A stretch of 63,947 nucleotides of DNA, the filler included, from Choristocarpus tenellus KU-1152 (taxonomy: Eukaryota > Protista > Phaeophyceae), in assembly GCA_964200185.2 (NCBI GenBank). It is 11 parts of 11 records of this genome, joined end to end, with 100 filler letters (N's around TTAATTAATTAA, not from the genome) between each part and the next. Parts side by side here need not be neighbours in the genome. Positions count along the whole stretch, not along the records: positions 12,609 to 33,867 come from CAXNAD020000354.1; 10 more parts are not named here. One strand, 5' to 3'. The stretch's first letter is position 1; the number at the start of each line of letters is the position of its first letter. Under the pieces are notes generated by a model that saw only the letters and a program-made list of their open reading frames with translations, was not told where the DNA came from and ran no database searches. The position numbers and the translations under genes are program-made. Shown one piece after another: positions 1 to 63,947 of the stretch.

Positions 1-1540
1 AAGTGCACTTTTCCTGGTTTTGGTCCAAATGGACACTCTGGTGTAGACCCCCCCCCACCCCAGATACTTTGGGTCAGATACCAATCTTTCGGCCCATTAA
101 TAAGTCTGAGAGTGGTGTTGGACAAATTTCCAATAACTTGATGAGATCTTGAGGAATCAGCAGACTGTGATTTGTACAAGTTGTGCTCACAAGCTCAAAA
201 CATTGTGGATGGACTCAACTGAACATATATGTACCAAGGAACTACTTGTATATCTTTCACAGATAGTAGTGGTACGACAAGTATTTTGTACATGTCTTGG
301 CAGAAAAAAGTGGCACTGATACGCGATGTGTGAGGACTCAGCACTGATATACTGGTGAATGTTATCTATTGGGATGTGACACAAGAGAGATGTTATGTCA
401 CCCTTTTTGTAAGGGGGGTGATATTATTTTATAATATCATAGAACAACAAGGGAACCAGGCACTGCGTGCAGCCACAGTAGAAGCAACAGAAGCAACAGA
501 AGATTTGTACACAACTGTTGTTTGCCATAAACAACAAGAAAATTAAGTTCTGTACTCAATTTTTGTTTCCTATCTCCTATTGAATTGCAAGATAAGATTA
601 TTTATACGCAACTGTTGTTTCCTATATATACTTCGAAGTAAATCACAAGGTAAGATTTGCACACAATTGTTTCCTATTAAATCGCAGGTAAGATTCGTAC
701 ACAAAGATTGAGCTAGGGGCAGATAAATCAGGAATACGCAATTACATTCTCTCTATGGTTAGCAACATAATAATCAAATCATCCACACATGATTAAATGG
801 TGAGAGATATGTAGAAATCATGTATACATGCGACCCACCAACGTAATATGGACAAATCGGTATTTGTATACCATTCCTTAACATGGAGTTGTCAGTATAT
901 GATTTGTGGTACAACATTCTTTGGTAGAAATGATTTGTACTACATATTCGCCACTCCCTCAACTTAGCATACAAACATTTGTGCTTTTCTTGTCTTCTGA
1001 TTTGTGAAGCACAAATGAGTATAATAATGAATGGCCTCATGTGTCTCTCATACGTATTTTAAACGCTTCATTATAAGGTGTGGAAATCCCTCTCTTTTTT
1101 GTTCGGTTTGTGATGGGTTCTTTTTCTGTCTACTGGTGTCAAGCGTGTGTTTATATAACGTGCGCTCGGAGAAAGCTTACTGCTAGCGCTTCTGGAAGTA
1201 CGTACACGTATATATGATAACCCCATATCGCTTATTCTTAGTTAGTATGAAGGGTGACAACTCGTATTTTACATAATAGTGTCATATGTGCATGCTGGAT
1301 GATTTTCCCTCATTGGATGCGAAAGGTTTCACTTTTATTCCAAATTTGTGGGTAACAAACAAAAATAATTTGCTACTTTCAACATGAATCTCGACAGTTC
1401 GAACCCCTTCACGTAAATATCGTATTTTCAAACAGAGGGACGGTATGAAAATAGGAAACACTTTCCAACAGGTAGAAGGCAATGGGGGCGATATGAAGAT
1501 GGTGAAATGTATCAACAACATTGCTTTTATACTAGCAACA

Positions 1541-1807
1541 GAGTGAAAGTATCTTAGAGGGTACGAGTTTTGCCCTGTTTGTCCGTTTGGGGCTTGGCTT
1601 CTCACGAGTTTTTTTAACATTTTCCTATTCCGAAATGTTTCAGAGTAGGTAAAATGTGTACTATTTGGAGTAGGTATCATGTGTATGTCCGGAACAAGGA
1701 TATCGACACTTCCTAGCAAACACGATAGCCAAAATGGCATCAAAATCACAAAATTGGATTTTGGCCCCCAAATTGACACGGCTCTACCCTCTAAGATACT
1801 TTGACTC
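1541..1807 (+). mobile_element. MITE family A, full copy, TSD ACA
   Basis: TIRs GAGTGAAAGTATCTTAGAGGGTA / TACCCTCTAAGATACTTTGACTC, with ACA on both flanks. Confidence 0.92.
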
Positions 1808-3364
1808 ACAGTTACAGATATCTTAATCCACTCAACTTTCCCAATAATGCCTCAGGAATTCTACATTGTCCTTGTAGCCCTAAATACAAAATTCTCCACT
1901 ACATACATGAATTATACAATGCTAAAAGAACAAAAAAACATGATATGTTTCGGTGCGCAGTCCACACCGGTTCGGGTTCTCAGAACTGACAAAGTAACCG
2001 AACGTTTTCAATCATTTGTCTTTGGTATCCTGGATACTGTAGCCTTACATTCAGACCGATCAATTTAAATTTTGAAGAATCATAATTTCAACAAGCGTAG
2101 TGATGTGCATCAGTCACAGAACATACCATTTCCTGCTATAGCCACATTCCCTCTGCCTCCATGTGGCTGCCTTTCCCCACCACCACCCTTGCCTCCACCC
2201 TCTTGCTCAGCCATCCCAGGTATGGCAGAGTTATAGGCCCAGTGTTGTGCATCAGGACCCACTTCTGCTAGCCACCCCCGTGCTGGTACTGGGGAGAAAC
2301 CACTGACCGTTGATGCAACAAGGGAGGCCGCGCCTAGTGCCGGGCCCAGACTAAGGAGATTTATGTTTTTTTTACGATCTTCTGGCCTTAGGACTGAGGT
2401 GGGGGGGAGGAGAGGACAGCAATGGGTTGTCGGGATGGAATCCTTACTGTAGAGAGGTATAGATGAAGTGTAAAACTCATGCAGTATTAGAGAACAAATA
2501 ATTTTACTACTACATCAAACAACATACACTTCTTTCCACGTCTATTGCTGGTCATGCACATGATGTATGATTTTAAAAAACCTACTATTGCAAAAATACA
2601 CATTATCAAATACATATATCAACCTCTACCTAATTACAACAGAAATTTCCAATATTTGGCATACCTGAACAATTTAACGTACGCAATTTATTGCTTTTTC
2701 AGTTTCCCTCAGTTTAATCTGGTTTTACAAATTGCTAATGCATAAAAAATGGCTACAATAATCGGCAACCATGGGGTGGAAGAGGGTGTGTGTGAGTGAT
2801 CATGAGTAGTCCAAGTCCCACATAAAGGGGCTTGCCTGCGGTTGCCCTTCCTTCCTGAACAAGCTTCTTTGCGAGCTCCTCTGCCAAATGGCTCATCTCC
2901 ACAGGATTGGACGCCAATCCACACACCTTGAGATGGTTGTGGCAAGCGTAGCATTTTCATGATCAGGTAGGCTGCAGGAAACTCAATGCGTGAGACAAGG
3001 TACATGCTAATGTCTAATACTGAGTGTCCAGCGGGGAGCAAAGAGTTGAAAGGGAAGGTGGGATAGGGTAAGTGGTTGGACAAGAGAAAGATTTTTCGTC
3101 GCATAGAAATGCTCCTCCTCCAATCGGTCACTTATCAATCATGGAGGTGTTTTATGGACCTGAACTGCTATGCACATAAAATAGAGGAACATAAAATGGT
3201 CACAATATCTCCTGAGGAAATTAAGCCTGGTATACATACCAATACTAATAGAGCACCATAGGACACTTACACGGCCTCACAACCTCGGTTCTTGTTGGAA
3301 ACACAGTAACAAATCAACCCTACACAGACACGCAAAACTAATGGCAATTTCCTCCTCCTCCTCG

Positions 3365-3525
3365 TACCTCCCACAACTGTGCACCAATCTTCATCCTATC
3401 CACTGCTGTCAAAGCAGCACCCAGCACCTGTACCCCAAACCCAACGACGGGGGTCATGCAGCCAGCCACTCGTAGGAAAGCCCCTGCCTGACCTCCCGCA
3501 GTTGATACCAGGGTGTTGACCAGGT
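3365..3525 (-). CDS. Probable coding exon of unknown protein
   Basis: Open frame VNTLVSTAGGQAGAFLRVAGCMTPVVGFGVQVLGAALTAVDRMKIGAQLWE ending at a GAG|GTACG donor. Confidence 0.3.
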
Positions 3526-3674
3526 AAAGAGTAGAGGAAGGAGTCAGCAGCAATGTAGGAGACGGAAGCAAATGGAAGTGAGGGTGGGGGCATGGGAGGG
3601 GGGAAAGGGTGGGGAGGACAGGGTGGGGGGTGAGGGTATTAGACATAGGGGAAGGGATGATGAAGCATGAGCTT

Positions 3675-3774
3675 NNNNNNNNNNNNNNNNNNNNNNNNNN
3701 NNNNNNNNNNNNNNNNNNTTAATTAATTAANNNNNNNNNNNNNNNNNNNNNNNNNNNNNNNNNNNNNNNNNNNN
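3675..3774. other. Artificial contig linker (also 6406-6505, 9617-9716, 12509-12608, 33868-33967, 37215-37314, 42169-42268, 45866-45965, 53742-53841, 60422-60521)
   Basis: Identical 100-nt N-TTAATTAATTAA-N spacer with stops in all frames. Confidence 0.99.
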
Positions 3775-3832
3775 AACATTGTATTTTGACCCCCAAATGG
3801 ACGCGGCTCTACCCTCTAAGATACTTTGGCTC
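3775..3832 (+). mobile_element. MITE family A, right end at contig start
   Basis: ...GGCTCTACCCTCTAAGATACTTTGGCTC. Confidence 0.85.
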
Positions 3833-3915
3833 ATATGTAGGGCAAAACGTGTCTCTTTGCCAGGATGGAGTTGCGTGTTTGCAGCATAGGTACTTTTTAT
3901 CGAATGATTAGCGTG

Positions 3916-4173
3916 GAGTCGATGTATCATAGAGGGTAGAGCCGTGTCCGTTTAGGGGCCAAAATCGAACGTTGTGATTTGGATGTAATTTTGACTATCG
4001 TGTTTGTTAAGGAAGTATCAATACGCTTGTTCCGGACACACCTTTTCATGATGTATACATTTACGTACTCCAAAACATTTTGGAGTAGGAAGAAGTCATA
4101 AAATACCCGTGGGAAGCCAAGTCCCAAACGGACAAACAGGGCAAAACTCATACCCTCTAAGATATTTTCACTC
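3916..4173 (-). mobile_element. MITE family A, inverted full copy, diverged
   Basis: Aligns end to end with the reverse complement of 1541-1807; TSD not intact. Confidence 0.85.
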
Positions 4174-4399
4174 TGTGTTAGGATCATGGGCATTGGTTTC
4201 AGAGCTTACATTGCTGGCAATTGGGGGGGGGAGGGGAGTTAGGGTGGGATAGAGGCTTTCAATGGTTCACTATCGATAGGGTATGGTGTGCATGGTGCTC
4301 TGACAAGAGAAATAAGGGATCACACGGTTGTAAATCGCCACAAATGCGTATGGTACTTCGACCTCCATTCATTCTTGGGGCTGGTCGAATGAAACATGC

Positions 4400-5215
4400 A
4401 GGCGGGGTAAGCGACGGTGGCACCGCTGTTGACAGCTGGTTTGAGCGAAAGTATCTTATAGGGTACGAGTTCTGCCCTGTTTGTCAAATTTGGGGCTTGG
4501 CTTCCCTCGGGGTTCTTACGACATTTTCCTACTCCAAAATATTTCGGAGTAGGTAAAATGTATACGTTATTAAAAGGTGTGTCCGGAACAAGGATATTGA
4601 CACTTCTTAACAAATACGATGGCCAAAATTACATCGAAATCACAAAATTGGACTTTAGCCCCCAAATGGATGCAGCTCTACCCTCTAAGATACTTTGGCT
4701 CTTTATGAACTGTTTCCAGAAAAAAATAGAGAGCATTGTGTTAGTAATGGTTGTGTGACCACTACATACGGCTGGTTTGTAAATAGTTCCACCACTGATA
4801 AAATATAGGGTTGCGTAGCAACATTGGTGGGACCACTATAGACTGCTGATTTGTACATGGTCTCAATGGTAAGAAATACCGAGCATTGAGAAGTAAAGTT
4901 GGTGTGACCACTATTAACACCTGGTGTGTACAAGAATCTCAATGGTAAGAAATACTGGGCATTGAATGGCAACGTTGGTGGGGACACTATTGTCAGCTGG
5001 TGTGTACACGGTCTCAATGGTAATAAATAATGGGCATTGAGTGACAACGTCGGTGGGGACACTATTGTCAGCTGGTGTGTAAATAAATACTGGGCATTGA
5101 GTGGTAACGTTGGTGGGGACACTATTGACAGCTGGTGTGAACACAGTCTCAATGGTAATAAATCGTGGGCATAGAGTAGCAACGTCAGTGGGACCACTGT
5201 TGACAGCTGCTTTGT
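4400..5215 (-). repeat. Degenerate 75-bp (25-aa) tandem repeat, probably a decayed coding repeat
   Basis: TCTCAATGGTAA recurs at 4861, 4937, 5012 and 5147. The minus strand reads IETVYTPADNSVPTNVxxQCPxFxT repeats. Confidence 0.8.
4443..4701 (+). mobile_element. MITE family A, full copy, TSD TTT
   Basis: Both TIRs present with TTT on both flanks; it interrupts a repeat unit. Confidence 0.92.
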
Positions 5216-7716
5216 TCAAAGTTCAAATGCAAATGAACTCAGATTATTGCGTAGGGGTTAGTACTTACATTCACGATCGTCGTGTGTGCATTGAGGGGTG
5301 GGTACGCGACCAAACTGTTCAACACCACACACATTGATAATCTTGGCCTAACGTGCACATTTGCCCTCTGGATTTCAAACTGCCATGATATTGAGGCCTC
5401 TTCATGTACATGAAAAAAATCGTTGCCAGTGGCGACAGGCCCGTGCTATATACGCCCAGATAGACATTCCCACGTTCATAGAGTGGCTATGCCGTTTTTG
5501 ACACAACAGTACTTGCACTCACAATTCGGGTTTATGTGGAGGTTCCGAGAGATATTTTACATAGTATAAATTGCTATTACTTTGCACAATATGGTGCGGT
5601 CGGGAATGTAGCTGAGAGTGGTCGGCATTGTATGTGTTTATACCGGTGATCTCGTGTGGATAGATGTAGTGTGGGGGGGACAGTAACGCTATCTACACCT
5701 AAAACCCGAATTAAGTTTTACATTAATGAAGCAATAGCGAGAAAATCCCAAACGTGAGGGGCATGTTCGTTCTTTCGCCAAAGCTGATACAAGGGATCTT
5801 CGAACTGTTTGTAGAGAGGAACGTGTAGAAACAAATTAGCCGAACACGCTCCATACCGTGAACGGCCGGTTGTCAAGGAAGGGTTGACCCAGAATGTGCG
5901 CCAGAGCTACAGCAAGTTATGCGACAATGGTTGGGTGGAGGGCCGTAACTACAGTGTTGTACAACCGATTGGGTACACGATGGCACCCACATACTATTAC
6001 AGGCTATGCGAACAGATTAATGTTGCAACATTCATCATGGGTGCTATATTATGATAGTGTTTGCGAGATCGGTCTTTCAGGAACACTCCTGAGTGAGATG
6101 CACAGAGGGTGTACTTTTCTGGTAGGGTACTCACCTCTTGCTTCCCTTTGGAAGCATGGCGGCGTTCGGTGGTTGGACTAAGTCTCTTCTTCTATTGAGC
6201 GATGTCTGCATGGGGTGGGCACGTTGTAAATGGGACAGGGAAAACCGACAAAAGGAGAGAGAAAATGTTTTGTGCATCGAGTTAGGCCTGGAGAGCATGG
6301 CAGGTCGCGGTCGGGTTACATCCTCCTCGAAGGGTACGCACCTGATGACCTTTCACAAAAAGGAAGTCCTGTAGTGTTTTTCCTTCTGGGTCAAAGTATC
6401 TGGGGNNNNNNNNNNNNNNNNNNNNNNNNNNNNNNNNNNNNNNNNNNNNTTAATTAATTAANNNNNNNNNNNNNNNNNNNNNNNNNNNNNNNNNNNNNNN
6501 NNNNNCCCCCTCCCAGATACTTTGGGTCAATCATGTCATCGACGCTTGCAAAGGCACACCTAATGCAAGAGCATCCACCAGCGTGGAGAGGTGGGTTTGA
6601 AGTATGTACACAGTGTCACTTGTACCCGGTATATTTTCCCCCCTGCTTGAACATACAATAGTAGTCCTATCTGAGAACAATGTGATCCGACCGTACTCAC
6701 CCAGTTCACTTTGCAGTTACCATGCCTATATGTCTGATATACAAAGCTAGAGATCCCTCCAGTATGGAGTAATGACTTACCTATGTATGTATATGCACGT
6801 GCGATATGTTTTTCATGCTTCAACGATATCATCTCATCCAACCGTCCCTGCGCTGCTGCATCATGTACCACGTGTAAATATCTACAGAATATGCGATCTG
6901 CTGCTGGCATATGATACCTCTAGGATTCCATCCACCATCCCTCGTATCCACCTCCAACACATATCCCATCCATTCATATACATACGTGCGCTACTAAAAG
7001 AGGAACGGCACGAACAAAGATAAGGACATGGGTCTGAAGCGAGACCTGGTGATGTCCTAGATAGACTACTGGGCTGATACATACGGGCAGTTCATGCCTC
7101 ACAAGTCCACAATTGTGATCTACGCCGCGAACAAACAGGTCGGTTTTGCCCTTGATTGTGGAGAGGTTGGCTGCACCCTGTGTTGGAGTTAGATGCAAAC
7201 CGTGTGACCCGGCAGTATGTAGAAAAGGTGGATCTAAGTAGTATTTCGAGTGGTGGATGTTCATTACTTTGACCGGTCTAATATTATGGTTAAAAGAACA
7301 TGTCAAGATTCATACACAGTGTTATCTTTTTCGTTTGCTATGTCGATATTTCAATATTCATGATGATACTCTTTGTCGATTTTACGAAGGAAGACACAAT
7401 AACTGTTATTTCAACGCCGCACACACCTACTCTGCGGCCCCGGGCCCGGTCTGACATTGGTAGGAAAAGTGTGTACTTCGTAGGTCTAAAGCGCTTCGCG
7501 ATGATGATGATGATGGTAGATTCGCCTCCTTTGCCGCCTCTGCAAACGGCAGCGAGGCCCGAACCGAATGACGCTCATGGTAGATTTAATCAGATCATTG
7601 TATTTGCTCTTTCGTAACACATGATGTAAGCTTGCTTGATCCTGTTTTCCGCGTTCTCAGTCAAGTTATTGGTCAGCCCGCCTTCGAGAGATGTTGCAGG
7701 GTGTTCTTCAAGTGTT

Positions 7717-7948
7717 CGCATCCATTAGGGGGTCAAAATATAATGTTGCGATGTTGATGTAATTTTGGCTATTGTGTTTGCTAGGAAGTGTCAATATCAA
7801 TGTTTCGGACATACCTTTTCATAACATATACATTTTACCTACTCCTAAACATTTTGGAGTAGGAAAATGTCGTGAAATAACCTATGGGAAGCAAATCCTC
7901 AAATGGACAGACAGGGCAAAATTCGTACCCTCTAAGATAGTTTCACTC
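7717..7948 (-). mobile_element. MITE family A, inverted, one end truncated
   Basis: Same internal sequence; ends TACCCTCTAAGATAGTTTCACTC. Confidence 0.85.
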
Positions 7949-8583
7949 ATGATAGCATGCTACCAATAGTAGCAAAACTGTCAGCTCGACAAAGAACAAC
8001 ATACAATATCCAACTCAAATGTCAATCTTGTACTGCCGCCAAATCGTATTGCGCACTTGAGCATGCAACTCCAGTTTCTTCAACAGTTTACACAGAAAGA
8101 CAAGGGCATCCTCAAAAATGGAAGAGGGTGGCTCCTATGTCCTCTCGTCCCCACATAACCCCAACCAATCCACCAAGACCTGGTATTCATATCCTTCTAC
8201 CCTCCGCACTGCCAGAATACCAGACATGTCAGATTCTCCCTGGTTCTGCATCTACTGGATGGAATGTTGACTTTATCTCTGTGTTCTCTCGTTCAGCTCG
8301 TTGTCTGCGTAGAACCACAACCTCTTTATCCGCTTCACCAGTCCATTTGGGGCTTGGCTCCCCATGTCTTCTGGCCCGGTACGTACATACTTTCTACCAT
8401 CCCTATAACCCTGTGTTTGTCTTGAACGCAGCAATAAAAACATATCCCAACACAAACATCTATTGTTACCCACACTACATTTTTATTACTAACCTGATAC
8501 GTTTTAACAAGTGGCATTTTTTAAAAACTGTGAGCAGATTTATTTCATTAACTCACGTGATGTTGCTGTCCCCCATTCGCCAG

Positions 8584-9569
8584 ATTATCCAAGCGGATCG
8601 GCTGATCATCGCCAACAGCACCAGCAGTGCCGTGCGGGCCAAAGCCAACGGCAAACCTCTCGGCTTCGTGTTCATGTCCGTAGACGCCGCGAACCAGACA
8701 GCACACGCCCTCCCCGCACTTTACTCACCTACCCACAGCGGTGACAGGTAACCACACGCATGCATAGTCCATCCGACAACAAATTTGCAGCCGCACGTGA
8801 AACAGAATAGACGACCATGTTTTATTCTACGAATGAGTGCAAAGTCCCAAGAAATAATCGCCAAAACAAACGTACATAATTCCACTACCTATTCCGTTCA
8901 TCATGATGACCTTTCTTTACAACTTCCTTTCCTTCATGTCCCCCTTATCAGGGGCTACTCCGAGCGCCAGAAGATCATGGCCGCACACGTCGAAGGCCAG
9001 TTTGCGGAGGTGTTCTTCACTCCTATCAATCTTGGAGGAGGTACGTATTGTGGGTCGTGGCGAACGATCACATGACCGAATAGATACTGGTTGCACACGC
9101 ACCACTTGATTTACCGTCGCGGTGAGTGGACCTGCCGTAGGGTAAATCTGTAAGGACGAGTACATCCTTACACGATGTGCCTACAGATACCGCAGACCTA
9201 GTGAACAGTCGATTAACTGATGATGCGCTGTGCTTCCCTGCCCTCCTACGCCTCACCTTAGGGTTAGGGCGAGAGGAGCGTAAGAGGTAATCAACGGGTG
9301 GTGGAGATCACAGATATGTACATCAGCCGTATGGGTGTATGTGCTCTACATTGCATAAGCAAATTAAATTACCCCTCTTTTTAGCTCCAAATAAACAATT
9401 CGTAAGTAAGTAGAGTACTTTTTGCCAACAGTTATTGGACATCATTGTTCGCGCAGGTTGTAACCTTGTCTGCACAGCCACCAACCTTGCCCTCACAAGG
9501 CTTATCGACAAGTACCACAACAGCCTCGATCACGCGGGGAATTGCATCATCCAGCACGCGCATTGGCAG
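8584..9569 (+). CDS. Multi-exon fragment, possibly Ulp1/C48 peptidase-like
   Basis: GC-rich AG/GT-bounded exons 8584-8747, ~8952-9040 and ~9432-9569. EVFFTPINLGG ... LLDII ... YHNSL resembles the Ulp1 core, but no catalytic HW was found. Confidence 0.3.
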
Positions 9570-9716
9570 GTAAGAAGGTTTCATCTTGACACGACCTACT
9601 CAACACATACTCGCTGNNNNNNNNNNNNNNNNNNNNNNNNNNNNNNNNNNNNNNNNNNNNTTAATTAATTAANNNNNNNNNNNNNNNNNNNNNNNNNNNN
9701 NNNNNNNNNNNNNNNN

Positions 9717-9791
9717 AAAACCCCATGGGAAGCCAAGCCCCACAAATGGACAAACAGGAAAAAATTCATACCCTCTAAGATAGTTTCACTC
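9717..9791 (-). mobile_element. MITE family A end at contig start
   Basis: GGGAAGCCAAGCCCC..AAATGGACAAACAGG..TACCCTCTAAGATAGTTTCACTC. Confidence 0.85.
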
Positions 9792-10742
9792 GTACCGCCC
9801 TTGCACAGCAACAAGGCAACAACATACTGTGCCTATCGTGCCACAACACCCAGCAACACGCACGAAAATGTTCATCTACAGACCACAGCACAGTGGGGTG
9901 GGAGAGGATACAAATATTCCAACTCAGGAGTCATTATCTCTGCGAGATGGAACATATCATCGACAAGAGGTGCTTTTCCTTTAGCGCTGGATGCAGACAA
10001 ACTCATCTGCGAAAGATGATTGATCTTGTGAAACTTTTTCGATTGGTGTACTACTTCCTTTCTCCCCATGAACACACACAGATCATTCATTCGTAGGTAT
10101 GAGCGATTGGCACAACATTCCCCCCTCCAGTAGTACTCAGTATGCCATAGTACAATCCCCACTGGGCTGTTCTTTTTAAGTTTCAGAAGGCCCCCATGTC
10201 TTTCCTATGGAATAGTGATCGTGAAAACTTACTTTTCACCTCTTATGTTGGGGTGTATTAATAATTTTGTTTGCCCTAACCAACCCCTGTTTACCTCGCA
10301 CCATTCTGAACAAAGACACATCCAGCATCATGCCTCGCACAGTCCTGGACATAGTGGTGTAGGGCACTCAAAGTCTGTATCCTATTCACGTTGGTATGAT
10401 AATTGATACACAATTTGTTCAGATTTGAGCGTTCCGGTTTATGGGTTCAATTTACAAAAACAGGACAGTACCCCAAGATACACACACTACGATTGCACAC
10501 TGAATACATTGTTGTCGGAAAAATAAAGGTCATGAGGAAAGCCTCTAGGCATGCAAAACTCAGTTGCTTCTGAGCCATGCTAACTGAGAGCTATATACAT
10601 CTTGACTGTGTTTCGCTAGATGCCTTTTTTCATCCACCGTGCAAGGCATCTCTTTTACATGTTTCTTGTACACAATTGAAGCCCCTGGAAATGAAGGGAT
10701 CACCGCAGAAGCGAGACGGACAAAAATATTAACTGCATTTGA

Positions 10743-11018
10743 GAGTGAAAGTATCTTAGAGTGTACGAGTTTTGCCCTGTTTGTCCATTTGGGGCTTGGC
10801 TTCCCTCGGGATTTTTACGACATTTTCCTACTCCAAAATGTTTCCTACTCCAAAACATTTTGGAGTAGGTAAAATGTATACATTACGAAAATGTGTGTCC
10901 GGAACAAAGGATATTGACACTTCCTAATAAACACGATAGCCCAAAATTACATCTGAATCGCAACATTGGATTTTGGTCGCCAATGGATGCGGCTCTATCC
11001 TCTAAGATACTTTAACTC
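10743..11018 (+). mobile_element. MITE family A, full copy, TSD TGA
   Basis: Both TIRs with TGA on both flanks; short internal duplication of TTTCCTACTCCAAAA. Confidence 0.92.
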
Positions 11019-11509
11019 TGAGCAAAGGCACTTTTCTAAATTGTAACAAAGAATTGCTTTTTGACATTTTATAGGGATTGATGTAATACAACCGTGTATG
11101 CAACCGTGTATGCACCTCTTTGTTAGCAGGGACTCATTGCTTACAAACAGTCAATATACAGGAAGTGATTCCTTGTAAAACTCTGTTGGGTCCTTTTTAC
11201 TAGTGATATCATCAAAGTATTGCAAGTAGACAGAAAGATCCGATGCAGCAACAGACATAACAAGTATAAGTATATATATATACCAAGCATAAGAGTGAAG
11301 AATGTAGGAACCAGCAAGGAGAGCACTATCGAAAAATAAGTTCATTGCTTCGTCTGGTGCATACAAAACCGACATTGTCATCCTTACATCCCTCCCTGTT
11401 CCTCATACACAACACTGTCAAAAGAAGCAAGCCCACATAGGGTCATTTTGCAAGAGGAGAGTGACTGTCAGTGGACAGTACGGGACGGCATGGGACGACT
11501 TGCGCTCAC

Positions 11510-11673
11510 CGGCACGTGGCAATGGTCTCATCCAGGCTTCCAAGTTGAGGGCTGATCGTGATCAGAAACACTGTCCTACAGCTTCCATCTCCAAGGGAGC
11601 CACGGAGGATAGAAGTTAGTGTGCTCTCACGGTAGGGAACATGGCTACAATGCTGCTTCAGAGCATTGATCAC
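11510..11673 (-). CDS. Kinesin motor-domain internal exon (kinesin-9-like)
   Basis: AG/GT-bounded exon VINALKQHCSHVPYRESTLTSILRGSLGDGSCRTVFLITISPQLGSLDETIATCR; not in the ORF track. Confidence 0.9.
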
Positions 11674-12608
11674 CTGTAGGACATGGGAAAACAGGCCTCA
11701 GGGCTTCGCCTTTTGAAGCTCCTATGAACAGGAGCAAGGTGGTGGGCTTGAATTGGAGCACCATGTGATGGGGCTTTGAAAGAAAGATGAGATAGCTGGG
11801 ATGTGTCAAGGTACTCTTCGGAAAGTGTGACAACCAGATGGGACTAGGAGTCGATTTGGTGGGAAATAGGTCAGGCGTGGACAGGTTTTGGAAAGGGGGT
11901 AACAAGCGCAGGGTTGGGGATAAAGTTACAGGCTCGCACTTGTGGTTGATTTAGTAAAAAATATTTAGAGAGAGAGGGTCAGGCAAGATCTTGAGGCTAT
12001 GGTAAGAGGTATCAGAGGGGAAAGTATTTTTGTAAACCTGGAGAGGGAGAAAAATCAAGAGTCCCTGGCTCATTTTTGGGAATGGTATGCCGTCCATGGT
12101 GTGCTTAATCTCAGGGCATCTTAGAGAGTTGTGTCTTACTACAGCAAGTCTAGTGTTGAGGTTTGGTATGTCTGGTATTCTATATTACATTGATATCGGC
12201 TCATGCTCTCACACGCACAGTATATGTGTATGTACGATTTGGACTCAGGGATAGAAGTATAGGGTAATGTCCAGGCACCAAAGAAGAACAACAGCAACAA
12301 CAACATTTGCGGTGTAGGGGATGCTGCAGTGAAGATGAGTCATTGGATCAATGTGGCATATCGGCTAACTCATAGGTGGATATGTTACTGTTCGACAGTA
12401 CTCGCTTAAGGCACACAGTGTCATAGAAGGGGGGGGGGGGGGGCTTAGCCCTGATTGTCCATTCGGGGCTTGACGGGGTATCGTACGATACCCCAGTTTG
12501 ATGCCCGTNNNNNNNNNNNNNNNNNNNNNNNNNNNNNNNNNNNNNNNNNNNNTTAATTAATTAANNNNNNNNNNNNNNNNNNNNNNNNNNNNNNNNNNNN
12601 NNNNNNNN

Positions 12609-13089
12609 CCCCCCGTCCACTGCGCCCACCCCTGCCTCCACGCCCGCCATCACGCCCACCTCCCCGGCCACCTCCACGCCCAAACCCTAGATCGGAAGTG
12701 TGGATAAATATCCAAGAGTTAAGGGTAGACGATGCACATTACATAGTAAGGTCAAGATCGCGTTGTTGACCTTGGATTGTCGTGAGTTGGCAAGACGCAA
12801 CCCACTAAAATGCAGCAAAAAGGAACGTGAAGAAAGACTCAACGCAACAAGGAATTTCAAATTCTATACCCCTAGGAGATTAGCCAGATACGAAGATCAT
12901 CCAACACCCTCCTTTGCATAAAGAGCATCTTACGAAGATGCCACTTGGATGCAGTATCTCGATGTTGAGGAAAACCTCAATAAGATTCCTGAACCCGTTG
13001 GATAGCTCACCTCCACCTCCTCTTCCACCACCACGGCCACCACCTCGGGGTGTTCCACGCCCCCCACCCCTTCCTCCTCCACGGAACAT
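12609..13089 (-). CDS. N-terminus of an RGG/GAR-domain nucleolar protein (GAR1 or fibrillarin), truncated
   Basis: Exon 13011-13089 MFRGGGRGGGRGTPRGGGRGG.. splices in phase to 12609-12686 GFGRGGGRGGGRDGGRGG. Confidence 0.8.
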
Positions 13090-16000
13090 GGTATCACAGT
13101 GATTGGTTGCAAGGGTAGACAACAAGCGTTTGAGAGTGGTGTGTACCACAACCACATGTCCGTTCGTGCGTACATCTACGGCGAAATGTATCGCGCGCGG
13201 TATTGACATTTTCCTTTTTGGATTCATATTTTTTCGTTGTGTGCCAACAACATGTCGGAACTTGTAACTACAATATTGTACAAGTATATCTTCCATTTTT
13301 TCAGTGTTTTGAGGTGATGGTTATCTGGAATAATTTGGGGGGTTCAAACCCGTTCGACGCTAGACTTCTTTTCACCGAAATCTGGTTTCGACGATGCTGT
13401 TCCGCTTGGCAACTTCAACCGATTTTATACCTGTACCATCGTTTTGTGTGTGTGTGTGTCTATATCACAAAAGCTCAGGACTCAGATCAAGGTGGAAACT
13501 TCAGATTGGGGTCTTGGAGAAGATTCGAGGGAGGAGACGGAGTAACGAGGGGTAGGAGCGCTGAACCCAACGCGCGAGAAGCAATGTAGAGAGGGAGGCA
13601 GTACAATTTGTTGTAGTGTAATTGTAGTAGAGGGTTAGTAGCTAGTGCGAGAAATAATAGTGCAATGTGCAATGTCCTTAGATCAAGGGTTGGGATCATC
13701 CCTGTCAAATATGATTTTTTTTAGATATATAAAATTGATCTCTATCTCGTGATAACGGTCTCCAATTTAGATCTAAATAGTGGGTGTAGCCCCCTCACAA
13801 GGAAGATACAGCTATCCCAGGAGGGTCCAGATCTGCAATATCTCAACCTTACGACGGGGGACGTCCGCAATCCCAAACAAAATGGCCCAGTACCTTTGGT
13901 CCCTACTGCATCTTACAATAAACCCGTGAGATCATGATCCCATCGTTCCTGACCTCCCAACTCCTTCAACCAAGCCAAGCAACATCGTGACAGGTGGGAA
14001 GCAATTAATGGGGAATATGGGAAACTTTTGTCAATGATATATAAACTTTTTTTGGCAAGAACACCCTTTTCCGCACCGAAAATGTTATTGTTTCCACTGG
14101 CTAGCGATTCTGGACAAATGCAGACAGCTCACAGGCTGCAGTCGCTGGTAACCCCTCCAAACCCCTCGAATTCAGCTTTGTAGCAATAGATGCGCCTAGG
14201 TCATTTTCTGTTGACTTAGCCCTGTTCCATATTGAATAGCTGCTCTCATCTAGTTATCGTTGACTGACTTGTAGTTCAGGGCTTCCAAGACAGCATGGGT
14301 GTCATTCAGGACACATTCATCCCTATTATTAAGCTATGGAGAAGATCCTTGACGGGTCTGTGGCACGTGGCTAGGATACAGCCAAGGAGTTGATTATTGG
14401 TGTGATCAAAGACCAGGTATTCAAGGCTTGGCACGACCAGTGGGGGGTTGATCCTGTTGAGTGGGGCGTCTGAGACCCCGTTCAGTGATTTGACAAGGCC
14501 TGAATAGAGCAATGGGTAATGAGTGGCCTTGTTAAAATTATAGTGATATAAGATAGGAGAGAGACAAAATCGGACTTGTACTTGCACGGTGGCTTGATAT
14601 GGAGGGCCGCCCCCCTGAGAACATAGGAAGTTGAAGTTCCTGCTCCATGATGACCTCAAGGTTGTAGTCAACCTGGAGCCGTAGGGTTGCCAAAGTACAG
14701 GGTGTTTGCGTCCATCACTGTTTTATGTATAGGGTATTCCCTCCTAGCGTTGCTGTGCAATATGTAAAAGTATAGGACAACCTATACACCATTTTTGAAT
14801 AGTAAGTATGAGCTCATATTGATGCTGAAAGAGTGCAAAGTGTGAGGCAGTAACGATATTGGATACCGTGTCCAAACTGACAAATTCCATGTGATGCATG
14901 CCAAGGGTTTGTATCTTTTCCTTGAATTTTAACGACTGACATAATATAGCTCACGCTCCATCGCATTCACAGATGACAGAACTAGTACATTACAAAGTAA
15001 AGGAGGATAATAATAGTTTCTAAAAGTGGTGTGCTACAGCTCTACAAGTACAAGTTCTAGAGGGGTAAAACCAGTGCTTGTCTTTAGGTAGTGATCTTAT
15101 TATTCTTCCTCTAGTATACACCACCATATTGATATTGTAGTTGAAAGGTTCCTCACCTCTAAAAACATGAGTACATAGTTTGGAGCAGATTAACCAACCT
15201 AAGACCTAGCCGACTTTAAACATTTCCAATTTTTCGGATCAAACTAATACCCTCAAGCCGAACCAATATTAACCGACTCCAAGAAATCGCCTAACTCCAA
15301 GTAAGTACATACTCCAAGGTATTTGCATCAACTCTAATTGTGGCAGTTCGATATGCCGAAGCAGAACGTCTCAAGTTTTGAGGTGTGATTGAGGAGGTAG
15401 AGTTGTTGATGGCTGCAAAATGTCTTCAAGAGTACGATAGCTCTTTTCCTTTGGAGTGTTACACCCTCTCTTCTGGTCTCTATAGCAGTAGGGATTTTTC
15501 TTTGTTATCAAGTGCTCTACTTCAATGCAGCGATTTGATTATGGAGGTGGTGATGGGAGTTAGGTGGGTGAGCGACTACCCATCATGCTTATGAGCACAG
15601 TGCACTTCCCCTCAACAGCAACGGATCTTCTGGTGGCTCCCATTGTAAGAAGAAATAGTTTTAGTGGACTTGAGAGTACCTCAGATCATCCCACTAACCA
15701 TATTAGTGCAGTGCACAATCACTTCTTGAGGCACATCCATCATTTCCAGCTCAAGAGAATAAAATGTAAACAAAACATTATGATAAATACAAATACTCAA
15801 TGTAGCTGTCTGACCATTACTGATACACAATACACAATGCAGGAGTACATCAAGGATGTCATAAGTAGTACATGTCAGGTTGACCAGTACACCACACTTA
15901 CCAGGCTGTGACTCAACAAGGTCTCAGATCTGAAATAATAGCGGGACTAGAGTGGTACTTATCACATCTGCTTGTCACAAGTTTCCTGGTTCAATTGCAA

Positions 16001-17121
16001 ATTGGTTGAAACAAAGATCTCACACTGTACTAATGCGGTCCTCCAGCCAGGCCCAGCATCAGAAGTGCAACTGCTCCTGGCACAAATACAAAGGACAAGA
16101 TTGCAACACTGTGATAAGAGTCCTCCAATGGTCATACTGTGCATGCACAAAATGTCTGGAACATCTGACCTCGGCAACTCCTTTGCCTTTCTTCCGCTCA
16201 TCCCACCCTTGCTCCTCAAAATATATCTAGGTGCACACCTACAAGCTCTTGAGAAGGTTACCTTTGCTACAAGTTTGAGACTCCAGGACTGGACTCAACG
16301 CATGAATAGAACATAATTGAAAACCAACAACCCAGGATTCAAACAAGGACTTTCGCTCAGACCCAGACCAGTGACTGGACCCGTTACTCAGGCAAATCTT
16401 GGAGTAAAAATATGTATTGCAAAATTACATTAGACCCACCTCATAGACCCCATCAAGGACTTGAGTGGAACTCAAGGTCATGGGTGCAAACTGCAACACA
16501 TTAGATTTGACAACCATGGTGCACTTTCAGCATTGCATTTACACGGGAGGGGGATAAACAAGGCATCACGGATAGATCATGCTCACAATGGATAGAGCAA
16601 GGAGAAAGATACCTTCCCTCTGAGGACAAAGCATTCTGTCATTCAAGCTAACACTTACATAAATGTAGTTGAGCAATACACATTTGTCTTTCCACAAATC
16701 TAAGCCAAAATCACTAGAGAAATAGTGGGTTCTTGACGCTTCTTGATTGCTGCACACAAAGTGCATTTCCTTACCCCTCCCCTCTCTTTCACATCACAAA
16801 CAAGACTCTGTGGCAATATCCAAATGCTATACATTGTTTAGGGCACCTGCACTATACCTCAAAGCAGTAATTGTACTTCTGGAAGGGCCCAACTACCTTC
16901 AGTAGTGGTAGGTAAGAAAAACTAGGAAAGGAAAAGAAGTGCAGCAGGGTCATCAAGGATCAGACCAGTCACTACAAAAAGGGTCAACTGCATGACGCGG
17001 GAACTGATACTGCCATTACCAACACAATTCACACCCCCATAGTAGGAGGACTGCAGACACTGGACATTATATATACTCCCCATCTAGTGGGAGAGGATGG
17101 GTATGGACAGGGGGCATGTTG

Positions 17122-18348
17122 TCATAAAGTAGTCTGCAAGTACCCCTGCCCTAATGACTTTTTACTTCCAGGTGGTGCAGCCATGGTGGTCCTCTCGATG
17201 AGCTCTTCGAGGTGGGATGTGAAGAGCTCACAGCGGATCGGCATCTCCAGCTCATAAAAGGGATTCTAAAATAAGGGGTTCACAAGTACATGTGCGTAAC
17301 GGTGGAGGATAATTGCAACAGAGCCGGCGGAATGTCCAGTTGGTGACAGACAAGGGTAAGGACTGATACAAAATAATGCTGGGGTCTACTGCAAGTATGC
17401 GTAGGTACCCAGAAGATCGTGGAAGAAAAAATCATCACAGATAGAGGTACAGGATTTTCAGGATTAGATGAGACAACACTCAACTGGGGGGAACGAGAGG
17501 CCGAGAACAGATCATTCTGAAAACAAAAAAAACGCTATCGCAAAAGCAATCATGGACCTGCTTCTGTTCTGATGGCTATTGTGAGATGGACAATAAGCGG
17601 CGAATTCAATTGTGGCGGAAGAATTGATATATTTTTTCACTCTGTCCTAGGACTGGGGTAGGTTTGTAATACCTTCAGCACATAGTCCGTGTACAGCTCA
17701 TATATCCCTTGCAAAACCTCCCCCAAGTCTGGTGTGCCAGCCTCCGCCGTAATAACGAACTTCACACCAGTAAGTGTCTGGAAGCTTTGTAATTTGAAGG
17801 TATCCGTCTCTAGCTTTTCGATTCCGGAAGAGGGCACCGGAGAAACCTGGCAACCAAGACAAACAATGAACATGTAAGTGGTTTCATGACAATTGCATCC
17901 CTGCGTCTTCCCTTACCCACGCTGGTTATCTGTGTCCTTCAATTTTCCTTCTCTTTTTTTTGAACTAATCCAATAATGTGTGCAGAGATTCACAGAGCTG
18001 AGGTGAAGTGTTGAGGGATTGGGAGTCAAGAAGGGTTTCCAGAGGTTGCACACAATATCGTGCCTCGACAAATACCTGAGATGCGATTGCATGGAGACTG
18101 TGGAACGTAGAACCCAGACGTAGCCAATCATTGCTTGACAACTTCGGAGCCGCAGGAGAAAGGTTCTAAGGGCGGCAGGTGGACGGAGAAGGGGGTGTAA
18201 GCGCCAAAGGCTTCAACAAAGCACAGAGAGTATCGTTGTGCCAAGATGTTGGTGAATTGCATAGGAAGGGGACTGAGTAGTGAAAACTGCTGACCTGATT
18301 GTATATTAGTCCTCCCGACTTGTTCACAACAAAAAGCTGGAGGAACAT
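17122..18348 (-). CDS. TRAPPC4: Trafficking protein particle complex subunit 4 (Trs23/sybindin)
   Basis: Exons 18295-18348, 18076-18165, 17673-17846 and 17122-17265, all GT-AG and phase 0: MFLQLFVVNKSGGLIYNQ...LRLGSTFHSLHAIA...FQTLTGVKFV...[26 protein letters not shown]. Confidence 0.97.
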
Positions 18349-18598
18349 GGAATCTCACTCGCGGGTGAGGTGCCGCAAACTTAGCTGCTTGGAGGCTTTC
18401 CAAACAAATCACAAGCAAGTAAGTTTTCAGTTAGCGTGCATCAATATGTGAGATATTATATTTTATTTTCCGTCTTCGCCTTGCATCAACTACATGAAAA
18501 AAATAGTATAGTAGTAGCATTACAAAAGTGGTGATCAAATCCAATTGACTCGTTTGAAACCTGGCATAACAAGGACGTGAAGTAAAAGAGGCGGTGAC
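18349..18598. promoter_or_regulatory. Probable bidirectional promoter, TRAPPC4 / REC114-like gene
   Basis: 250 bp between divergent ATGs. Confidence 0.55.
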
Positions 18599-21500
18599 AT
18601 GCGTGTGACCTACCTAGTCCAGTCATCTAGTCGAGGGTGGCAGAGGCATAAGGTTCCTCACCAAGTGTCTCTGGAGGCAGATAACAAATTACGAGTGATA
18701 GATTTCGAGAGTCGTGCAGTGAAGGCAAGCTTTGCCCTACTTTGTACGATTAGATCTCAACATACCCCTTGATTGCTACACCAAAAAGATAGTATCTGGC
18801 ACGGTCTGAACTGTTGTATCCTTCTACAGTACCCAATTCGTTAGGTATACGTAACTAGACGTATTTGCTACATCACGACGAAGGCGAATGGATGGGTTGA
18901 ATTCGTAGAGGTGACCTCGGATCGGTGGCACCGGTGTATCAGTATCATCTCCAGTGTATGAGATTTTATTCTCTCGTTGACAAAGAAATTGAAGCAACTC
19001 GTTTGTCCAGCTCTCCGTTCGTCACGTACTCAAGATATTTTGAGTTTGGTGGTGTTGTCATCAACACCAGGTGCAATGTGTAACTAAGAGGCTGGCTGAT
19101 CCCCGCCAATATCCGTTATCATTCTATCCGTCCCCGAACCTTCTCCATGTCTGCCTTCCAATAGGAGAACATCAACCTGAGGAGTGGAGAAATACTTCAG
19201 GTCCAGGCAACGTTCGCTGCTGCTAACAGGAAAAGCAGCATCAAGTAAGAGCCATTCATCATCGAGCGAACCCTGTATTCAAGCTCTATGCTTCCTCTAG
19301 GTCGCTCGGACTTCGTACTGTGTTTGAAGTCACAAAAACTCGTCATATTCTCGTCCAACCGAGTGACGCTGTGGATATGGGGACGAACAGATATTCATAC
19401 CTGATGGGTTGCAGCAGTGCTTTCAGCATCATGCTCGCCTCCTTCTCTATCTCAATTGTCTCTACAATTTCTAACGTATATGAATATTAATAGTACCCAT
19501 CGCTGACCGATATGATCCCTCCCTGGTTGCTCTCATTCTCTGTAGGATTGCACTGGCTGGTCAGCCTGTTCGAAAAATAGCCCTATTGTTCGAATCGGAT
19601 GTGACTGCAGCTGAGCTATGCCATGGTCTGCATAACCGAGGCAAGTAAGCATTTAATATATGTCGTGTATTGGATCTACAATATATGGTTACGAAACGAG
19701 TACTGTCAATCAATTATGTTGGTGGAGGGTTGATGAGCACGATCACGGACACCACTACCCAGTATACGATCACCGCAATATCAATGTGAGAGAGGCGGGC
19801 TAAATGAACTTTCAATGTGCACTGAAGAGTGAAAATTTCTGTGGGGTTGGTCTCTGGCAGAGAGAAGATACAGAGCCATTAGCACTACGTCTTGGCATCT
19901 TGTGAAAGAGTCCTTTACAAATTTCATTAAGATGGCCAAAGCACATGGCTTATTCTCTTTATGATGTGCATTTACAGAAATCACACCCTCTCCTTACCAG
20001 ATAATATTTCTCTTTTGATATGGAATATGTGAGAGGTAAGGTAGGCTCAAAACTTTTTCGACCCAAACGATTATCCCCACAGTTTCAAAGCCATTTATGT
20101 AGCGGCAAAGAAAGGTGCCTATATCGACTTTGAATTATATGGCAGGCACTCCAATTATCGTATGTACTGTTCTGAACATGTTTCCACACACAATGACATC
20201 TGATCAAATCCACAGGAGTTCATGTACGAGGCATGGAAGCCATCAGCGAAAAGCTTGACCTCAACAGCAGTAACCAGTGTGTAGCACAGGCTCTTGAGAC
20301 TGACCTCCCAGATATTTCAAGGCCTGAGGTGCAAGCATTTATCATTAGGTGTGTGACCCTATAATATATTGTAGAAGGAATGCAGGGTATTTTAAAAGGA
20401 AAATGTATCAAGGTCTGTCCACACCAGGTATCATGCAAGAGGTACATGGCTTATACTTTTTATGTGCATATTTTGTCTGTGGAAATTTTGCACATGTTGT
20501 CATATGAAGGGAACAAGAAGAAAAACATCCAGTAAATAGTTAAATAAACACGTCTGTATGCTTGCAGTATTAATATTTCCCTCCATTATATGTACTACTA
20601 GTGTTACAATACGTACATATATGTCCAGTGTACAATAGTCAGGACATGCCGAAATGCTGCGCATCACTACCATGAAATATTAAACCTGTAAAAACTCAAA
20701 TGTATTGCTGACACTGGGTATAACCACAAGAAATGGACTATAATAATCCAGATACACCGTCCTGGGCATTGTCCAATCAGTATGACCCAAAGCATTTAAG
20801 GGGGTAGAACGTTTACCCTGTTTGTCCATTTGGGGCTTGGCTTCCCTTCTTTTTTTAGTCCTTTTTCGGTTTTCAAAACATTTCGGAGTAGGTCAAATGT
20901 TTACCACGATCAATGGTGTGTCCGGAGCAAGCATATTGACTCCTGCTAAAAAATATGATAGCCAAAATTACATCAAAATCGCTACATTGGATTTTGGACC
21001 CCAAACAGATGTGGCCCTACCCTCTTAAATGCTTTGACTCATTTCTAGTAACGTGGTGAGACGCAAACACATTCTTCCTTGCCAATACAACAACAGTTAA
21101 ACAACCTCAAATAGAAGTACACCCACTTGCCCCTTCAGCTCTTAATGCTATTGACATCACTTCCACCTTGCTGTTCTCCTGCTTGACTCTTGGATAAACT
21201 CTGGGTCTCGAACCCAGACTCCTATTCCAAGATTCGTTCATTAAATTTGTTGGAGACCTTGGGGAACTCTTCAACCACGTAATTTCCCAACTTCCCTCAA
21301 CGGGATTATTACCAGGAGCAACAGCCATGCCTAATGCCCCCCCTGACAGCCCTCAACCAGTGGATTCAAGCATGTCTCGCTCTGTTGGTGGGGATTGGGA
21401 TATGCATAGGGCAAGCAGTAGTAGGAGCAGTGTTGTCATGGGCAAAGATAGTAGTGATAGTGTACACAGTGGACAAAGTAACAGTTGTGCAACAGTGGAT

Positions 21501-23793
21501 GCGACTCAAGGGCAAAGAGAATGCAGGTCCACCACTGAGGATCATGGAAGATGCATAATTGTGGACAAAGAGGGCGATCTTTGTTGTGCAGAAAATAATC
21601 AAGGGGAGGACTCCATCATCAGATCTAAACAGGTGGGAGTAGGAGGTACTAACAACCGGTATTTTACCCCAAAAAGTAACTGCAGAGATGGGCATGGTTG
21701 GACTGGAGATGGTGATAGGGCTGGCAGTGAGAATGGGATTGTGAATCAGGGGAGGAAATCGTCTGATGGCAACCCCACAAGTTCTCATCGAGGTAAGAGT
21801 GAGAGAGAAGTTACGGATAGGGCATTGGTCAATCTTACCCCCCCTTTGCATAATCATGGGCTAGTCAGGGACATGACTGTAGTAGAGCAACAAAAGGAGA
21901 TATACGCAAAAGGTGCAAGAGAGGGTTATGAAACACTACAAAGACCTGTACGGGGTAACAGGGATGATTCTAAAGGGGCAGATCATGAAGTGGAGAGGGA
22001 TGTCAACAGGAACAAGAAAAAACTGAAAACTGACAGACAAACAAAACAGAGGCAAGCATCGATTGAAGTGGTAGGCATTGATTACAACAAGAACAAGTCT
22101 ATGGGACCTGAACCAAAACAGAAAAAAATAATAGCACCAAGATCAAGACAGTTTGAGGGCAACAGCACCCAGAGGGCTGATGCCCTTCAGGAGGATAGGC
22201 ATGTGGGGCAAGGGCAAGGACTTGGTCCAGGTTATGGAGAGAGGCAGCTGCCACAACAGAAGGACCAGATGAGAAAGCGAGGGGGAAGGCAAGATCAAGG
22301 AGGCAGAGAGCATGGTGGTGGTTGTGGACGGAGAAGAGGTCAGAGAGGACAGGAAAAGGGAAGACGAATTGTGGTAGAGACTGTGAAGGTAAATGTTGGA
22401 GCGGCACCCACTGCAAGTGGGAGGGCGGCTGGCCTTTCAGTAGCACTCAAAAAGATCTGGTCTGCTGTCAACAAGCATTCAAGTGCATGGCCTTTCAGGT
22501 GCGATATAGGATTGAGCAAGAAGGAGGAGTACCTATTATATGATTGCAAACCGTTGAATTGTTGATGTATATTGTTGTATCCAAATTACGCGGTGTGGGC
22601 AACGGGACCAGGATCTGCACGAAAAAACCACTTTCACTATTAACAGCAATATAAGAAAAATAAAACAGATAATTGGTAGTTCACTACATTATATATCTCC
22701 CAAACATAACTACATATTGCAATTGCTTGCTGGTATGACATCCCAAATGCAATGCTGCAGTGCTATGCTAGGAATGCATCTTGACAAAGATATGGCGATG
22801 AAATGCATGCTCTTCTCTATAGCAACCCCTGACAACTGAATTGAATAACGGGTGTGGATCTCGAACTTGTGAGGGCACTGCAGCGCAAGGAGAATGTGTC
22901 CTGGAGTGATCTACACTGTGAAAAGCAACCGCTTGTATCAATGTTCTCAATTTCGCTACCCCTACGCTTACAAATTGATATATCTGTTGTAATCTTGTTT
23001 CTTGACAGAAAATGCGTGGATCTCGATAAAGTTCCTGACTATCTGTCCATTATAAAAAAACCCATGGGTGAGTTCAACGTGTGACAAGCGACATGATTTT
23101 CTCAACAAACTCAAATACTTCCCATTGACTCAATTTATATAAGTAGTCTATGTTATTGGTCTGGATATTGACTGAAACATAAAAGAAAAGTATGCACACA
23201 GTATGTTTTGTCTCATGTGCTCTAACTATTTTGAATGATGGCATTGCTTGTTGAAAGATCTGCAGAGCATACTTGATCGCTTGGACAAGGACACACACTA
23301 CACGAGTGAGAGCATGCTGCAGGACGATCTTCACCTCATATGCAATAATGCTAAGGATTACAATGAAGCAGACTCGCTGATTTACAGGCAAGGAAGTATG
23401 TGAACACAGACACAACTATGTGAAGATGGAAGATCTTTGATGTTTCTGCTATTGGGAGGGACTGCTACAGCGCTTTGTAGAATGAATAACATGAATATGA
23501 AAGGTGTCTACTTACTAAAGTGAACAGAAGGCTTTGCATTCCATGAGTGCAAGTCCTAGCTGAACCCAATGGAGCAGTACTTAACTTGAATCAACACCCT
23601 TTCCCGCCCTGCATCAACATGAACTCAGCACCTTTCACATGTTGATTTATGTGAAGATGGCCGAGCACCTGTCTCCAGTTCCTCTTTCTTACTGCTTGAC
23701 TACTTTACCCAACATACTTTGAACACACTTGTGTACACTCCACCCTACAGGGAAGCAGAAGAGCTCCAGCGGTTCATTGACACGCAGTTTTGA
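18599..23793 (+). CDS. REC114: Putative REC114/PHS1-like meiotic DSB protein fused to a C-terminal bromodomain (648 aa, 8 exons)
   Basis: Exons 18599-18724, 19165-19244, 19546-19640, 20216-20348, 21218-22498, 23009-23067, 23258-23387 and 23751-23793 join in phase (1947 nt, ATG to TGA). The N-terminus MRVTYLVQSSSRGWQRHKVPHQVSLEADNKLRVIDFESRAVKENINL...NRKSSIKIALAGQPVRKIALLFESDVTAAELCHGLHNRG has a PH-like pattern. It is followed by EVQAFIIRLLFQDSFIKFVGDLGELF (REC114 C-terminal-like motif) and a C-terminal SAWPFRKCVDLDKVPDYLSIIKKPMDL...NNAKDYN...YREAEELQRF bromodomain. The bromodomain call is near certain; the REC114 call is motif resemblance only. Confidence 0.65.
20784..21040 (+). mobile_element. 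MITE family A variant in intron 4 of the REC114-like gene
   Basis: Same interior; variant TIRs GACCCAAAGCATTTAAGGGGGTAG / CTACCCTCTTAAATGCTTTGACTC. Confidence 0.85.
22430..23793 (+). other. Bromodomain-coding part of the 18599-23793 gene (GCN5/PCAF-like)
   Basis: WPF motif, VPDYxxIIKxPMDL and the DYN acetyl-lysine-binding Asn, spread over four exons. Confidence 0.95.
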
Positions 23794-26300
23794 TGCTCAA
23801 ATATAATTCCCCAGTTGTGTTGGCTTTGATGAGGAAGCTTGTAAGCCCAGCTTGAAGCCCACTATGACCCCACCTGTAACCTTTCCACTATTGCTGGCTC
23901 ATCATGCGGCCTAGGAGAAGATGAGGAAGGTTTGGCGATGGAAAATCAGCAGCACAAGATATGATGAATGGTTACTCCCTTTAACAACTAATCATTATTT
24001 TAGCAAAAATGTTTCAGTCCTAAAAGGCTCAGGAAGAATCCCTACCAAAGCCTCCACAAGTCTGCACTCCTTAAAACTTGTTCATGAATGCATCTCATAA
24101 GACGTCTTGCAACCCCTCCTGCATGCATGCGGCCTCGGTTGCTATACACCACTTTTAGCTACTTGGCCTACACTTTACAATGACGTTAATTTGAAAAATG
24201 TCACTCAATCGACAGATCTGAAAGCCCAATTCAAAGTATCTTGGACACATACAACAATCGTTTGCAATCCCAAATACCCATTGCCCCCAAAACGTGCACA
24301 TTGATTTGCTAGGCACTACCTCAATAAACGGCTGACCAGATTTGATACTCACCCCAAAAAACAGCAGACCCCCTCAGACTAAGGTATTATATCAAAATCC
24401 ATGCTCGAGCCTCCTCTATCTCTGCCCCTTGATGATGAACTAAGAAACATACATCCCAGAAGACTTCCTAACCCTGACAGAGATGTCCAATGAATGCCTC
24501 TGCATTGCCTTCCAGTGCTTGATCCGCACACCACAACAGTTCTACTTTTAACAACGGATCCTTGGTGCTGAATCGCCCCATGTAGTATATAGGTGTTTAA
24601 CCAGTACTTGTGCCCAATGGAGTGTGTGATTCTGGCATGGTGGTAGGAATGAGGCAATGCTCTTTCTCTGTGCACAGAATGGCCTTGGTGTGTACACAGG
24701 GGTTGGTATTTCTCTCTATGATTCGCCTTTCCTTAACCTAAGTATTTACTGCTGTGTAAGACAGAGAATTCTTTTCACCGCCAGATGTACAAGGCGTGCC
24801 ACTCCATAATTGAAAGGTTTCTGGGTATCACGACCTAAAGACACCTCATTATGGGTGAAAATGATTATGATCATGACTCTCTTTTCTGGTCGACTCATCA
24901 TATTCCTGATCTTTCAGGCATATGAGAAAAACAGTGTATACAGTAGTATACTTCCACAACACACAAAGACCATTATTGACCACAACAGGAAGAGATGAAT
25001 CTTTAGCCATTGTAATTTATCACTTGATGGACCATTTTCACGCCATTTCAAGTATTTAGGGGTCGTTACATCTTCTGCCTGAAATGCAGTTGATACCCCT
25101 AAATACAAGGCTATGGCGGACAACACTAGTATCCTTTCACATCAGTGCAAAACCGCAATCCAGGCTGCGAGAGTACATTTGATAACCAAAAGATGGTCAG
25201 AGGCATAGAGTTACTAAAAACTTGCCTCTCTACCATATAGTAGGACCAACTTTGTTGTACAATATTTCTACTCCTTAGGCGCTTCCTCGTAGCAATCCAA
25301 CCAAGCAATTATTCAGTTGGAAATATAAAATCCTTGGATACTTTTCCAACTAACAAGAAAATCCCAACCAAGAGTCAGACTCCTGTCGAGGCATCAAAAA
25401 AAGGATAATACTCTTCTAGAGGGTAGAGATGGATCTTCCCTCCACATCAAAAGGTTGATACCGGATATGTGTACATTGCAAATGCAAGAGGCTACGTTTC
25501 TACTAGGGTGGAGTAAAAGAAACACTCTTCTGGTTTCAGGCTACTACAATTTTGTATCAGGTGGAGGAGAAAATCACCAGAAGTATTTCCATACTAGCAG
25601 CAAATCATCCTTCATTATTGTTCTCTTTTCAAGATAAAGGAGAGAATAGAACAAATTTGGTACCGAATTAAGAAAGAGCACTATCTCTTGTGCACAATCC
25701 TGTCTCTTTACAAATATATATTTTTTTACCATGCGATTGTTGTTGAACTGTTTCTTTATCTACCACAGCATCCACAGACACTTTGACCCCTGCCCCCCCC
25801 CTCTATGACCACCCACCCCTCCTCCCCTCCTTTCAATATCCAAGGCAATGGTTTAACAACCGCAGTGCCAATCAGTGATGTGATCACAAGTACCACCCGC
25901 AGAAGATCTGAAAGAAGACAGAGTCAACAAACACAACAAATGCAACAACCTGGAAATCCTCATCTGAAACCCCAAAGCCCACCCAACTCCATATCGCCAG
26001 ACCAACATGTGCACACAGGATTTTGTCTTGCTTAAAAGTGATTCTTTCATATTGGAACCACTAAGGAGATGGTGGACAGGGGCAACAGGGAAACAGCAAA
26101 AACCAAAACTAATGGCATTGCAACTTCTCTCCTCTCAGCTATCCTTGCAGTCTCCTGTCCAACATGCTTGTTCTTCAGCAGGCAGGTGCACAGTAGTGAC
26201 AACATACTCAAGGATAAAGAATCAAGGTGTAACCAATGGACAGTAGAGGAATTCTTTAACATATGATTGTAACCTGCTCTCTTCTACCTCACACACCCTC

Positions 26301-29003
26301 TTAGTAACCCTGCCCTTGAAGGAGGGGTACAGCACCCTCGATCCAGTGCTCAGAAGCACATGCAGCAACGGAGATCATGGCAAGACGACCATTCTTGAGC
26401 TCATTAACCTTGAGTTCCGCAAGCTTCTTGTCATCACTGCAATTTTCACATACATGATGGTTAGGATGGGAACAGAAGGAAGTGTGGTTGATCAGAGAAT
26501 AATGGTGACAAAGATTCTTATGAAAAACAAACCAAGACCTCTTGGACATGCCAAAAGATACACCTGAAGCAGAAAAAACGACCTGAAAGGCATAGAGTAA
26601 GACATCACCTATATTTCTTAAATTGACTCTTTAAATACTCTACAGCCGCAAAAAGCCCCACAAAAAGAAAAAATAATTTTTTCCAACAAAGTTAAATTTG
26701 TCTGTTTTTACTCACGGCTTCTTCAAGTACCAGCCCAAGTCCCCAGCCTCACGCTCTCCCCCACCAGTCCAGAACTCCCCTGGATAGTTCACCCCCTCCA
26801 TCAGTCCAATGAAGGCGATCACCTTGTGTTCCATGGGAAAGGAGAAATTCAGATTAAAACAAAGTGACAATCATTATTACTAAAATGCCGGGTCAGGTTC
26901 AAGGTTGTGTCGCATGGCATTCAAGCAACAAAAATGTACTACCAATTGTAGCTATCCCATTGATAGGGGGTACCACACAGACCCAACCCATGTTCACCTG
27001 TGCAAGCCCACTGGGGTTCTTCGAGGCAAACTCTCCAAAGGAGTCGTACCATGCAGTGGGCTGGTAGTCCAGGCCAGGGAAGATCAAACCTGCCTGTGCG
27101 ACTATACGTATGTCGGACCAACAGTGACAAAAACAGGATAGCATTAAGTACTTGCACAACCAAAGCAGGTAAAAGAAACCAACTCATCTTAGACATATCG
27201 AAGTTGGCCTGGAAAGTACTGCAATATTAGCGAGACAAAATGTATTACACACAGAATAGACATTCATTTAGGCAGGACAGGAGATCATCCATATCTTCTA
27301 TTTTCACCTCACAATGTTTGACGTTTTGTACAGAATACTTTTTGAAGGGGGCACTTTTTATTTATTTATCTGAGACGAGATAGGGTGATGATCCAAGTGA
27401 AACATCAAATCATGGCTACACACAATCAATGCACTGCAGACCCTCTTGCTCTTCTCACCAGCAATGCCGACGAATGCAAGCATACAGATGCGGCCGTGCT
27501 TGATCTCAGCTTCACGAAGCCACTGCAACACATCAGGAGAAAAGAAGCCAGGTCGTTATTGCAAATTACCTCAAAAGTAGGAGGAAGCAGCCATGTCTTT
27601 ATTACGCTCCCCACAGTTCGGTCACTATTGAGAGAAAAATATCAAGTTCACAAAAGCTACTTCTTCTCAATCATCGTGCCTTCCCTCTTAGCAGCATTTT
27701 TCTTTCTACGTAACTCTCACATTGGATCAAATAACCACCAGAAATTCTCGACAGAGTTGAGTTCATTGCCACCTGCCTAATAAGTAAGGCAGGTGTTCTA
27801 CAATCAGTACAAGCAGGTTCCAAAAAATTTAATGAATACAAACCTTAGGGTGAGGGCTGACGAGGTTGTTGAGCTTGTGCCACTCGGCCAGCCCAAGAGG
27901 ATCGAAAAGCTTGCCCCCAGTCTCGTATGAGTCGCCACCGGGCATGCTCTCGATCCCGGACATCGACACGCCCGCCTGTGTTGACACGGATATACGGAAG
28001 AAGGGCACCAAGAGGACTAAAGGATTGGCTACTGTTGGGGGCGTCTTGACGCGAGGAGAAGGTGAAAAATATATGATGCGAACCATCACTTAGCATCGCA
28101 CAAAGATCACCAAATTTGTGTTGCCTATGCCAAAAAATGAGCGCAGGTGCGATGTATGTGCACAATGATCCACCATAGCTTGAATTCCACGTATGGTTCG
28201 AACCATGTCACCCTCGAGCTCGACTTGACTGCCATGACAATGGGATCTTCAGAAATACCTTCTTTGAAAGAAGTGAAGATACATTCACCCTTAAGGTAAC
28301 ACGGGAAATCTTGACATCACTGTCAACTATCCAATTGATCTGAGATACAGCGAAGAATACGAAACTTCTGGAGAAAATAATCACCATGACTGCACCGAAG
28401 AGAGTAGCCTGATAGAGGAATTTCGCTGAGGCACTAGACTGGCATCATCCGAGAGTTACATGGAGCATGGGCGAATAAGCAGTCGGCGATTTTGGAGGTT
28501 GCCACTATCTTAACGCACCACATGTAGGGAACCAACCTACCTCCCCACACTGAACCATTCTATTCTCCCAATACCATCTCCACCATTGTCTGTAACGCAT
28601 CATTCGGGGGGGGTATCCACTGTGCGGATGTACCAACGCAGCATGCATACTTCAGCTGATGTTTAGGAAAATGATACTGTGCATGAATTGCGATTCGAGA
28701 CACTGATATGCACTCGTCGATCAGACAGGCGAGGATTCGACGCCACTTTATAATATTATCCCTTCTAAAAATCTGTCATCCACCACACAATATATATTGC
28801 GTCAGTGTCGAATAAATCTTTAACCCCAAAAGTTTTTAGGCCTCGACATTATCTTGAGGACAAATCTGAAATCGTTGGGAGCAATTGATCATGAGAAAGT
28901 AGCACACCTTCGCTACAGGAGCAGCAGACCGGAGAGCGACCGGCGCCATGAAGGCATTCGTCATCCCGAGGGAGGCAGCAGCGGTAGCGACGCAAAACTT
29001 CAT
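26301..29003 (-). CDS. Light-harvesting complex (fucoxanthin-chlorophyll a/c-binding type) protein with bipartite plastid targeting peptide
   Basis: Exons 28908-29003, 27844-27975, 27459-27522, 26998-27101, 26716-26822 and 26301-26436 (639 nt). Motifs FDPLGL, WLREAEIKHGRICMLA and ELKNGRLAMI. N-terminus MKFCVATAAASLGMTNA-FMAP is ASAFAP-like. Confidence 0.96.
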
Positions 29004-29383
29004 CGTAGTAACAGGTGCTCGAGTCTTATTTATCTGAGCTAACTTGTGTTGATGTCGATCGTATTTTCAACAAGTCCATCCACCGATCAACCTTCATCAT
29101 GTGTCATTATGTTGTTTTTTTTATACCAACTTACTTGGTTTTATACAACGGACGGGTGGACGGAGTTTGTGGAAGTTATGGAGGATCTCTCCTTCAATGT
29201 GTGGAGGCGTGTTGGATATTACGAGTTTCTGTGGTTTTTTGAACATAGAGCCAGTGCAGCCTCCTGAACAACCTTTTTCTCACCAAAACTTGTGAAGTCT
29301 TAGGAAAATGAAAGAGTGTGGAGAGTGGAAGAGGTAGGATAGATGGGATTAGGGGACCGATCTAGCTTATAGAAGCAAGTAAC

Positions 29384-32300
29384 ATGAGTTGCTGGGCCGA
29401 AGGTGTGAACAAGGTCGATGTTCTTGAAAAGTTCCTTCAGGTTTGTACGCGGTGAGGATTGTGTTTCCCCAACAGAGAATGATGTAGTCGAGATATCCTG
29501 TTGCTGGCACCAGGTTCGACATCGTGGAATCTTCTAGAAAAATGAACTGACTGTGTCCACAAATTGCACTAGGCTATTGCGGCAAGAGCTGGCGATAATA
29601 AGGCGCTCGAGGTCGATGTTGAAGAATCTGGTTGTGGAGGTAGTGACATTCGCGTGGCTAGTAGTGGAGGCTCCCCGTCTGTACCTTCCATGGGTGTGGC
29701 AGGTACTGGCATAATAATCAAGGCCTAACTGGTTATGCCAGTGATCCTGAGCAGCTTGACTTGATTTGGATTTTTCAGTTTTTTTCCCCCACTTTCGATA
29801 CTCTAGTCGTGATAACATTTAATGATAATGCTCCGATTGACTATACTGAATCTGCTATATCCCCCGTGTAAGCCATATTTACATCCTCCCCCTTCCCCTT
29901 CCCCCGCCCAAATCACTCTTATCACCCATGTTTTTTGTCTACAGCGGCTAGTCATGAGGAGGTTCTGCGACTTGTAGACTTTCTCTTCTCGTCTGAGGGG
30001 GCTCTTGTTGAGCACTGTGTGGAGGTAAGCTTGGATACTACATATGAACCATGTATCCCACTGAAGTCTGCAAAGTCTATTCGGACTTGTAAAGCAATCA
30101 GGTAGTGCTCTTGCCCCCCGAGAATGATAAATATTTATTAATAAATTATGCTGTGAAAACCAGACCAGAATCGGGTAGACCACATAGATTTGTGTTGTTC
30201 ATCTCCGTAAAGTCACAATATCAGAACCAACTCGAAATCAGATATTAAAGCAAGATCGGTCATGTATTTGTTAACTGTTAAGGCAGTCCACAGTTTGTGA
30301 GAAGTCCAAAGAGTCTTTTACACTCTGCTTCTCCGATCTTTATTGCTTCACATGCCTAGATGCCATCCCCTGTACCGTCATGAATGCATTTTGTGTTAGG
30401 CGAGTCTTCACCCCCGTTCCCTGCAACCTCCCATGTCCCTGGTCCACTCCCCACCACATGTGTTGCCACCTCATCAAGAAGTAGCTCAAATTGACGTTTT
30501 GAACATGTGTAACCTCAAGTCTTGCAGGTATGTACACAATTGCTATCATAACCAACTATGAACTGTACTCCGCCATTAATTTGCAGTTGCTGTGAACACC
30601 AGTTGCTGTGAACACCTGTGGTTATAGTATCTACAACATAATCCTCCATCTCTACTTTTTGATACCCTCGTGGTATTAGGTCCTGGACAAGGCCCGAGTG
30701 GTGGAAGTAAAGGCGAGGGCAAGTGGTCGAACTGTGTGGCTAGTGCAGGGCAGCGGAGGTGCTCCGTACTTGTGCTTGCGACAATACTGCTCCTGCAGGT
30801 GCAATACTTTTGAAAAGGATAATGCATATGGTGTATGTGTGTTCTTCAGGTGTTCTTTGCAATGGAGAATCCATTTATTATGCAAGAATGTGATGTGGAG
30901 CGGCAAGCTATCTATGCTCAATAACAACTGAAGGTATCAGCATTATTTGCGACAAAAGTTTGTCTGCTTGCCCAGAGGTCAGAGAGTAGCACCCTTAGGG
31001 TTAGGGTTTAGGGTTAGATGATTGCTACCACGAATGGCAATCATTTTTCCCATTTATGCATATTTACGTGCATCATAGACCCTACTACAGGACAAAAAGG
31101 AAAGGGGGAGACCACCAGGAAAAGAGATGAGTACAGATATTTGAAAAATTGTGCACTCTACACAGCTTGGCAGTCGTTGAAGGTGCTTATTATTCAAGAG
31201 TGCTTGTGTAGGAGGGATAGGAATGGATGGTGCACTTGCAGAACCACAAATTTTTGATTGATGTGACTTGACCAATTTCTTGGATATCCAGGTACTACTA
31301 TAATTTGGCATGAAATTTAATCTTTGGTGGCAATCGAGCTCTGTAACTCCACTGCAAGAACTTTTTAATGTTTTTTCTTGTGCCTCCCAATTGAATGGAA
31401 GTTTTGTCCTGAACAACCCTTAGATATTGAAACCTCATGTAAGTAATGCAGATTGTGTTTTTGATTTTGTTTCATTGGATCATGTCTCTCTGAAAGATAT
31501 CATGAAGAGAGTTCACTTTGTTGGAGGGTTTTATATATGCACAGACTTAGCTAAGCAGGAGCTACTTATATGTTGCTTGTCACCCTACACCTATTCTGCA
31601 GATTTGTTGCTGCTTGAAGCTGCCACCTCTCAGTCATGCCAAGAAGAATGGATATTAGTCAACAGTTTGACTAATATTTCACAATGAGTTACATTGCGAA
31701 AACACAGAGATGTGAAAAATGCAACAAGTTACAGAAGCATGCTAATGTTATCAGTACAACTCCTCTAGTCCCCTTCTGTCTTTATCAACATCGTAAGAAA
31801 CCTTTGCAAACAATTTCCCTTGATCAGAAAAACGCTTCTTTTATTCCCCCCTCTCCGGATCCACAGGAGCTTTCAGGAGCTCATCAAAAAGAATCCCCAG
31901 CCAGTGCTGGTGAGGGAACCCACAACAGCAGAAGGGTTAGGGAAGTATGTTCTTTTTGACGATAGTACTGTTAACAACTTGACTCTTTTTTTGTCCAATA
32001 CTTTTGTTCAACCTTTATCAAAATGCAGCATGTGTACTGATGTACTGATGCGCTGGGTCCGAGTGCTCATTCAGGACACACAAGAAGCATCCGCCCTGAA
32101 GCATCATATTCAATGCTACACCTCTAGCGCTTTCTTCTCTTTGGCAACCCTCCCCCTAACCTATTTCTTCTACCAGGCGTGTATTCCCACCTTTCGACCT
32201 GCTGAGGTTTCGACCCACAAAGTAAACTAATACTCTCAAAAAAAAATTGTACGGGTTCTGTCTTTTGACCATATCAGTGCAAGCACCTATTGGCGATCAA

Positions 32301-32388
32301 GCTGGCACCTGCCCTGGATAAGTTGTGTTTTGAGGAGGTAGATGACTCCCTCCTGGTGCAACGCATGTCCTCTTGCGACTATGGATGA
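29384..32388 (+). CDS. ZSWIM7: SWIM zinc-finger protein ZSWIM7/SWS1 (Shu complex, homologous recombination)
   Basis: Spliced core ...LRLVDFLF...EVLDKARVVEVKARASGRTVWLVQGSGGAPYLCLRQYCSCRSFQ...PVLCKHLLAIKLA..., with a CxC...CxH SWIM motif. Exons near 29384-29440, 29573-29703, 29945-30024, 30680-30798, 31868-31909 and 32278-32388; the first two exons are less certain. Confidence 0.85.
30995..31017 (+). repeat. Interstitial TTAGGG tract in a ZSWIM7 intron
   Basis: TTAGGGTTAGGGTTTAGGGTTAG; similar tracts at ~9258, ~34139, ~44226, ~45356 and 52169. Confidence 0.8.
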
Positions 32389-33967
32389 TTCGAATGTTTC
32401 TGTGTATAGATAAGTGTACTTACGTTTGGAGTGGCAATTATGTTCACCACACACCAGACAATTGGGATAGCATGGGATGGGTGTTTCTTGAAGATGGTCG
32501 ATCAAGCTCCTTCTCAAGGTACAGTGACAATGCGTGTTGAATTATGGGTAGGATGGGCTAGAAGGACTTAATATGTTTGTGCAGTCAGGCACTGACTATC
32601 ATCATGGTGGAAAGTGAAAGCAAAAGACACAGAGCGGTTGACTTAACCCAGCCAGCAAGGTATGTTCAACATCTGGGGAGGTATCCCACAACCACAGGCA
32701 GTGAAAGAAGATGGTAATGTGAATATGTGAGCAGTGGACAGTCATCCTTCTTCAGGAGATATTACAAACCCTCAAGAAAAGACAAAATCGCATCAATAGT
32801 ATTCTTTGCTGCATCATCATCACCATGGTCTGATTACTTTTCTGTCTGCCTTGACAAAGAGGAGACTTCAATGGAGTGCAATCCTATCAGGACATTCCCA
32901 TGACATTGTTTTAGATAACATGAAAGTGGAGATTGAGGGAAAAGCAGAGAGGCTGGTTTTTGTTGTTAATTGGGTGGAATGTTTGGGGGTTTGACTGTTA
33001 ACAATTTTTTAATGTAGTATTGTGGGAGAGACTTCAGAACAGTAGCCCTTTTCTACAAGGCACAAAAAATAGTTCAGGCAGGAACTTGTTTTGTGGTACT
33101 ACTGTACAAGAAGCTGTGGAGAATGTAAGAACTTGATCACCGGGTGAAGAGAATTTGAGAGGAGCCAAGTCGTAACCATGACAGGAACAAATGGGTGGAC
33201 AAAGGCCTCAATCAAACAGGAGCTCTAATATCAGCGAAATAATGTTCCCCATAGATGCTGCCCCATTACCACCACTTCTCAACCTTCCTTGTGAATTCAA
33301 GATCATCCAAGGTCAACACATAGATGCGTATGATACACATGGTTGACATGGAGACACACCATGAGAAGAGAAGAATAAATTTAGATGCCATCACAACACT
33401 TGTTGAGAAATCCTTTAGTTGGAGAAATGGATGGGAGATCACTTACATCCTCTCACCCCTCTACAAGGTGCTGGGAACAATTTTGTGGCAGTTGCTCAGA
33501 AAAATATAGACATCGGTTGAAAACAGTCACTTTTGTTGATCCACCCAAGTTGATATATTCTGCTTCTGGGGGTCCCGCTTGTCCTGCATCCTGTCCTCCT
33601 CCATCGACTGTGACATACATGCCTTTGAACATCTTTCTAGTCAGACTCCATGCAAAATATTTGTACTGACGATGGATTTTCATGTATGGTGTGGAGAGAT
33701 TGAAACACAAAAAGGGGTAGTAAGCTTGTTGAAAGCAGATGTGATGTAGAGACCGGACTCTGCTTTATGTAAAGCAGATGTGATGTAGAGACCAGACTCT
33801 GCTTTCAACAGTGTTTTTTGGGGGGTTTTTTTGGGGGGGGGGATTTTTGATGTGCACTCTTGTACCTNNNNNNNNNNNNNNNNNNNNNNNNNNNNNNNNN
33901 NNNNNNNNNNNTTAATTAATTAANNNNNNNNNNNNNNNNNNNNNNNNNNNNNNNNNNNNNNNNNNNN

Positions 33968-34017
33968 CCCATCCTCAATGAAAAGCTCCATCCTCAATTT
34001 TTGAAATCGGCTGTTAT
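33968..34017. mobile_element. End of a third repeat family at contig start; inverted copy at 37122-37170
   Basis: GCTCCATCCTCAATTTTTGAAATCGGCTGTTA versus TAACAGTGGATTTTAAAAATTGAGGATGGAGC. Confidence 0.6.
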
Positions 34018-34807
34018 CTGGTGCAAAGCTGCAAGAAATGCCTTCCCCAAACAGTGGAAAAAAACTCCAACTGTTTGAATTGATGGTGAACAGAGGAAAC
34101 TATCATTTACAAACTACTTCAGTATATAATATTACCTTTTAGGGTTAGTACTAACTAGTACTTGGAAGAAAAAAAAATGATCCGGAGTATTTTTATAGTT
34201 CTACACATATATAATTGATATTATTTTTTTAATTATTTATATTTCTTCAAATGGTATAGTTGGGGTACCATTTGAAGGCGTAATTTTATTGCCTAATACT
34301 GGGAGAAGATCACGTTAGTGCATGTGACAGCCAATTTGATCCTTGACTACCCACTAGCAACATTTTGCCTTGTCTCCTGTTCTTGACCACTATTTCGATA
34401 TGTCTGAGAGACAGGTATAGGAATATTTCTATAATAATATTCGTGACCAACACACCCTGAAAACGCACCACGAAACCAATACCACCTCCTGACTCTGCAC
34501 CATAAAGGCTTCCAAATTGCAGGTTTATCGTTTGGTTCATCACCATAGTGTCTAGTGTTGGTCCGGATCTTAGGCTCGCAGTGGCGTGGATCGCTGCACA
34601 CAATGTAGAAGGGAATATATGTGTAAGTTTTCCACAAAACAGGGGAAGATGCTCCCACACGGTCCAGGTCTAGCGAGACACCCTGATCTGCCTGCCGAGC
34701 GGTTGAGAAATCTCAACCAACAACCCGTCACCTAACACCTTTGCATTTCGAGTCTTGCCTTAAGTTGACTTTCTTTTAAATGCCTGTTACACCTCAAAAG
34801 AATGGTA

Positions 34808-36042
34808 CTACCTCTGCCCCATAAGTCCGTGCCGATAAGTTGTAGCTCTTCCAGATGACCACCAATTACAAAATGGATTTTTGCGGTGGATTCCTTGGAA
34901 TATTCTACATTAACTTAAAAAATAGACGAATTCAAAAAATAATCGCATTCTGAAATGGCTCCGAAATAATGGAACACAGAATGGGGAATATTCAGCTCTG
35001 GCCCTAGTGCAGCGTGGAGGCACCCACCACTCTCACGACCCTGCTGGGACATACTCAAGCGCATACCTCTTCAATAGCCCTTTGCATTGACAGCAAGGGA
35101 ACACAGAGCCTGTCTACTCGCATACAGCACGTGTACAACCCCCATGGTGAGCCCCCAGAACTCAACGTCCCCAACATGAAGCCCACTAACTCGTGGAAAG
35201 AATTGCAAGCTGACCGAGATAGGTCAGACCACACGTTCTTTGCTTTATGCATTGGCTCTTCCTCCGAGTTTTGAGAGGCTCCCAAGGGGTATGGGGCCTA
35301 GATTGGTGGAAGAGTTTAGTGTGGGAGAGAGATACCCTAGACCTTTGTGGGTGCATGTGAAAGGACAGGTAGACAGTTGTAATACCGTCTCTCTGACATC
35401 ACAAGCATGATCTGGACAGCCATCAGACTTTGCGCCAACGAAACAAGCTAAGATCTGGGAGATCAAAACCGGTAATTGAACGCTGACTCTTAACCAACTT
35501 TCCACCAAGGTCACTGAAGCGGGCCTCACAGTCGGCAGCTCAAAGTTTCATCGCTGGCTCCATGCCATGGGAGTAACAAGGGTTCAGCAGCACATTACCC
35601 CCAGCCTTGCCTTTTCTCGCAAGAAGGATTGGATGGACTTCATCCTCAAGCAGATCTCCCACAAGCACAAAACGTACTCAACACGATTCATATCGCCGAG
35701 GCTTGGTTCTATCTCATCCGTGACGGAGAGAAGGTGTGTTGCATTGCTGTCGATGCGGAGGGTGTTGGAGAGATGTGCACTCAAGTGTTTACCGGCAGGG
35801 TTGTGAGAGTGGTGGGCGGCTCCATGCTGCACCAGGACCATTAGAATATGAGCCGAACAATCACCATTCTATGTCCCATTCTCTCGGAACCATTTCAGGA
35901 AGGAATTCTCTGTAGAAATCTTTGGGGGGGGATTGAATCAATGTAGATTATTCCAAGGAATCCAACACAAAATCAATTTTGTAATCGGAAGTCATCGCTA
36001 AGAGCTACAGCGTAACGGCACAGACTTATGGGACAGATGGAG
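34808..36042 (+). mobile_element. Deleted Tc1/mariner element (plant/stramenopile DD39D-like) with Stowaway-type TIRs and TA TSD
   Basis: TA|CTACCTCTGCCCCATAAG ... CTTATGGGACAGATGGAG|TA, with ~105-bp imperfect inverted repeats. The interior is a frameshifted transposase: SSKFHRWLHAMGVTRVQQHITPSL..KKDWMDFIL / NTIHIAEAWFYL (compare xHIDEKWFY). Confidence 0.88.
35520..35844 (+). pseudogene. Mariner transposase remnant
   Basis: Frameshift, first catalytic Asp replaced by Ala, and most of the DDD domain missing. Confidence 0.8.
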
Positions 36043-37830
36043 TATATTGTGAACATGTGTGGTCCGCATGTTTACGATATCTCTCACTTCCTTAGATATG
36101 ATATTGTGTCCCTGCAATATTACTTAAAGAAGTATGTGTATACAGTTAAAATATTGTTGGTGCAGAGAACAGGAACAGCATACCACACAACACCTACCCA
36201 TCAGTGAAAGAACTGTCTGGTATTTGTCTGCATTGTAGGTCTCGAAGCATAAGCACTCAAGAAGTCCATTTTCGCCTTTTGCAGCAATTTGTAGACACGA
36301 ACTAATCCACTCTCTTTGTTGCTTGCCTCCACATTCAAGAAAATGTGGCAGAACTTTGACGAAGGGAGGCAAAGGAATGCCTGCCCCTCTTCACCACCAC
36401 TACCCTTTGTGGTAGTCTTGTCTTCTGATTCACCGCCTTCCCAATCAGCCTTACTAGCAGTACTTCTAGAACAGGCTACGTCCAGTACCTCATCCGTTAA
36501 GTCCTGTACCAAGCCCACAATGACATCCCCCTGCTCTTCAAGTTGTAGCCATTCTTGACCCATAATGATAGTGTAGTTGGTTGGAAGCTCATCAACCTTT
36601 TTCTGAACGTTGTCCAATGCACCTACCACGCCAGGCTCACAGTTTCTCTCACCATTGTCTCTTAGTTAGACGCCCATACTCAGTTCCTGCAGGGGTTGGT
36701 GAGTTTATGGACATTATAGTCCTGTGCATGATGAAGTACCAAATGAAGCTGTCGCAATGCCCGTAAGGTCTTTCTTACTTGCTCCAATTCGTGCAATGGT
36801 ATTCAGACCAACACCGTAAGACAGTGGCCTTCTGCTGCACAAAGCATAGTCAAAGTGTGCAGGATGTTCACAGAAAGGACGCTGCTTGGGCGCCTTTATG
36901 TCTACAAACCGAGTTCTCACCTCCCTTCATATAGCATATCTGTGCAAGTTTAGGCATGCCTGCTCAATATTTACCTAAAACATGCCTCATGGCACAAAAT
37001 TGAGAATGGCATTTTCACCAAGGCAAAATTGCATACATTTTTTCCTGAAATGACCTGTTTGGGCGTACCTTAAAATGTAACTATCATCACATCCCCCCCT
37101 CTTCCCTTCTTATCCTCCTATTAACAGTGGATTTTAAAAATTGAGGATGGAGCGGGGCTATGAGGATGGTTGTTCTGCGAAAACGGTCTTGAAAAAGTAC
37201 CGAAAGTTTTTTTTNNNNNNNNNNNNNNNNNNNNNNNNNNNNNNNNNNNNNNNNNNNNTTAATTAATTAANNNNNNNNNNNNNNNNNNNNNNNNNNNNNN
37301 NNNNNNNNNNNNNNCTCTGGAGTGATGTCAACTCTTACAGCACCCAAGATCAGGATAAAACATTGCAGTAATTGAGGAAGGGGGTGAGCTGGGTGAGTAA
37401 GAAGGTTTGGTAGTGGAAGGGTAACTATCTGAATGTACGTGTGGGATCATGAGCATGTTTGTTAGCAGATACTATCTCCAACCTTGAGTGTCACTTGTAG
37501 AATTGGAGATGATACTATCTCTACAAAAACTTTCACGCCTTCTGGTTGCCATAGAATCTCTTGGGGCAGCACCCAACGAATTTGACCGTGGGATCAACTT
37601 TGAACCTTGTCTCCTATTAGAAAGTTCTTCTTTCGATCAATGCATTGCCTGCAATAAAGAGGACAGAAGATTCAACTAACACAAGACACACACACACACA
37701 CACACACACACATCACAGTCACCATTCCAAATCAAATGTTCATTTCAAGCTAGTCAGGCAGCAGAGGAGGAGAGGAAAACACTCGCAACCATACGGTATA
37801 CCTCCCCCCTGACAGGTTTGTCTCTCTCAC

Positions 37831-38860
37831 GTTTCAGCATCCACCACGTGCTGCAATCGGCCCATGATCTGCTCAGGCTTGAGCGGAGCAAAACGAAACT
37901 TGGTGCATCGGGACTGCAGCGCCGGTATGATCTTGTTGACATAGTTGCAAATCATGCAGAATCGTGTGTGCTTTGTATACTTCTCAATAACTGCAGGGAG
38001 TAATCGGGGTGTCAGCGAGGTTTTTGCATGATTTGTACAAAGAAGTGACATGTAGAGAACTAGATACAAACCACATTGGTAGTACTTGGGTACTCAAGAG
38101 AGGAAATAACAGGAGAAGGAAAATAAGAAAAATACTGCACTAGGAGGGATATTGATCTGTAGGTGCAGTGCAAGAACACTGTGTGTGTGTGTGTGTGTGT
38201 GTGTGATTACTTGTTTGCATACATGCTTTTGGACCTACACCAACAGGCCTGTACACCCTGGAAGTAGAACGCACATGTGTGTAACAGACAAGCACACCAT
38301 TCACAAGCTCTTCTCAGCTGAAGTAGTGGATTTTACAAAAGAAAACCTGGTGCATTTGGAGGGAGGGTCAAGGGCACCTTGGTCCCTCTTCCTCCCAACC
38401 CCAGTCCGTCCTCTACCTCATTCCTCGCCTCAATATGTTACTCTTTTGTGCAATGGGCTTGACTCACCCCGTCGAAGAGCAAACTGTGCATCACTTGTCA
38501 TGGCATCTGCCTCGTCTAGTATCACAAGCTTCACTCCAGAGCTGAAGAGCCGTTTTGTTCCAGCAAACTCCTTGATCTGTCCCCTCACTACATTGATTCC
38601 CCTGTCGTCTGATGCATTGAGCTTAGATGACAAGGAAAAGGGAATAAAAGAGGGACTGTTGTTTGTGCTTTGTTTCCTTTTATGGATGCACAAGATGGCA
38701 CAAGTCCGTTCTCCGTTACTATGCACACCTCTCACATAAATGGAGTGCATCAAAGCCTACACATCCAGGGAAGTACTTGAGCTAGAGACACCAAGCAATA
38801 ATGAAGAAGTATGCCATCAATATAACAGCTGCCTGACCAACCACCTTAACCAGTCTCTCC

Positions 38861-38914
<54 letters not shown>

Positions 38915-40377
38915 CTCCCTCACACACAAACACACACAAAATGATGTGGGTAAACAGACGAACTGGACATCTTAGAGGGGAGGGCCCACTATCATAGTAC
39001 TTAATGAGATAATGCAACTCACCTCCAGGGTCATAGCCTGAAACGTTGGCCCATAGAGTTTCCTTGCGCAAGCCAATATTGTTGAAGTCTTCCCAGTGCC
39101 AGGTGGGCCGTAGAACAAAAGGTGGGGCAGTTTGTTGCTCTCAATCAGCTTGTCCACTTCCATCAGCAAGAGCAAGTGGGAATGGGGGAGGGAGGAGGAC
39201 AAGGGTGTATTTTGGGTCAGGAACACTTAGTATCCAATAGGCACATTTGATGGAAACATGTGAGGTTGAGGGGAGTTGGGGCATGGGTACAGTGGGCTGA
39301 AGAGGCCCTGAGCAAAGACATCCTGTTCAAGCACAACATGTGTGATGCATGGATCAGAAGATTTGAGTTGGATCTTCATCTTTGCTAACCATATATTTTC
39401 ATCCCCTTCCCCTCAACCTGATATAAAGACAGAGTGGGAACAAAAGTAAGCAACTGTGGATACCATACAAAGGTGCATTTGTCCGTTCCACACCTATCCA
39501 AATGAATTAGTCATGACTGAAAACATCCATTAGAGTATCATTTTGCCAAATATCTGCAACCCCAAATTCTGTCGCCCAAACGTCAAGTGGATGGAGGTCG
39601 CAGTATGCCAGCGCTTTGACACAGTGTAGGTGTACATATCACTTCAGGTTTTATATACAAGTGAACTGTTTGGATTCTTCAGTAACAGGGATCGGGGGTT
39701 CCGGGTGGGAGAAGTGTTGTCTGTCCTCCTCACGTATACCAACGATGTCCTCATGAGCCACAAGGTCGTCGAGAGAGGCAGGACGGTACTTCTCCACCCA
39801 TGGGAGGGACTGCTTGGAGGTCAGCGATGCCATGCGCGTGAGATCGGAGGAGACACTGGCCTTGCCCTTGCCCTTACCCTTACCCTTGCCCTTCACCTGA
39901 CCCTAAACGAACAGAATGGGACAGCATGATCCCGGGTCGATCAAAAGGAGTAGGCAGAGGCTGGTTGAGTGTATGTGGAGTGGCACGAATGGGGAGGGAG
40001 GGGATTTGTGGGGTGGGGGAGTAGTGGGAGAGGATTTAGGGATTTAAGCCTTAAGCGCAAGACGTTGGGAGGTGAGAGGGAGGTGAGCGAGGAAGACGAA
40101 AATGAGGTAACAAGTGGAAAATTGATTGAAATCCTTCTCTATTGGTCTTACACTGTGGATGGGCTGGAAGGAAACTGCGCATTGCAGAGCCTAGGACTAG
40201 GCCATAGTAGTGCTTGAAGGGTGCAACATGCTTACGATATATCCCATTCGAAATTACTGAGGCAACACACCACCTATCACATGGCCAAACTGTATTATCA
40301 CCACCCATAACATTCCATCGCACTCCGCTTCATACCTGTCCTGGTTCGACGTCCATCTGGTCTTCGAACGATGACAT
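37831..40377 (-). CDS. RFC5: Replication factor C small subunit (RFC5 / yeast Rfc3 type), 5' part; truncated by contig end
   Basis: [23 protein letters not shown] (Walker A), [34 protein letters not shown] and IIPALQSRC across five exons. Confidence 0.95.
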
Positions 40378-40780
40378 CGTTGATTGACAAACCCAAGCAC
40401 ACTCAACAACTTGGAGCGCGCCAAATTTAAAAGCCTCGAAACCAACTTTGCCCTTATCAGCCCAAGCGACCCCTAGACACTATCCACGATCCAATGTGAT
40501 AGTCTCTTAGTCGTGCAAAGATGGAAGGAAAGAGGTGAGGCGAAGATCGTTGAGGGGAGTAGAGGGGTGTTTGAAGGGAATGTTAAGCAAGGATTTCCAG
40601 CGAGGTGGCGTTTTCTTATTTCAAATTTCGCTACAAAGAAAGTTATTGCAAGGACAGAGGGGGGTTCAGCTCCTTCCAGGAGCTCGAAGTGCAGTTGTAA
40701 TCATTGTGAATTGCCAGTACCATACGGTAAACAAGATTGATTGCGGTGAATGAGGACTGAAGACTTGTTTCGGGGCCATC

Positions 40781-42168
40781 ATGACAACACCTTCAGTGAG
40801 AAGCTTCTCTTGCCTCTGGTCCAAAGACGCCCAACAGAAGAAGCGCAAGAGATGGACTGATGGAGTTCTTCAATGGGATACCTCAAAAGGGATCCTGGCA
40901 GTGTGGACTCAGGTGCGATGTGTTTCGATACCAATATTGGCTTAGTCTTTAGTGCAATGCCGCAGCAGCTGTTCTACCGCCTTTGCTACTTCGGTTCCCG
41001 TCCCACACCTCCACGGGGCTTCCCTCTCCATGCTTTCTATCCGTGTGTTTGTTTTGGTGATCAGGACTGTGCGTGATCCGTCCTTATACTTCACTTTGGT
41101 AGCAGTCCTCTTCATTCGTTCACATGACAACCATTTGCTAGATTTATCAACCCCATTTCACTTGCTTTCTCGACAGGATCCATGTCCCTCCACAATTCCC
41201 AGGACTGGAAAGCCTTTGTGATCCCCCTAACCTCCAATCTGTACCCCTCTGGGGAATCACCCTCCTATCTATTTTGCACTATCTGTAAATCCACCCACCC
41301 ACCTACCCATTCAGCTCAAATAAGTCATACCCCACACACGATACATTGACCCTCTTCAAGGACAAGACTGTTAAGGTCTTCTCAACACGCCTGAAGCCGG
41401 ATGAGGTGTCCTCCGCTTTGATGGAGGACGAGGAAACAAGATTTGGTGGAGTAAGCCTCCAGACTGGGACTGAGATCGGTCCTTTACCCATAGAAAGTCA
41501 CACAGGGGGCTCCACTCGATTTGCTGGTAAGGAACACGTTCCTTTAGAATCCAGGAGCTTCGGACAGGAAATCTTGCACCGTACCTCGAGGCCGAGAGTA
41601 GGTCCAACGATACAACCAGGGATGCCCTGCCGCACCACCAAGGGGAGATTGTACTGTCCATTGTCCACCTTACCGCGTAACACAAGCGAAGTAGAGGTTG
41701 AAAAAACACCCACAGCCGATATGGTTTCTGGGGCCGGAAATATGACAGGAGTTAAACGTGCTGTTGTTGGCTCACTAGGTTTGAAGCGGAGCTCTTTCCG
41801 ACCCGTTGTCCCCAAGATATCTGGCGCAGCTCTTGTACCCTCCCTGCCCAACGTAACCTCCTCGACTCAGTTGACTAAGGGAAACTTTAGTGCAGGAGGC
41901 ATCTGCAGCATATCCAGCACCATCGTCAGTTCAGTTGACAGTACTAGATCTAGGAGCATGACAGAGGGTGAATCAAGATGCATCAGGGGAGACAAGGGTC
42001 TGGGAGGTGGCAGGACAGGAAAATTCAACATTCCCAAACCTTCTTTCTCCAAGAGTGATGGTGGCATGAGTAGTAGTGGGGTCAAACAGGAGAAGAGTAG
42101 TGGGCAAAGCAGAGTCAATGACATGAGCAGGTCCCTCCCTATACCCCATCAGGTATTACCTTCAAAGG
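40781..42168 (+). CDS. DUF2439-domain protein (ZGRF1/Mte1-like N-terminus), 5' part
   Basis: Exon 40781-40912 MTTPSVRSFSCLWSKDAQQKKRKRWTDGVLQW matches the F.CL.....KK.K.W.DG.L pattern. A long Ser/Gly-rich open exon follows from 41315 to the contig end. Confidence 0.65.
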
Positions 42169-42279
42169 NNNNNNNNNNNNNNNNNNNNNNNNNNNNNNNN
42201 NNNNNNNNNNNNTTAATTAATTAANNNNNNNNNNNNNNNNNNNNNNNNNNNNNNNNNNNNNNNNNNNNGGTGTTGTGGT

Positions 42280-42316
<37 letters not shown>

Positions 42317-43385
42317 GGGGGGGGGGGAGGGGGAAAGCAAGAGCAGGGCTTTTTTTTGGTAGTGTGTGAGTGTGCATATAGATGTTTTAGTGTGGTATAC
42401 CTTTTTTTATACCATTTTTAAATGTTGGTGTGTTTGCAGCTATTGTCATTTGTTTCTTTATATGTGTTTGTCGTGTGTGTCATTTGTGTTGATGTTATGA
42501 TGGCCCTCATCTGTACCTTTATTGTACCATACAGTAGTGTTCCTCTTTTTGCTACTGTAAAACACTACACCATTTTTGTTTTGTTTTTCTGGATTACAGA
42601 GGTTAATTCAACACAGTGTTGACAGTAGGGTGTTGATGATGTCACTTTACAGTCTTAACTTCACTTTTTTTTATTTCTAAGATAAGATGGTGTGTTTATG
42701 TATATTTGTTTAATTTTGTATGTTTTCCCGGTGAATAAGTGTTGACCATCATTGATAGGTGTTGATAGCATTTTTTTAATCTAGTCAACAACTATTCAGA
42801 AAACAGGGTTGAGTTCAAATTCTGATCGAGAAGTTGTTTTAAGAAAAAAAAAGATTTTGATAGTAAATTTCAATCTATTGTTTTTAGTTTGTTTTTAGAC
42901 TGGTTTGGGAAAGACAAAACAATAACTGAGATTAGATACCACTTTTTTCAATTCTTGAGAAAGTGTGGTTCAAGGGTTCATTCTGAACGACTCTGTACCG
43001 CTCTGTGGCCCTCCAAAGCACCCGGTGGCCAGAGCATTGGCACTCTAGAGCTTGAGGGCAAACTCTGGGTAGTCTGATTTGTGTATCCTTTTAGCTGTGG
43101 TCTATCCTGTAATGATATTGTCATGCACTTCAACCAACATAGCATCTAGTGTCTCTGGTCAATTAACATAAATATAACAATATTTCTCAGGGTCATTTTT
43201 TTTCAAGGCAAGAGTTGGTATCCTCCAGTGGAGGCTACCATTATGGTGCTTGTTTGTATTGTAGTTCCACTTCTATCTTTTTTTTACTTGAGTTACTCTC
43301 TCTCTCTCTCTCTCTATTGGCTATTGTGTTGCATAGACCACAATATCATGAGTGCTATCTTGCTGTACCCTATTTTGACACACAG

Positions 43386-45322
43386 GTGTACACTGAGGCT
43401 GGAGAGTTGAGGCGTGCACTGTCTTTCTTCAAAGATGTGGTGTCTACCCAGGGGGCCAAGGTGGACTCTGTCTTGTACAACAGCATGATGAGGGCTATGA
43501 TTGATGCCAGGTCTCCTTCCATCGCCATAGAGGTGTGATGAATGATGTAGATACCATAGAGGTCATTCACTTGGTAAGCAGGTGAATGAGTTCTATCCAG
43601 GACTTTTCCCTGGGCCTGGCAAATTTAAAAAGTCCCGTCCACTGGCCGGATCAGTCCCACAATTACGAATCATATCCCGGTCCACCAGGTATTAAACTGG
43701 TCTGTCCACTGGTCGGACTGGTCCCACAATTACTAATCATGTCCCGGTCCACCAGGTATTAAACTGGTCTGTCCACTGGTCGGACTGGTCCCACAATTAC
43801 GAATCATGTCCCGGTCCACCAGGTATTAAACTGGTCCATGTCCAGTAGTCGGACTGGTCCCATAATTACTAATCATGTCTCGGTTCAAGTTCACAAAGCA
43901 TTGAACTTGACCATGTCCACTGAGTATTGTACCAGTCTATACCCACTGGATGGCCAGTCTAACATTCTTCCGTGTGCGAACCATGGCCACCAACCAGGTC
44001 ATTTTCTTTCAGTTCATTTGATCTTTCCATGCAAAAAAAGTATGTGTGTTTAGCATATTGAAATGTGACTGAGTCGCCACACACACAGATCACAAATCAC
44101 ATTAACTAAAGTCACCCAACAATGAATGTGTTTGTGCTAATTTTATCATTTTAATAGTTAAATTGATGAAACAGGAATCAATACAGAACTGCCACTGTGT
44201 ATAGTATATTTTATATTTAGAGTACTTAGGGTTAGGGTTTAGGATACAAGATTCAAGTAGAGTGAATTAGGGAGGCATGGCCATGACCTCACCAACCTGG
44301 GTGTAAAATAAATGTTACCTGACTGGCCATGTGCAACCAAGTTCAAACCTGGTCAAGTCCATGGCCATCACTTACTCAACATGATCGTTTTGTGGACCGG
44401 TGCAGTGAAAAGCCCTGGTTCTGTCCTGTGGGGCAGGGCGGATGAGAGATGTGTGTTGATATTAGTACAATACTCCGGAGTAGTAGCATTGGTAGTTGGT
44501 ATGTTAGCAGGCGTTTGATGGTTGTCAGTGTTGAAGTAATCGTGTGTTATAGGGGAGTTGTGCGTGTTTTACATGGAAATCGTGGTGTTGTATAGTGCTC
44601 TATTTTTTATTTTTCATATCATAGGGCACACACACGATCTTAACCTTCACAAGGTCTTCTTTTTTTTTCAGAGGGTTGCGGACGTGGAATGAATGATAGG
44701 CCAATGATTATTTGACCAATGATAGGCGAGAATGTGATAACTATGACCAATGATTGACCTTTGTTACTATTAGTACCCTTGATGCTGTGGTAAGGTGTAG
44801 CTTCACCCATTGACTGCCGATTTCTTGTCTTCATGGGGTTCTTTGTCCAATCATCCTTGTCCTGTACACCTCCCAAGTGCTGGTCTAGCGATCATGCCCC
44901 CAAGATGGGATAGGACCATCCACTTGTGTTAGTATTTTTTTGTAATTTGGAAATATTGTGTTGGCATACCCTCTGATGTACCCTTTGTTTTCAAAATTCT
45001 CAATGTTCAAGAAAAAGGTGTATCTGTTTTCCATACATTGATAGTGAGTGTGGGTTGTGCTTCACCACTCCAGAACCCTAAGAAAAAAAAAATACATACA
45101 TACATACATCTATTTCAATTGTTTGTTACCCAGTCTTCTTGTAGCTCTCTTGCTGCAAACATGACACACAACCTTCATTGTCTACTATACTTTTATGGTT
45201 CCGGACAGGTCTTTGAGGATATGTTGGATCAAGGAGTCAGGGCTGACAGGGTTACCTACGCCAATGCACTTCTGGCTGCTGAACAGTGCGAGCTTGCTGG
45301 TTTTGCCTTTGACCTGTACAAG
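43386..45322 (+). CDS. Pentatricopeptide repeat (PPR) protein, two internal exons
   Basis: Exons ~43386-43532 (ALSFFKDVV..KVDSVLYNSMMRAM) and ~45209-45322 (VFEDMLDQGVRADRVTYANALLAA) join in phase 0. Confidence 0.85.
43598..44417. mobile_element. Non-autonomous hAT-like element in a PPR intron
   Basis: TIRs CAGGACTTTTCCCTG / CAGTGAAAAGCCCTG; 8-bp flanks GTTCTATC / GTTCTGTC (7 of 8 match). Confidence 0.75.
43637..43885. repeat. 67-bp tandem repeat, about 3.7 copies, inside the hAT-like element
   Basis: GTCCACTGGTCGGACTGGTCCCACAATTAC...AAACTGGTCT units start at 43637, 43704, 43771 and ~43840. Confidence 0.95.
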
Positions 45323-47024
45323 GTATGTGGTAAGATGGCATGTGTATGTGGTGGGGGTTAGGGTTAGGGTTAGTAGCATTACAAAGTATAATTTGTTACT
45401 TTTTACATATTTTTGGTTTTTGTGTGTCTTGCATGAACCAATCAAATCCTCTCCTGGGAGGGCGTGTGTGCATATTGATTTTTTTAACATTTTTATTATT
45501 ATTGTTATTGTTAATGCTTTTTCTGTTGTTGCCAATCAACCAATACTCTCACAAAGAGGTCTGAAAGGAGAACAGGGATATGGTCATTCTGCAGTGTGGT
45601 ACAGAGTATTTTGTGGGAGTTTAACAAACTTGAGGCATATTTTTGCAATTCTTTATGATTAAAAGGATGTGTGAGTGTGGTCATGGTCATAGAAAGATTT
45701 GTACGTTACACTCCAGGTAATAACAATAATATGTATTATTATTAACTATATGTAGTGTTTAGTATATTGATGCCGTGTGATACAAGGTATTTGTGTCGTG
45801 TCTATAGCGTACCCTTCCCCTTCCACTATAAAAAATAAACAAATGCAGTGCAAGTTCCCCCCCCCNNNNNNNNNNNNNNNNNNNNNNNNNNNNNNNNNNN
45901 NNNNNNNNNTTAATTAATTAANNNNNNNNNNNNNNNNNNNNNNNNNNNNNNNNNNNNNNNNNNNNCCCTGCCCTCGAGGACAATGTGGGCCTTATAGGGG
46001 GGGAACCTCATTGCTCCCCCTGGGACTGAGGATGACATCCCCTAAGTGCTGGAGGTTGAGGAGGATATAGAAGAGAATGATGAAGACCAGGGCGATGATG
46101 AAGACTAAGAGGTGGACGGAGATATGACAGCCTGCGTAAAGACTTGAAGAAATAATGAGCCTACATGAGTTTTAAACACTTCAAGGCTTCAATTCTTCAG
46201 CGACTCGAACATGAATGAGCAACGAGGCCTGGAAGGCCAGTCCCGCACAGTAGTAAAATGCAGGGGGTACACATAATTCAGTTCCTGCAATGAGCGGGAT
46301 GCACCAAATATCTGTGATCTCTTTGCTTTTCATTCCTTAAACGCCAGAATACTTCAAAATACTTCGCTGATGCCCCAACAGAAAATGGTGTGCTTCTCAA
46401 GTTCCATATCACTCCCAACAGGACCGCCTATACCAACACAAGTAAGTGTCTTAACATGCAATCCCTGCCAGCATACACGTTCTCATGTAAAACCTTTGAA
46501 ATATCAATGCCTTTCCCAGTGATGTGTAATTTCCATCCCATTCCAGCAAACTCAAAAACACCTGTAATAGCTTCATACCACCGTGCTACCTATCGATTTT
46601 TGTTTATCTTCAGCTGGTGCCATTAGACGACCCTATTCCTCAGCTCTCGACTCATATATTCTTTTTTCGATCTGGCCAAGAATTACAAAAGATGTGGCAA
46701 TAAGCCTACATACTTATTATCGGTAACTCCTTCCATAAAACATATAGTAGTATTTTAACTTTGCTCTACTCAGCATGGTGATGGCCAGAGCACCATGAAA
46801 GTTGACACCATTCCCCGTACAGTACACACACTGCATTCATCCAAAATGCTGTGGACAGAGTAGTATATATTTGAACCATGGGAACACCCACCTTGCGATA
46901 AGTTACAATATGAGTACCAACGAGAGACCCATTCCAACAAAGCAATGGGTAGGGTAGCAAGGATAGAACATTGCAATCAATTTTGGGGTTGAACAAACAA
47001 ACTTTACAGAGCTTGAGCCATATC

Positions 47025-47520
47025 TCACCGTTGTGTCCAGGGGTTGAGGCTATAGTCCGTCTCTCCGGGCATTGCACCCCCGGCACGTAGTTCCAGGCGA
47101 CCCATTGTGGCTACCATGAGGCCGCACAAAGGAAAGTGAGTACTATCTCAACATTGCAGTATTGGTAACAACGAAAGAATTGAGCATCTTAAAAAAAGAT
47201 TAAAATACCCAAATGCCCACACCCTCTAGATTCCAAGATGACCCGAGTCCCACCTGCCCCGAAGTTTCTCATTCGCACAGCTAAATGGTGACGATCGTTG
47301 GCCTCGACTCGGAAACGTGGTGAATCTATATGAACATCAGGTCCACGGACTGACCCATACAGAGACCCAGCCTCCCAACGCACCTCTGCGCCCATCTCTG
47401 TTGAAGATGCTTTTGCCCAACCGTCCGTCGAGCTATCAAATTCCCATGATGCTGGGATAGAACCACGTATAGTGGGGAAATGACGAGAGGAACCCGAAAG
47501 GGTGCACGCCCAGGGCAAGA
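47025..47520 (-). CDS. Exons of an unidentified, probably secreted beta-rich protein
   Basis: Protein-like reading SWEFDSSTDGWAKASSTEMGAEVRWEAGSLYGSVRGPDVHIDSPRF...LAVRMR, followed by a GT donor. Family not recognised. Confidence 0.4.
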
Positions 47521-50500
47521 AGCGAAAGATGACACATTATATGCAGCATGGCCCAAGCGCTCACGTGGCAAAGAAAAAAGATAGGAGCTGACCTGAAGAG
47601 TATGACCTTAAATGTTCGTATGGTAAGATCACAAATGAGAAAGATACGGGGGAACGCCAAATTTGCCAATAATCCTTTCGAAAGAAAGGTCCAACTGTAC
47701 CCTAAGGCACATAATAATTGATCGACAGAACTTCGCCAATGAACAGGATTGAATCGTATTCTCTCGACCAACAAAAGACTAAACAAGACATTCGCTTCTG
47801 GCAGGTCTTGTTTTGCGATTTTCCAGGTGTTGATTACTCTTCTAGCAAGCACAATGTGTTCTCCTAAGTAAAAAAATATCGTGTACTCCTCCTGCCGTAC
47901 CTTCAATTGCATTGTCGCCTGCTGCCAAACACCCACCAACATATAGGGCTAGCACCATCATCAGGCCAAGCCCACATGGCTGATCAAGACATATCCGCAT
48001 CTGGATATAGAACTGAGAACCTTTTTGAATGTTTTGACGAGGAAATGTCAACAGAGTCACCCAGCACTTGGCGACACGTGAACAACGACGATCACTTGAG
48101 GGCGAGGTCGTGTAACTGTTGTTGGAATTTGTCCGATCTCCGACTTTATATATTATGGAGGTGGCAGTCACCTCTTCTCACTGCACGTTCCTTGGAAAAA
48201 ATCTTTTACGCGATGTAGATTTAATCTGATATTCTGTAGATGTTTGAGGGAAAACCAAACTACTTAATATATCATCACAAGGATTGTGGTAAAAATATCA
48301 GTGGTGGTTGTAGTTAATCCAAAAAAGATCTCTCTAAAAAATACTATTTTAATACTAACAACACGACAATCCTCCATCGAAGTTTGGGTCTACAAAGTAT
48401 TGTGAAAACTACTATGTTCCCCAACCACGAAGCACAACAATCTACTTCAATGCGATAAACATACGGTTGGACAACGAAAGAAAAGCTATTTCTCATTATC
48501 CTATCATTATCGCAACGAAAATGGACTGAACGTCACTTCGAGGTCCTAACATATCAACTAACAGCGTTGGGGATCTAGCACAACAGGAGGAAACCTGGAG
48601 GGAAAGCCCCTTCTTTCAACATTTGACCTGATGACAAATAATGTGCGATTGTGACTTTTTGTAGATGATGTTGTGCTGGGGTGATTCATGGCACTCACTC
48701 ACTCTCCATTTAACTGTAAAAGTTCAAGAGAAAGGTCCTGTATGAAATGTCATACTCATGTCAAAATAGAGTACTGTCGTGGAAGGACTCTACGCCTCTC
48801 GGAACAATGAACACAAAAAATATTGACATAAAAATAGAACGTTTCATAATCACATCTTGCCTCTTGGAAGGGATGATATGAATAACATCGAGAGAGTAAA
48901 ATAATAAAAACATGAATAACATTCCAAAGGTGTCATACACAATATTACCAATACTACTAACTCCAATATTAACTCCAATTCTTACCATTCCACCAAGTTG
49001 TGATGCATGGATTTATCCATCTACTACGTAGTATTCCAAGTATGTACTCTTACACCTCAATGTTGCAGGTAACATTCAACATATTATTATTCCCTCCAAC
49101 ATTGTACAGATGTCTCAGGGAAAAACCAAACTTATATCACGAGGACAGCTGTTAAAGTAACAGGTAAGGCCAAGGCCAGCCTCCAACCCCCACACTACAG
49201 GTAATTTGTATTACCCCATCATGCTCCTTTTCCTACAACACACGATAACCAAGTACGAGTGTCCCCAAAATGTTTTCACCTCCAACTGGGCCTTTAACAG
49301 CCGGGGGGCCTTTATGCTCACCACAAACTCATTCCAGTCGGTTGTTAGGTCTGTCACCCATCCTGCCAAAATGCTGACGATTTTATATTTGGTACCCTGA
49401 TGACAATGATGCATGTGTCAGAATTTTCTAGTGGTGGTGATTGCGGCATGATGACAACAATTATAAATAAATGCACTTCACACCCATGGTGGGGACAGGT
49501 AAGAGGTGAGGGTGTTTTGGTACTTTCATATATTCTCTTCTCACATACAGTTTCTCTATCATTCCTCGTTTTGTCATTGTATTCTTCTTTGCATTTTGCT
49601 CCTCCAATCTTTCTTGGACTCCCTTCCTCACTACTACGACTCCGACCATGTTGTACGATGATTCTTTCTGCCCCACCATGACAACATCTGTCCACCCCCT
49701 ACCTACAAGTTTTGGGAGAATCATCGATCGCAGCATCAAGCAGGTACACGCACATTTTTATCATTCAGTATGTCTTATCACTTTTCGAAATATACCTTTC
49801 CACCATCTTCGAAAATAACAAATAGGACCATCAAACTTCTTTTTCAAGTACTATATTGATGGTTGCTGTTATGTACTCCATCTATCTTCTTACCCTTCTT
49901 ACGTGTGTCTAGGTGCATGCCAAACACTCGAAGATTATTGTTGGAAACATTTCCTAGATGACTGTTTTAAATGGACTGAGGGAGTATGTACTCTTCTTAC
50001 CTTCTGGACAATCTGACGACAAAGGAGGGAGCCCAAAAATCGTATCAACTTACCCTTGCTCAATCACCAAGGGCATTCAGGCTTGGCTTGAGCGTGTGCT
50101 GCATGGACAAAGGGAATACCGTGCAACCAGTTGCCCACTAATTAGTTAGCCAGATCCACTCGTGAATACTACAACCAGGCAGGGGCATACCTACCTACCA
50201 GTACCAACGCTGACAATGGCAGCAGAGACCGTCCTCTGCAAGAATATTATCATCTGGGTCATCATGATCATAGCATAATCCAGATGGATCTTACAAAAAA
50301 ATAATGAACTAGTGACGCAAAATATTTTGGGTACAAAAATTGCCCTGGAAGGCATATCGTTTTATTTAAATAAATAACGATTTGAGCATATTATGGGAAA
50401 CTTTTGTGTGTGTGTGTTTCGCTGACACCTAGGCAAGGTCCATCAGAACCGCAGACCATTTTACCTGAACTTTACCACCAGCATTGCATCACGGTCACTG

Positions 50501-51231
50501 AATGCACAACAAGCTGCAACAACACACCAGTGGCAATGTTCTGAGAACTCTCATCTAACCCTTTCTCCCAACAGAACAAAGCACACAGCAGACTCTCTTC
50601 AGGTGCTCACCCTGACTGTATCACAGTTGCCACTGCCTCTAAGTTGTCAAGCACTCCCCATCGATGACATAGAGCTCTAATTTGACAAAGGGGTCTAAAA
50701 AAAGTTGAAGAAAAACATAATTCACAACGGCTGTCTCCACAGGGTTTACTATGGAATAGGCGTTACCCCATATAAATCCTTTCCACCCCTACAACATGCT
50801 GTCAAAACAACAGTCAGGAAGAAAGGGCACAACAAAGGATTTCAGATGATAGGCTGAGAAGAACAGCCAAACACAGAGAGAGCGAGAGACATACAAACAA
50901 AGAAAAAGATTGATGTGTGCAACATTACCTCACGGGCAGGGTGTATCACTATTGCATATCAATAGTTTCAGCTTCAGTAATTTGCAGACGCTCAAAGCTG
51001 TATCACACACAGTGCCTCAAGTGCTAGACATCTCTACAAGAATGACCACCATTTGTTACAAGGAACAGGAACCTCGCGGACCTCGCTGCAAGAGATCTCT
51101 TTTTCTTCACAGCCAACCCACCAAACCACCACGAGGAGGGGGGTAGTAGACAGCAAAAATAGCCCCATGGGACAGGAGATACTTCATAGCATCAGCCTGT
51201 GAAACCTTGAGGGATAAATACAACCACTCCA

Positions 51232-51384
51232 TCACGGCAGGGTGTCCTTGAGAAAGGCTTTGACATCCTCATAGATGACGTCAGACCTATCGCCCTTGAA
51301 GTTGCATAGAAGTCCCAGGGAGCCGTAGTGGTCCAGTAGCGGTCTTGTCATCTTCTCGTACTTAGAAAGTCGCATCTCCACCAC
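51232..51384 (-). CDS. Adenylate kinase (AK3-like) last exon
   Basis: VVEMRLSKYEKMTRPLLDHY...FKGDRSDVIY..* after a CAG acceptor. Confidence 0.8.
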   Translation of the reverse strand: MVEMRLSKYEKMTRPLLDHYGSLGLLCNFKGDRSDVIYEDVKAFLKDTLP

Positions 51385-52168
51385 CTGATTGTTGGTGACA
51401 ATAACATCCGAGATCATGAGATAGGCCACACAGAATCCACGAAGGACAGGAATAGATAGATGAGAGGAAAGTATCATACAGCACAGGCAGTTTCAGTAAC
51501 TTTTGAGATCACGCACACGTGCAGATAGAGAGGGAAATATATACACGTGTGTGTGTGTGTGTGTGTCAACACTAATAATAATACTAAAAAATACTATGAA
51601 CATTAATAATGGTAATAATAATATTAATAGTAATAGCTCTCAACATCTGTAGAGCCTTCAAATTGTCAGGACATCGTCCTCTAATTGCAAACTCAAATAG
51701 ATGGAGTTGATAAGTCGAACACTCTGCAATAAGGTACAGCAATGTTATTATTAACTGTCACTTTTAGGGCCGCTTCTGTCTCGCCGCTTAGACACACGCC
51801 TTCCTATCAACCAATTAAATGAACTCGCAGAGCTCTTAGACATGGAATGTTTCAGACAACGGAGATAGTTCACACCAAACTTCAGTGCAAAGAGAGCTTC
51901 AAGAACACAAAAAAACAATAATATACCAATTTCAATGTTTGCGTGCTGTGCCTTCTTACGTTCATTTTTTATTTTTTGCAATACCCGATGTGGGGGGGGT
52001 TGGGTCAGGTTTTTTCTACTTGGACGTTCTTCCTCTTTTACTGGAGAACCGGTAATAAATTTCAATTTGTGCGAAATTTCAACTTGTAAAGAAATTTCTT
52101 GCTCCCTTCTATATTTATTTGTTCTGTGTCCTTCATCTCTCTTCAAATTCATTCTTGCGCGTGGTGCA

Positions 52169-52345
52169 CCCTAACCCTAACCCTAACCCCGATTAGTATA
52201 GTCATCAGAAATTACACCTTGCATTTCACGGGAATATGGAACGGAACTCCAACATTAGAACACGCAACGCCAACCTTGGTTTATCGGTAGGGGAACAGAC
52301 AGACGGACAGACGGACGGACGGACCTTAGACGAAAAAATATATAT
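52169..52345. repeat. (CCCTAA)3 followed by a (GACA/GACG)n tract; possible Helentron/DINE-like element end
   Basis: CCCTAACCCTAACCCTAACCC ... CAGACAGACGGACAGACGGACGGACGGAC. Confidence 0.4.
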
Positions 52346-53435
52346 ATTCCATCATATTAAAAAAAATAAAAAAATCCCTACGTTTAAAAAAAAACATTCG
52401 AGAAAAAACCATACTTTTTTTTTTTTTTATAAAACAGTTGACAAATTTCCCGGCGCATAGATAAGAAAGCTTCTTTCTTTTTTTCCCCTGTTTTTTTTTT
52501 CTACACATATTGACATGAATCGACACTCAAATCTTGACGGTCATTCTCTCAAACTCAATAGATGATCACGGGTCAGCTTTTGTCTCCGCCCTCGAGCGAG
52601 CAATCAAACTCAATCCCATTATTTATCGCCTGTAGCCAGATCAGCCGGTGACAGTGTTGACAAGGTAGTACTACCAGGTGGGTGTGGTTCCCTTTACCAC
52701 GGAAGAAGGCATTGTGTACACCTTTCTTTACTTACGCACGCACCTGCCACATGAGCAAGAGCTATGCATGTCCAGCTGTAGGGTGGAAAAAAGCATTGTG
52801 GGTAAAAAAAAAGAGGCTTTATTTTTATTTTTTAATTGGGAAAACCTTTCAACCTTATTTTTTTTATTAGTCAAACCGTGCCCCGCCAACTGACGTCGGA
52901 AATTTCTTGGAAATTTCCCGCCTTTCAACCCACTTAGAAATCGGCGATCGGCAGAGCGGTACGGTGTTAGACATTTTACCCCCGAAAAAAGGTACACAAG
53001 AATTTCCTTCCGCGTAACAATGTCAATACATTTTTTTCTTAATCAAACCGTATCCCCCCCCGCCAACCACTAAAGCAAAACCCTTCCTGTGGAACACAAG
53101 AGTGTGAGAAAAAAGAACCTTCATGATAATGATAATAATAATAATGATAATAATAATAACCTTCAGCTCACCAATAATTCCCGCTTTTGCGAGGACAACA
53201 AACAGTTAACAGCCGTAGGTGCAAACGCCTTTCGAATGCACGGAAAAATAAAAATAAAAATAAGGTGCTACTGCTGTGAAACCAAGTGCAGCTAACTCAA
53301 GAACATAGTGCAGTTGTGCAGAGCGATTGACAAGGTGTGGTAACAAGATCACCAGCCTGCAGTATATGGCAGAGGTGCATAACAGTATCCGTGCCATCAC
53401 TCAACCACATTTCCAACACGTCCCGGCTTGTCCGT

Positions 53436-53571
53436 TCTATCTATTTGTATTTCTACTTCTATTTGTATTTGTATTTCTACTTCTATTTGTATTTGTATTT
53501 GTATTTCTACTTCTATTTGTATTTGTATTTCTACTTCAATATGTATTTGTATTTCTACTTCTATGTCTATT

Positions 53572-53610
<39 letters not shown>
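53436..53610. repeat. Compound microsatellite (ATTTGT/ATTTCT/ACTTCT)n plus (CT)n
   Basis: Directly visible; explains the spurious ORFs at 53327-53793. Confidence 0.95.
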
Positions 53611-53613
<3 letters not shown>

Positions 53614-53841
53614 CTCATGATTGTGTGCACAAGCATGTACACACACGCGCGCGCGCGCAAAAGCCAACATGTCAAAGGGTCCCCCACAATACCCCCCCCA
53701 ACCACAACAGAGACGCCTCATACACTACAAAAAAATATCGCNNNNNNNNNNNNNNNNNNNNNNNNNNNNNNNNNNNNNNNNNNNNTTAATTAATTAANNN
53801 NNNNNNNNNNNNNNNNNNNNNNNNNNNNNNNNNNNNNNNNN

Positions 53842-53874
<33 letters not shown>

Positions 53875-55557
53875 GGGGGGGGGGGGGGGGGGTGGGGGGG
53901 TTGGGGGTGTGAGGGTAGGGGGTGTTGAAGTATCCCACACTTGACCCGCGGCTTTTATGGTGCTTTAATGAAGGACAAAGAATAGCTTGGTGTAGATAAG
54001 CAAGGTTAATATTACAAGGGGGCTAATGGTCTCAATTCCGCTGACTGAATATGTGGGTAAGACCAGCCTAAAATACCATTATTATTCTACAGTGTGGGGT
54101 TTGTAATCGTCCACACTATTTTATTATGAATCACTTATTTGCTTGTCTTAAGTATAGAAAGTATATCTTGAACATGATATATAAACCAATCAACACTATG
54201 AGTCAGTACATATAATATGTCTGTCAATGGCTCTCCATCCTATTATCTAATCCACCGGTGGTGTTTACGTGTATCAGCAGCACCATCTACGAACAGGGGG
54301 TGCTCCGACCTGTGGAGGGAGGTGGGTGGGGTGTACGTTTTGGCCCGGAATGTTGTGTGATGAAAAAAGTGGATTTGGGCTGCAGTGGCGTTATTCAGAT
54401 GGGTTTAAGTCCGCTAGGAAGGTGTCTTTGGTTGGTGAGGGTGGTGTAGGTGCGATTGAAAAGTGTGGGGATGGGGTAGGGGCATGTGAAAGGATTATTT
54501 GTGTCTTCACAGAGGCTGACCATGCAGTTGGGGCGGAGTGAGCACCCACAAGATAGGGTGCCCTGGTGGTCTGGGGGGAGTGGCTCTAGGCAGCTTGGGC
54601 AGGGAGGGAATGAAGGGGGAGGGTTGGGGGGTGGGGACGTGAGTGTTATATACTATCTCTGTGCCATAAGTTTGTGCGGCAATATTCTGGGCTCGCTGAG
54701 CGAGAACGGCGCCGAATCGGAAGATAACCCCACAGACTGAAATCGGGTTGACAATCTCAGCTTCTAGAAAAAGTGAGGGTCGAGGATCATCAGGTACAAA
54801 CTCGAGGTGCTTCAACCCGTCAAAGTAGGGGTCTTTTGGGATGATTTTGAGGTCAGAACTGGGCATGTCGAGGGTCAGAATGTCGGCATGGCAACTCCCC
54901 CGTCGACCCCCCTCTGTTGGAAGGGTGCTCAAGTGTCCCTGAATACCAGGGTTGCGCTTGCAGTGCGACACGCCCTCGCGATGGTCCTTGGTGAGTATAA
55001 ACTACCGCAACCCGTTGGGCCAGCCCTCGCATCAGAGTTTAGGGTGCTTGAGCGTTACATGCAAGGGGTCTGGGAGGATGTTGCCAATCAGCTTGGCCGT
55101 GGCCACACGCTTGACCTAGGGGTGGTGGCACGTTATGGGTGGCCTTCGGAGCTCACACCGACCAAGGTGGCCGCAATACATGGTATCAACTTCGATAATC
55201 GGCCATCCACAGTGTGTCAGGTGATAATGAAGATGACTCGCCAAGGGGCTGAATTATAGCACGAGCATCATAAAGAGGTGGTTGGATGATATGGGGACCA
55301 TGCCGAATCGCCACTGAATCAAACCCAAGCTTAAATCGTGGCAAAAGGTATGGAGAATGGACTTTGTTTGCGATCAAGTGGACCGGAAACGTGGTGTGTA
55401 CACCTCCATGGTAAATGATTTCAGTGTGAAGCACACAAGGGTAAGGAAGGGGCAGTTGTCTGGTGATCTTGAAAACACGCCAAAGGTAGGCATGGAGGCT
55501 TTTTCTGTGACTGATAAAATAAAAATTGGATGGGGAGTAATAATAATAAAAAGAGCT

Positions 55558-55704
55558 GAGTCAAAGTATCTGGGGAGGGGATGTCGGCGTCCGTTTTTCA
55601 CCCTTTTTTCGATTTTCTCTTTGTTGGTGTGATTTGGTCGCACGTGTCNNNNNNNNNNACGGACGCCCCCTCACAAACCACCCCCCCCCCAGATACTTTG
55701 ACCC
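55558..55704. mobile_element. TIR element family B (both ends, interior lost in a 10-N gap)
   Basis: G(A/G)GTCAAAGTATCTGGG ... CCCAGATACTTTGACCC with inverted subterminal GGCGTCCGT/ACGGACGCC. The same ends occur at ~49-75, 6388-6405, 6506-6527, 60371-60421, 60522-60592 and 63932-63947. Confidence 0.8.
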
Positions 55705-58450
55705 CAGCTGACCCTAACCAGAAATTCGTCAAGAATTCCAAATCTCCTAAGGGGAAAAATCAATGAATGTTATCAATTTTTTTATATTATTTGCCCATAT
55801 CACTTTGTGGTATGAACCACCTGCAGTACCATACTAAAATTTGCAATAGTAGTATCCCTACAACAGTGGTAGTAGTAGTAGTAGAAGTATTACACTATTC
55901 ATATTTGTTGTTATGCTCTGTGACATTTATTCATACTTTCATCTGACTTCAATTAATTCATAAAATAAGCAAATCCCCAGAGTGGGAGGACAAGTGCGGC
56001 AGCACTCGCCTATGGTTAGGCAATTGGGCAGCGTATTCAGGGAGGTGGGCATCCCCTGTACCCTGAAGACGGAAATTCCTTCACCATCAATAGCAATTTC
56101 TGTATGGATTCAATATTCCATGTGAGGGTACTCTCCAATCCTGCTGCTGCCCCTTAATGGGCGTAACAGGAGAGGGGTTTACTACTTTTCAACGTGGCCT
56201 TCACTGAGGTTCAACCGGACTGCTACCTTCAACAATCATCAACCTACAATGTTATTGCTGCTGCTGCTGCTGCAGCTGAGGCCTGAAAGCAAAATCATCA
56301 TCAGGGATCCTTTGACCCTCGCACTTTGAATGCCAATGCGGTGGACAGGTTTGGATTGACCACCTTCATAGTGTCAGTACAGGACCAGTCTCAATTGTTG
56401 TAGTAGTCCTACTACTAGTAACCTTGGTTGCTTTCTTGATTTTACGTAAACTATAACTCTCGTTTGGTGTGTGTGATAGTACACTATCTTGCTGAGTACA
56501 TAATTATTTCTTCGTGTGTACTAATAGCAACATACGGTGTGTACAGTACTTCAAAGCATCTCCTTATGCGAACATCCCTTCACTGTCATGTTGTTATGTT
56601 GGTTTCATTCTGTACCTAGTTTTCTTCTTCAGACTATTGCTTTTATTTTGTTAACTTCACTTCAGTATGTTTATCCTACACGATTAAACTTAAAAAATAT
56701 GAGAGGACAGAGTATCACAATAAATATTCTCGGATTATCAGTAAATGATATGTAACACTTCGTACTTGGTGTTTGTAGTATGTAATATACTAACTACGAA
56801 GTAATATATTTTCAACTTGCATTGGATTTGGCAAACGGGAATGTACTTTTAACAGCGGTAACTTTCGAAAAGCAAACACCTCTAATGGCATACCGCTAGG
56901 GGCATCGTAATTGCTATGACACTTGTTTCATGCATTTCAAAACTCGAGTGTTGTGGGGCATAACAAATGCTCTGCAGCATTAATAGTATAGCTTGAAGTT
57001 GGGTGTAATGATATGTTAGATTGGAAAATATTTTTTTTTGTGTGAGTTCATGTTTTCATTTGAAGTGTTGTGGGTCATAAAACGTGTTACATGTTCTGTT
57101 GTGGACTGAGCTATTCTGGAACCTAACAAGTACACGCATGTATAAACTTCGAGTGTCCCGGGACTATATTTCTTGGTCCTCTCTTTGTTGCTCGATATCT
57201 GGCTGAAGTTGTTTGCTGCCCATTACACTATTGTACACTTGAGGACTGTTCTAGAGCTCTACTTCAATGCAACCTCCCCCCCCCCCCCCATCCCCCAACA
57301 TGGTACTTAGAAGTTAAGGATTCGGCCCATTTTACTTCAAAAACAAGGATCATTGGTTAGTGTCTAGAGCATGTCTTCAATCTTTCTGATATTAGCCTAT
57401 GCTTCCACAGCAACTGTGGTACAGATACCCACAAATACTTGGAACAAAAGCACATATCTTACCTGTAACATGTCTTGCATAAGGACAACTACATGGTCCA
57501 GGTAGAGCAGCATTCATTACTACTCATACAAAAGGCAATCTCTGGTACAAGCTATTTTTCGCACCTGACTTGAGATACCCACATCAACAATACAAAGCTT
57601 TGAGAAGAAGGTTCACATGCTGGACCACCTATAATTATATTCGCAATGAGAATGCATGGCAGCATTCACCACCGCATGTCTGCGTAGATTCCTCTGTATT
57701 CCTCTGTATTCAGAACCTGCTCTTATCCCTTTCCTACCACCACACCATGCCTTCCTCAACATACGACCATGCTCACACTTGACAGTTCAATTTTTGAATT
57801 TTGAGGTTGTAGAGTTGATGACAGTACAGGCGCAACAGAGGAACAAGTATTGATTTAACTGATCTTATCGATCAGCAATCACACATCATCCAAGTCTCTC
57901 TCTATATATATATATCACTACCCTAAATTATCACAGTGGGGTACCTACCATACATCCATTAGATATTCCTGCCATTCCCCCTACTCCTCCACTCTTAAGC
58001 ACAACACAATACCATCCAAGCATGAAAGTAATCTTTTAACAGGGCTTTCTGGGCAATCATGAGGACAGTTACAAGCACATCCATCCGTGCAAAATATGGA
58101 AGCATTAAAAAAAACACAATATACATAAAAAAATGTCAGCCTTACTTCAGAAGGCAATAATCACGGCAATATTGGAGCACTACCAGAACGTGTCCCAATG
58201 TGCTAGGCACAGACACTCATGCTCAACAAGTAGTATTCCTCCCCTGGCTTCAACTCCCCCCTACCTTCTGCACCCACGCTCTCCCTCCAATCCCACCACT
58301 GCCAAAATCACCAACTACATAATAATATTTACCCATTGCAAGCACTCCCTCTAACGGCAGCAATACTTCTACAAAAAAAAATTATTTTGAGGGTAGGACC
58401 AAGGTAGGGCGTCACAGGACCCGAGGCTAAAACGGCTAGCGGTGGAAAAT

Positions 58451-58485
<35 letters not shown>

Positions 58486-58506
58486 GATAGTCAACCCCTT
58501 GTGCTC

Positions 58507-60314
58507 TCAGGAAACAACGGCGCGGCAGCGTTTTTTCTTAGTAACCATGTTGCTCACAGTATCAGTTGCCTTTGTGGCCCACATAGCCAATGCCGAGGTT
58601 GTACCAATCAGTTCTAGTGTGGTGACTACACGCTTTGCATTCTTAGAGACTGCCAGGCCAGTCGCATATCCAGTGGCAACGCCCCCAGCTGCTGCAGCCA
58701 CAGTAATGGCGCCACCCACTCCGACAATGCCACGCAGAGCCTGGCGTGAGACGGCTTCACGCCTGTAGACATGCAGAACACCGGTTTGGCACGTTCAGGA
58801 AAGAATGGGATTGTAACACATGCAAGAGAGAGTCGGGGAAGAGGGCAGCGAGGTAGGAGTGCTTCATTGGGCGTGAGCACATGTTTCTGCTGCTGTGTCA
58901 TCAGTGACAAAAACCACCATAAGGATGGAGAGATTCAGTCGGTTACCATTTCTGAGTTACATGTGTCCATGGGTACATGAAGTCACTGCAAGGGCGTCAG
59001 TAAATCCTACCCAAATTCTCAGGGGCTAGAAGGGCGAGGGCAGTGGGCATGGAGATAGGTGTAAAACCTACACCATTGGAAAATACTGTTTGGCTTTGTA
59101 ATTTGACCAAAAAGACATGGAGCAAACTCATCTCTGGTGCCCAGAACACTGAAGACTTTTCAGTCTAGGCGTATTTTTCCCTTCCTCTTTCTTGCCCATA
59201 TTTAAAAGATATATCATCAGTGCAAAGAGTTCGCCTATGACTGGGATTGGCAACCGGTCCATCCACGTTCATCACTATTCTTCAAGATGATGAATGGGAG
59301 AGGTGTCTCTGATGCTCACCTTCCACACTGCTACAATGGAGCATATCCCAAAGGAGTATATGAAGGTTTAACACTAAACCTCGCCCTTTCAAGCTAAAAA
59401 ACACGCCTTAACACACACACACACACCCACACCCACACCACACAGCTAGACCATACCAACAAGCAAAGGACAGGATACAAGAGGGTATCAATGCTAAGAA
59501 GACACACCTTCCTGTTGAGCACCAGTAGGCAAAGGTTTCGCAGTTGTTGGTCAGGAGGTTGTACCCCCCCCACGATCCGTCCTCTTCTGATCCTTCAAAT
59601 GCTTTCAGGGCACGTGTCCTCACCATTTCTGGAGGGTCTGAAGGCAGGTGGTAGCATGGACTGTGGTGCCATGCAACCTCCCACCGCTGTGATCCAAATC
59701 GTGCGCGGTTGAGGGTGCCAATCTTCCCATTCTTACCCTTTGCTTGCCCACCAATGTTTTGCAGGAGTTGCGACAATGGAAGGAGGGGAAACGGATTACG
59801 TGCCACTGTTACGTTAGAAAGTTGAGGATAGCGAGGATCAGGAGTACAGAATCACTGTTCTGTCAAGCATTACAGCAGTCAAACAGGAGCTGGATGCTGA
59901 TGCCCGTATACTGTTTGGGATTGAGTCCAATTTGGTAACAACAAAGAGCTAGGCATTTTGTTAAGCTCTACGTAGGGGAATACTATGTGGGAGGAAAAGA
60001 TCACAATAGTACACACTGTGTCTTCCCACATCTCGGCAACCTTCAGAACGCAGAGCCTTTAGGACGACCATATTTTTGCCCTGTGGAGCAACTAATTTAA
60101 ATGGTTCATCCCATCCGTGAGGAAGGAAGAACATAGCCTATCACAAATCTCGCCATCACTCTCTTCTCACCCGGAGGAACGTGTCGAGGCTGACCTTGTC
60201 GATTCTATCTGTTCCGGGGTCAAAGTGCACAACATCGACGCGAAAGTCCCACAGACCTTCCGCAACCCTCGTTACTATGCCATGGTGCTGAGCGATGCCT
60301 CGGTAGACGTAAAT
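58507..60314 (-). CDS. LRAT / permuted NlpC-P60 domain protein, 3' part
   Basis: Exons carry IYVYRGIAQHHGIV...VVHF and YNLLTNNCETFAYWCSTG, followed by a hydrophobic Gly/Ala-rich C-terminal tail ending at the stop at 58507. Confidence 0.85.
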
Positions 60315-60521
60315 CTGGAGCAGGTGGATGAGAGCTTGTCAACTGACACAATAAGAGGACATCGTCGAGAGGGTCAAAGTATCTGGGGGGGGGGCGGGTG
60401 GTTTGTGAGGGGGCGTCCGTTNNNNNNNNNNNNNNNNNNNNNNNNNNNNNNNNNNNNNNNNNNNNTTAATTAATTAANNNNNNNNNNNNNNNNNNNNNNN
60501 NNNNNNNNNNNNNNNNNNNNN

Positions 60522-60592
60522 CACCAAAAAAGTGAAAATCGAAAAAAGGGTGAAAAACGGACGCCGACACACCCTCCCAGATACTTTGACCC
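60522..60592. mobile_element. Family B end at contig start
   Basis: Near-identical to the reverse complement of 55558-55628. Confidence 0.85.
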
Positions 60593-60595
60593 TGA

Positions 60596-60857
60596 GAGTG
60601 AAATTATCTTAGAGGGTACGAGTTTTGCCCCGTTTGTCCATTTGGGGCTTGGCTTCCCATGGGTTTTTTTCTTACATATTATTCCTACTCCAAAATGTTT
60701 CGGAGCAGGTAAAATGTATACGTTATGAAAAGGTGAGTCCGGAACAAGGATATTGATACTTCCTAACAAACACGATAGCCAAAATTACATCAAAATCGGA
60801 ACATTGGATTTTGGCCCCCAAATGGACGTGACCCTAGCATCTAAGATACTTTGGCTC
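60596..60857 (+). mobile_element. MITE family A, full copy, TSD TGA
   Basis: Both TIRs with TGA on both flanks; directly abuts a family B end. Confidence 0.92.
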
Positions 60858-61664
60858 TGACTTGTATAAATCCATGGGTTTGGCGTAGTGGAAGCTCCAA
60901 GTCCATACCTCTAAACCGGGTATGGAAGGTCGCAGTAGAGCAGTTGGTTGCAACAGTTGGTGAAACAAGGGTGTTTAGAGGAATAGATTGGGAAAGAAAA
61001 TGAGAAGAGCAAATACATAAATCGATAGAGCATCATATGAGAAGGAGGAAATGGGAGAGGTGTTGGTTCAACTTCAAGGCTACCTGAATTGGAGAAACGG
61101 TGCATCTGTTCAGTAGGAGGGTGGAACGGTGTGAGCATTTTGTACATCATGTCATAGTAAGAACATAATGGAGGCACTTCGTTTCATTTCATGTCCACCT
61201 GGAATTGAAGAGCACATGCAAGACGAGGAAAAAACAGCAGTAATGAGAGAAAAAAAATATGAATTGATACTTCATGACATGTAAAGGCAGGTAAGAATTG
61301 TGCACTATCAGAACAAATACGTTGCGCTCATATAGTGGAAAAAAGCTTCTTCACCATTATCCTACGTAGTATACGACAAAGCACCTGTAACAACATACGC
61401 TATACAGCAAATGACCCTAAGCGTTTGCTGGATAGCATGTTACAGAGGAAATGGGCCACTCAGTGCACCCCCATCCTCTCAGGAAACTCACTTATGGTCA
61501 GCCAAGCGCTGACTCTGCCCTCGTACCTACCTACCATACCAGACAAACAAATCGCACTGAGGATGCAGTGGAACACAGGGTACACTCCCTTTCTTCCTGG
61601 TGCCTGTTCCTGTCAGTGTCCACCTGTCGATTCCCACCATCTCAATGAATCTTGAAATGAGTTT

Positions 61665-61923
61665 GAGTCAAAGTATCTGAGAGGGTAGAGCTGCGTCCAT
61701 TCGGGGATCAAAATTGAATGTTGTGATTTTGATTTAATTTTGGCTATCGTGTTTGTTAAGAAGTGTCGATATCCTTATTCTGGACACACCTTTTAGTATC
61801 ATACACATTTTACCTACTCCGAAACATTTCGGGGTAGGAAAACGTTACAAAAAACCCCGTAGGAAGTCAAGTCGCAAATGGATAAATATGGGAAAACTCG
61901 TACCCTCTGAGATACTTTCACCC
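61665..61923 (-). mobile_element. MITE family A, inverted full copy
   Basis: GAGTCAAAGTATCTGAGAGGGTAG ... TACCCTCTGAGATACTTTCACCC; flanks do not match. Confidence 0.85.
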
Positions 61924-63947
61924 AATTGATTGGTACATGGAAGTGTAATATGTAGTGTGTAAAGAGTATACATGATTCATGTTTGCCACACACACGTATA
62001 GTGCAATTAGATACATAAACAAAAATACCAAAACTCGATCAACAAGGTGTTTGAACTAGAATTGGTTGTTTCTGTTCTCTGTCAGTTCATACCATAGTAA
62101 CAGCATCAATGCAATCTAAGTACCTCATTCATCCAACAAGAAATCCCCACATCTGCTAGCAGCAAGTAGCAATCAAGAACCAACATAACGAGCACAAATC
62201 AAAACAATAATCCCCTTTCCAAACTCTTCTTCAATACTGCAGTACTTCGACAAAGTGTATCATCATGCAAACTGTTGATGTTCTTACCTCTGTGGTTGTA
62301 TATCACACACTGGAGTAGTACTCTGGAGGATTCTACAATGGTTGCAAGAAAAAAACACATTATAGTGCTTGAGTAAAAGAGCAGTAGTGTTCCTTGATCC
62401 ATCCAACAAGTTATCTCACCATAATCACTCTGCTCTTGTTATTCTTGTGGTTGCACATATTTTCCATTCATCAAGCACAAGTATACACTACTTCTGCTGG
62501 TACTGCGAGTAAGTGACGACACAGACCATATCCCGGATAAGAGAGATAACAAACCACACTCGGACACTAAGTTAAGAAAAGGGTATGGCAATGACCACAT
62601 TCCTCTCTCCAAGATACTCGCCAGCAACACAAAAGGGATCAAAACTCGGACGACATCATGCTGAAGGAGCCTCACTTGACTGTGCTTCTCACCTGCAACA
62701 ACCCCCACTACCCAAAGAAATTCCGATTTTCAACCTCAGCAAATCACATGGCCTTGAGGAACTATTCAAAAAATTTAGACCACTAACGCAAGAGAATGGG
62801 CAGGGAGTTCTCCAAAATCAGTCCAATGTACCTAGCCCTAAACTCTGTCATCAGCAAAAAGACAAATATTACATATCAAGAAGTGTCTAAATAATTACAA
62901 AAAATCGGGATACTGATGTGAAAAATCCGCTACAGCAAACAAAAAACATGCAAAAAATACGTCAAACCTTGAAGCTGCTGCCTCAGGGAGCACTACCACA
63001 ATCAAATGACACTATAGCACAAAAAATCTAATTAAAGCTCTTCACTATCACTCCAGCAACAAGAAATAGTTCATCTCATGCGGTTCATTGCAAGGACTAA
63101 GACTAACAAGAACTTCTGAACCAAACGGCTTTAGACTAAGACTAACAAGAGGGATCCAACCACAAAGAAGACTGAATTTGCAGAATTACAGTAAACAATT
63201 ATTTCTAACCAAAATGTCCATTCACTGCCTTTTGATTAACTAATTGGGCTAGAACATCTCTACCCAAGTGAAAGTCACAACAAAAGCATTTCCCTTCTGC
63301 CCACGTGCTATCCTTGGACAAGGTACTCGGACAGAGGAATATTCAAGTCTTTAGCAATAGCATCTGCCAAATCCTGGCTGATGTTGCACCTGAAACATGT
63401 GGAGATGAAGTTGATTATGGTGCAAAAAATATTGCAAAGGTGTGATATTGTATAGCGAAGGATTTCGTAAGCATTACAATGCATTCTGCTACTGTTGCTA
63501 CAATTGTACTCTTGCAAGCGCTCATCCTGAAGCATGCCAATAATATAGTCACGCAGTTCTGGAAATTCCGAGATGTTTGCACTCACTTTTTTTAATGTAA
63601 AAACACATAGTGCTTCAGAGTATGCAACAGTGACAAGGTTTGAGTCATAATTCCTCCCTGAACTCCAGCAGAATTTCATTTTGTGTTTAATCCCTATGTA
63701 CTCTAGATTAACATATATGGTGTACGTGGATAATGTATGCAGCGGAAAGATGTTGGCACGTAAGGTTCTTATCAAAACCCTGGTTGTAGTGGTCGTTACA
63801 TTCAAAGTTACTATTTAAATTGGTACTTTGGTCTTTGGCTCTGCATCATAGAAGCTATAGAGATGACTATTGCCTGCTCTCCAATTGGAGCAACAAATTG
63901 TATGCTTAACAATCCGGATTGTCCCCAACTGGGGTCAAAGTATCTGG

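Follow-up and report, generated by a model that had tools for sequence, protein, structure and literature searches.

The REC114 family of meiotic break factors (REC114 in mouse, Rec114 in S. cerevisiae, Rec7 in S. pombe, PHS1 in plants, DSB-1 and DSB-2 in C. elegans) has in common a beta-rich N-terminal domain of about 100 residues ending in a helix, together with a helix-turn-helix in which the hydrophobic residues of the SSM7 motif, including an invariant Phe, keep a fixed spacing. Known members place these parts in the order PH domain, long disordered region, C-terminal SSM7, with one extra helix in C. elegans. Budding yeast (Spp1-Mer2) and mammals (PRDM9 marking) link the axis-bound break machinery to H3K4me3 through a histone-mark reader that is a protein in its own right. 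Hop1/HORMAD offers a case of a lineage-variable chromatin-binding module (PHD-wHTH; in ecHOP1, wHTH) on a conserved meiotic protein (PMC12678776), but this is an axis protein rather than a subunit of the RMM complex, and its module is not a bromodomain. Brown algae are multicellular and lack DNA methylation and H3K27me3, PRC2 having been lost, and every brown alga tested has H3K9ac marking its start sites (PMC13076208); their SPO11-recruiting factors are stated to be unidentified (PMC12678776). The papers we searched describe no stramenopile or brown-algal REC114 and, as the first-pass annotation of this DNA had supposed, no fusion of REC114 to a bromodomain.

The window analysed here (63,947 nucleotides of Choristocarpus tenellus DNA, filler included) contains an eight-exon gene of 1947 nt, encoding 648 residues and a stop (Table 1). 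It is probably the REC114/PHS1 orthologue of brown algae, with the fusion produced as a single protein. Its layout would be a PH-like domain (approximately residues 1-98), a short linker, an SSM7 helix-turn-helix (approximately 138-170), a disordered basic linker, and a C-terminal bromodomain (approximately 545-648). The gene is present in single copy, as in the known REC114 systems. The order of motif and disordered region is reversed relative to those systems, a point unremarked in the first-pass annotation: instead of closing the protein behind a long disordered region, the SSM7-like motif lies about 30 residues past the PH-like domain, and is followed by about 370 disordered residues and the bromodomain.

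Table 1. Features of the fused gene and its surroundings; positions are those of the window.
Feature	Position	Strand	Content
TRAPPC4/sybindin-like neighbour, head-to-head	17125..18348	-	PF04099, E 1.6e-15
Exon 1 (42 aa)	18599..18724	+	PH-like domain strands 1-4, conserved Trp in strand 2; GC donor
Exon 2	19165..19244	+	PH-like domain, middle portion
Exon 3	19546..19640	+	Final strands and closing helix of PH-like domain; GC donor
Exon 4	20216..20348	+	Short linker, then helix 1 of REC114 SSM7-like motif
MITE-like repeat, high-copy, intron 4	20782..21042		26-nt terminal inverted repeats
Exon 5 (1281 nt)	21218..22498	+	SSM7-like helix 2, linker, bromodomain helix 1 and WPF shelf
Exon 6	23009..23067	+	PDY-bearing ZA loop of bromodomain
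Exon 7	23258..23387	+	Bromodomain helices A-B and Tyr-Asn acetyl-lysine anchor; GC donor
Exon 8	23751..23793	+	Helix C of bromodomain, then stop

The first-pass annotation had spliced these exons in phase into one 648-residue reading frame; lengths, phases and splice sites all agree, the orthologues share the structure, and the gene model is confirmed. Each exon is stop-free in its own phase, and introns 1 to 7 use the donors GC, GT, GC, GT, GT, GT and GC, with AG acceptors throughout; the three GC-AG introns have their donors at the codon positions of GT donors in orthologues. The splicing rests on cross-species conservation, not on reads. The same architecture, sought in other brown algae, turned up with matching intron phases: all eight exons were recovered from Ascophyllum, and exons 2-8 from Sphacelaria. 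As read from these sequences, the fusion is kept across three brown-algal orders, and because of that conservation it is much better supported than when it was proposed. Identity to the orthologues is 48% for exon 1 (Ascophyllum), 23-31% for exon 2 (83 nt in the orthologues, phases unchanged), 42-48% for exon 3, 44-47% for exon 4 and 59% for exon 7 (Sphacelaria protein), and all three species have exons 3, 4 and 6 at 95, 133 and 59 nt. Both halves of the gene show more synonymous (0.71-0.90) than nonsynonymous (0.21-0.34) differences. Two metagenome scans were blank or uninformative, and therefore reached no taxa beyond brown algae.

The identity of the bromodomain is certain. Exon 7 alone matches PF00439 (E 8e-6; 26.1 bits against a Pfam cut-off of 21.7), and three orthologues show the full four-helix bromodomain at 57-68 bits, above the Pfam cut-off. 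The residues on which the domain had originally been recognized hold up, with WPF, PDY and Tyr-Asn present and PM/DL straddling exons 6 and 7. The four-helix domain is shared with the rest of the family (PCAF/GCN5, BRD7, CECR2, TAF1, BET), without a close solved relative; the nearest single-domain solved bromodomains (PCAF/GCN5, BRD7 and CECR2, E ~1e-10) are nearly equidistant and so give no clue to the ligand. The brown-algal subfamily is small: within the lengths searched, the database has only three clear members. The putative acetyl-lysine-binding residues, a ZA-loop Tyr and the BC-loop Tyr-Asn, are kept in Choristocarpus, Sphacelaria and Hapterophycus. Ascophyllum has Tyr-Phe in place of Tyr-Asn, and because it has lost the acetyl-lysine-binding Asn, chromatin reading would not be universal. 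The WPF shelf is degenerate in Sphacelaria and also altered in Hapterophycus.

From what is known of RMM complexes, two copies of the protein would dimerise, their helix motifs enclosing a MEI4-like partner's N-terminal helix, the PH domain would touch TOPOVIBL/SPO11, and the basic disordered region would bind DNA and promote condensates. Least certain are the steps that follow: the dimer's two tethered bromodomains might extend from the complex on the axis to acetylated nucleosomes, the likeliest target being brown-algal promoter chromatin with H3K9ac/H3K4me3, and might bias breaks toward those nucleosomes as an in cis counterpart of yeast Spp1-Mer2, with the acetyl-lysine domain inside REC114 itself. 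That the bromodomain steers breaks to acetylated chromatin is a tentative proposal to which we give a little less than even chances, and we are as guarded about the wider reading, a REC114 with its own acetyl-histone reader, by which REC114-MEI4 would direct SPO11 to break acetylated promoter chromatin and need no separate Spp1- or PRDM9-type adaptor. If true, the break machinery could locate open chromatin unaided, which would add another route by which hotspots are specified. Ectocarpus geneticists gain a named candidate for SPO11 recruitment; the bromodomain Asn provides a single-residue test of break-site choice in a lineage without DNA methylation or H3K27me3, and its natural loss in Ascophyllum a comparative one.

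The bromodomain may instead have no part in choosing break sites, binding a non-histone acetyl-lysine, DNA or a partner, tuning timing or retention on chromatin, or being dispensable. This is a mechanistic variant within the best explanation and not another identity for the protein; we somewhat doubt it, while counting it a serious possibility. The Asn to Phe change in Ascophyllum and the altered WPF shelves, in a domain that nevertheless stays conserved, speak for it, as does the missing ligand clue from solved structures. The Tyr-Asn of three of the four species, and the WPF, PDY and Tyr-Asn together in Choristocarpus, speak against it.

The helix motif supports the assignment to REC114. The MEI4-binding and dimerisation motif of mouse REC114 comprises L227, F230, L231, L235, F240, F243, V244, V247 and I254 (PMC10425845). 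These positions are V, F, I, L, F, F, V, L and V in Choristocarpus, ungapped: all nine are hydrophobic at the exact spacing, and five are identical, among them each of the three Phe that were tested in mouse. Sphacelaria and Ascophyllum have the same residue classes at these positions, also ungapped. The SSM7 hydrophobic pattern with its invariant Phe is thus found in all three species; its rough chance is ~2e-6 per protein, and it occurred at none of 169,000 positions of control sequence. The equivalents of the yeast motif residues I402, L406, F411, V415, V418, L422 and M425 (PMC10393192) are hydrophobic here too, and AlphaFold2 begins helix 2 just before the Phe equivalent to F240/F411. The near-invariant acidic residue (yeast E419) is replaced by Gly, Lys or Ser in the three species. 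It is not strictly defining, since DSB-1 of C. elegans has Arg at this position and the salt bridge is absent from plant models (PMC10393192).

In the PH-like domain, exon 1 alone is modelled by AlphaFold2 as four strands (pLDDT 78), and its conserved strand-2 Trp recalls the invariant W51 of mouse REC114; fold searches with that model alone gave no match. Exon 3 agrees with Arabidopsis PHS1 (sequence printed in PMC9957857) at 7 of 19 residues, ungapped, by eye only. Exon by exon, and without a eukaryotic positive control, PF15165 (REC114-like), PF25349 (PH_PHS1) and PF03525 (Meiotic_rec114) gave no match at the locus; these searches are weak because the pieces are only 26-43 residues long. 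Per-exon PDB, atlas and fold searches with the N-terminal half were blank, having little power on pieces of 26-60 residues. No Pfam match is on record for the 365-aa product of Ascophyllum, and this counts modestly against REC114. The original recognition of a REC114 pattern is thus borne out in part: the motif residues match published mouse, yeast and Arabidopsis data, and no HMM or fold match accompanies them. We regard REC114 as the likely identity, short of proof.

It is unlikely, if conceivable, that the protein is instead a brown-alga-specific chromatin adaptor in transcription or repair, built from a generic PH/EVH1/RanBD-type domain, amphipathic dimerisation helices and a bromodomain, with the SSM7 likeness a convergence of amphipathic helices. 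Such an adaptor would accord with the blank family and structure searches, with the missing E419 equivalent, with a head-to-head housekeeping neighbour, and with the strand-helix pattern of exons 1-3, which presumably fits any PH-superfamily member. However, the nine spaced positions with their three mouse-tested Phe and the pattern's absence from control sequence argue against convergence, the matches to PHS1 by eye are collinear in both domains, and the blank searches, run on single exons, were of low power.

Exon 5, as originally claimed, is one stop-free exon linking the helix motif to the start of the bromodomain. Its open frame has a chance of ~1e-11, the other two frames containing 17 and 36 stops. 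The corresponding exon is stop-free across 426-489 codons in Choristocarpus, Sphacelaria and Ascophyllum (chance 1e-8 to 1e-11 each); the basic, Gly/Arg-rich linker is merely 21-33% identical among these species, yet the frame is open in all three. A folded domain hidden in the linker was rejected, AlphaFold2 giving pLDDT <50 over exon 5 residues 30-399 (three-sequence alignment). Searches with exon 5 and with its first 40 residues against 5.8 billion proteins were blank or uninformative. NCBI annotation divides the locus inside exon 5, into 365 and 311 aa on CAXNAB020000578.1 in Ascophyllum and 180 and 195 aa in Sphacelaria, which would suit two products, one short and REC114-like, the other a bromodomain protein translated from an internal start. 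We consider this very improbable, and two separate genes are rejected, as the upstream annotated pieces lack a stop codon, share a frame with the downstream starts across gap-free assembly, and lie in a frame open in three species. The fusion stayed hidden because the orthologues are split in this way; the brown-algal gene is mis-annotated, current annotations breaking it in pieces.

Logan contigs end at the high-copy repeat of intron 4, but a chimera assembled across it is ruled out by the orthologues: Sphacelaria and Ascophyllum also join exons 4 and 5, with no change of phase. Depth over that repeat reaches 600,000, against 18-20 in its flanks. The start codon of the TRAPPC4/sybindin-like neighbour is about 250 nt from position 18599, leaving little room for an upstream exon. 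Scans of the C. tenellus genome for PF15165 and PF03525, without a eukaryotic positive control, and for MEI4 (PF13971), without a positive control, found nothing. PF25349 gives two weak sub-cut-off candidates elsewhere in the genome (E 0.056, with four stops; E 2.2). Genes of the SPO11/TopoVIA family are present.

A gene that joins a REC114-like N-terminal half to a bromodomain is real and conserved in brown algae, as a single reading frame of four parts: a PH-like domain, a helix motif resembling SSM7 (the C-terminal MEI4-binding and dimer-forming motif of REC114), a disordered linker and the bromodomain. The eight-exon model of the first-pass annotation holds, its exons being each open in phase and summing to 1947 nt, or 648 codons plus a stop. 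Three of the seven introns (1, 3 and 7) begin with GC donors (18725, 19641 and 23388), all GCAAG; these are validated by the orthologous introns, which are mostly GT there. Sphacelaria intron 2 apparently uses a GC donor as well, and the donors seen in the TRAPPC4/sybindin-like neighbour are GT. The gene occurs in no RNA run; two sequencing runs contain it as continuous genomic contigs, with no splice joints. An additional exon upstream of exon 1 is unlikely, because only about 250 nt separate its start codon from that of the divergent neighbour. The Ascophyllum flank examined has no TRAPPC4-like match, and the Sphacelaria and Hapterophycus contigs are too short to tell.

Coordinates of the gene under study and of associated features in the window
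Feature	Position	Strand	Remark
Exon 1	18599-18724	+	
Exon 2	19165-19244	+	
Exon 3	19546-19640	+	
Exon 4	20216-20348	+	
Exon 5	21218-22498	+	
Exon 6	23009-23067	+	
Exon 7	23258-23387	+	
Exon 8	23751-23793	+	
TRAPPC4/sybindin-like gene	17125-18348	-	head-to-head with gene under study
High-copy MITE-like element	20782-21042		intron 4; 26-nt terminal inverted repeats containing TTAA

Exon 7 alone, searched against 1.84 billion representatives, gave a single one-domain match, a Sphacelaria rigidula protein at 59% identity, which as a query in turn found proteins of Ascophyllum nodosum and Hapterophycus canaliculatus. The one-gene architecture extends to two of these relatives, with conserved exons and phases in Sphacelaria (exons 2-8, of which 2-4 lie unannotated upstream of the annotated protein; exon 1 was not found on that contig) and Ascophyllum (all eight). 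The Hapterophycus contig starts within exon 5 and confirms the bromodomain end only. Exons 3, 4 and 6 keep the same lengths (95, 133 and 59 nt) and phases in Choristocarpus, Sphacelaria and Ascophyllum. Identity across species reaches 62-65% at the start of exon 5, is 42-48% in exons 1, 3 and 4, and drops to 23-31% in exon 2. In both halves of the gene, differences at synonymous sites (0.71-0.90) are far more frequent than at nonsynonymous sites (0.21-0.34). Ascophyllum exon 1 encodes a Gln/His-rich 30-residue leader (6054-6143 of the Ascophyllum locus L004) missing from Choristocarpus.

NCBI annotation divides the gene in two (365 + 311 residues in Ascophyllum, 180 + 195 in Sphacelaria), as if these were separate genes. 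This reading is rejected: neither upstream piece closes with a stop codon, both share the frame of the downstream starts with no gap between, and exon 5, described as stop-free from Choristocarpus, is open over 426, 469 and 489 codons in the three species (chance 1e-8 to 1e-11 each), with just 21-33% identity between them. The 365-residue length is exactly that of modelled exons 1-4 together with 514 nt of exon 5. Going by length and endpoints only, the depositors' annotation, which was guided by transcripts and proteins, thus seems to share the modelled junctions. Nor is the gene an assembly mis-join across the intron 4 repeat, where read depth is some 30,000-fold above the flanks and Logan contigs are interrupted, since the orthologues carry the identical exon 4-5 link. 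The exon 5 linker is basic and Gly/Arg-rich; AlphaFold2 places helices at exon 5 residues 4-24 and 399-418, with low confidence over 30-399.

The N-terminal half probably belongs to a REC114 orthologue, judging from its residue pattern, and membership stops short of proof. Nine mouse REC114 residues with a role in MEI4 binding or dimer formation (L227, F230, L231, L235, F240, F243, V244, V247 and I254; PMC10425845), among them three whose mutation lowers MEI4 binding (F230, F240, F243), correspond without gaps to V, F, I, L, F, F, V, L and V in Choristocarpus, and both orthologues have the same residue classes. The composition-based chance of this pattern, about 2e-6 per protein (0 occurrences in 169,000 control positions), understates the true chance, because periodicity is inherent in amphipathic helices and the match had been seen before the pattern was set. 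Yeast Rec114 hydrophobic positions (PMC10393192) fall in the same register, and AlphaFold2 predicts the key Phe immediately past the second-helix start. Comparison by eye with Arabidopsis PHS1 as printed in PMC9957857 finds in exon 1 the strand-2 Trp and, after it, a VSL strand. In exon 3, 7 of 19 residues match across the final strand and helix with no gaps, and a likewise gapless alignment of 30 residues of the helix motif includes 4 identities; these likenesses are collinear, though each is individually weak.

Against the proposed REC114/PHS1 identity, the Pfam models (PF15165, PF25349, PF03525) gave no match at the locus exon by exon, single-exon queries drew blanks in PDB, atlas and fold searches, and the Ascophyllum 365-residue product has no Pfam match on record. 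The near-invariant acidic residue (yeast E419) is replaced by Gly, Lys or Ser, and the domain order differs from the PH domain, long disordered region and terminal SSM7 of known REC114s. The blank searches weigh little, because RMM proteins are frequently less than 10% identical between lineages and, according to PMC9957857, elude sensitive searches in algae. The Choristocarpus genome (164.1 Mb, 27,310 contigs) contains a single copy of the motif exons, and no further REC114 candidate scores above profile cut-off there. A sub-threshold PH_PHS1 candidate (G000:C8939:4221-4364; E 2.2, 69-residue open frame) is probably noise. SPO11/TopoVIA-family genes exist in this genome; a MEI4 profile search, run without a positive control, found no match.

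The bromodomain exceeds the Pfam cut-off in all species, is about equidistant from those of PCAF/GCN5, BRD7, CECR2 and TAF1, and retains WPF, PDY and Tyr-Asn in Choristocarpus. Tyr-Asn is also present in Sphacelaria and Hapterophycus, whose shelves are altered; in Ascophyllum (L004 11473-11605) the pair is Tyr-Phe, Phe replacing the acetyl-lysine-anchoring Asn. Predicted acetyl-lysine binding is thus likely ancestral, and is not universal among the orthologues.

By analogy with characterised RMM complexes, the protein would dimerise around a MEI4-like helix, touch TOPOVIBL/SPO11 through its PH domain, and bind DNA and condense through its basic disordered region. Tethered by ~370 residues, both bromodomains of the dimer might then seize acetylated nucleosomes and, we tentatively suggest, bias breaks toward promoter chromatin; brown algal start sites are marked by H3K9ac and H3K4me3, and these algae have lost DNA methylation and PRC2 (PMC13076208). 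Nearly as likely, the bromodomain serves retention, timing or non-histone binding instead. Titles and abstracts of the papers listed for both REC114 and bromodomains announce no fusion, though an alignment figure may mention one, and literature on REC114 in brown algae, Ectocarpus, stramenopiles and Phytophthora yielded no brown-algal orthologue, subscription literature lying mostly outside both searches. SPO11 recruiters are regarded as unknown in the Ectocarpus axis paper (PMC12678776).

Elsewhere, the window carries a multi-exon light-harvesting gene of the chlorophyll a/b-binding family (PF00504; 26301-28165, minus strand), and interrupted minus-strand frames at 14300-16300 that by eye resemble a decayed retrotransposon, the one searched being blank in Pfam.
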